In this document: positions 1-64,000 of the stretch, piece by piece | How positions within the stretch are numbered: the stretch's first letter is position 1 | Layout: the number at the start of each line of letters is the position of its first letter | Assembly: GCA_951406725.2 (NCBI GenBank) | Contig: OX597818.1 | Coordinates: 83,390,001-83,454,000, forward strand | Direction: 5' to 3' | Length of the DNA stretch: 64,000 nucleotides | DNA from: Octopus vulgaris | Lineage: Eukaryota | Made by a program: the position numbers and the translations under genes | Notes under the pieces: model-generated | The model's input: the letters and a program-made list of their open reading frames with translations, nothing else | Databases searched by the model: none | What the model was told of the DNA's origin: nothing

Positions 1-696
1 TCTCATTGACCATGACAGAAGAAGTTTTCCCGGTGATACCTGCTCAGACGCCTACGCAAAGTTGTTGAAAATGTATAGAGAGGAGTGAATGAATGCACAC
101 AAGTGTACGAGTTGCCCAGACGTTTCCAAGCTGGCCGAAAAAATGTTGATATTGACGAACATTGTGGGAGACCCGCTACCAGCAGAACTGAGAAAAATAT
201 CGAAAATGCGCGTGCAGTTGTGAAGGAAAATCGTTGAATCACCATCCACGATTTATCAGAGGATGTGCAGATTAGTTACGTTTCAATTCAGTCCATTATC
301 ACTGAAGATTTGGGTATGATACGCGTGTCTGCGCAGTTTGTCCCAAAACTGCATTCAAATGAGCAAAATCACACTCGGGTTTCTGTTGCACAAGATCTCC
401 TTGATTGTGTCGAGAACAATGAAAACATTTTGAAAACTTTGCGTAGCCCTTTGACTAGAAATTGCTAAGCTTTTGGCAAAATTTGATGCAGACTATCTGC
501 TTAGGTTTCTCTGTCATGGTCAATGCGACGATCACACGCTACACGCGTTCTTTCAAAGCTCTACTGTAAACAGCAGAAATGAGCTGGAGCGTTATATCTT
601 AGTGCGCATGCACTACAGATTTCCAGGTGGCTTCACTCTGCGCGCTTTAGCTTCGTTAATATGACAACAGTCCGGATAATTATTGATCAGACCACG
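1..696 (+). mobile_element. Non-autonomous mariner (Tc1/mariner) derivative, left end outside the window; decayed transposase N-terminal HTH region followed by an inverted copy of the left end
   Basis: Decayed translation GDTCSDAYAKL..RRFQAGRKNVDIDEHCGRPATSRTEKNIENARAVVKENR*ITIHDLSEDVQISYVSIQSIITEDLGMIRVSAQFVPKL (FVPKL matches the mariner WVPHEL-type motif). Terminus ..TATTGATCAGACCACG is followed by TA at 697-698. Same termini as 43901-44490. Confidence 0.9.
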
Positions 697-718
697 TACA
701 CGCGAATATATTCATACT

Positions 719-778
<60 letters not shown>

Positions 779-869
779 TTATATATATATAAATATTATT
801 ATGTATGTAGAAATACACGCACACATACACACACATATATATACACACATATATTTATATACACGTATC

Positions 870-900
<31 letters not shown>

Positions 901-946
901 GTATATACAATTATTCATAATATACAATTATTCATAATTGTAGTGT

Positions 947-1037
947 CCTACGCTGATGAGAAAAGAAGTTGGGTAAGACATAATTATCTAAATCTTATGC
1001 TTTCCTAAAACTTAATTTCGAAACGTACGTCCGTAGG
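947..1037 (+). ncRNA. Type I hammerhead ribozyme motif with long stem II
   Basis: Stem I CCTACG(947-952)/CGTAGG(1032-1037); core CTGATGA 953-959; extended stem II 960-1019; GAAAC-GTAC-GTC 1020-1031 (palindromic stem III, GUC triplet). Confidence 0.85.
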
Positions 1038-1126
1038 TGACTTAAAATTATATATATATATATATGTAAATATATATACATATAAATAAATATATGCATA
1101 CATACATACATATATATGTGTGTATA

Positions 1127-1173
<47 letters not shown>

Positions 1174-1782
1174 GTGAGCACCCAAATTCTCACTCACACA
1201 CGCATATGCAAATATGCTATAAAACTAGAAACGTAGCTAGTAAAAGTACAAATACATTACGCTAGTGTATTTTAATTTATTTTTATTATTTTCCCTTTGA
1301 ATTGCTTGTTTGTTTGACTTACTTTTTGGTCAACCTCTTTTTGTTGGTGCTCCACATATTTTATTCAACTGGATACTATACTGCAGAGCTGATATGAATT
1401 TGATCTATATATGCTGTAGATCTTTATGGTCTATTTGAATCTATGGACTTTGATATCCTTCCCTCTTGCCATACCGGTTAAAGAGTAGGTGTGTAAGATT
1501 GTAAGTATGCATGCGTTTATGCATGTCAACATGTGTACATACACATGTATACTATGTTTTGTTGAAAATCCCGTAATGTGGGTAAAAGAAAATAAAGCAG
1601 GATCCATTAATTATGAATTTAATCAACATATTGCCCTCTCAGATTCACACACTTATCGAAACGGTCCTTCACTTTTTCTAAGACCTGTAAATAAACTCGG
1701 AAACTTGGGCCTACAACCTGGTCTTTCGCGATACCCTTTTCATCACCACTTCTATATCACACACACACACTATCACACACAG

Positions 1783-1815
<33 letters not shown>

Positions 1816-2228
1816 CACAAACACACGCACACACACACATATATATGCATAAATATATATATCATCATCGAATCGTTCACTTTTGTGAACCAGAAAATAC
1901 AATGCAAGCTGACGTAAATTGCAGGGTACACACTGCCTTCTATCATGTGGAGTTGTCAATCAATGAATTCCAATTTGCTACTAGCGTATATATTCCCTTC
2001 AGATGAACTGCCTCAAGGTGGACGTAATATTCTCCCAAAGGGGGCATTTAAACATTTCTTTTAGGTTCTTTTGAATCCGTTTGTCTAAGGACGTTCATCG
2101 GCCACGCAAATTTAAGTGAAGTACAGATATATATACGAGTGTTTTTACATATGCAAAGCACTAAATCTTCTGTAAAACTTTCTTTTCGTTGTTCATTTTC
2201 TGTACATGAATGTGCGTGTTTGTGTTTC

Positions 2229-2277
<49 letters not shown>

Positions 2278-2385
2278 CTGGTTGTGCCCCAGAATAACCA
2301 CAGGCATAGAGCTGAAACATATAAAAGAATATATGTGTGTGTGCTTGTTTGTGTGTGTGTGTGTATCCTGTGTGTATATATATAT

Positions 2386-2436
<51 letters not shown>

Positions 2437-2593
2437 GTATACACACACATATATATGTATATACTATAAATGTAGAAGTAAATATATATATTTATACATA
2501 CATATATTCATATATATATATATATATTTTTTTTTCTTTTCTGTACTTGTTTCAGTCATTTGACTGCGGCCATGCTGGAGCACCGCCTTTTAG

Positions 2594-2754
2594 AGTGGTG
2601 AAAGAGTACAGCAGGGATCACCACCTCCTGCCGGAGCCTCGTGGAGATTTTAGGTGTTTTCGCTCAATAAACACACACAACGCCCGGTCTGGGAATCGAA
2701 ACCGCGATCCTCCGACCGCAAGTCCGCTGCCCTAACCACTAGGCCATTGCGCCT

Positions 2755-2757
<3 letters not shown>
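2594..2757 (-). mobile_element. tRNA-derived SINE, group A (tRNA-Arg-like head), 3'-truncated
   Basis: Minus strand GGCGCAATGGCCTAGTGGTTAGGGCAGCGGACTTGCGGTCGGAGGATCGCGGTTTCGATTCCC contains A and B boxes; near-identical heads at 11067, 12521 and 25984. Confidence 0.9.
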
Positions 2758-2795
<38 letters not shown>

Positions 2796-2810
2796 TATAC
2801 ATACAAATAC

Positions 2811-2847
<37 letters not shown>

Positions 2848-2884
2848 CACACACACATATTTAAATATAGATATTTGTGTGTGC

Positions 2885-2932
<48 letters not shown>

Positions 2933-3015
2933 AGAGAGAGAGAAAAGACACAGAAACAGACAGACTGAGATAAAATAGATAGATAGATAGAGTGAAAGAT
3001 TGATAGATAGATAGG

Positions 3016-3067
<52 letters not shown>

Positions 3068-4078
3068 GAGATAGAGAGCGGGGGAGAATGAGCGGGAGAG
3101 AGTACGTCGTAGGTAATTAGAATGTGTCCAACTGAATTTCCGTCTCACGTGATACTTAATGACAATTCAAATATAGAAAACACTTAACGTTGGAGTGTCG
3201 TATGTGAAAATGGAAATCAAATATGAGAAACGAAATCATGATGGCGAATACTATTTCATATAGCTACACAGTAACACATAAGCAGACACAGACACACACA
3301 GAACGAAGAGACACATACACAAACGTACAAAGGGAAAGAGAAACAATTGAATGAGTGTAAAGTGTATATATTTTAATCACTTGCGGGGAAAAAAGATGCT
3401 TTTATGTTTCTTGTGGCTTTGTTTTGAGTGGTTAAAGAGCGAACTGAATTTCATTGAATGACAAGCAGACGATATTTCAAATATTCTTTTGATAAGAAAG
3501 GAGAAAATTAGGTATGACACTAGAGTTTCTATAGAAAATTTGGCTGGCTGGCTGACTGGCTGGCTGGCCGATATACTGGCTGACAGGCTTGTAGGCTGGC
3601 TTGTTGGTTGGCTTGCTGGTAGCTTTATTGTTTGGTTGTCTGGTTGGTTGTTTGGTTCGTAAAAGGGCTGATTTGAGGACAGTGTTCTTGTCATATTTGC
3701 CGTTTGCTTCAATCGTATAAACACACAGGAACACACATACGCACACACACATACTCACACACACACGCACACAGATGCACAAATACGCGCGCACATATAC
3801 AGGCACGCACCCACACAAATACACACACGTAGAGTTATATCTACACACACACACATATATATGTTGTTAAATTTCGTGATGGCAATTTATTTTTTCAAAG
3901 TAAACACGTGTCTTACTGCTCCGCTTAATCCATTCTTGCCATCACGAAACATAACAATATCTGTTTCAACACACGGTTTCACATCATGAATCTTGCAAGA
4001 CAAATTCGTAACCCCCATACACACATATACATACATACGTACGTACATACATACATATATACATATATACATATACAT

Positions 4079-4111
<33 letters not shown>

Positions 4112-4195
4112 GATATATATATATATATATGAATTAACAGAATGAGATAAAAAATCCAAGGCTGTGAAAGTTTTCAGAACATTTATACAGAGAAG

Positions 4196-4244
4196 GTCTT
4201 ACAGCTGTTTCTGGGATATTTTTAGATATCACTTCATCAGAGAC
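4196..4244 (-). ncRNA. Type I hammerhead ribozyme motif
   Basis: Minus strand GTCT-CTGATGA-AGTGATAT-CTAAAA-ATATCCCA-GAAAC-AGCT-GTA-AGAC; stem I GTCT/AGAC; base of stem II imperfect. Confidence 0.75.
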
Positions 4245-4298
4245 GGTGCGAGAAAATATTTCTCTATAATATCTATTACTTAAACATTTTCTCGCAGC

Positions 4299-4346
4299 GT
4301 CTCTGATGAAGGTGTATATAAAATATCCCGGAAACAGCTGTAAGTC
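4299..4346 (+). ncRNA. Type I hammerhead ribozyme motif, mirror copy, slightly decayed
   Basis: GTCT-CTGATGA-AGGTGTATATAAAATATCCCG-GAAAC-AGCT-GTA-AGTC. Confidence 0.7.
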
Positions 4347-4804
4347 CTTCTCTGTATAAATGTTCTGCAAACTTTCACAGCCTTAGATTTTTATCTCATT
4401 CTGTTAATTCTTATATATATGCATGCTAATATACGACCTACACTGGACTCCTCATTCGTATCATCATCGAACCTGGAGCTTAACTATAGTCTCTCCATAG
4501 CACTTTGTAGAGAGAGGTGCTACAGATATCGCTAACAAGCAATATGAATAACCATTGAACTATCACGTAGAAACGTTAGTCTGTGGACATAGTATGACCG
4601 TTGTTCAAAGATCGGAGTGTGCGTGTAGGTGATTTCATGCTTATCAATGGGATATCATTACTTTCGATGCTATCACGAATATCTTAGCGTACACCAGTCT
4701 TGTCAATCCACATGGGTCTCATTTATTCCTTCTAGAATGTTACCAGTTGTTAGGGGTTGAAATAACTTCAAGGTTTTGAAGAGAAATGCCAGTTTTATTT
4801 TAAA

Positions 4805-5075
4805 CTAGCAGTATAGCCCAGCTTGGCTCGAGCTTGTTTTCGTTCCGACCCTTTAGAATTGGAATTTTTGTTAAGTAAAAATTTTGCATTATGTAGCTTG
4901 TTATTCTCTTTAACCGAACATTTTTGCTGGTTATGACGACACAGCAGTCAAAAAATCGTAAAAAATAGAGATTTTCATAGAAAAAAAGCACCTTTTATAT
5001 GTAAATTTTTGGTATTAACATGGTCCGATTTGAATTTTTCTTCTACGGAAGGAAGAGCAAGCCTTCTTCTATCTT
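4805..5075 (-). mobile_element. Non-autonomous Helitron, 3' portion
   Basis: Minus strand ends CGAGCCAAGCTGGGCTATACTG-CTAG|T: imperfect GC hairpin, short spacer, CTAG terminus followed by T. Confidence 0.65.
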
Positions 5076-8000
5076 AGCAAATTAAATATCTGTTTATATT
5101 TTACTCTAAAGGCTAAAACCTAAAACTCATTGCTAAGCATTCTTGGGTTTTTTTCTTGTCAAATTATTTGGGTTGTCCTAATATCTTTTGTTCACATATG
5201 TTTGTCTAAGCTGTCTATAGACACGTAGGGACATTTTTCTATTTATGGAAATGTAGGCCTAGTTGCTAGCGTTTTGTTAATATTTAGTCCTAGAACTAGC
5301 TTGATGAAGTAGTTATAAAATAAAAGACAATAGAGTCAAGACTGTTAGACCACCCATTTCGTTTTGCTTTCATCTAGTTTATTAAGGATTATATTATCCA
5401 ATGTGTCCTTGGTTTCTTTACGTCAGTAGCACATAAATGAAACGAAATTTGGTTGATGTTTCAAGCATACAAATAGATAATACAGAAACTTGTTTGTTGT
5501 ATATATAACCTGCAAGAAATTGTCATTCGTCCTGTTTTCCCACACACACAGACAATTATTTAGGCGGTAACATTTCTTAGTATTAATATAATTAGACCAT
5601 CGTTTTCTAACTTTTACATATGCTTTGGCAACAGAAAATCTCCAATTTGGCTATTTGGTGCATTTAATGAAGATGCTATCAGGTCGCTGACTCCCCGGTA
5701 GTTTATGTTATGTGTGTGATTTCTTAAGTATAAACATGCGTGGTTCTGAAATAAATCCCAAATCAAACATTTTTATATCATAAAATTATATTATAGAATA
5801 TGATATAGTCTGGCTTGCGTATATGCGTATTATTATTCATGTATGCATATGTTAAAATTTGTAAGTTTCTGTGTGTGTGTGTGTATGCGTGTGTGTTTGA
5901 GTGTATGTATGTGTTTGTGTGTCCTATATGTATGCAAGTACCTTCGCTTCTGAGTTTCCTAGTTATGATGATAATTGCTTGCATAACGTATCTAGCTTAA
6001 CTCATCTTTTCCCTTCAACTCACTCTGAAATTTGCCTTCTTCTCCTCTTCAATCCATTCCTTTTTTCTTCTACCTCTCACTGTTATTTCCTACTATTTCT
6101 TGTTCACATAAGAAATTCACGTGGCCCTGCGTTCCTTAGTTGCAATCATTCTTTTTTTTAACTTACAGGATGTGCAAACTACTGTTCTCATTTATTTCTC
6201 ATTCAACATTTTCAGGAAAAAGGAGACGTTGGATTTTCTACTACACACAGCAAGTTCACAATATTCTCTCTCCCTCTCTCTCTCTCTTTCTCTCTGTCTC
6301 TCTCTCTCTTTCTCTATTCTTTCTCTATTAGAATGAAAATATAGCTTATACTATATATTAGCCTAGCCAAGCAATGCCTCTGATAAAATGGCTGATTCGG
6401 TTGTCAACTGCTTTTTCATCGGTTCACCTTCTGTCAACTACGTTGTGCTCTGGTCTTGATACAAAAACTTACTCCCAAATATATCATACCTAAAGAAACA
6501 ACACTATGTTTTCATATAATGTTATAATTTCATGCAGTACCACTGAAATAATTGATGGCTATTTCATTAGCTTGCACTTTTAAAACTTTCGTGGATATAA
6601 CGTCGAAATATTGTGATAGTCACAGCGAAAATGACTTGCCGTAAATATCATACAAAGTAAACACATCTTCTGTAGTGACTGTATACGACTCAGTGTTATA
6701 AAACTTAACGTTATTATAACTATTATGGTTCCTATTTTCAATATCGTTTCAACATACCTGGATATATAATTCAATGGATTTATTTTATATCATACATTCT
6801 ATACTCTTGGACAGGTAATATTTTGCTGACATTTCGAAACAGCTCTTGATAATATGAGTTACACTTTTCATAAATGACATTTATTATACCACACTGCCTC
6901 AAAGGTATGTTTGTCTCCTTTCTTTATAAACTATTTTGGCAGCAGTTCCCAGTACTCTGTAACGGAAATAAGTCAATCTTTCAAGTTACGAAGTCACATT
7001 AACGGTTAGCAGTAGTCTTCAATAAGCTGGCATCTTTATCCAAAATATCAATGTTTTCGGAGTATGCATCCATGTATAACATTTTATAGATATGCAGAAA
7101 ATTTTTCTTTTTTGCTTTCTCATCCACCTATACAATTTATAGAGATTGCTTTTGCAGACATAAGATTGTATTAGATATACGCTATCCTTTAAAGTAGAAA
7201 TTTCTTTTTCTCGTTTACTTGATACCGAATTGCTACATGTAACAAAGTTACGAACCAATCGCATAATCTAATGTGCTGCAAAAATTAAAACATATACCCA
7301 AGTGATATCACTCTTTGAAAACCAGCCACCTAAAACATCATTTTCATTTCTTTTTACCATTTCCATTAATATTATGACATTCATTTACGCTTGAGTGAAG
7401 ATTGGTTGTAAAAGCTGGAATTTATCAGGAATATATCAGGATATAATCTGCTTTATAAAACATTGGATGTATCCAAGTTTAAAGCAGAGATATTCCTTCG
7501 CCTGTATTCTTGCTCTTTTCACACGCATATTTTGGGAGGGAATTCAATATAAAGAATACCAGAAGTGTAATAGGGCTTACGGAAATTTAATCTTTTCACG
7601 TGATAAAAATTTTCATCTGAGAAGCAAAAACAGTAGTAACTTTCTGTTAAATGACTTGTAGAGGATAATACATTCTTTGCATAAATTTTGTGTGGGTCTT
7701 ATACGTTGTACATATAAAGCTCGATTTATTCCAAATATATATATACCTAAAAGTTGATACCTACCCATTTATAAGCCACTGCATACGTGAATACATATAT
7801 AAATACACTTGTATACTTAGACACAATCACCTTCATATATGTATGTTTAAATTGTGTGTGTTGAAATAAAGGGTATGAAAAGATTTGGCATCGCTGTGTC
7901 ATCACAGCCCATACGGCGTAACTGATTAGACATTGACTTATTTCACATCAGATACTTTAATATTTCTTTCGTTCGCTCTCTGTCTATCTTTCTCTTTCTC

Positions 8001-8857
8001 TCTCTCCTTCTTTCTGTCTTTCTCTCTCTCGCGCGCTTTCTTTCTGCTTATGTCTGTGAGCATTTATTTATGTTTTTACGTATACATAATATATCTCGCT
8101 CTCACTATGTGTAGGAATACATTTCCGAATGTGCGTTCGTGCGCGTGTGGTTACCTCCCGTGGCAACACGCACTAAAGACATAACAGGGGGAATATGCAG
8201 TTCGTCATGCCGAAAAGTCAGCATCCAAAAAGCATTGTTCAGTCGTCTCAATATACATATGTGTGCATTTGCGTGTTGTGTTGGTGGACGTCGATTCTAT
8301 GCCGTGCATCGGTGAGGATTCAGTTCTCAGAACAGCTGAATATCCAACTCCTGAATAAACGAGGAAATAAGAACTTCCAAAAGCGTGAGGGCCACATGCA
8401 TATAGCATCCTAATTAAAGTTACAAAGAGAACCAGTATAAAACTAGTATTAAAGTCTATAGGGCTCTATACTGCTGCCATCAACCCGGTGTCCTTCACAA
8501 AATATATGGGTAAACCATTAGCTATGTACAATGGTATTTGCTCAAGGTTGTGGATAGTGAAGTCGAGGCCGGCACTTTCTGCTTGCAATTGAATTTTTAA
8601 ACAGACGGCTATAAAAAAATTCTATTGCCTGAACGTGGGTACATACAGAGAGACGTGGACGGGGACACAAACACGGACACACGCACTCACGCACACGCAC
8701 GCACACACGCACACACAGGCACACTTGGATGAATGACTTGTCTTATAGCTCCGGGTAGACCAATGCCCTATAAGTGTCTGTTGTAGATAGAAACTGTGTG
8801 AAACAGTCGTATATATATATAAATATATATATGTATATATATACATATATATATGTG

Positions 8858-8962
<105 letters not shown>

Positions 8963-9347
8963 CGGGCTTCCACACAGATTCCGCCTACAAAAGCAACTCA
9001 GAAGGTATTGGCCCACCCGGTGATACGCAAGAAGTCACTAATCCAAGGCGCTACGCGGTGTGAATGTACCAGACAGCACGTGGTTACAAAACAAAATTCT
9101 AGCCGTCACCGTCATGATTCAAAGACATTGGTATATCGCATCAGTGTTAATTTTGCGAATTGGTGTCTTTGTTTAATCTCATACTTTCCGACTCAGACGT
9201 GAGATGGAAGTTTGGAGAAAGTACTGAATGAATATTGATGACGCCATGTAAAATAAATCATCAATTATAAAGTATGAATTCACTTCTGTCAACAATTACT
9301 TTATCGGTATTTTCTAATATTTCATCTGCCACCTGCTCTATTTGGGA

Positions 9348-9443
<96 letters not shown>

Positions 9444-9500
9444 GTACATACATATAAATATATATATATACATACCCATACATATATACATATATAAGTA

Positions 9501-9531
<31 letters not shown>

Positions 9532-10044
9532 GTGTATATATACAAGTATATATGTATATATATATATATACATATATTGAGAAAAAATCGACAGAATTTG
9601 AGAAAAATATCCTTTCGTTTCTTCATTATTATTAGCGCTTTCGTTCCTCTGTAGAACTATTCAAATACAATTTTTGTGAATGTACAGACAGCTTGTTCAT
9701 TTATATAAAACTGATGTGTTTTTTTTTTGGCGGGGGCGCTGTCTAGAAGAGGATATTGTTTGTTTTGGCGGGGGTGGGCGGTCCAAGACAATGGAGATGG
9801 ATAGAAATATAGGTAGGTAGATAGGCTGATAGGTAGACAGATAGGCAGATAGACAGAGAGATAGAGGGTTAAATAGAGAGAAGGGATATCCACCTTCCTA
9901 TTCACCATTTATTTAATTATTCTTTCTTTTCACCATTGTATTGGAATGCGTTTAATGAAGAAATAAAAAGATTTTTTTCCAAAATTCTGACGCCTTTTTT
10001 TCTCATTATTCAATTCTGTACATCACATCACACTTAACACTCTT

Positions 10045-10119
<75 letters not shown>

Positions 10120-10213
10120 GCATGTATATATATATTTATATATCCATATACATACATATGTATATAAATATATTTATATATATATGTATATATATCTATA
10201 CCCACACGCACAC

Positions 10214-10256
<43 letters not shown>

Positions 10257-10425
10257 CATATGCATATATGAGGGACTTTGTGATAAGTAGCTTGCTTGCC
10301 AACCACATGGTTCCGTGATCAGACCCACTGTGTAACACCTTGGGCAAGTGTATTCTACTATAGTCTCGGGCCGACCAAAGTCTTGTGATAGGATTTGGTA
10401 GATGGAGACTGGAGGAAGCCCGTGG

Positions 10426-10457
<32 letters not shown>

Positions 10458-10749
10458 AATATATTTACGCACACCCTGTTTCTCTTCGTTTGCTTTCCCA
10501 CACATCTAGATACGTATCTTGAGAAAGTTACGTATTAAATATGCAATTATATAATTATTTACAATCGGTCTATTAACAAGATGGTTTCCTTCACTTATTA
10601 AAAACATTGTTGTTTTGGTTCCGGTTCCGGTTCCTCTACTGTTCATTGGCTTCAGCCTGAGGCTCATTGAATTCAGCCTGAGGTTACCGCCTGTAGCATT
10701 AATTCGAACACCGCCTCTAGCATTCTTGCTTGTATATTTTCCGGACTTG

Positions 10750-11050
10750 TCGCCACAATCGATCGACGTGAAGAAGTAAGTTGGACAGATCGGCTCTTTT
10801 TAATGTCTCTTGGCGCGGTATGAGTTCATCTGGTATATCAGATAGCAATTTATCTAACTATTCATTGAACGCCCCCACATCTAATCCTTGTAAATCTCTG
10901 AGGTGTTTTGTTTTTTGTCAAGGAACTGAAAGGCTGAGGGATTTTGAGCAGTTAAATGGATCGTTACACCTGGCAGAGGGAGTATTTTTTTCTTTTTTTT
11001 TGGTACTATGCAATGGAACCAAGTCCGGTGATTGGTTGAGCTTTCAGTCC
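10750..11050 (-). mobile_element. CR1/Jockey-group LINE 3' fragment, decayed
   Basis: Minus translation KHLRDLQGLDVGAFNE*LDKLLSDIPDELIPRQETLKRADLSNLLL is homologous to KYLRDLHVVRIDVFREQFNILLSKVPD at 48290-48370. Confidence 0.7.
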
Positions 11051-11066
11051 TAAAGTAGTGTGCTAG

Positions 11067-11454
11067 GGTGGAAGCACAATGGCCCAGTGGTTAGGGCAGC
11101 GGACTCGCGGTCGTAGGATCGTGGTTTCGATTCCCAGATCGGGCGTTGTGAGTGTTTATTGAGCGAAAACACCTAATGCTCCATGAGGCTCCGGCAGGGG
11201 ATGGTGGTGATCCCCGCTGTACTCTTTCACCACAACTTTCTCTCACTCTTACTTCCTGTTTCTGTTGTACCAGTATTTCAAGGGGCCGGCCTTGTCACTC
11301 TCTGTGTCACGCTGAATATCCCCGAGAACTACGTTAAGGGTACACGTGTTTGTGGAGTGCTCAGCCACTTACACGTTAATTTCACGAGCAGGCTGTTCCG
11401 TTGGTCGGATCAACCGGAACCCTCGTCGTCGGAACCGACGGAGTGCTTCCATCC
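11067..11454 (+). mobile_element. Full-length tRNA-derived SINE, group A, tail type 1
   Basis: A/B-box head; 10-bp target-site duplication AGTGTGCTAG at 11057-11066 and 11455-11464. Confidence 0.92.
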
Positions 11455-12215
11455 AGTGTGCTAGATTTTCCAGGATGTTAGACACACAGACACATACGCA
11501 CGCACATACACACACACACACACACGCACACACACATATATATACAGACACACACTTACGCATACACACATACAAATACAGACACTCACACATACAGTCA
11601 CTTCCAGCATCTTCCAGTTGTCCATATATTGCTTTAAAGCAATCCTTTTTTTCTTCTGATCGCTTCGAGTTTCGCAGTTAATTTTATGTTTGTGTCGCTT
11701 TAATTGAGAATAGTATGCCAGACGACTGCAAACGAACGTTGTCCATGGGAGTAACAATGTTCAATTCTTCCATTTTCTGAACGATTTAAGAAACACACCA
11801 ATTAGTTAGTTTATGTGAATGGTGATTTTTTTGTCAAGTGAATAAAGCAGTTAATATTTCTATTATACTATTGCTTGCGAAGACTGCTGGAAAGAATTAA
11901 GTATGTCTGGGACGAAATAATCGTGTGTAATGGTTGAATAGAATTTCAGTTTTGTATAATTGTGTTGTAATAGAATGAAAGAGGTAGTGAAACACAACTA
12001 GATTACTCAGAAGAGCAGAGGCCATTACATATCTATAGAAAAGACACATGTGGCAGAGAAGGTAAAGTGGGTTTTTTTGAGAGACATATAGGGGTCGGTA
12101 GATTAATCTTCCGGAAGATACAGTTCTTGTATATGTGTGCATGGTGCATATATATGTGATGAATGTGTGGGTACGTACGCTATGTCTATGGTGTGTATGT
12201 ATGTACATGTAGTAT

Positions 12216-12521
12216 TTTTATGCGCCCTTATCAAGCCTAACCAGGCTAATGGGCCCGGTTTCCCGGTTTGTATGGCGTATGTTTTCTCCCCAGCTGGACG
12301 GGATGCCAGTCCATCGCAGCGTTACCCAAGAAACAGGAAGAAAGAGTGAGAGAAATTTGGGGCGAAAGAGTACAACAGGGGTCGCCGCCACCCCTTGCCG
12401 GAGCCTCGTGGAGCTTTAGATGTTTTCGCTCAATAAACACACACAACGCCCGGTCTGGGAATCAAAACCGCGATACTCCGACCTCGACCCCGCTGCCCTA
12501 ACTACTGGGCCATTGCACCTC
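12216..12521 (-). mobile_element. Full-length tRNA-derived SINE, group A, tail type 2
   Basis: Same head and body as 11067 but a different tail; 15-bp TSD ATGT(A/G)CATGTAGTAT at 12201-12215 and 12522-12536. Confidence 0.9.
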
Positions 12522-13332
12522 ATGTGCATGTAGTATATATGCATAATCTGTGCTTGGTGTGTGTGTGTGTGTGGTGTATGTGAAAGTATGCCTGCCTGTG
12601 TATATGCGTGTGTGACAAAGTGTGTGTTTTGGTGTGTATCGGAAGCATCGATTCTCATTTGGGCGTACGATTGCATTGAGTGATTCAGGTGAGCTTAATG
12701 CTGGAAATTCGTTATGGAGGATTGAACCAGTTTCTGGCTGTGAGAATTTACGTTAAATTTTACGACACAGCCAATGGTGCAAGTGTAAAACATTCTGTAC
12801 AACAGCATCTATTGAGTGTTTCGTCGTTAAAAATTTTAAAGAATATTTTCCTTTACGTTTGTCTCTTTATCAAAATGTACATGGTGCGTAAGCAACTCTC
12901 CATTGCGAAATTTTATTTTGTTATTATATTCATTTACCCACACTCCCAATATTTTAATATTTATAATGAATTATGATTGAAATACTGATTATGATAATCA
13001 AGCTCCTGCCGCTACTGCTGCTGCTTATGCTGATGATGACGATGATAATGCATAATAAGAAATTACACTCTACGTATGTATTTATGTGTGTATAAATATA
13101 TATGTAGCTGTCAACTATATTTCAATCTAGTTACTTATATTTCTATATTTCTCTGTGCACACGTATACGCGCGCGCGATTATGTGTGTATGCATGTACAT
13201 ATGTGCCGTTTCTTTTTCCTCAGGGAAAATTCATGCTGAATACCGCATTCAATGGTCGGTACATATTTCATTTAAGTTTGTTTGCCAGTATTGTCACTAG
13301 ACAGGCACAGCACAAACTTTCTCTCTCTCTCC

Positions 13333-13367
<35 letters not shown>

Positions 13368-13404
13368 GATAGTAACATAGTTATTTCCACATAAACATAC
13401 AAGG

Positions 13405-14150
<746 letters not shown>

Positions 14151-14169
14151 TAGATATAGGTATATATAC

Positions 14170-14236
<67 letters not shown>

Positions 14237-14270
14237 TATATGTATATATATGTATATATACCTATATCTA

Positions 14271-14344
<74 letters not shown>

Positions 14345-14345
<1 letters not shown>

Positions 14346-15423
14346 TACATATGTGTAAAATCGGTCTGTGTTTTTACGTGATGTTGTTCGCTAACTCCTA
14401 CATCGCCTTATTGATTTTGATTAAACTGGACTCGTGAGTAGAACTCATGTCTCGAAACCTCGTGACATGCTTAGATTGTTGAAAAAAAAACGAGAATACG
14501 GCCCCTGGAATGGATCATTATATCTACCTCATATAGATAATTTTTTGAAACACACAAGATAAATAACCCATACCACCTGTACAATACTTTTTTAAACACT
14601 CACTTGGAATAACCCATTCCGTTGTTTATGTTTAATTACTTCGAATATTGATTTTTTGTGTGACTAATTTCTAATTTTTGCGGACTATATCACTTTATTT
14701 GACACGTGAGTAGAACCCCAGTAGACTGGAAACCTCGTGACATACTTAGATTGTTGAAATGAAATTCGATAATAGGGGCCTTCCAATGGATCCTTCTATC
14801 TAATAAATATTACTAACATTTTATTTTAACAACCCAAGGTAAATAGCCCATGCCACTTGCATGTTTTAGCGAATCAATCAGTATTTGATTCTCCTTATCA
14901 ACCGACCTAATTCTGCATTTCACTACTCAGTTTTCAACTGCTAAACATTATTATTGCATTTCCTTAGTTTGAATCTTAAACCTTAAAGACTTCATTCATA
15001 CATTTCTATAAACACTTACTCTTTTGACTGCTCATTATTCCGATAATTCTGCATTTTTACAGTTATATTTTATCTATGACAGTAGATAATTTTTTTATAT
15101 TCCACAAAGTATTTGTAGTGGCTTCATGCAGACATAGCGTGCATTCGATCCTCGATTGCCAAATTTCACTTAACACTTCAACTCATATACTTATATAATC
15201 TCTCTCACCAGCCTCCGAGAATCTTTCTCGCCAACTTCCGAAAACCTCTCTCGCCATCCTCAAAAAATCTCTCACTCCTCCAGCTGATATTTTTTTGGCA
15301 CTTTTCGTGACGGAAAATACACGTTTTGTGGCAGTTATAGTGAAATTGCTTTCTTATATCAGAGTAATAAGGCGTTTCAATAGAACATCTTCACCCCCGG
15401 GAATTACCGGGTACATCAGCTAG
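14345..15423 (+). mobile_element. Non-autonomous Helitron with an internal diverged duplication
   Basis: 3' hairpin CCCGG-GAATTA-CCGGG (15396-15411), 8-nt spacer, CTAG (15420-15423) followed by T. The 5' end lies in the TA tract and is approximate. ~14400-14580 is repeated at ~14680-14860. Confidence 0.8.
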
Positions 15424-15430
15424 TATATAT

Positions 15431-15546
15431 ATGGTTCCGGTTTCAGTCCTACAGTTTGGCACCTTAGGATAGTATCTTCTATAGCCTCGGGCCGACCAAA
15501 GCCTAGTGAGTGGATTTGGTAGACGGAAACGGAAAGAAGCCCTTCG

Positions 15547-15625
<79 letters not shown>

Positions 15626-16143
15626 ATTTGTGTGTCTGTGACAACCGATGCTTGTGAGTTTACGCCTCCGTAACTTAGCATTTCGGCAAAAGAAACCGAT
15701 AGAATAAGTACTAGGCTTACAAAGAATAAGTCTTGGGGTCGATTTGCTAAAGGCTGTGCTCTAGCTTGGCCGCAGTCAAAAGACTGAAACACGTAAAAGT
15801 TTAAAGAGGAAGAGTAAAGAGTATTGCCTCGGGCCGAACAAAGCCATGTGAACGGATTTGTTAGATGGAAACAGAAACAAGCCCGTCGTATATATAAATA
15901 TGTGTGTGTGTGTGCCTGTATGTGTGAATGTGTCTGTGACTGTGTTTGTTACCCTATATTGCTCGACAATTGATGTTGGTGTGTTTACGTCCCTGTAACT
16001 TAGCAGCCCAGCAAAAGAACCCGATAAAATATGTTCTAGGCTTACAAAGAGTATGTGCTGGGGTCGATTTCATAGACTAAAAAGTTCTCCAGCATGCCTG
16101 CAGTGAAATGCCTAAAACAAGTAGTAAAATAAAAGGAAAGAAC
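15431..16143 (+). mobile_element. Two tandem 5'-truncated group B SINEs (head, internal microsatellite, tail)
   Basis: ..GCCTCGGGCCGACCAAAGCC..GGATTTGGTAGACGGAAAC..(TA)n(TG)n..CCGTAACTTAGC..GGCTTACAAAGAATAAGTC..GGGGTCGATTT.. occurs twice (15431-15823 and 15825-16143). Confidence 0.85.
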
Positions 16144-17199
16144 ATATGGTATGCGTGTTATAGAATTTGTATTCTTGTCAGCTTCAGTCTACGCGATGAA
16201 ATTCCCTTGCATTTGTTGCGTCCTTTTATGATATAGAAGAAGCGATTCGACTGAATAGAGAACAAGAAAGCATGTCCCTGACGGAAATATATACTGGGGC
16301 TGATGCGATCGATTAAAAACCTTTTAATACGGTACCCCAGTATGGCATTAGTCCAGTATTTGTAATCTCTGAACGATTGAATGTATCGTAATTACACCAT
16401 AAAGATAGTCAGCACACACAGTTTCACATTTGCTCTTGTACGTACGCGCAAACCGATGCAGAATTCACACAGAAAATGCACGTGCATGTCCACACACATA
16501 ATTGAAGATGGTTGAAGTTTGTACATCCACATACAGGTACTCTTAGAGAACTACACATAGAGTCACATAGGTCCTATCAGGCGAACACAAATATACACAA
16601 GTGCCCACTTATATTTAAAAACATATGAATACGTCCTTTCACTTAAACATTCATACAAGCGTACACAAACATACATCCGCACACAAACAAACGAATATTA
16701 CGAGCAGAAACCAAAAGGGACTTAATTAGTATTTTACTAACCAATCAGCAAGTTATTCTGAAAACCACAATTAATCCAGTGGACAATGTTTCCAAAACCA
16801 AGTTCATTAAAATTAGAAAATGACTTCTAATTAGTAGGTTTGTCGCAGTCATCCTCTAATCAATTTTATCGATGTTGATATTTTTCTATTGATATAAACA
16901 AATTTCCAATTCACACAGATGCTAACAACAAAATGAACAAGAACTTTATCAATACAAACAACAATTATACCTGTAAACGCAAATCACCAACCTTCTCTCG
17001 CTCTACTACTGTCTCCCCCTCTCTGTCTCTCCTTCCCTCTATCATCCTCTCGCTAGCTGACTCTTTAACTCTTCGCTGTTTTTTTTAAAATTTTTGTCCT
17101 CTTCCTTTCTATTATCCTCTCTCATTATCTCCCATCTGATGTTGTGTTCTTGTTTTAATTTTTTTTAACACTTCGGGCTATTTTTCTACTCCTATTCTT

Positions 17200-17358
17200 T
17201 ATTTCGCCGCTGAATTATGCTGTTCGACGATAGAAGAACTTTGAATGGGTTAACCGATTTCATAGCACTCATGCTGAAGGGCATTTATGAAAGGTTGGAA
17301 ATTTAAAGAAGGAATTATGCACCCTATATGATTGGACTATTTAATAGTCCAATGAAAT

Positions 17359-17413
<55 letters not shown>

Positions 17414-18540
17414 TAACAACATATAACATACAGAAATGTTGGGGATAGAGGAGATCTTCCCACCGAAATCACTATTCTGCAGAGCTTGCTCATAGCAAGA
17501 GGCGTGATTATTGAAGATGTCCTCATTTGCTAATAGAGACACCGGAGACGATACTATTAAGGACAAGTACTGGGTGAACGTTGATATATTGTTGTGAATG
17601 ATTAGGTATACGGAAAAAATAATACTGGCCTGCATTTATGTCGTAGGTGAAACCAAAGAAGTTAACTTATTTAGAATTCTTTTCAAAGGAGATTGTAAGG
17701 TTTGAATTTTTGAAGAACATACTGAGGACATTCTAGGTGCGTTCAACGGACTGTCGATATAAACCAGTGGTTGTAAGGAGTCTATAATCTGTATACAAAC
17801 CTCCGGAAAGTTTGGTGAAGCGTTTTATATTTAGGGAAAGAATGAAGAATACGAATAGGTCAGAAAGCTGGGCGGAATCGGGTGAACCCATGGTAAAACC
17901 AAATGAATCTACAGACGAGTTGAGAAATCAGTAATTATTATTGAAATATCGAACTGTTTTCCTAGCCACTAGGATGGTGTCGATATCGGAGCGGGAGATG
18001 GGAGCGTATTTTCTTGCAAAGATTAGCGCCTTATATAAAAGAATTGATTATATGGAGGCACTTTAGTTGGAATTATTGAACTGAAGGAATTAGGTGTGTG
18101 ACTTATTAGAAAGGGAGTGGAACCAAGTGATGACGTCAATAGCACAATTCCAAAGTAGAACTTTAAATTACTCGTAACTAGAGGTATACTTCAGTCGGTT
18201 ACGCATTTGGCAATTCGGCCTAAGTCTGATTTTGTGGGAGAGAGTGATCTAATAAAGGGTTTAGTGGAGGATTTGGGCTAATCAACCTTCAATGTGAGGA
18301 TAAGGGTTTGATGTATATGATCCACTTCTGTTCAGTAATCAGAAGTTCGAGATGACCTTGTAGTGGAGGTTGCTAATATTCTTTTGAGCATTTCTGTGTG
18401 CTTGCTTATAATTTCCGTTGAGTTCATTGAATATGAGGATGGTATACTCAGATGTTTCGACGTTGAGGGAATAGAGATATCAGGTCATTGATTGGCAATT
18501 CATTTCGCCTTCAATTCGTTTCAGGTCCCTAATGTTTCTA
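17200..18540 (-). mobile_element. Penelope-like retroelement reverse transcriptase pseudogene fragment
   Basis: Minus-strand decayed motifs TKSDLGRIAK..DVITWF, DSFGFTMGSPDSAQLSDL (~17860-17905), GGLYTDY (from GLYRDD), VNFFGFTYDINAGQY..YINVH, ANEDIFNNHASCYEQAL; many stops and frameshifts; boundaries approximate. Confidence 0.8.
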
Positions 18541-19824
18541 AGCCACAAATGTGGTGAAACATCAATCTCCGTGACTAATGAGTGAGATTTGGGGTAGGTT
18601 GTCTTGCTTGTCCATGAATTTCACGTGTTTTAACAATCGGCACTTTGACTGGGGCATCCCCACCGCGTCAAATTGCCGTCTACAGGTGAACAAGCTGGGT
18701 ACGTACATTCGTACAATCGTACATTGCGTGCGTGTGATCGATAATATACATAGATGCATACATACATGCACACATTTATACATACATACACACATACATA
18801 CATACCTACATACATACATATATACATACATACATACATACTTACATGCATTCATGCATGCATAAATACATACATCTTTACAGTACGCAAATGTGCAACG
18901 CGCTTATAAGATTATAAAAGATACTACAATCTACGCTCCGTCACCTAAAGTATATCTCCATATCAACAGCTTTTACTTACTCACTCGTCAGTCACTCTTA
19001 CTCAAATAGACACAATGTTCACGGACAAGATGCAGCGGAGGTTGTACTACACTTGCCAACCTTTCAAACTATAACTACAGTGAAGACTGCACTCGTCTAC
19101 CAACGGTATGTCCCAACAGAAAATTGAAGAATATTATATATATCTTGCAGTAATATGATGAACTCCGCCAATCATTTCACTATGGACCCCGTGTGAAGTG
19201 CATCCATCAGTTGAATATGACCTCCTCTGTATACCTATATATTTCTTACACTAATCAGGACACTGAACGGAGCTGGAATCCCTGCGCGTAGCTGTGATGT
19301 TGCAATTGCTTAATCATATCCAACTCTGCATCATTCTTGCAGCATGTCACAGTGATTATGTATTCAAGCCGTGCCTAAACTCTTGTACGAGGAATACACG
19401 GAGCATGTATTTTCAACATGATTACCTACCCAATCATGGCTTCCAACACTGACATATATAGACTTATTTATCTAGAACTAAATTCCGGTAACGACTCGAT
19501 ATTACATCAATGTGTTCGAAGATTATCCTGAAAAGTATTAGCATTATGAGATAATGTAGGAAAAATTGGGGATTTGCAGGCTAAGCAGCATCACCGCGCA
19601 CGAAGACAATATATAATGGAATTTAAATGAAATTTAAATCCATGTAATTTAAATCCAAGCTTAAGGAGAATATTTAACCAGATGTGCAATTTCGCTCATC
19701 TGCCTTTTGGTAACCTGTCCATCCGTACATATGTATATTCCTTTATATCTGTGTACCATATATTTTCAACAACATTACTCATGTTTAAAACTTGTTTCTA
19801 GTATTTATTCCTCTTAAATTAAGT

Positions 19825-20030
19825 CTGCGAGCTGGCAGAGTCGTTAGCACGCCAGCTGAAATGCTTAGCGGTATTTCAACCGCCTTCATGACATATGTTC
19901 AAATTCCACCGAGGTAGACCTTGCCTTTAATTCTTTCAGTGTCGATTAAATAACTACCAGTCAAATACTGTGGTCGACGTTAATGACTTACTCTTCCCAA
20001 GAAATTGCTGGCATTGTGCCAAAATTTAAA
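19825..20030 (+). mobile_element. Group C SINE, diverged
   Basis: GCGAGCTGGCAGAGTCGTTAGCACGCC..AAATGCTTAGCGGTATTTC.. is homologous to 38408-38639. Further copies at ~21510-21660(-), 22040-22240(+), 34110-34260(+), 55215-55390(-), 58800-58970(-). Confidence 0.8.
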
Positions 20031-22237
20031 ATCCATATTTATTCATCATAAAGAATTTCCATTTTCTTTCTCCAACTCATTTGTCTTCTGTATAATATAA
20101 TACAAATCCCAGACACTTTGTGCTGTCAGAGTACCATTTTAGGTGTAATTATCTTCGTATATAAAATAATATATAATGCTATTTATTCTGATAATTTTCT
20201 CCCAGAGGAAAGGCCAATTCAATCCATCAATATTTCTACTGTAAATTGACGACCAATTTTAAATTATATATACCCTCACTATTTCCTTTAATACTAGCCG
20301 CTTTTTTGCCTTATCTCTTTTCCCAAACATAACATTGATGTATAAATTATTTCCTCGGAGATTCACTTTTATTTGCTCATAGACAAAATTCTTTTTCTTC
20401 AAATCATAATTATAATCCATAACTAAGCAATACTTGCCTACATATTTAGTTGTTTCTTGAGAACACAAACATAATTACTATAAGCTGGTGTGCTACTACA
20501 CATTCCAAACACTTATCTGCTAATACAACCCTGTTACTATTAGAAACACACATCTTATACATCTGTAACATAAAAATTACGGCATTTAATTAACGTTCAA
20601 AAAACCATGTGATCAAAAGTTAAGATATTTAATAATCTGTTTCTATGAGAAATTAATATTTAGCTTTTGCTTATCTCAGTAACATGCGCACTGCTACAAA
20701 TGAACTAGGCCACCAAAAATCCTACCAATCAGATTACAATTTAGTAATCTTAGTAGAACTCATAGAATCTTGAATTAAAATCCCTACTTATCCCCCCCCC
20801 CCATTTTATTCGTCTATAACACCATTTCTCAACAGTTCTCTTACAGCGATTTTACTAATACCATCATTCAAAACTAATCACAATTCCACAGAGATATATG
20901 ATAAGTGACAGATTTCTTGCAGAAAACCTCTAAGAGCAACATAAATACCACCAATATATCAACCATCAGTAGTCTTAAATAAATCCAATTTATTCTTATC
21001 GCGTATTCTTATTCGAAAATACATGACATTGTACGCATAAATCCTACAATGGACCTACGTAACTTGCCGATTTTTTTTACTCCTTTGTAAAACCCTTTCC
21101 TAGAAATCGCATAAAATATAAAATATAATGTTATTGGTTTTATATTTCCTCTTTTTGGTCGAAGCATTTGATAATTTATACGCTATCGACTTTTCTTATC
21201 ATACTCTTTCACCGTAATGCAAATAATTAAAATTATATTTTTATAGAATTTATTTTTATATACTTAAAAAAAAAACACGCAAACAAGGCAATTAGACAAA
21301 AGCTTATAAAATAAAACAACAGTAAATTTCAATATACATAAATTCAATTCGCTCAAATCAAAGTATAAATGTCACTCTTTGTATTATTTAAAAAGTAATG
21401 AAACCGTTAATTTCCTTAGAAACAGAATGCTAACACGTTATAAGCTGCACATCGTTTTAGTAATAACAAACACAAAAACTACTACTAATAATAATAAGAC
21501 GAATATTTGGTTTTAAATTTTGGCGTAGGGGCCAACACTTTTGGGGGAAGCACAAAGTCGATTACATTGACCTCACTATTCAGCTGGTACTTACTTCATC
21601 GAGCCCGAAAGGATGAAAGTCAAAGTCGAGCTTGGTGGATTGTGAATTCAGAACATGTTAACGGTAGTAATAAGTGTATAAACAAAGCACGTGCCCTGTG
21701 TCTTTGATAACGTTTTCATAATTACATTTTCTTTCACATACACTACGGTGTAGGACATCAGCAAATAGTTTCATATAAGTCTTAAATAAGGGATTCGATT
21801 CCTTTTGAGTTGATCAATGTGCGTAGTATTGAGGAGCAATAATAAATAACGAAATATCAGTATCTACATCTCGAGGATTCATCCGTCTATGACATCCAGC
21901 TGCTCCTTAAAACACAGCATTATGTTGGGAGTCCTCCCAAATACGGCATATAAACAAAACACATACTCTATTTATGAGTTATCGATAATGTGTACATTAT
22001 CTAAGATGTTTTCATTCGTAATCTAATATATATGTGTGTGTAAACGTTAGCACGCCGGGCGAAATACATTGCTGTATTTCGTCTGTCTTTACGTTCTGAG
22101 TTCAAATCCGGTGAGTACGACTTTGCGTTTCATCATTTCGGGGTCGATAAATTAAGTACCATTCGCGTACTGGGGTCGATTTAATCTACTGAACCCCTTC
22201 CCCAAAATTTGGTGCCTTGTGCCTAGAGTAGAAAAGA

Positions 22238-22284
<47 letters not shown>

Positions 22285-22329
22285 TGTTTATATATATATA
22301 CATACACACACACACATATATATTCTTTG

Positions 22330-22740
22330 TATTTTTACTCCTTTCAAACATAAATTGCGGATAAGCTGCGGTACGGCCTGGAACCTTTCGTCGAATGAAT
22401 CGACCTGGTACATCATTTTTAAGCCTGATACTTATCCTGTCAATCTTTTGTCGAACTCTTAAGTCATGGGGACGTAAACACCCCGACGTCTGTTGTCTAG
22501 CAGTGGCGAGGGACATACACATACGCACGCACATACACACATGCATACATATGTACGACGGACTTTCCATCTACCAAATCCGTTCAACAAATTCCGTCCA
22601 CTTTCCGTCTACCAAATCCACTGGCAATGTTTCGGTCGGTCCGAGGCTTTAGTAGAAGACACTTGCCCAACGTGCAATGTAGTGGGACTGAATCAAGAAC
22701 CACGTTGTTGGGAAGCACATTTTAACCATACAAATTATGC
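22330..22740 (-). mobile_element. Group B SINE
   Basis: Reverse complement of the group B head (..AGTAGAAGACACTTGCCCAA..GTGGGACTGAA..) and tail, separated by a CA-rich tract. Confidence 0.8.
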
Positions 22741-22797
22741 TTGCAAATATACTTGCATGCATACACATACGCGCGCACACACACCTATATATAAATA

Positions 22798-24044
22798 TTA
22801 GGCCATCCCATAAATAATGCGGTTTCTTTATACTTCTTTTATTTTTCAAAATTAAGATAAACAAAGTTATTTTTTGATCAGAAACATACTATCCTGCAAT
22901 TTCTTCAATGTTCTTCCATCTGTTTGGTAGACTGCCAGGCCCATCTTCCAAAATTGTCTTGTCCTTGACGAAAAATAGTTCACCAGTACTGTTGTGATCC
23001 CCTCTGCAGAATTCATAATTTTCCCGCCCAAATGATTTTGAAGACTGCGGAGCGGATGATGATCAGAGGGGCAATGCCCGACAAATATAGTGGGAGGTGC
23101 ATCGTTTCCCATTCAAACTGCTCCAGCTTTTGAAATGTCATCCTCGTTGTATGTGGTCGAGCATTATCCTGATGGATGAACACTTTTCGACTTGAAATCA
23201 AAGGTGGTCGTTCTCCTAGCCGCTCAAGCTGTTCGCAGCAGATCTCCTCTGTTATTGGGTTTGGGTTTAAAAGTTCAAAGTGACTAATCCTTTCATATCG
23301 CACCAAAGAGATAACAACACTTTATGTTGGGTGAAGACTTTCTTTAGCCTAAGGTTCCTGTGATTCTTCTTTCTCTACGCACTGTCTTCAGTGCTTGACA
23401 TTTTTATAGAAAACGCTTTTCTTGTCACCAGTCAATATTTGACCCAAAAATGGTTCATTCGTGAGGTTTGACAGCAAAGAAGTGCACACATTCATACTCT
23501 GCACGCTATTAGACTCGGAAAACTATTGAACCAATTTGCTGGCTTTTCGGTTGTTACGCAATTGTCGATGAGTATTTGAATGACCAAATCCAAGCCAATC
23601 TGCTAGGTTATCAACAGTAACGATGGGATGTTGTTCCACAAGGGTTTGCAGGCCTCCGCGTCGAGCTCTACAGATCTTTCAGGACGAGGGTCGTCTTCTA
23701 GGCTGTTGTTTCGGGCTCGGAATTTCTGGAGTCATATTTGACATTGGCTTACGCTTATTGTCCGATTCCCATATACTGTTATAATATTCCTCGTACTTCC
23801 CGTTACCTTTATTGAACTCTGAAAGCAAAATATGCCGAATATGTTCCTTCGTCACTTCAAATATAGCTTTGAAAAAATAACTGCTAAAATCTAACTGCAC
23901 TCTTCAAAACTTGCACTAATAATAAGGATAAGGTAAAATTACTACCTGCTTTTATAGCAAATTCATACAGTTAGTTTATTCCGTCCCCTTCCGAAGTTTA
24001 GTTCATGCATTTGAAAAATCCGTATTATTTATGAGATGACCCAA
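22798..24044 (-). mobile_element. Full-length (~1.25 kb) mariner element with a pseudogenised transposase
   Basis: TIRs TTAGGCCATCCCATAAATAATGCGG / CCGTATTATTTATGAGATGACCCAA with TA on both sides; minus-strand motifs KEHIRHILLSEFNKG, HQDNARPH, decayed YSPDLAP region and PSDHH..RSLQNHL; multiple frameshifts. Confidence 0.95.
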
Positions 24045-24189
24045 TATATATGTATGAATATCTATGCATATATAAATATATACTATTGAAGAAGTTGCAA
24101 GAAGCAATGAAAATTTTAGAAAAACTAAATACGTAAATGAATGGAAACCAAACCGGTGACTGTGGTAATTAATAAGACATTAAAACAGA

Positions 24190-24482
24190 ATGACCCTCCC
24201 CAGACAGAATAAAATCTATACAAAATTTAGCTCGAAAATAACACAGTGGAGACTGAGGTTAGCTGGACATGCTCACCGTCATTCAGACTTGATACTACAC
24301 TCAGTGCTCCTGTGGGACCCCTACACGAGCAAACTAGAAGCGGGAGACCGAAGATCACATATATTGATGCCCTGAAAACAGACATGGATCTCTGAGAGAC
24401 ACAGGACACAGTAGCGATGATGAGGGACAATGGCCACTGGAGAGAACTCGTCTATAGATCTCGGGAATTTTACTCGCCCTAG
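24190..24482 (+). mobile_element. RTE-group LINE 3' end fragment
   Basis: SSKITQWRLRLAGHAHRHSDLILHSVLLWDP..RSGRPKITYIDALKTD..MMRDNGHWRELV, typical of the RTE C-terminus (GH..R, GRP, WR). Confidence 0.8.
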
Positions 24483-24566
24483 ATATATATATATATATAT
24501 ATATAGATATAGATATAGATAAATGAAAGAATGGAGTCGAACGGCGATTTAACAAAATTCCTTTAT

Positions 24567-24647
24567 TCTCGACATATGTTTCGAAGACCGCATATTCCTA
24601 ATTCCGAAGGAATAAAGGGTGCATTATGCTGTCTTCTCATCAGGAAA
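24567..24647 (-). ncRNA. Type I hammerhead ribozyme motif with long stem II
   Basis: Minus strand TTTC-CTGATGA-GAAGACAGCATA...TATGCGGTCTTC-GAAAC-ATAT-GTC-GAGA; 11 of 12 stem II pairs, GUC triplet. Confidence 0.88.
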
Positions 24648-25205
24648 GACAAGGAACTTATGTCAGCATCATGACGAACAAAAACTTTTAGATCACTGCC
24701 CACACGGAGTCCATAGTGATAATGAGTGTTTCTTTTAAATATTCCGTTATAAGCAGTGACGTCAAAATTGGTTGGATGGATAAGATTCTAAAAAGTTCAA
24801 GAGTTCAAAAATGGTTGGAACGGGTAAGATCTAAGAATAGGGGGGTGACAGAGTGCAATTCGTATGTATGGTGATGCGTTGTTGTTTACTTCTGCCAAAA
24901 GATTGAGTGCCTATGTGTGTGTATGTATATAACTGCATTCGTGTCTATGTGTGTGCGTGATTGTTTGTGTCGGGGTATAAATACCATATACATCTAGTGG
25001 TGAAGTGACAGGTTTGTGTCTGTGTGTTTGATTGTGCTTATGATAGAGAGAGGGAGAGAGAGAGAGGGGGAGAGGTAGAGAGAACATACCCCAACGAATT
25101 TGGTAGTAGGCCTTCAAGTAATAGAGTATAAAAAAATTTGTCTATGGTGTTGTTGTAGATGTGGAACCAAATTATTAAATTCAAGGAGGTTATCTATATT
25201 AATCA

Positions 25206-25958
25206 TCATTCATATGAGTGGAAGGTGTGTTTCTGCCAGTGCATGCATCTATAGGATTTTTCTACTATTGTGTTTACTAAAGGGAATTTGGCGAAAAGTA
25301 TATAGAAAAGCTCGGAATTACAGACGGCACAATATTTTCTGCCCTTATCAAAAGGAAAGGATACAGACAATATGGACCATTCCAGCTGGAAAGTTATATT
25401 GCTGTCCTTAAGACGCCAAACTAATTTACTTAGTCCTGTACTTAGTTGTTTCCTCTTATCTCGGAAAGTTGAATAATGATTGGAAATCCTCTGGGATAAT
25501 TTAGAAGTAGTCGCCCCAACATAGAAGAAGACACCGGTACCGGAAGAAATCCTACACTGGTAGATGGAATTTCTAATTTTGGAATTACTGGACAAGAACT
25601 TTAATCTATTAGGGTTTGCCTCCGAGACTAAGACGGAGTTTTTATTGTTATGATTGCTGTTAATATAACTGCAAGCACTGACCACTATACTATTTCTATT
25701 ATTGTTATTATTATTAATTGTACTATCGCCTGTAATATCCCTGACTATAGAAATGCTGCCGTTGTTATCATCAATACTACCACTGTTATTAGAAATGCTG
25801 TCGTTGTTACCACTAACACTACCACTGTTAATAATCGGACTAATATTATTATTAATATTACCACTGTAAATGCCAACGCTGTTATGAATGTTGCTATTAT
25901 CAATACTATTTCTATTATTATTATTGTATGTTTGGTTGGAATTGGTAAGAATAGTGTT
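25206..25958 (-). CDS. PLE ORF C-terminal part: uninterrupted GIY-YIG endonuclease domain (no start codon or RT in this copy)
   Basis: SIYQCRI..FFYVGAT..QRISNHYSTF..LSKLVWRLK..LEWSIL..YCAVCNSE..LVN..RCMHWQKH retains the Y, Y-x-G, R, H, E and N residues and the Cys/His pattern of PLE endonucleases. The first ~43 aa of the listed 293-aa ORF are SINE and (CA)n read-through. Confidence 0.85.
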   Translation of the reverse strand, partial: NTILTNSNQTYNNNNRNSIDNSNIHNSVGIYSGNINNNISPIINSGSVSGNNDSISNNSGSIDDNNGSISIVRDITGDSTINNNNNNRNSIVVSACSYINSNHNNKNSVLVSEANPNRLKFLSSNSKIRNSIYQCRISSGTGVFFYVGATTSKLSQRISNHYSTFRDKRKQLSTGLSKLVWRLKDSNITFQLEWSILSVSFPFDKGRKYCAVCNSELFYILFAKFPLVNTIVEKSYRCMHWQKHTFHSYE

Positions 25959-25983
25959 GTGTGTGTGTGTGTGTGTGTGTTTA

Positions 25984-26290
25984 TGGAGGCTCAATGGCCC
26001 AGTGGTTAGGGCAGCGGACTCGCGGTCGGAGGATCGCGGTTTCGATTCCCAGACCGGGTGTTGTGAGTGTTTATTGAGCGAAAACACCTAAAGCTCCACG
26101 AGGCTCCGGCAGGGGTTGGTGGCGAACCCTGTTGTACTCTTTCGCCGCAACTTTCTCTGACTCTTTCTCCTCTAGGCCTGCTCGCTTAGCCAGTGAGGTG
26201 GCGTCATTTGAAGGCTAAAACAATGCCAAGCGCATTGTGATCCTCGATGTGTAGCAACATCTGATAGCCTGGTCGGTCACGGTGATCACG

Positions 26291-26294
<4 letters not shown>
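25984..26294 (+). mobile_element. tRNA-derived SINE, group A, tail type 3
   Basis: Same head and body; tail ..GTGGCGTCATTTGAAGGCTAAAACAATG..CTGGTCGGTCACGGTGATCACGGTGA also occurs alone at 45876-45953 (-). Confidence 0.9.
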
Positions 26295-26338
<44 letters not shown>

Positions 26339-28749
26339 TTCATGTATGAAATCTTAAGATGTCCTACACATTACCTTGCTTTGGCTGTACAGAAACTATG
26401 ATGAAATGTTTGCCAGTCATGGACATTCCATCCTTTTTCTGAGCATCCTCATTCTAAGAATACATCATCACATTGTCCTGATTTCAACACATGTGAGTAT
26501 AATTCAGGGAGATTTGGAGAGCTATTTTCAGCAGGTCAACCGACGAACTATAGGCTTACAAAATCTCTTGGGCAGAAGAGTAAAATGTATACAATATATA
26601 TAACCGGTATTAAATAACAATTTGACTCCAAGAAATATAATGGAAACTTAGCTTGCATCATATAATGAAACGGTTTATTAATATTTTATTTCATTATCGT
26701 CTATTTCATTGCATATATTTAAAAATACGTGTGTGTTTATATTCGTGTGTGTGTGCGTGTGCACGTGTATTTGTGTATGTGAGTGTGTGCGTGTGTGTTG
26801 AGATATATGTGTGTTTGTATTTGTGAGAGTATTCGGGAAGAAGACCGGATAATGTTACAATATTTCTCAGTCAATATCTAGTTAGAGGTGTCTATTGAAT
26901 AACCTCTGTTTATTGCAATATACCAGGAAGTAGTGACGCGTATTATTCAACAAAACCTAATTAATAATGAATAGACAAATTTAGAATCAGAATTAATAAT
27001 TACTTCCGCTGGAGAATATAAATGACATCCACATTCACTACTACACAACGAGAACGAGAAAGTCTTTATGTGGTCGCACAGCTGCTAGAAGTATCAGCCA
27101 AGTTTCACTCAATATACAGTTTAAAATCAGTTAAAAAGTAGAAGAAAATAATATTAGAAAATTTGGTCCTACAAAATGTACCGTATGGTAACTGTTAGAA
27201 ACTGAGTGATAATAGATGTAGATTATAGATCTAATAGAGATGACAATCGTTGTCACACTGGAAATATTGCTTAGCAACATTTCTTCTGGTTTTAGGTCCT
27301 AAGTTAAAATCTTGCAGAACGACTTTGCTTTTATTTCATCCTTTCATGGTCGCTAAATTAAGTAGCAATCTGCCTATCTATCTATATACGACGGGCTTCT
27401 TTCATTTTCCGTCTAGCAAATCCACTCACTAGAATCTGGTTAGCCCGCGACTATAGTAGAAGACACTTGCCCAAGTTGCCACGGAGTGAGATTCAACCAG
27501 GAGCCATGTGGTTAAAAAGCAAGCTCCTTAACACACAGCCACGCCAGCACTCATTTATAAATAAATAAATAAATAAATAAATTTATATATATATATATAT
27601 ATATACATACATATTTGAGAGTAAAACGGGAAAATCACGCGCAGTCTGTCTCCTAAGTAATACTAACTTCCTAAAACTAATCTGACAGGTAGTCTGAGAT
27701 AAAAATGATCTCCATTATTTAAAGATATACAGGCATTAAATGGCAGTATTTTTAATTCATTAGTTATAATTGTTTCAATACATGAAAAATTCATTTCGTG
27801 TATAACTACACAGAAATTAGCCATATTAACCACATTAATCTCCCGGAGTTGCTAAACGGGTCTTGGTAGACCATTCCCAATGAAAACGACATTAATCTTG
27901 CATAAAATTCAAATTTTCGGGAATACCAATGGTATATCCTCAGGTGATAACTGCTTAGTTTTATAGTTAATTACAAGTAGCATATATTTTCGGAGATTAA
28001 TTGAATAAAAAATATTTTTTAAATTATCCTTTAGTGAGAAGGATCTAATATTAAAATTGCATGCATACATTCGGCGACATAGAAATTTTATGTGCACACA
28101 CGCACACAGAGTCATGTTCACGCACACACACGCGCGCACAGACAGTCGTGCTCACGCGCGTACACAAACACACACACTTATACACACATGGATATTATTG
28201 AACACGTAACTTGAAGTTCGATGCAAACTGTATATCAATAAATATATATATCCTCTATAAGTCTTGCGCACACTTCTTTCATTCAGTCTCACTCAGGATA
28301 ACATAAACCAACGTATAGATATCTATATATGTGTTTGTATGTGTGTGTGTGAATGTGTATTTTGAGTGTTTGTGAGTGTGTGTGTGATAGAGAGAGAGAA
28401 TACATAGTGTGTATGTGTGTGTGTGAGTGTGTGTGTTTGCCCGCATGTATGAACTGGAAAAATACAAATTTTTATTTAAGATTCAGTGAACTAAAATACC
28501 TTCAGTGTTTCAAGGAAATTTCACGGCATCTAAGTCATTTCCTTTTTATATAAAAGCGACGAACAGAGAACGAAAAAGAGAAAATATACAGTGAAAGAGA
28601 AAGAGAGAGAGAGAGAGAGAGAGTAAGAAAGAAAGAGGGAGAGAGTGGGGGAGAAAGAGGGAGAGTGAGAGAGAGAATTTGTGTAAGCAAGAGAAACAGA
28701 GAATGAGAAAAGTCAGAGAAGAGAGAAATAAACGGAGAGGGAAAAGGGT

Positions 28750-28968
28750 GGGAATCAGTTGTAAACCGAAGAACACTTTAGAGAAAAACGCGTGCAAAAC
28801 ACCTTTTCCCCCGGTTTCTCGCTTTACGCTAGATCTCTGGGTAAAATGTTATAGTGCATGACCATCTTTGGCACATAAGTATTGTGTTTGTAAAGTTTGG
28901 TGAAAATCGGTTGAAAACTGTAGAAATGCATACGTACTACACACACACAGACATACTTTGTTATATAT
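28750..28968 (-). mobile_element. Helitron-type 5' end fragment in tandem with the adjacent Helitron
   Basis: Minus strand TATATAACAAAGTATGTCTGTGTGTGTG..TTCTACAGTTTTCAACCGATTTTCACCAAACTT resembles the 5' end at ~30280-30497 (..CCTACAATTTTCAACCGAATTTGACAAATTT). Confidence 0.6.
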
Positions 28969-28969
28969 A

Positions 28970-30497
<1,528 letters not shown>

Positions 30498-30522
30498 TAT
30501 CTATAGATTATATTATATTATA

Positions 30523-30812
30523 GCATGGCTTGGTGGTTAGGGTGTTGCACTCACGGTCACCAGATCGTGGTTTCATTTCCTAGACTGGGTGGAGTGTTGT
30601 GTTCTTGAGCAAAAGATTTCATCTGATGTTGCTCTGCGTTCACTTCGACACCTGACGCTTGGAGCACACTGCACTTCTTCAGGCAACGCTGATTCCATGG
30701 CAGGAGTGAGCCGAAGTATGGCACATGCATTTGATCACTATAAATAAATTACTGTGTAGTTCGTTCGGCAAAACCTGAACATTCATACGACGTCTTCGAC
30801 TGGAGACTCCAA
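30523..30812 (+). mobile_element. Diverged tRNA-derived SINE
   Basis: GCATGGCTTGGTGGTTAGGGTGTTGCACTCACGGTC..GTGGTTTCATTTCC..GTGTTGTGTTCTTGAGCAAAAG, a head related to group A and to 54780-55108. Confidence 0.7.
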
Positions 30813-31592
30813 TGTATTTACCTGTACTATTTATAAAGTATAATACCTATAGGATGCGAATTAAACGTTTAGAAAGCAAAGAACTATTTTTAACAATTAC
30901 GAATTAATACAGTAGAGTATATTTAATCTTTATTAATCAACGGAAAAGAATAAAGGTAAAAATAATTTTTTACACAATATATGCAATTTAACCTACTTCT
31001 AAAATAGGATTTGTTTACTAAATACAAAGTACGATATATTCCATGATATTGCACAGCATTCTGGGATTGCTAAACATTTTAGATATCATGAAGCCGGATA
31101 AGTACTACGGTATTGTATAGTAAAATCAGCAGAATATATCACTAATTTTACGTGAAGGCTCAATCGTCTTTTGATACTGAGAAAACTGTCATAAAAACTA
31201 TAAGCTTTTGGGAACGTATTACTTATTGAAGGAAAAATATGTATTCTATAAACATTTAAATCAAAGCAAATCGGAATATACGAAAGTAGTCGGAAGCTAT
31301 GGAAGTATGAAACTACAATTCAAACGTAAATAATATAGTTTAGTACTACTTATATCACGGTCATATTTATTTACATACACGTGTGTGGGTGTGAGTGTGT
31401 GCGTATATGTGCTTGTGTGTTTGTGTGTGCGTGTGGGTGCGTATGTGTGCGAGTGTATGCTTCTCATTGGATTCATAAATTGTAATGTTATAAATAACAG
31501 AACTTGCTGATGAAAGGCTTCACATCTTTGATAATCAAATTTATGCATTTTCGATTGGCTGGGATTTTAACTCTTATCTCAAATCCTTACAT

Positions 31593-31632
<40 letters not shown>

Positions 31633-31647
31633 AAACACATATATACA

Positions 31648-31693
<46 letters not shown>

Positions 31694-31742
31694 TACATAT
31701 ATATATACGCTTATTTATATATATGTATGTATATATATATAA

Positions 31743-31797
<55 letters not shown>

Positions 31798-32899
31798 TGT
31801 GTGTGCTTGTGTGTGTGTGCGTTCGTGTGTGCATACACACATTGTTGATATTTTAGATGTTTTAACATTGTGTATGTAGAGAGAATTTGTAACTGAAACT
31901 TACTTCTTTCTTTCCTATCCTATTTCAATATCAAAATGGCATTGATAAATAGACAATGGAGCACAAAATAAACAATTGCCAAAGGAAGTATCGAAGAGAT
32001 TTTGATATTCTTCGGCGATGTAAGACTGTTTAAACAAATAGCCGTATTTGTGTCTCGAACGACTAGGATGTGTTACATATGTGTAAGCGCACGTATATTA
32101 ATCCTCTAAGCTTGCAAAACATGTTAGTATTAGAAGCAATTCATGACACAATATACAGAAAATTTGTAAGAAACCGACGTATATTAGCCTGAGTTAAATC
32201 ACCAAATCTTCTACTCAAGATATTGGAAAATAAAATTTAGTTTTTCGTTTACATATTTTCCGGCTAATTATCATATTCTTTTATTGGATTGAATAATCGT
32301 TTAATCCACCCCTAGTAAACAAACACACTTAGTGTTAGCGTAAACACGTTTTCGGTTTTAAAAAATTTGAAATCTTAGCGATACAGAGAATGTTATCCTT
32401 ATTTGAAACATCAGCCACATTGATGGTTCTTTACGATTTATGTTCCCAAATTACGTGATGGTATTATTAAGCGTATGTACGTGCTGAGTGCATTGTCACA
32501 TAGAGAACGTGTTGCTGTTTCCTCAAAGCGTAGACTAGGTTAAAAATGCAATCCGCCAAAGAGCATATGGGATAATCCATTTACGTTATGTAAACATAAT
32601 CATATTTTAAAGAATTTGCGAAAAGGAGTCAAATCTTAAAAAAAGTATATGAAATCAGGCAATGATTAAAAAGATTGGGGGAAATTTGATTCGCCTGAAA
32701 ATATCTAAAATTGTCACGTATACCGGAATATGATGCTTATTTATACGGTCATTATATTGGAAAAGTTTTCAATTTACGACACGCGATATATGATAAAAAA
32801 AAAGACAAACAAAACACATACGTTTAATATTTTCAGCGATCTGTTGAGTAAGACTATTTTGCAATATGATTTCGGAATTCAATTTCATCCCATTTTCCT

Positions 32900-33290
32900 T
32901 TTAGCTTCACTCTTTGGGAAGCATCCATGCTGGAGTACTGCCTCGAACAAATTGACCCCAGTACTTATTTGCAAAAAACTGGTTATTATTCTATCGGTCG
33001 GTTTGTGCTGAACAGATAAGTTACGAGGATGTAAACATATCAACACCATTTGCTAGGTGGCGGGGGCTAAACACTGACACAAGCACACACACACGCACAC
33101 ATACATCACTTAGCAACCGATGTCAATGTGTTTATGTGAACGTGACAAAAGAGACCGATATAAAAAGTACTAGGTTTACAAAGAATAAATCCTAAGGTCG
33201 ATCTCTTGGACTAAAACCATCAACGTTGGTGCTCCAGCATGACTGCAATCAAATAACGGGAACAAGTCAAAGAATAAAAGAATAAGTATA
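32900..33290. mobile_element. Two group B SINE tail fragments in opposite orientation
   Basis: 32900-33090 is a reverse-complement tail and 33110-33290 a forward tail (GGTGCTCCAGCATGACTGCAATCAAAT). Confidence 0.7.
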
Positions 33291-33291
33291 C

Positions 33292-33328
<37 letters not shown>

Positions 33329-33405
33329 TAGATAGATATATATATATGTGTGTGTGTGTGTGTGTATGTATATATATATATATATATACATATACATACA
33401 TACCC

Positions 33406-33437
<32 letters not shown>

Positions 33438-35249
33438 TTGTGTGTGCGTGCGTCTGGGTTTTGCGTCTTACAGTTTCGTTCTACCAATTCCACTCAAAGG
33501 TTTTTGTCGACCAGGGTGCCACGCAATAGGACTGAAACTTTGACCATATTGTTGGGAAGCAAGATTCTTTACCACACAGCTTCGGCTGCATTCAGTTGAA
33601 TATGATATCTTCATGCAATTAAAATGAAAGCAAGATTTTCAAAGTATAGTTGGGGGTGAGCCCCGTACTGCATAAAGATTTAGAGGTAACATATAAAATA
33701 TTGCAATATCGCTTATTTGAATAAATTCGTGCCACCACGGAAGTCTCTATATGGTCGTTTGTTTCTTAAGAAGTAACAACCAAATCTCATTCTATCAATA
33801 TAATAACATCTTAAATACAGCGATAATTGCAGCTTTTATAACCGGAATAATTTTGATCGTGGATAAGCTCGATCACAGGTGACCTGCAGGTGAATAACGA
33901 GAAGAGCTTCGAGCAGTCATCATAGGCATGTGAAGGTGCTCATCTAACTCAAAATATTAAATTTTGAGCACCAAGTACAATGAGGGTATTAGTCGTCGGT
34001 TTTGTAATATTTTTTGGAATCTTTAGAAGTAAATTTTCCTTTTAAAACTCTTATTTTGAAATGGTGATGTCTTCTTATTTATAGTACAATATTAGAGTTA
34101 GGAATAAAGCGATGATCTGTCAGAATCGTTAGCATGGCGTGCAAAATGCTTAGCGGTATTTCATCTGTCTTTACGTTCTGAGTTTAAATTCCGCCAAAGT
34201 TGACTTTGCGTTTCATCCTTTCGGGGTCGATAAAAAGTGCCAGTTAATTCAAGTTAATTCCTCCCTGGAACTCGCTAGCCTACGAGTCATAGGGATTTTG
34301 ACTATGAGAATTTTAAGTATCTTGGCTTCAGGTGTTGCGAAATTGCTGGTCACAGTACAAGAGACATTTTCTCTTCCGTCAGAAACCCATTCAGCGGAGA
34401 TTGTCCATGAAATTGTTCATAAATGACAATAAATATTCAAAAGCTTTATTGATCGAAAAATGTATATTATCTGCAAGACAATAATTGTATTTTAACTGCA
34501 TAAGAGGAAAGTTATCTACAAAATGTGAACGTTAGCTGAAAAAGATTAAGATTATCTCCAAATCAGTTATCTTTACCTATCTTCACCTATAGTAAAGAGT
34601 CTTTTACAATGACTGAAGATGTAAACAAGCAGCTGAAATAGAATTCCTCCGATATTTCTGGAGTAATATTTGTCAACAATGTATATAGCTCGGCTTTTAG
34701 GAATTCTCTCTAGGATCAGCTACTACTACCCCGCCTCGAAAAGTTACAAATATATTATTAGAATATCGCGGGAAACAATCGCAAGACGGATTGTTTAGGT
34801 TCAGGCAACCGGCAGGAAACTCAGAGATAAACCAAAAAGAAAATCATTAGATACTGTTCTTAGTCTCAGTTGATGACGCTTGGGAATCCCGCAGGAAAAT
34901 CTAATCACGGTTGCTTGTGATAGGACCCGATCAACTTTATACCCACGACCCTCGACGTAAAAGGAAACGGAGAACATGAACGAGTTGATAGAATACCCAT
35001 CTTCTGCAGTTTACTGCAGAAGATGGGTATTAGCTGCAAAAAGAGGGAGCCAGCTACAAAACTGGATGATATCTGCACAGAAAAATACGTGAGCCTCAAA
35101 CATTATTAGTGACAAAAAATATTTTAATATGACAATAACATATTTATTTAGCTATTAGTTTGGTAATCCCACATCCTTTTATCATGAAATGTTTCAACAA
35201 AACACCAGGTGCAACAACACATCAAGGTGCAACACAATAAAGTCCATTC

Positions 35250-35513
35250 TATGATCATTCCCAAGTTTAAAGCAAAATTTAACGTTGGCTCTATGTTCAA
35301 ACTTCCTGTCCATGACAAAAATCACAAGCTACAGTATACACTTGATTTTTTAAAAAACCCACAGATTTCACTACTTGCGAAGTAAGCACAGCGTTGTCAT
35401 TCGGCATGCTACCTCACGTAGGTCACTGCTAGATCTTATTGCAACCACTACCGTGTGATGCCAGCTGCTGGCGTGCTATTGAACTAGTCAGAGATCTTTT
35501 TCATACCACCTCG
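35250..35513. mobile_element. Mariner-like terminal fragment
   Basis: Ends CTTTTTCATACCACCTCG-TA, a mariner-type TIR followed by TA; the other end was not found. Confidence 0.5.
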
Positions 35514-36557
35514 TAGTAAAGAAAACCACGTCGTCGCGTTCTGCTAACTTAAAGTATCTAACGTTAGACTAAAATCAGGCGTACTTTCAAATGCATTCCA
35601 TAATCAACATTAACTAACACACTAATGTATATCTTGGAAGGTTTACAAGATATCACACCGAACCCCAAGTCCAAGAAGTGATGTATACAATCACTCATTC
35701 TGCTAGAAATAGCAATTAAACTTATATCAAATCACACAATTTTGCTTTTTACAAAGGAATAATGCATTGGGTAATATATAATTGATATAAAACAAGGCAG
35801 GATGGTCTTGCTGGTATAACTTTGGCTGTAGAGTTTCCACCAAGTGCTGTGTTTTGAAACTGAATCTATAAACATGTAATTGGGAAGCAAATCTCCTTAG
35901 CACAAACGCCAGCAAAAGCGCGCGCGCACACACACACACATCAGACTTGTACTAGAGGAAGCCCGTTAAAAGCACCCCAGAAGCAGGAGGTGGTATAAAG
36001 CAAAGAGGTAGCTTAGATCTCTATTTCAACACGAGAAACAAGCCACCAAATAGGTCGTTCTAGCAATAATACCAGCTAAATCTTAATTTGCATAAAAATG
36101 GACATGCTTTCCTGGGTTCTGTGTACATAGGGAGAAAGATTGAATAGTTAAGGCTGGAACTACTTTGATCATTCGTCTGCTCGATCAAAGATGACCTGAG
36201 GTTAAACAGTAGCAAAAACAACAACAAAAACACAACAGAGTGATCGACATTATAGAGTGATACGCCACATCACACTTCAACAGTGTGAAAATACGGAAGG
36301 AAATTAACCAAAGAAATAAATAAATGAAAATGAAATGAAACAAAATAAAATAATAAAGTCTACAAAAATATGAAATCAAAACCTGATTATGCAAATTAAA
36401 TTTAACAAGATCTATAAATTATAGAGTAATTTATTTCATTGTTTAGTCTCAATCATTATTCTTGCTTGTCTATGTGTTTATGTTGCTATTACAAACAATT
36501 ATTATTTTAGATTACTATAGTCGACACATACACACAAGAACCACATATACACATAGA

Positions 36558-36644
<87 letters not shown>

Positions 36645-36653
36645 GTATATATA

Positions 36654-36694
<41 letters not shown>

Positions 36695-37209
36695 TAAATA
36701 TATATACATAAATACAGAATATTGTATATATTTGTGTCTAAGTGCGTTTATTTATATGCATACGTATTAATATCTTTGCGCACACACACACACATATAAA
36801 TACATAAATACATATATACACATAATTGTAAACACACACACAGATATATATGTTGTTGTTTTTTTTCCTATTTTCATTCTATTATTTTTTCTTGATTTCA
36901 TTTTCACTTTTGTTTGTTTTTGTGTTTGTTGTTTGAATTATTATTATATTTTTTTCAATTTCTTTTATCAATTTAGAGCCGCTGTTAAATTCTTTTATTT
37001 TAATATTTCGAATTATCATGTTAAAATAATATTTCTCCATTTAATTATTATCATATTTCTTTTTTCGTCTTCTTTTTTTTTTGTTCGCTTTGAATTAATT
37101 TTATATTTTTTATTATGTGTTGTTCGTAAACTATATTGTTACACTTAGCTCGTTTTTCATTTCTTTGTTTGCCTCAATAATGTGTTATATATATATATAC
37201 ATAATATAC

Positions 37210-37263
<54 letters not shown>

Positions 37264-37322
37264 ATATATGTGTATATATGTGTGTATGTATGTATATGTA
37301 TATATGTATGAATATGTATATG

Positions 37323-37358
<36 letters not shown>

Positions 37359-38407
37359 ATAATATAAAATTATAAATACACATATTCATAACAATAATAT
37401 ACACAGGCATATATTATACAACGCAAATACAAGGACGTCATAACATAGGCGCATGAACACATACACAGAGAATACAAATACGCACGCACACATACACAAA
37501 CACAAACACAGGAGTGTTTGTGTGTGTGAAGAGAGACAGAGAAATGGGCGATAGACATAGAGAGTCAGAGAGAGAAAACAAATGGACGTTGAACTAGCAG
37601 AATCGGTATAGCTTCGGATCGGACGTCTTGCGGGGTTTCTTACGAATGTATGTGCTTCTGAGTTCGAATATTACTGTGGTCAATACAAGGTCAATGCAAT
37701 AACAGAGAAAGAAAAGAGAGAGAGAGAGAGAGAGAGACTCGGTGGAAATGTTGAGCATGACATTCAGTGTTCTTTGCTCTCGCTTGACCCTATATGAATC
37801 GGCGTTGAATTCGCAACATTTTGCAATAGCACCCCTCCCAAAAATAAAAAAAAAAAATAAACCGAGTCTTTCAGGAAATGGAATATTAGCAATAGACTTA
37901 GAATATCCTGAAAAAAAGGTATGTTTCTACCTTTGTGCTTATCACATACTGCGCAGTAACCCAGCTGATAAAAGTGATTGGAAGAGGACTTGGATGTCTT
38001 ATCTATGCATATGTGTATTGTATATTACTTTGGGTGTGTTTGTGTATGTATGTGCGTGTGTATGAGTGAGTGCGTGTGTGCTTGCGCGTGCGTGATTGGT
38101 GGGATGAATTATATTTCACATTGTAATCATTTTATAATTTCGGATTAATTCCTTTTAAACGTTCGCCATATTGCTATATACAATAAATGTATACATACAT
38201 GTATGTCATTGCTCAGTTTAATTTCAAAATATCTTGCTAATAGAGAAAAAACCGGTTTGTAACCTAGACCCAAGGCTCCTTCATTGTAATTTCATCATCA
38301 ACAGTATATTTTTGTATGTATGTATGTATGTATGTATGTATGAATGAATGAATGTGTGAAGATTTGTATGTTATGTTTTACGTATGTATTATATTCTCAT
38401 GCATATA

Positions 38408-38639
38408 TATTTCTTTACTGCCCACAAGGGGCTAAACATAGAGGGGACAAACAAAGACAGACAAAGGGAGTAAGTCGATTACATCGACCCCAGTGCAAAA
38501 CTGGTACTTTATTTATCGACCCCGAAAGGATGAAAGGTAAAGTCGACCTCGGCGGTATTTGAGCTCAGAACGTAACGATAGACGAAATACCGCTAAGCAT
38601 TTCGCCCGGCGCGCTAACGTTTCTGCCAGCTCGCCGCTT
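38408..38639 (-). mobile_element. Full-length group C SINE, young
   Basis: Head GCGGCGAGCTGGCAGAAACGTTAGC; central CCTTTCATCCTTTCGGGGTCGATAAATAAAGTACCAG; perfect 14-bp TSD TTCTCATGCATATA at 38394-38407 and 38640-38653. Confidence 0.92.
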
Positions 38640-39324
38640 TTCTCATGCATATAGTTACATGTCTAGACATGGTCATATATATTTAAATGATAAACTTCTG
38701 GAAAGTTTTACAGATTCTTACTGTTCCAGTGATGGATTGGATCTGTAGTCTTCGAATTAGCTTCCTCCTTTCTGGTTTTGAGAAATGTGTGTATGTATGT
38801 ATGTACATATTTTATGTATATAATGTGTGTGTGTCTGTGTATGAATATATGTGCATATATATGTATATGTGTGTGTGTGTGTTTGCATCGTGTGAGTGTA
38901 CGTTTGTGTATGTGTGTGTATGTGTGAGTGTAAGCTTTCTACAGGTTCTTAATATTTTTTTGCAATGTGTTTGTATGTATGTGTGTGTATTGGTTCATGT
39001 GTGGGCTTGTGTGAGTGTGTGCGTGTATCTTTGTTTATGGGTGGGCTTGTGTGTGTATGTGCGTGTATCCGTGATTGTATGTGTATTTGTGAGAATGTAT
39101 ATGAGGGTGCGTTAACTTCATTTCAAAACAAAGACAGACATTGATTTATATTGACAATCAAATGATGGGTTGAGAGTGGTGGGAGGGCGGGAAATGAATT
39201 CTATTTAAATACTGAACTGTGAATAAATATCCTATGTACTCACATCACAGCCATCTTCTTTAGCATTGATTCGGTGGAATTATCATCTACATTTCACTGT
39301 CTGACCACCTTGAATGCTGCTACA

Positions 39325-39444
39325 ACGACAATGACGAGGACGATGACGAGGAGGATGGTAATGATGATGATGATGATGGTAATGATGATGATGTTGGTAA
39401 TGATGATGATGATGGTAATGATAACGATGTTGGTAATGATGATA

Positions 39445-39495
<51 letters not shown>

Positions 39496-39540
39496 GTGAT
39501 GATGGTAATGATAATGATGGTGGTAATGGTGATGATGATG
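39325..39540. repeat. (ATG)n-type trinucleotide repeat
   Basis: Direct reading. Confidence 0.95.
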
Positions 39541-39722
39541 TTCTTTATTATCGTGAAGTACATCAATAACAGGGCTAGTTTTATTTCATTCGTTTATTTA
39601 TACATTTATATATGTATTTTTGTTAATATCGTCATCGCGAACACAACTCCCAACTATGATCAGCATCAAGGATGTTTTCGATGTGTGAATATGTGCGTAT
39701 GTATGTATGTAGTAATAATTGA

Positions 39723-40025
39723 TGAAGGAAACCGAAGATAAATTCAGTACTAGTCTTTATTCAGAACGTCGTTCGTTTCGACTCATCCAGAAGATGTTCA
39801 TTGCGAGTAGAATTTGGCGCATATAATTGTGTTGAGTTAATCTGTGCAGTTTGTGTCACATGAGTCTCAGGTGTAAAGAAAGGGATGTTCCGTTAGATGT
39901 ACAGAGATGTATTAGGCATTATGCTGGTCCCTGTCATATCTTGGTTAAACACCGGACAGTTATAGGATGAGTCGAAACGATCGTCATACGGAAGAAAGGA
40001 CCAAATCTATCTTCCGTTTCCTTCA
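39723..40025. mobile_element. Older inverted-repeat element with hammerhead remnants
   Basis: Arms 39723-39788 and 39965-40025 are diverged reverse complements; right arm reads GGATGAGTC-GAAAC-GATC-GTC. Confidence 0.6.
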
Positions 40026-40224
40026 ATAGTTATTATTATCACGGTTAACACAGCAGAATTCCTGAAGTAGATCCAGCGGAAATATATCCCAACCGTGGAT
40101 GACACCAGGCAGCCCAGACTGTGAACGGGCTTCACTCAACGCAGTAACTGACATATACCCAATAGTCTAATATATATATATATATATATTGCGTTCTTGT
40201 CCCATTTTTGTATATATATATATA

Positions 40225-40585
40225 GCGGTGCAGCAGTGGCTGTGTGGTAAGAGGTTTGCTTCCCAACATCATGGTTCCGGCTTCAGTCCTCACTGCGGGG
40301 CACCTTAGCCATTTGTCTCCTACTATAGCCTCGGGCTGACCAAAGTTTGTGAGTTTACTTAGTAGTTGGAAACTGAAAAAAGCCCGTCACATATATATAT
40401 ATGTGTGTGTGTGTGTATGTGTGTCTGTGTATGTCTGTGTGCATTTGTGTGTCTGAGGTTGTCCACCCACCCCCTTCGCTTGACTATCGATGTTAGAGTA
40501 TCTATGTCCCCGTAACATTACCGGTTCGGCAAAACAGACCGAATGAATAAGTACTAGGCTTACAAAGAATATATCCTGGGACCGA
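40225..40585 (+). mobile_element. Group B SINE
   Basis: Head AGTGGCTGTGTGGTAAG..GCTTCAGTCC, internal (TA)n(TG)n, partial tail. Further copies or fragments at 8960-9080(-), 10270-10425(+), 27385-27548(-), 33455-33585(-), 42428-42900(+), 58050-58470(-), 59415-59565(-). Confidence 0.85.
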
Positions 40586-40807
40586 ATTATATATAGCTGA
40601 GTATATACGCAGTAGATCCCCGGTTTCCGAGCACCTCTTATTACGAACAATTTTTCTAATGTAACACGTCTCAGGGTACGAAGGGAGTCTCGTGTAACAA
40701 ACGCAGAGATTGCAACAAACTGCGATAGTTGACGAAGGTTGCCTGTATTAGAAATATCCGTAAGATTATGGGGGGTTATACCAGTGTGACTGTGTACTTG
40801 GTGTACT

Positions 40808-41659
<852 letters not shown>

Positions 41660-41675
41660 TATTTTTCTACATACC

Positions 41676-41756
<81 letters not shown>

Positions 41757-42388
41757 ATATATACGCACACACACACAGAGTGAGAGACATTTCTGTGTGT
41801 GTGTGTGTCTGTGTAGTATATATATGCCGTTTCATTTATTCGTGGTATAAGTATTTTTCAAAAATTTGATTTGTTGACATATATATTGAAACATACAGCT
41901 GCTGTTTATTTTTTTTTTAATGTCATATTTTTTTTTATATTTTGCTTCAGAAAGAAAATAAATACTTTAAACCCATGAGAACTAATAATGCTTAAGGTAT
42001 TGTGAAGTGATGAGATTAGTAATTGCGTTGTCAGACATCTAGCAGGGACACTATCAAATACTAGGTCTTCGAATAAGTGGTAGTTTCACTAAATATGTTG
42101 TCTTTATATATATACTGTAGAAATGTGTCATGATATAGAGGAAGTTATATACAAAGGCACATACAGGCATAAATACACATGTATATGTATATACACACAC
42201 ACACATATATATGTGTGTGTGTGTCTGGATCTGTGTGTCGGTTTGTACATAAATGCACATCCGAGAATGTACAAGTGTACTTTTATATATGCATATAAGC
42301 ATGTACCGACCCGTGCCTCTCTACATAGGCATACATGTGTAACTGTATGCATATAAGCATTTATCTGTCTTTCTCTATCTATCTATCA

Positions 42389-42429
<41 letters not shown>

Positions 42430-42608
42430 CGGAGTGGCCGTGAGGTAAGAAACTTGCTTCCCAACTACTTGGTACCGGGATCAGTTCTACTGCGTGGTAC
42501 CTTGGTGATGTGTCTTCTATTATATCTTCGGGACGACAAAAATATTGTTATTGTATTTGTTAGACGGAAGCTGAAAGAAGTGCGTAAAATAATAACACAC
42601 ACACACAC

Positions 42609-42679
<71 letters not shown>

Positions 42680-42938
42680 GTATATATATATATTTATGCA
42701 TGTGTACTTGACCCATGAACGCTTGACATCTTGACCACAGATGTTCGTGTGTTTGCTTCCCCGTAAGATAGCGGTTCGGCAAAAGTGACCGAAATTATAA
42801 GTATTAGGCTTCCAAAGAATAAGTTCTGTGATCGATTTATTCGAGTAGAGGCAGTACTCCGCAGTCCAATGACTTATAAAATTAAAAGAATAAAAGAATA
42901 TATATACATACATGCATACATAGACACATACATACACG

Positions 42939-42994
<56 letters not shown>

Positions 42995-43005
42995 CATATA
43001 TCTTA

Positions 43006-43317
43006 GTTGAATAAAGTTAAAACATGGTTTTAGATTTCACATTTTTATCGTAAATAAAAGTAATTTTTTACAATGTTGAAGCGTGTTAAACTTTAAAAAT
43101 ATTATTTTGTAACGTTCATAAGGTCCATACGTTCGTCATAATCATCAGATTTGAAAATTTTGAAATTGCTATGTACGTATGAAAGCGCTAATTTAAATTT
43201 ATGAACATCACAAAATATATTCTTAATATTTAACACACTTCATCATTGTATAATGTATTTTTTTAAATACAATAATAGAAAACGTGAAAACGAGACCGTG
43301 TTGTAACTTTATTCAGC
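43006..43317. mobile_element. Diverged palindromic element with complementary hammerhead remnants
   Basis: Arms GTTGAATAAAGTTAAAACATGGT.. / ..ACCGTGTTGTAACTTTATTCAGC; left arm keeps TCATCAG (43142-43148), right arm keeps GAAAGCGCTA-ATTT (43181-43194). Confidence 0.65.
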
Positions 43318-43900
43318 CGATCAATAATTCTATATATATTTTCACAAATTCGGAATATCCGAGTGTCCTATTCAGGATTGCATTAGTTTCCGTACAGTAA
43401 GAAATTGTAGGAATGATGATTAAGAGAAAGGAGATTTTCGACATCTATCATTTTAGTAAAAACGTTATTTAGAGCATTCGTTTCTGCTACATCGACTGTA
43501 CACTGTTAGAAATTCATCCTGGTGTCATTGTCGGTATAGTTTCCTCTGGATCCTTATTTATTGCCGTTTCGAAACTGAAGGAATCAGTAAGCTGAATGAA
43601 TAAAGTGTTTTTTTTAGAATGAGTGGGTGAACAGACTCCGCGCAAGTCACAAACGTAGTAGGAATCCATTTACTATTCATCATAAACAAAGAATTCTCTG
43701 TGATAGGATGGGGTCTATACAGGGATGATGCTCTTTTGATCGTGGACATCCCCTCAAATATAGGGACAGAGAGGTACAGGAAAAACAGAACCTGCAACTA
43801 CCCATATCAATAGAGAATGAACACAACTTTTTTATGATACTTTAGACTTAAGTGCAGGGATTTAAAAGCTTTATAATAAGAGAAACACGAACCTTATATA

Positions 43901-44490
43901 CGCGGTGTGATCAATAAGTATCCGGATTGTTGCCATAGTAACAAAGCAAAACCACACAGAGTAAAACCATTCGTCACAGATTGACCTTGAACTATGCTAT
44001 GCATGCCACTAAGTTTTCTTGCTCTCTTCCGCCTACATCGTCAGTGATGATGAACTGAACAGTAAGAAATCTGATAATTCACGGATGGTGATTCGACGAT
44101 TTCCCCTCTCAGATGCACTCACATCTGTGATGTTTTTCTCAGTTCTGCTGCTTGCGGGCCTTTGACCGTTCGTCAATATCGACATTTTCCCGTCCATTCT
44201 GGAAACGCCTGAACCACTTGCACACTTGTGTGCGGCTCATACGCTCCTCTCCATACACCTTTTGAAACTTTGCGTAGGCCTGTGAGCAGGTATCACCATA
44301 ACAACACTGTGTCATGGTCATTGCGACGATCACAGGCGGAAGTGAACTAGAAACAGCGGAAGTGAGCTCGAACGTTAAAAGTTAGTGTAAAAGCACAGAG
44401 TTCAAGGTCAATCTTTACCAAGCAGCTTCACTCTGCATGTTTTAGGTTCGTTACTATAGCAACTGCTGGATGCTTATTGATCAGACCTCA
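43901..44490 (-). mobile_element. Non-autonomous mariner with ~110-bp TIRs nested in the PLE
   Basis: CGCGGTGTGATCAATAAGTATCCGG.. / ..CTGGATGCTTATTGATCAGACCTCA; minus ORF GDTCSQAYAKFQKVYGEERMSRTQVCKWFRRFQNGRENVDIDER; inserted at a TA. Confidence 0.9.
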
Positions 44491-45584
44491 CACATAAATG
44501 AATATAGTAATCACCCTAGATGCATAACCCATTAGAGAACGTTTCTAGCCGTATTTCTAACCTATCAGCGAATGAATAAATTTTCAAACGAAAGGAGGAC
44601 TTTTATAATGTAGCACTAGGGAAATCAGTGCTACATTAAAAAACAATGGAATAAAGGAATCATGACAATAATCGCAAAATAATAGTTGACGGAAGAAAGA
44701 TAAATATTAGCCATCTAAGGACTAAGAGGAGAGATGATTATAGGAAGTTCGAACACCTGGAAAATAACCATGGAATATCAAATAATATGAAGGATAGTAA
44801 TGATTTTAAGGAATTAAGGCCACATAAAGTAATAGGAATATTAGTAGGTGGCGCAATAGGCGAAACTATTTAGAGATAACATGACTGAAACTAAAATAGA
44901 AAATAATAATAAATATAGAAGAGCTAGTAACTGTGATTGCGCAGAGGATAGGCAATGTCCGTTAAACTTCGAATGTAAAAATAAAAATGCGGTTTAGAGG
45001 TACAAAGTTACATCTGTAAATAAGGAATATTTCTATATAGGTGGCAGCTCATGTTTTATAAAACAAAGAATAGGTTACCATGAAAATTGTTTTAGATATA
45101 GCAACAAGAAAAAATTTGGTTGCTGAAGGATAGAAGTAAAATATATTCAAAGGGTGGCATATTAATAGTAGGGGTAAACCGTATAGTACAGGGGGTAAAA
45201 GATGTGAACTATGCTTAGAGGAAATTCAAATAAACGCATTACACTTTATATAAGACAAAATATAATTTATAAGAATGAAAATTGTGAAAACAAGAAACAA
45301 AAAGTAGATCTAATTTATTTGAATACCTTTAAATCTAAAAATATTCGCCTTGAAATGAGTGGAATGGTAAACTTCTAATAGTAGTAATGAATCTACACAA
45401 ACGTTTACTTGAACCGTGACCTATTTTTAGGACTATATTTCGCTTCATTTACCACATTTATTAGAAGTGACCCCTAGGTCAAAATTCTGACAACTATTTA
45501 TAGTAACACCCATACATTCTAAAAAACACGTTATTCATTCATCTTTTGATTTCTTCTAATTCACCTCAGAACGGCAGAAAATAA

Positions 45585-45670
45585 GGACCCTGATGAAACT
45601 GTACCGACAATGACAGCAGGATGCATATCGAAAAGTGTGCAGCTGATGCAGTTGAAACGCGCGTAGGTCC
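45585..45670 (+). ncRNA. Type I hammerhead ribozyme motif with long stem II in the PLE 3' repeat
   Basis: GGACC-CTGATGA-AACTGTA...TGCAGTT-GAAAC-GCGC-GTA-GGTCC; perfect 5-bp stem I; distal helices CAGC/GCTG and TGCATAT/GTGTGCA. Confidence 0.9.
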
Positions 45671-45819
45671 AGCAAAAAGGCTGTAAATAAATGTTTAATG
45701 ATAGATGTGAAATGGCTCTGTTCTCCATATATAAAATGTATGTATGTACGCATGTATGTATACAGACACAGACACACAAACACACACGCACACGCACACA
45801 CACACACACATACAAACAC

Positions 45820-45875
<56 letters not shown>

Positions 45876-45999
45876 CACGTGATCACGTGACCGACCAGAC
45901 CATCAGATGTTACACAATGCGTTCGCATTGTTTTAGCCTTCGAATGACGCCACAAACACTATATATATACATGTATATATAAAGGGTTTTCGGGCTAAT

Positions 46000-46900
46000 T
46001 TTGAGAAATGTTTGTCTCCTTATTTTCAGGAACCATTTTATATATTTATAAACAATCAACGGCATTGGGGAGCATAAATCTTAAATTCGGTGTTGAGAAA
46101 ATGTTAGACGACATAAAACTATTTGAAAACTGGAAATGACTTACCTGCATCACTATGATTCGCGCCGAGTATCCAAATACCGACATTATGACTGCTACTC
46201 AGCACCCCGCGAACATCGTACGTTGTAAGGAATAATATGACTCTATAGCGAAATTTCGTAAACTATGTTTACCTTCACTAATGATGGTGACGTTATGCCA
46301 CCCCACAAACTTTAGGGCTTTAGTGAACAACATGAACCACGGTTCAAGAAAAACCCATTAATACTCTTAGCAAGCCCCCAAATGAAAAGCGTGGTTGATG
46401 AAACCTTATATGAAACAGTAAATATCAGTCAAAAGGCATTAAAAAGCATCTCAAGAAGGAAAATTCACACGTGGGTTTAACTCAGAGATCCTCTATGAAA
46501 GATTACCATAATAATAGCTGTGGAATCAATAACAAAAGCCTCAATCCTTTGGACACTGGTTATTATTAAAAGTGACTTCTCCTTGCCGATAAATGCAGAT
46601 ATGAACTGCAAGATACAAATCTCAAATACTGCATTACCTGCCCCAATTGCAAGGAAAAATATATTCGCGAAAACAACACTATCATTTGCTGACATTCAAG
46701 AATCCGCAGACAACACATCAGACAAAAAAAGATGACGCAAATTTCTGCTGAGTGAGCATCTTAAAATATGTGAATACAGCAGATTCAAGATCTTTCATTC
46801 CGACAAATGCTCAAGGGAAGACCCTATGTATTGGAAGGCAATAATACTCTAATTAAAAAATTCTTATTTAAGTTAAAGGTGTAAAAAACATATATATTTA
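46000..46900 (+). mobile_element. Heavily decayed PLE fragment of a different lineage (Cys-rich GIY-YIG)
   Basis: INADMNCK..LKYCITCPNCKEKYIRE..RQHIRQK..LLSEHLKIC..RFKIF across frameshifts (46589-46800); boundaries approximate. Confidence 0.65.
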
Positions 46901-48199
46901 TAAACACAGAAGGAATCTTTGTTATAAAAATTAGTACCTCGGATGAAACAAATCAGATTACCACTCGATAATTTTCTAGATAATGTTCTCATTGCTGTTA
47001 CTAGAATAACTGGAAAAATTCACTTAAGCAATCAACACACAGCACAAACATACTCTGTGACACATATATGCTTAAACACACACGCACACACACATATATA
47101 TACACACAAAAACACACACGAGCGCACACACATGCACACAGCCACAGACACACACACACATAAATGCACCTACATTTAAAAACCTTCGAAATCCATCTGG
47201 ATAATATGACAACTACATCCAAAATACAATTCAATTTCACCTTTCCAGAAAATGGCTGAAATTATATTTCTTCCTTTTTTTCTTTCTAACTTTCGTTCTC
47301 TTTTCCTCTTTTATCTTCCTCTAACCAAGCCCTCCAAAATTCATCATACACATTGACAGATACACTTAGGCATAGTCGCATACACTCGCACACTCATGTT
47401 TGTGTATATTATGGTTTTGTATTTATTGATATTTTTAACAACTTATAGCACTCAATGCGTTATTCATATCTAATATGCAGTATATTATAAGAGGCAAACT
47501 ATTTAGTTTTACAGTCTGCAGAAAGACATGCTGTTACTTAGGTCAAGCTACTGCCATCTTGTTATGAAAATCTTTATGTTAATCTTCACAATGGTCACTA
47601 CTTGGTCATAACTTTTAAGGGAAAACCTGTACTGGTAACGCAAAACCTCACTATCATAAATCTTAGCTTCGCCAGGTCAATCGTCATAATTCAATTTTAT
47701 ATGCTAAAGAGTGGCAAAACTGTAAGTAGAAAGGGGTCGACTGTTTTTTTAAGCATGATAGAATTATCAAATTGCATTAGCGTGCGGTATACATGCGTAT
47801 GTTGGTGGTTTGGTTTCAAAATAGCGGGCAGCGTTACTAGAGGCATCTTCAGTTTGAATAAAATAAACTTGTTTGGATAGGTAGATTCATTGGGAAATCG
47901 GTTATGGAATCTAAATAGTTGTTGTGTTTGTTCAACTTTATTCGTATGCTTGCTCGTTCTACTAAGTACTATTACTCGCCTGGGTTGCTGTTGTGCGCTC
48001 GCGCCTTGGTCCCTCTGTTCCAGGGTTACGCAAAGCCTCATATTCCTGATCGAACAATACTCCATGGTGAGGGTTTAATGGCGATATCCAGTTGAGTTGT
48101 TCGTTGTTTCGATGAATGATGGCCCAACATCTTTTATTTTTTTTATGTTTCAGCTCTCAGGTTGTGGACATTCTGTTGCACCGCCAGTGTCATCACCTT

Positions 48200-49560
48200 T
48201 TCAATGGCAATTCTTATGAGATTGGCTTTTTGGTGCAGGCAGGAGTTTGACAAAGCTGCACTCGTTTGAGTCTCTGTGATACAGGTTAATCTGGGACCTT
48301 GGACAGCAGGATATTAAATTGTTCCCTGAAAACATCTATCCTTACTACATGAAGATCTCTCAGATATTTTGGAAAGGCATTAAATAGTTGTGTGTCCTTG
48401 AATCCCAAGCTACTGCAGTATATGGCCATCACTCTAGACGTTACTAATTTGAAACTGAGGTGTGAGCACAATTGAGAGTAGTAGTCCAGGCGGCTGAGTA
48501 GAGAATTTCTCCATAAAATCAGCATAGTTTCCTGGTCCCTTGTTCTGAAGTGTCTCACAATTCATCTAGTCATTCGCTTGCATATTGCTACCTTCATGGT
48601 GATATGTACGCGAAACGAAGCGTCATTGCTCATACTAATCCCCAGATCACGCATTGCACTTGACTCCGTGATTGCTGCTTCTTTTGGACCAAAGTATTCT
48701 TGTGGCATGTGAGCACTGGTTAGTTGATAGCGGAGGTCTTGGAATGTGTAGATGTCTGCGTAACCAAGAAAGGCACCATAAACGGTAATAGCTCCAATAC
48801 AGTTCCCTGAAGCATTCCACTCTCTATTACTCTCATGTAACCACTTTCCCCGTTTTTCTACTATGCCGAGTCTCGTAGCTCGTGACATGTCATCCTGTGA
48901 CCGATCTTACCAGGGGCCTTTGCAGAGTCAAGATATATCACATCCACGTTTGAGCGATTCATTAGTTGTTTCAACACCCATTCATAATGCTGCTAAAACA
49001 ATGTAAGGCAGCTTCTTCTTGGGCGGAGACCATGCTTGTTTTTAAGGAGCAACTCATTATTTTCGAAGAAGGTGATCAGTTTTCTCCTGACAATACGTTC
49101 CACGAAATTGCTGACATGGGAGTTAGAGAGACTGGTCAATGATTTTTAGCATCTGCTCAGCTAACTCCCTTATGGATAGGACATTTTATGCCTTCTTTTC
49201 ACTTTCTGGAAATCTCCTAGTTGCACGGAAACTCTTGGAGAGGGGCTGTAGTGGTCTTGCAAGAGCCCCTTTGTATTCCTTTAGGTAGATTGGTGGCAAT
49301 CTAGTAGGACCTGTGGTTGAGTTTAGATTAATTTCATCAATGGCTGATATTACGTCTATTTTCTCTATTTCGATGTTATCAATAATTGCTATCGCTCTAT
49401 GTAAAGCTGTGGTGCCGAAGAATTCACTAAGGATAACTATTTCCAAGAGCCCCTACAGCATTGTGAAAGTATTCTTGTATTGAACATTCAATAATATCAC
49501 TGATACTTTGGGTATTTGCTTCGGGAGTCATTTTCCTCTAACAGTGGGCTTATCTTGTAC
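48200..49560 (-). mobile_element. CR1/Jockey-group LINE ORF2 pseudogene fragment
   Basis: IEIEKIDVISAIDEINLNSTTGP..LKEYKGALARPL..PIHKG..PVSLT..ERIVRRKLITFFENN..HGLRPRRSCL; RDLGISMSNDASF..; SRLDYYSQL; QLFNAFPKYLRDL; internal deletions. Confidence 0.88.
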
Positions 49561-49738
49561 CATACTAACTCAGACACTTTTGCAAATATATAGATACACA
49601 CACACACGCGCACGCACACGCGCCCACACACACAAAGACACACACACATACATCCACACAAAGCCACACACTCATGTATATGTACAATTGATTTCCATTT
49701 ATACTTGTGATCATACTTATGTATGTACTATGTGTACG

Positions 49739-49790
<52 letters not shown>

Positions 49791-49877
49791 AGGTGTATAT
49801 GTGTGTGTGCATTTTTAAGTATTTACAAATGTTTGTGTGTATATATACATTTACATATACATATGTATCTCTCCCTC

Positions 49878-49912
<35 letters not shown>

Positions 49913-50298
49913 ATGTATATATATACGTACATATAAATATTCGGTATGAAAGCAAGCAGAGACATTATGAGACAGACGTACACAAAAACAAAGAAGAAAA
50001 CCATACATAATGTATGATTGCTTATGTATGCATCTACATCTTTGGTGCGGCTAAAGACTCACACCAAGTATTAACAAAAATAGGTCTCGGCAGCCATTTT
50101 AAATAGGCGCAGATTATTGATTCTATATATATGATATGAAAGAAGTCCTGGATTTTGGTCTTCTTCCTCTTAATCATTTCTGTCTTTGTCTTCTGGTCTT
50201 TATTCTTTTCCCATCTTCTTTCTGATATGTATTTTTTCGTTATTGTTCGTAGTCTTATTTGGTTATTTGTAACAATAGCTAAAAAAAAACGACAAGAC

Positions 50299-50342
<44 letters not shown>

Positions 50343-50437
50343 GCACACACATATATATATGTATGTATGTATGTATATATATATATATATAATTTTAATA
50401 GTAAAATCAATATTGATGATGTTAACAATAGTAGCAG

Positions 50438-50612
<175 letters not shown>

Positions 50613-51334
50613 AATAATATTAATGTTGATGTTAATAATGACATTAAGAACGAAAATTAACTAAGATGCTCCAGTAGGAATATAGGTTAATTAGAATCTC
50701 ATCTTGTCTATGAATAAAAGTGACCAACTTTACAATATTGTAAGAAATCTGAGTTTTACGAGTAATCTCTTTATTTGTTTGTCTGGCTTTTTCTCTCTTT
50801 TTCTATCTATATAAGCACACACACGAACAAAAGGGCAAGAGAGCGAAAGAAAGAAGCAAACAAAAATAGAGAGAGGCAGGGAAAGATAGATAGATTCAGA
50901 AGGAGAGGGAGGGGAGAGAGCGTATGAGTCATTGACTAGGGTGTGGTTTCGATTCTCAGACCAGGCAGTGAGTTGTGTTAATGAACAAAACACTACATTT
51001 CAAGTTTCTCTCTTATCGCTCCGACGTCTCACACGTGGCATAGAATTCACCAGTATGTACAAGCAATTTTGTGAATGTATTCAAATAATTGTACAGCACA
51101 AACATTTGATCCCTATAGACAAATCATCTCTACAGGTTATTCCACAACAAATTGCGAAAAAATGTGCTACTGTGAGTGTCATGCAATAAAAAGATGCCAG
51201 GCAGTAGTTTCCACACATCTGGTGTCTCCGCGCAATCTTCAGACACGGCCCACAAGGTTTCGCATGCTCTCATTGCATGAAAGTAATATTCGCACATAAA
51301 AACACACACTGTGTTTATATATATATATATATAT

Positions 51335-51532
51335 GTAGGTCCCGGGTTAAGTCGGGGTTAACCACAGTAAATAAGGTACTCAATACATAGCAGAGTAAAT
51401 TAATTTATTTTATAGAAGGAGCTTCTACAGGGCTAGAACTGTTTCATTCAAAAGAAATCATCAGGAGCTTCCTGATGATTTCTTTTGAATGAAACAGTTC
51501 TAGTCCTGTAGAAGCTCCTTCTATAAAATAAA
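51335..51532. mobile_element. Young ~200-bp hairpin element in (TA)n with 63-bp inverted arms
   Basis: 51404-51466 and 51470-51532 are reverse complements with one mismatch and a 3-nt spacer; (TA)n on both sides. Confidence 0.88.
51464..51518 (+). ncRNA. Compact type I hammerhead ribozyme motif (mirror copy on minus strand, ~51418-51471)
   Basis: GGAGCTTC-CTGATGA-TTTC-TTTT-GAAT-GAAACAG-TTCTAGTC-CTGTA-GAAGCTCC; 8-bp stem I, stem III ACAG/CTGT, GUA triplet; U-U at the base of stem II. Confidence 0.8.
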
Positions 51533-51552
51533 ATATATATATATATATATAT

Positions 51553-51588
<36 letters not shown>

Positions 51589-53959
51589 GCTATGCTAAGA
51601 TACGGTGCATAATAGACTTTTAGGACTTAATTCCAATTTAACACTCCACATCGATGCTTTGTGTATTAGCTTAAGTGGAGGCGGAACCGATTAGTTTATA
51701 CTGGCATCGAGTTGTATAATTTGTAATAATGAGATCAAACCAAATGGTGAATCGTAATACGTACATTCCAGGTCGCGTAATATTTAATAAATGGATCCAT
51801 TACGTTAGACCTTCTTCAGTTATAGCTGCCAAAATATTATGAGTTTTTCAACTGAGCAATTTTTTACATTGTAAGACATATATTTGTGTCTAATCTTGCT
51901 TAAGCCCTTATGTACACACCGACGGGGAAAGATATAGGAAGTAGTAATTTTTTCTTGAAAGAAAAATATTCTCTCTATAGGTAACAGGTGTGCAAAACAC
52001 ACCACGATGCTATGAAGGACGTTATCGTACGTAGGACACATGCAATTCTTCATCGTTATGCATCGTCAGCTACGCATATAGATTCGCCGTTCAATGTCAC
52101 CTTAGAAATTGTTGATCGTACATTATAACAGCAAATGCGACATAGGATGAGGAGCAGGAAGAGGGACAAGTCGAGGTGGGGAAAGAGGATGGCGACAATG
52201 TTGGGACAACGACAACCATGACGACGATGTGGTTTATAAGAAATGATGATTTCGATAATTATGACTGAACTATTATTATTATCGATATCGTTAATTATAT
52301 TTTTCGTCACAATTATAATCTTGAGGTTGATAACGATAACAGTGTTTAAAATAATTGTGATGGTGAAGACAATGGCAGCAGAGTTTATAATACTTATGAT
52401 GATGGTATGTTAATAATTCTTCCTAATGTTGGCACAAAGCCAGCAATTTTGAGATGGAAGAATTGATTCATAAACGCTCTGGGTAAATGAAGAAAAATAA
52501 TTTCATCGTAGCATTTTATTGGGACTTTACCAATATCCTGCCTCTACAAGTTCTATATTTGAAGGGTTATTTTTTGAGTTTTTCTAACATTCCACACCGC
52601 TCAAATGCTGTGCTTCTTGCTTTTTTGTCGTCTGTCAGTGACCATCAGTTCCTCTCCATACATCTCCGCATTTTTCTTTTTCTATTTGGTCTACATTGAT
52701 TCTTTTCAGTTTGATTTTTATTTAGTTCTTAGTAAAATATTCTTGTTTTGGGGTTGAACTGTTTGTTTTGTTCAAGTGATTGTTCGGTTCGATATTTAAG
52801 ACGAAGATTTCTTTAAGATTTAGCGAAAATCTATTGTTTCAGATGTTTTTTGATTTCGGATACTTCAGCGTACTTTTTAAAGATGTTTTTTTCATATTTT
52901 GTTCTTATCATTGTATATTTCAATAGTTCTTACTACCTCGGTTACATTGTTTTCCTTTTGTGTCTGTTAGTTATTGATTTCATTATAAATTCACAGATCT
53001 TCTTATACTTATATATCTCAATGTTTGCATTCTAAGGTTTTCGCTTTGTTTTAATATTTCTATAAGAATACATCTGATAGAGTGCAAAATGTTTTTGTTA
53101 ACTACTGTGTCTGCTGCATGTATTAACTTAGTTTCACTTAGTAGTTTAGATGTTCACCGTTCCTTTCATTCATTAGAATTATAATAGGCTGAAGAAAAAT
53201 TAGTGAGATAAGCTAATGATATGAATTTTGATGAATCTTGAGGGTGTGATGCATCTATTAGTGGTGTCCTTTCCAGGAGTTGCATGGTTTTTGATGAGTG
53301 TGCCACTATATTTCTGTCAATACTGTTCCCAGTCCTGTCCCTACACATATATTAGCATATGTCCGGGTAAAAGCTATGGCTTAATATCCCGTAACCAACC
53401 GAGCCGGGGTACGTTCAAATCATTGGTAGCAAATGAAAATAAATGATGAATGTCACTAAATGCTGATCTGATGGACAAAAAAAAAAAAGAAAAAAAGAAA
53501 CAGTGCGTGTCCCGAAATAATTAATCCAGTTAGTGAACAACTGCTACCTTTGCTGCCTTTCTGTGCACAGGTGAGATCTTTCAGCTAGCGAAAGACTGAT
53601 GTAACAAAAAAAAAAACCAAGTCACATCTCTCGACCGGTACACTTCGGGTAGAAGAGTTGCATTGGTCTGAATAATGCACCCGGTGAGGATGATGACAAC
53701 GCAAATAAAAAGATAACCAACTAAAAACATTACCTTGAATTTTCTACCTTAGATAGCGGACGATAGAGGATCTAACAGTCACTGTTAAGGACTAACAGCA
53801 CAAGTGGATATCATTTGTGGAAATTGCCAATAAGTTTCACTAAATAATTGCATGGCTAATGAGAGTATCTGGTCTTTCTTTTAAGCCAGTAAAACTACTA
53901 ATAATATTTTGCAATGATATTCTTTTGCAATGTCGGCAAAATTTCTGAATTTATTTTGT

Positions 53960-54562
53960 AGTGGATGGAGGGTAGTCGATTACATTAATTCTACTGCTTT
54001 ACTGGTACTCATTTTATTCACCCTGGAAGCATGAAAGACAAAGCAGATCACGGCGGGATTTTAAATCAGAACGTAAAGGCCCTGAGAAAATGCTGCTAAG
54101 AATTATATCCGGTATGCTAACGATTTTGTGAGCTCACCTACCTCAGCAATAGTTTCAATTTTTGGCACAAAGTTAGCAAATTTAAGGGAGCATGTACATC
54201 GGTTACATCGAGCCTAATGCTCAGTTGCTACTAATTTTAACATCCCTGAAGGATAGAAAGTGAAGTCGACTTCAGCGGAATTTGAACTTGGAACGTAAAC
54301 AACCGGAATAAATGCTACTAATTGTTCTGTGCTGAGTGGGGCTCTTTCAATGATATTGAATATCCTCATTTCAAATGGAATTTTGGGGGCAGGGTTAAAC
54401 CGATTATATTGGACACCAGCGTTCACCTGTTACTTCTTTCATCAGCTCCGAAAAGTTGAAAGATAAAGTCTTGTTTCATCGACCTTGGCAGAATCTGAAC
54501 ACAGAAATATACAGATGGATCTAATGCCGCTTCATGTTTAGAGTGGCGTGCTAACGATTCTT
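53960..54562 (-). mobile_element. Three tandem diverged group C SINE copies
   Basis: Repeated ..GTCGATTACAT..CTGGTACT..GAAAG..AAAGTCGAC..GCGGAATTTGAAC..GAACGTAAA.. units. Confidence 0.7.
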
Positions 54563-54623
54563 AATAACAACAATGATGATGATTATGAAGATGATGATAA
54601 TAATAAGAATAACAAAATAATAC

Positions 54624-54662
<39 letters not shown>

Positions 54663-54670
54663 TAATGATG

Positions 54671-54713
<43 letters not shown>

Positions 54714-54779
54714 CAATAATGATGATAATAATAATAATAATAATAACAATGATGATGATGATGATGAGGAGGAGGAGGA

Positions 54780-55108
54780 GCAGACCCCTTCAGTCATGAA
54801 TGGCGATGGGATTGCACCTAGAAAGTTACCCTCCGAGGATCAAGTACGGACAAGATTGCTTTATGGAAGGTCAGCAGTCGCCCATGCATACCGGACTCCC
54901 CTCTTCACAACACTGATGTTATTGAAGGGAAAGGCAAAGGCCGATACAGCTTGGCCCCAGTGATGTCGCAACTCATTTCTACAGATGAATGAACTGCAGC
55001 AACGTGAAAATAAAGTGCCTTCCTCAAGAAAACAACACGCAGCCCGTTCCGGGAATCGAACTCTCATTCTCACGATCGTAAGCTCGATGCTCCAACCACT
55101 GAGCCTTC
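54780..55108 (-). mobile_element. tRNA-derived SINE with a distinct tail
   Basis: Minus strand GGCTCAGTGGTTGGAGCATCG..GAGTTCGATTCCCGG (A/B boxes); embedded between trinucleotide tracts. Confidence 0.8.
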
Positions 55109-55123
55109 ACAATAATAATGATG

Positions 55124-55196
<73 letters not shown>

Positions 55197-55412
55197 TAAT
55201 GAACGCACATCACCTGAAATTTTGAGGAAGGGAGCTAGTCATTATATCGACCCCAGTACGTAACTGGTACTTATTTCATCGACCCCGAAAATATGAAAGT
55301 CAAAATAGACCTTGGCGGAATTTCAACTCAGATTATAAAGACGAACAACATGCCGGTAAGTATTTTGACCGGCGAGCAAACGATTCTTAATAAGAACAAC
55401 ATAAAACCAACA

Positions 55413-55445
<33 letters not shown>

Positions 55446-55470
55446 GTAATAAGAATGACAGAATATTAGC

Positions 55471-55528
<58 letters not shown>

Positions 55529-55988
55529 TGAACATGCTGACCTAAGGGTTCTATTGATATTCCCTTCGTTTGAGGCTTGAAATGTGTTTGAAATAAATGC
55601 TGGAATTCGTTGGAAAAGAAGCAAAACGTCATCAGGATGTTATTGTTGGTCTTGTTACTCATATACTGCTTTCTTGTAGTTCTACAAGTTGTTCTTGCAA
55701 TTATTGTTATCTAATTCGTTATTTACTCACCATTTCTTTCTTCTTCTTCTTTTCTTCATCATTCCATTACGCTAAAGCAATTTTTAAGGAGAAAAATCTG
55801 CAGTAAATGGGAAAAAAAAATTTGTTTTATTTTTAATATTTTTACATCGAAGGAAACGAGTGCCGGAATGCGCATGTTTTACATTCTATTTTTCAGGTTC
55901 TTCTCTGTTTTCTTTTGCTCTTTCTAATTTTTCTGTAACATTATTACAAAACGATATATATGTATATGCATATGTATATATATATATA

Positions 55989-56030
<42 letters not shown>

Positions 56031-56031
56031 T

Positions 56032-56069
<38 letters not shown>

Positions 56070-56254
56070 TGTATTGTATTGGCATCCTTTCTGTCTCGGG
56101 AGACAATGGAGTTGCGCATGAAGTAGACTAGAGAGATAGATAGATAGATATAGACATACCTATATAGATATGAATATGTATATATACATGTGTGTGTGTT
56201 TGTCTATATAAATGCTTATGTAGTATAAAAGTATGTATTTATGAACACATGCAT

Positions 56255-56327
<73 letters not shown>

Positions 56328-57984
56328 TATGCGTAAGTATAGATATATACATGTGCATAAATATTATTACTTATATACAAAGATACAAAACACACGCACG
56401 CACACACACGCTCACATCTATACACGTATATGTATTTATGTGTCCATACGTGTCTAGGTGTATATATGTGTATAGACATGCACGCGCATATGCATACATT
56501 CACGTATATACACGCACACTGTTTAAATGCTCCTAAAATTGACTCCTCACAGCTTATTTAATGCCAACAACGAATAAGAGACAATTTAAGGAGGAAAGTA
56601 AAAGCATATAACGATTAAGAAAATTTTATATAAAAATAAAACGTAGAGAATGAAATTCTCAGAAACGGTGAAAAACATAACAAAGCATTTTTTCACACGC
56701 CTGTTCGCACATATATATTATTCTTATTATTTTTCACAGTTTCCTTTCTATTGTTGAGAATGTCAATAATACGCGTTTTAAAAAATACCGTTGAAAGACC
56801 TGTTAGTTAACGAAGCAAAATTTAATGCAGTGTACCTTAAGAAGCTTGGTTTTAGTATATGCCTTCTTGTATGTATGCATTTATCTCTGTAATTCTAAGT
56901 GTGTGGCTCTGTGTATGTGTATCTATCTATATGTATCTATGTGTGTGTGTTTGTATGTGTATGTATATATATATATATATTAATATGTATGTATGTTCAT
57001 ATGTATGTAGGTATATTTATATGCATTGTCAAATTTGTTAATATTTTTATTATAATCAAAATTCTATTTATCATATAGTTTTCATTTTATGAGTCAAATA
57101 CGGTCAGATTTTAAAATGACGTTTTATTAGCATCCATTTAAGATGAATGAAAACTTAAAAATGAATCTTTAGATAGATAGATAAATACATAATAGATAGA
57201 TAGCTTTATGCTTATATGTATATATGCACACACACACACTACACACACACACACATATATATATATACACACACCTACACACTTATGTACATATAAATAC
57301 GTATATGTGTATTTATGCGTGTGTGCGTACATGTGTGTTCGGAATTTTATATATATGCAATATTTATGCATATATATATATGTATTCTGAAGATAATGAA
57401 CAATAATATATATATATATATACCGCAGGAGAGACATTGTCTAGCATTCAATGCATTAGCATAAAGCTTTAATGGAAAGAAAAAGTGTCACGAGCTGTGG
57501 AGAGGGAGAGATAGCTAAAGTGAGAAAGGGACGAATAGAAGAGGAGAGGGACGGAGAAAGAGAGGGGGACGGGTAGAGAAGAAAGAGGGAGAACGAGTGA
57601 GTATTGACACTAATTATGAAAACCTATAATAGATAACATAAGAGAAAATGCCTGAAACGAATGATCGACATAAATACAAATATGCTAAGACGTTGCATAT
57701 ACGTAGTATGAGATATAAGTCAAGCAATGATTTCACAGTTGTCAACTTATGGTTCCGCAGTACTAGAAAATCGAAAAGTCCAAAGACCTCTGTTATCGAA
57801 AATCAAGTCCACAAACGTTTCACGTTTTGTACAAACGATTGACCACGAATCATTTTCCAAGGCCATCCTGACAGAACGAGTGGGTGGGAAGAGAAAAAAT
57901 AGACATCAAAAGCGTTTGTTGTGAGATGTTACCAAAGAATAACCAAAAATAATAACTTAACTAGTTATGTATATACGTACATAC

Positions 57985-58047
<63 letters not shown>

Positions 58048-58200
58048 TAATTTTTATTCTTTTCCTTGCTTCAGTTATTTGGCTGCGGTCATGCTGCAGC
58101 ACTGCCTTTAGTCGAACAAATCGACTCCAGGACTTGTTCTTTGTAACACACCGACATCGGTTGTTAAGCGATGTTGGGTGACAAAAAGACACACTAATAC

Positions 58201-58290
<90 letters not shown>

Positions 58291-59014
58291 TTGAGAGAGA
58301 GAGAGAGACGATGACGGGCTACTTTCAGTTTCCGTCTACCAAATCAACTTATAAGTCTTTGGTCGGTTTGAGGCTATGGGAGAAACACTTGCACAAATTG
58401 CCACGCAGTGGAACTTAACCCAGAAGCATGTGATTGGGAAGCAAGCTTTTTACCACACAGCCACACCTGTGCTTATATATATATATATATATACCTCCGC
58501 CATATATATATATATATATAAGAAGTGGAGGAAAACGTGGAAGGTGCAGATAGAAATGATGACAATGAAATAGTTTGATGAAATTAATTTAATAGCAGGA
58601 AAATTCTAATTTCACGACTAATTGTTTCGTTTACTTAAAAGATGTAAATATTTCATATTATTATATTTAATAATAAATAGATAACTTACTTGCCTGCATT
58701 AATGCAAAATGCAGAGAATCTTGGAGAAGTTAAGTTACGTAATAAATATTCTATATTAAGGAGCAATTTTTTAAAAACAAGTAATACCAAACTATTTCAA
58801 TTTATGTATCCTTTTCTCCGCTAGGCACAAGGCCCCAAATTTTGCGGGGGGGGGGGCATTCGATGAGATCGACCGCAGTACGCAACTGGTACTTAATTTA
58901 TCGACCCCGAAATGATGACAGGCAAAATTGACCTCGGTAGAATTTGAAAACAGAACGTAAAGAAAGACAGACAAAATTTTAAATTTATAAACTCATTTAA
59001 TCTTATATATACAT

Positions 59015-59180
59015 TGGCTGTGTGGTAAATAGCTTGCTTAGCAATCATATCGTTCCGGGTTCAGTTCCACTTCATGGAATCTTGGGCAAGTGTCTTCTAC
59101 TTTAACCTCGGGCCGACCAAAACCTTGTGAGTTGATCTGGTAGACGGAAACTGAAAGAAGCTCGTTGTATACACACACAC

Positions 59181-59222
<42 letters not shown>

Positions 59223-59403
59223 TTGTCCCCCCACCATCATTTTACAACAGTTGTTGGTGTGTTATTTTACCGTAACTTAGTAGTTCGGCAAAAAGGACCG
59301 ATAGAAGAAGGCTTACAAAAAATAAGTTCTTGAGTCGATGTATTCGACTAAAGGTGGCACTCCAGCATGACCGTAGTCAAATGACTGAACCAAATAAAAG
59401 AAT
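59015..59403 (+). mobile_element. Near full-length group B SINE
   Basis: TGGCTGTGTGGTAA..GGGTTCAGTTCC..CTTGGGCAAGTGTCTTCTAC.., internal microsatellite, tail to ..CAAATGACTGAACCAAATAAAAGAAT. Confidence 0.88.
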
Positions 59404-60296
59404 ATATATATATATGACGGGCTTCCACGCCGGTTCTGCCTACGAAATTCACTTGCGAGTCTCGGGTCAGTTCGGTGCTATCGTAGAAGGCGTCGCGTTG
59501 TGACACTGAACCTGAAACCACTTGGTCAAAAAGTTAGCGTATTTCCCACTTAGATATATCTGCACCATATATGTGCAATATAATTTTCTCTTAATTGTCC
59601 TCCCTTGTATAACATATACTATATACTTTTAATAAAGTGATCCGCATCTGGACATGAGCTTCCCGATTTTAATAAGTATGTATTTGACTTCATTATCCTC
59701 TACAATATGTAGAGTCTACATATTACTATGCACGAGTTTAAGGCAACACATTGCAATTTGAGGAAGATCTCGTGGCTATTTCTAGCAGTTCGAGCCATAA
59801 TGCAGAGTCACGTTTGTTGACAAGGTGCTTAGTGTATCACCACAAAATATTTTGTGATTTGAGGAAGATTTTGCTGTTAGTTTTAACTGAATGAGCTACA
59901 AAGCAAAAGCTGCGCCACAATTGAATATATAGTATGATCATATTTAAGTGTTTTTTTGAATAATATATTGTGTGTACGTGTGTATGTGTGTATGTGTGTG
60001 TATATGTGTGTTAGTGTGATACAAATATGAGATTACAATAACATGTAATACGGAATTTATCAGATGTTACCTTCTGGAAACAGAACAATCTGTTCTCAAA
60101 TATCAACATTCCAATGGGATTATATGCAAATATATCTACAGGCAATACAACATATAGACCTAAACAAACAGATGATGAGATAAGATAATATACCTGAAAA
60201 TGCGTTGAAAGCATAAAAATATCCAGTTCACACCTACAGAGCCGGACACGAACGTATAGACACATATATAATAACACACATATACACACATACACA

Positions 60297-60356
<60 letters not shown>

Positions 60357-60484
60357 AACATGCAACACACTATTTCCTTCTACCTCTCTCATTTTTCTCT
60401 CCAACACATTTAGTTATTTCGACAGGTATATGTGCGGAAATCTATGCTTATACCTGGTTATATATACATATATATATATATACC

Positions 60485-60519
<35 letters not shown>

Positions 60520-61277
60520 CTGTGTCTGTGTGTGTATGTATGTCTATATGATATATATATATATATATATGTATGTATATATATGCATGTATGTGTGTGT
60601 GTGTGTGCTATTTGCGTGTGTATGTATTTATAGATACATATATATATATACATATATATATGTATATATACATACAAACATTCATATGAATATAGATTAT
60701 ATAGATATAGATGCATAGAGAGAAAGAAAGACACACACAAACACACACACAAACACACACACATATATATATATACATATATATAAATACACATTGAGGA
60801 ACCGTGTGCGATAAAGATACATATATACAGAAAGTTATGTTACTAGATATATGTGTGTGTGTGTGTGCGTGTGTGTGTGTGTGAGTGTGTGTGTGTGTGT
60901 GTATGTGTGTGTGTGTAGATATGCACGCCCGACTGTATATGGACAGATATTCACATAAATAACACGTATGAATATGCTTTTGGGTGTATGTGCTCGTGTA
61001 TCTGAATGACTCTGTGTGTGTGTGTGCGTGCGTCTGTGTGTTTGTATGTGTATCGTGTTCAGTGATGGAGACACCTTGACGTCAAAGCTTTCCACACAAG
61101 TGTCGACAAGTTAATTGTTTCCTTCCACTGCTAACCTTTAGTGTTTTACATTTGTTTGCATACACTTACGTAGACACAGATAAGCTCTTTCGCGATAATC
61201 ACACATGCGCACACACATATGGAAATATATATAATTATGTGTATATAAATATATATTATGGGTATATGATTATATAA

Positions 61278-61327
<50 letters not shown>

Positions 61328-61333
<6 letters not shown>

Positions 61334-61952
61334 GAAAAATACAAACTGGGACAAGAACGTAAAACATTTAGAAGACACTACAAAAAACACGGAAGCCTTC
61401 AATCTTCAGTCAAAAACCGGATCATCCTCGCAATTTCGGCTGACTAATCGTGAGATCGCTCCGATCTGGCAAGCCCCAAGGAAAAACTAAGCTACGGGCA
61501 TTAGATTTCTTGGATCGAATGTATACGAAACAAGGACAGAAAAACGGACGATGCCACACGAATATAAATACAAAAAACAATAATACTAATAACAGGACAA
61601 AAACAGCGGTTGTCTTACGACTAATAGACAGTACAACTTAGTTTAGCAGGCGTATTTGGAAAAAAATGCCTTTATCGGCAGACGAAGACAACGATGTTCT
61701 CATGGCGCTGGTTAGAAACCGAAAGGCTGGTTGACTAGCGGTCACGTGAGAAGAGAAGAGAGAGTAAAACAAGGGGGCAAAGGAATCAAAGGGAGAAGGA
61801 GAAGTGGGACGAAGGCACCAAAAGGTGGGGAGAAGAGAGAGAAAGAAGGAATTAAAGTGGGGAAAAGAAAGAGAGCGTGCCAAGGATTGGCTTGGACAGA
61901 ATCAGTTAGGTGCAAAGAATCAGAGGCAAGAAAAGAGAAAAGGAGGAGGAGG

Positions 61953-61997
<45 letters not shown>

Positions 61998-62130
61998 GAC
62001 AGATCAAAGTAGTGTGCAAAGTGTGAAAGGCAGAGAAAAGTAGGAGAGAGAGACAGTGTTATAGAGTCGTACCAAATTTAAAGGAATATATACTTACATA
62101 CAAGGCCAAAGAGGGTACGGCGCCGCTGAG
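61328..62130 (-). mobile_element. Unclassified non-coding interspersed repeat in (TA)n, colinear copy
   Basis: Homologous to 40909-41659; (TA)n on both sides; purine-rich core. Confidence 0.7.
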
Positions 62131-62146
62131 TATATATATATATATA

Positions 62147-62548
62147 TACTCTTTTACTCTTTTACTTGTTTCAGTTATTTGACTGCAGCCATGCTGGAGC
62201 ACCGCCTTTTAGTCGAGCAAATCGACCCCCAGGGCCTATTCTTTGTAAGCTTAGTACTTATTCTATCGGTCGATTTTGCCGAACGGCTAAGTTACGGTGA
62301 CGTAAACACACCAGTATCGGTTGGGGGACAATCACAGACACACAAACACACACGCACACATACATATATATATATACGTATTAACAACGGACTTCTTTCA
62401 TTTTCTCTCTATCAAATTCACTCACAAGGCTTTTGTCGGCCCGTCCTTATAGTAGAAGACACCTGCCCAAGTTGCCACGCAGTGGGACCGAATCCGGAAC
62501 CATGTGGTTCGTAAGCAAGCTACTTACCACATAGCCACTCCTATGCCT
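62147..62548 (-). mobile_element. Full-length group B SINE
   Basis: Reverse complement of head, microsatellite and tail, ending in (AAAAGAGT)n-type repeats. Confidence 0.9.
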
Positions 62549-62759
62549 ATATCTATATATAAGATAGGAAATGATGTTAACGGCATTCTTTATTATAAAA
62601 CACTATAATTGTTTCGACACATACTTACTCCTTTACTACATCAGTGATATATCGTCTAATCACAAGGTGTATAATGCGCCTCCACATGTGCCAGTTCAAA
62701 CACATCCTTTGCCAGATTCTCTCGCTGTTTCATTCAGTGCGATAATGCATACGCAATGT

Positions 62760-63365
62760 GATGTAGTATTCCCAGCCTAGGACTGCTTTTATATAACCTC
62801 CTGCATTTGCAGTCCAGGTCATGAAGTTAACTGAAGGGGCAATGAATATGGGTCTCAAGGTGAAGCAAGAGGAGGCTGAACACCTCACACCACGAACCAA
62901 TTAGAATTGGCACCGCAGCACTTCCAGAGAACAAGAAGTTTGTGCGTCTAGGCATCCTTACGACAGGTGAAACGCAGGTGGATGTGATATCTTGGTTCGG
63001 CAAAATTCTGTATGCTTTGAACGGCCTTCAATCGGTCAGGAAGTCTAAAGCTATTTCTCTCAAAGTAAAATTCCGTATCTTGAAATCTAATCTCAAAGCT
63101 ATTTTTCTTTACGGGTTAGGACCTTGGAGGTTCACCAACGTCATAAAGAATAAGATACAAATCTTCATCAGCAAATATATTCACTACATTTTCAAGATCT
63201 AGTGGCTGGATGAAATTCCAAACACAAGTCTGTGGAATAGGATAAAGCAAAATCCCATTAATCAAGAAATTCTTAAATGGAAACGGAACTGGATCGGTCA
63301 CACACTAAGGAGACATTCAAGCAGCATTTTAGGACAATACTTAATACATAAAATATTCGAGGCCC
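62760..63365 (+). mobile_element. RTE-clade LINE ORF fragment, pseudogenised
   Basis: KSKAISLKVKFRILKSNLKAIFLYGLGPW..KIQIFISK..FKI*WLDEIPNTSLW..QEILKWKRNWIGHTLRR. Confidence 0.88.
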
Positions 63366-63397
63366 TGTTCACTTTGCAGAATAATATGAACCTAACC

Positions 63398-63490
<93 letters not shown>

Positions 63491-64000
63491 TATATACATA
63501 TTTGGGGGTGGGGTGTATATGTGGGTGTGGTTGGATGTCTGTGTGTGTGTTTTTGTGTGTGAGTGTTGGTGGTTACAATGTGCTTCTTCGAAATATTTTT
63601 TTACTCAAGAAAACTATGCACTACCACTCCGGGAATCGAAACCACGATATTGCGAACATTTTCTCGGTATAACACCCGAAACACTATGAGAGACTTCGTC
63701 ACATACATGTACACAGGTACTCAGGTACACGCACATATATACATACACATGTATATACGTTTATATACATACATGTATACACATATAAGTATCTGTTTGT
63801 TTGTGTACGTATATAATATTATACACTACGATATTTCATCTCTTTAACATGTTATGCATGATAGGCAGTAATATTTCTTTCTTTTTAGAAACCTTCAGCA
63901 TGACATAACCGGAGGTACATTAATGAAATGTTATGAATGTTATAGTGCAAGGCATTTCTTATAGATGGGGTATAATGACTCTTTGGAAAAATATTTTTAT

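Follow-up and report, generated by a model that had tools for sequence, protein, structure and literature searches.

Short head-to-head PLE insertions in Octopus vulgaris may record priming on both target strands and joining of two cDNAs at the capped end of the element RNA

The window analysed here is a stretch of 64,000 nucleotides from Octopus vulgaris (assembly GCA_951406725.2, contig OX597818.1, positions 83,390,001 to 83,454,000 of the forward strand), and at 51335-51532 it holds a short PLE insertion between two (TA)n tracts (Table 1). The centre of the insertion is a palindrome with 63-bp arms at 51404-51466 and 51470-51532, which differ at a single position (51432/51504) and enclose the spacer GCT. 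An earlier note on this DNA had described arms of this length with one mismatch and a 3-nt spacer, and both the coordinates and the spacer are confirmed. The predicted hairpin fold has an energy of -104.4 kcal/mol (z -22.7), and none of 200 shuffled sequences was equally stable. Positions in the RNA of this PLE family are counted from +1 at window position 51466, so that the right arm reads G followed by +1 to +67 and the left arm +5 to +136, with GA as the overlap between them. The junction G at 51465 is probably a copied RNA cap, and 51335 and 51532 would be the first and second reverse-transcription start sites of this insertion. In full-length elements the tail continues into the 5' UTR and the ORF.

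Table 1. Features of the PLE insertion in the window (RNA positions relative to +1 = 51466)
Feature	Position	Strand	Basis or remark
Left (TA)n target tract	51316..51334	.	Sequence; TA tract also around 30/30 top copies
69-nt PLE tail, RNA +68..+136	51335..51403	-	3,962 tail-motif matches
Tail-bearing arm, RNA +5..+67, hammerhead without the first four bases of stem I	51404..51466	-	
Junction, 2-nt overlap GA	51465..51466	+	G is not the native upstream base (native T or C)
Tail-less arm, RNA +1..+67	51466..51532	+	Reaches the putative RNA 5' end
Type I hammerhead	51466..51516	+	Core and stems read in the sequence
Stem I	51466-51471/51511-51516	+	Native 5' strand AGCTTC, 6 bp
Hammerhead core	51472-51478 and 51491-51494	+	CUGAUGA...GAAA
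Stem II		+	3 bp, U.U closing pair
Stem III	51494-51509	+	4 bp ACAG/CUGU; CUAG within 8-nt loop
Predicted cleavage site	after 51510 (= after +45)	+	
Right (TA)n target tract	51533..51585	.	Sequence

The plus strand carries the hammerhead with the ACAG/CTGT stem III and CTAG loop that had been described, with its predicted cut after 51510. The inversion centre had been placed within stem I; it does lie near the 5' edge of the ribozyme, but long copies read (T/C)AGCTTC-CTGA, and hence native stem I comprises 6 bp starting at +1 and the GG of the window belongs to the junction. The type I features are present (core CUGANGA/GAAA, A15.1-U16.1, H17 and three stems). The G10.1-C11.1 pair that closes stem II, given as conserved in the available text of PMC4209133, is absent, and all 369 arms compared have U.U instead. 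No hammerhead family appeared among the 150 of 213 Rfam matches listed. Variants across the 369 arms are frequent at N7, loop 2 and loop 3, which would be expected of a constrained fold, and no compensatory changes were seen in the hammerhead stems of these arms. The hairpin is not the double hammerhead it had been taken for, given that only the plus-strand copy is whole, while the minus-strand copy lacks +1 to +4 and folds no better than shuffled sequences (z 0.37). The ribozyme fold alone has an energy of -7.3 kcal/mol, and within the hairpin's own transcript it is predicted to be unable to outcompete the 63-bp duplex.

Two other inverted arrangements were seen in the window. The first, at 4132-4412, is an older hairpin (87% arm identity) that lies in a TA tract and belongs to another PLE-type family; each arm contains a hammerhead core with stem III ACAGCTGT, and the centre lies about 30-40 nt upstream of the core, outside stem I. 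The second consists of inverted copies, 87% alike, of an unrelated interspersed repeat at 11077-11263 and 12329-12515.

At least 40 sequences in the genome match the 198-bp unit at 97-100% identity (of 701 candidates, 40 were scored), all 30 copies examined lie in (TA)n tracts, and the exact centre of the window copy occurs at 124 genomic places. Compared with the identical copies L004-L009, the window copy shows 2 differences in 198 positions (51349 and 51432). The hairpin had been described as very young, and such youth is ordinary in a family whose 40 best matches are 97-100% identical. The tail motif has 3,962 genomic matches and the motif at the +1 end has 5,745. A junction sample of 90 loci, drawn from the 100 tail matches listed first for contig C1, consists mostly of two head-to-head arms with a junction specific to each locus. 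The same plan, with arms of up to about 5 kb and one tail each, is seen in 20 stretches picked for opposed pLTR matches; the exceptions are L220/L221, an overlapping and nested pair, and L233, which has a tail-motif match at both ends. Short head-to-head PLE insertions number in the thousands, the window hairpin among them. The locus alone is ordinary, one draw from thousands instead of the rare mechanistic snapshot proposed earlier, and the mechanism is carried by the population. An assembly artefact, which the earlier note had wanted excluded, is unlikely at the family level, given the 124 places with the same centre and the contigs of other public runs that span centres of the family type (records 6, 21 and 31). 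At the window insertion itself, contigs of other public runs end at the flanking TA tracts. Some loci carry filler between the arms, which in L195 is 171 nt of foreign DNA and in L169, L265, L271 and L294 consists of short repeats of the element's own junction.

The parent element is best seen in L325, where a pLTR, the hammerhead, the tail and an ATG at +184 are followed by an intact ORF of 713 codons. The ORF of the family starts at an ATG at +183/184, and 13 of 30 ORF loci have the hammerhead and tail upstream at L325-like spacing. Because the tail precedes the ORF in L325, it is internal to the RNA, as it is for the PLE protein PAc in the available text of PMC11167929. The 713-aa protein has YRDD (RT) and C-terminal GIY-YIG-type YIGMT...RW motifs, and BLASTP matches the parent ORF to a PLE of the same genome that is Pfam-positive for RVT_1 and GIY-YIG (22% over 460 aa, E 5e-7). 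Pfam found no RT or GIY-YIG domain in a 533-aa piece of the ORF, and a PDB sequence search returned no match for the parent protein. Motifs of the Hydra clade were recognized by eye: DKT, a CxCX5C linker, and CxxC and CxH near the C-terminus, the latter two standing by conserved E and N, with RWR at residues 38-40 where the Hydra clade has RWK. Placed by motifs alone, the parent would be a Hydra-type PLE. The hallmarks of EN+ PLEs are present, with a single ORF combining RT with a GIY-YIG endonuclease at the C-terminus, and a pLTR that has a hammerhead, along with a partial tandem, an inverted 5' copy and an optional tail. The earlier assignment of the hairpin to a PLE end is borne out. The near-full-length copies L299, L300 and L319 share one truncated frame of 501 aa, i.e. 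a frameshifted source element that went on spreading.

Three other assignments were rejected. An abundant 781-aa PLE family of the same genome is not the parent, as it differs from the window family in pLTR and hammerhead. A non-LTR retrozyme requires direct hammerhead tandems, and the copies here are dispersed inverted pairs; the exception is L047/L048, a direct tandem of two identical short-form copies with a TA tract between them, which could be a duplication or an assembly repeat. A MITE requires a fixed unit with terminal inverted repeats, and here the centre varies, the tail is one-sided and the parent has an RT. The 781-aa family (L199-L217) is a second, very young PLE family in its own right. 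Many of its frames are intact and another ORF lies upstream, its optional tail measures 40 nt, its hammerhead is a U3-A8 variant, and it has TATAAAT 28 nt before a CA dinucleotide located about 30 nt upstream of the ribozyme. The loci of this family that were examined include no short copies.

The arm ends of the window family pile up at the 5' edge of the hammerhead. Among 153 ends at the 90 sampled loci, 39 fall exactly at +1 (23 from the 90 tail arms, 16 from the 63 partner arms, with AGCT-palindrome centres scored as both arms at +1), 89 lie within +1 to +10 and only 3 within -1 to -10. Mapping of the centres across copies had been proposed as a check, and their placement relative to the hammerhead is non-random. 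When one arm ends at +1 its partner never lies upstream of +1 (0/27, P about 3e-4; 2 further arms had no partner found), and in three subfamilies a TATA-like box (TATAAAT or CATAAAT) begins 29 nt before +1. Lone arms joined to TA have G at base -1 at 44 of 76 loci, compared with C at 13, A at 10 and T at 9 (tallied by hand from the first 100 of 123 rows), and a single G stands between the TA tract and +1 at 37 loci, versus a single C at 8. An intron with a YAG-like acceptor at stem I, modelled on the acceptor-bearing intron of D. virilis Penelope (PMC4209133, available text), was rejected as the source of this G, since the bases before it vary among junctions. A hand tally of the first 100 of 5,745 rows for the +1 motif, with a pattern that leaves out one overlap class, gave 62 native sequences, 20 AGCT palindromes (11 loci), 16 rows with G and 2 with another base, i.e. 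G at -1 in 16 of the 18 junctions that are neither native nor palindromic.

Reverse transcriptases can copy the m7G cap, which yields a C. However, the R2 enzyme adds non-templated G and T, with no cap stated in the available text of PMC13000458, and the -1 G hence marks the end of the template more surely than it marks a cap. Whether the G is a cap copy or an untemplated addition, +1 is the template end. Judged from sequence, it is most likely a capped Pol II transcription start, and the hairpin centre is likely the capped start of the element RNA. The centres probably cluster at the hammerhead edge because this edge is the 5' end of the RNA. The earlier proposal that an RNA or cDNA end next to the ribozyme matters gains support here. 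The stem I boundary coincides with the likely transcription start (TATA at -29, G at -1).

The distribution of the tail constrains how the two arms arose. At 79 loci picked by centre alone (1 of 80 was without the centre), 33 have the tail on the +5 arm and 44 on the capped arm, 2 have it on neither arm and none has it on both; it occurs on either side in all three loop-2 subfamilies. Among 60 short two-arm loci, the arm with the longer 5' reach is the tail-less one in 19 and the tail-bearing one in 19, and the two are about equal in 22. In L223, a tail arm of 253 nt meets a tail-less arm of 5.1 kb. In many loci each arm contains sequence that is missing in the other, and simple fold-back of one primed cDNA cannot make them. 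Nor can simple fold-back of a target-primed cDNA make the window form, because its tail-less arm reaches the 5' end and the other arm has 69 extra nt. The idea that the ribozyme stem primed fold-back synthesis is not supported. The tail-less arm ends at +65 to +68 in 49 of 63 cases, and such sharp ends resemble a second start site.

We propose that two cDNAs were primed on both target strands within (TA)n and joined at the probable capped 5' end of the RNA, a reading to which we assign a probability of about 0.6. The TATA promoter of the pLTR would drive a capped RNA that begins with stem I's first base, and the protein, predicted to be dimeric, would cut both strands of the TA tract. One cDNA would begin at +136, the tail end, and the other at about +67, on the same RNA or on sibling RNAs of one source. 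This source may be the mRNA, through its 5' end, or an RNA made from the pLTR promoter at the 3' end of long copies. A cDNA reaching the cap would gain a C and be joined to the 3' end of the other cDNA via an overlap of 1-4 nt, GA in the window copy and the AGCT palindrome in other copies. In the available text of PMC11167929, the purified PLE protein PAc, a predicted dimer, cuts and extends both strands, its two start sites bound the tail, and uncut RNA is used. With a template that would be mostly uncut RNA, the ribozyme would be a passenger in the joining step.

The two arms of a locus agree closely in their markers, with discordance of 0/132 at N7 (38 expected at random), 6/148 at loop 2 (87), 1/153 at loop 3 (7) and 1/119 at +61 (59), in a set of 162 loci of which 103 were chosen for one centre type. 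Copying of one arm from the other would predict such concordance equally well. In the window family there is no sign that the two arms of a locus came from different parents. Private variants are one-armed in 58 of 59 cases and inherited variants two-armed, and because of the former gene conversion between the arms is not the cause. A fold-back of another kind could also give concordant arms: a cDNA reaching the capped end would fold back on itself (GA/TC stem, AGC loop) and copy through the tail, and the two-tailed intermediate would lose either tail near +67 by endonuclease during integration. This course would also account for short-with-short pairing, the 50:50 tail side and the 19:19 reach, and a cDNA with a cap-derived C could, from its sequence, form the exact minus-strand centre of the window locus. 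Rare two-tailed copies (L294 and 3 of 59 very short hairpin loci) fit it, and a tail produced by endonuclease resolution is a suggestion found in the available text of PMC8557442. We nevertheless consider it rather unlikely, given that about half of all events would require the primed end to come free and be joined again, that both tail ends are reverse-transcription start sites in vitro (PMC11167929, available text), and that two-armed private variants, at 1 of 59, are so few.

Single-G deletions and one chimera also fit separate synthesis of the arms better than fold-back. The deletions recur at +46/+49 (51511 and 51514), both within the 3' strand of stem I; about 6% of short arms have one, and every subfamily is affected. 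A single arm carries the deletion at all 10 main-centre loci, in 7 of them the capped arm, and likewise at all 15 unselected loci; L243, outside the filtered deletion set, seems to carry one in both arms. They affect 22 of 341 short arms versus 1 of 73 long arms (p=0.10). They may be post-insertion quasi-palindrome errors, and we infer that a quasi-palindrome with +31 to +37 is the simpler cause; circular-RNA ligation scars are not supported, the deletions sitting in short arms. The chimera (L198:1227-4400) runs from a tailed arm of the window family through a 20-nt snap-back into a 5'-truncated copy of the 781-aa family and a tail-less end, with a 2-nt overlap at the join between the two PLE families and one tail in total. 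It is a single case and could represent two adjacent events. Short snap-backs were also found at 6-7 of the 59 very short hairpin loci.

The clustering of centres at the stem I boundary would also be expected if stem I, or its cut end, primed fold-back and set the inversion centre. Among the very short hairpins (59 loci, 62 rows, tallied by hand), 13 are centred on the AGCT just 3' of the cut (+48 to +51), compared with 4 on the control palindrome CTAG (p=0.049), and in 2 of the 59 both arms stop exactly at +46. Together with the snap-backs and 20 short-form copies joined through stem I, these make up a small cut-site class. TA-joined arms ending at the cut site number about 7, which is not clearly higher than the 4 of a TA-overlap control, and the genomic trace of ends at the predicted cut (+46) is a weak, minor class. 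The tail is on the short arm in 17 of the 20 short-form copies; this lead/trail bias (17:3), absent in the main form (33:44), is expected from one RNA. The short form also joins through the longest overlap that is available, 7 nt, which could yield these copies without cleavage. Priming by the ribozyme appears very unlikely to us, given that native 6-bp stem I begins at the putative start site, that the -1 G of lone arms is in neither arm's template, that the cut-site classes comprise tens of loci against the thousands reaching +1, and that the hairpin at 4132-4412 is centred well upstream of its own ribozyme.

For palindromes at inverted PLE junctions, the published reading is self-priming by an antisense transcript, which would make the head-to-head palindrome (PMC3846280, available text). 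The wall of ends at +1, the -1 G and the TATA box 29 nt upstream all indicate a sense, capped template, and for the present family we hold this reading to be more doubtful still. Lowest of all we place the possibility that the 198-bp hairpin is a master non-autonomous element, MITE- or SINE-like and copied as a unit. Its 124 copies with a common centre, many of them identical, might suggest so, but same-centre copies amount to about 3% of the 3,962 tail matches, the centre varies from locus to locus, the same centre occurs with either tail side in every subfamily, and variants are two-armed when inherited and one-armed when private. The master-element reading is largely refuted.

Two-ended priming has a relative in LINE-1 twin priming, in which both target strands prime and the inversion junction shows microhomology. 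The LINE-1 segments are non-overlapping parts of the RNA, whereas the arms of the window family copy the same RNA stretch. Inverted PLE ends with tails are known, and the reading of their centre as the cap end would be the addition made here. In the available text of PMC8557442 and PMC3846280, EN+ PLE insertions share with the window family head-to-head 5'-truncated copies with a tail at one end, a pLTR hammerhead, the (TA)n target and partial tandems before the ORF. The tails reported there measure 30-40 bp, compared with 69 nt in a whole insertion of about 200 bp here, and these papers invoke antisense self-priming or endonuclease resolution, whereas here the ends gather at a single base and carry a non-native G. 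The Hydra clade (PMC8557442, available text) has in common with the parent the C-terminal GIY-YIG-type domain, DKT, CxCX5C, CxxC, CxH, (TA)n and a canonical hammerhead; it differs in RWK for RWR, and the placement here is by motifs. Poseidon PAc of Anolis, studied in vitro (PMC11167929), shares two internal starts bounding the tail, an AT-rich target and an uncut RNA template, but it belongs to another clade and its ORF starts inside the hammerhead, compared with an ATG at +183/184 here; the available text links two-strand priming neither to inverted ends nor to an RNA cap. Animal non-LTR retrozymes (10.64898/2026.07.22.740005, available text) are likewise short, non-coding and PLE-derived with a type I hammerhead, but they are direct tandems, whereas in the window family every insertion builds its inverted pair anew. 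The available part of PMC4209133 describes dual hammerheads that lie on opposite strands at distances of 100-700 bp, and the D. virilis Penelope promoter is internal and TATA-less (PMC2377424, available text), unlike the TATA box of the window family. The available text of PMC13282606 mentions neither hairpin nor ribozyme, and in the literature outside Repbase and subscription journals we found no paper linking PLE inversion centres to an RNA cap or to two-ended priming.

How inverted, one-tailed PLE ends are made is named as a task in the available text of PMC8557442, and that of PMC11167929 leaves the steps after first-strand synthesis unvalidated. The octopus family offers thousands of natural junctions, a template of about 140 nt and an intact ORF, which makes fold-back and two-ended priming directly testable against each other in vitro. 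The wall of arm ends with its extra G suggests that PLE transcription starts may be mapped from DNA alone. More tentatively, and at somewhat less than even odds, the family can be viewed as a fossil record of late PLE integration, in which one dimeric enzyme used two start sites of a single capped RNA on both strands of a TA break, the cDNAs were joined at the cap end and the hammerhead extended from the first transcribed base. If this is true, a single reading with a dimeric enzyme would explain the inverted end, the one-sided tail and the random tail side together, and cleavage by a hammerhead that starts with the first transcribed base would take the cap off.
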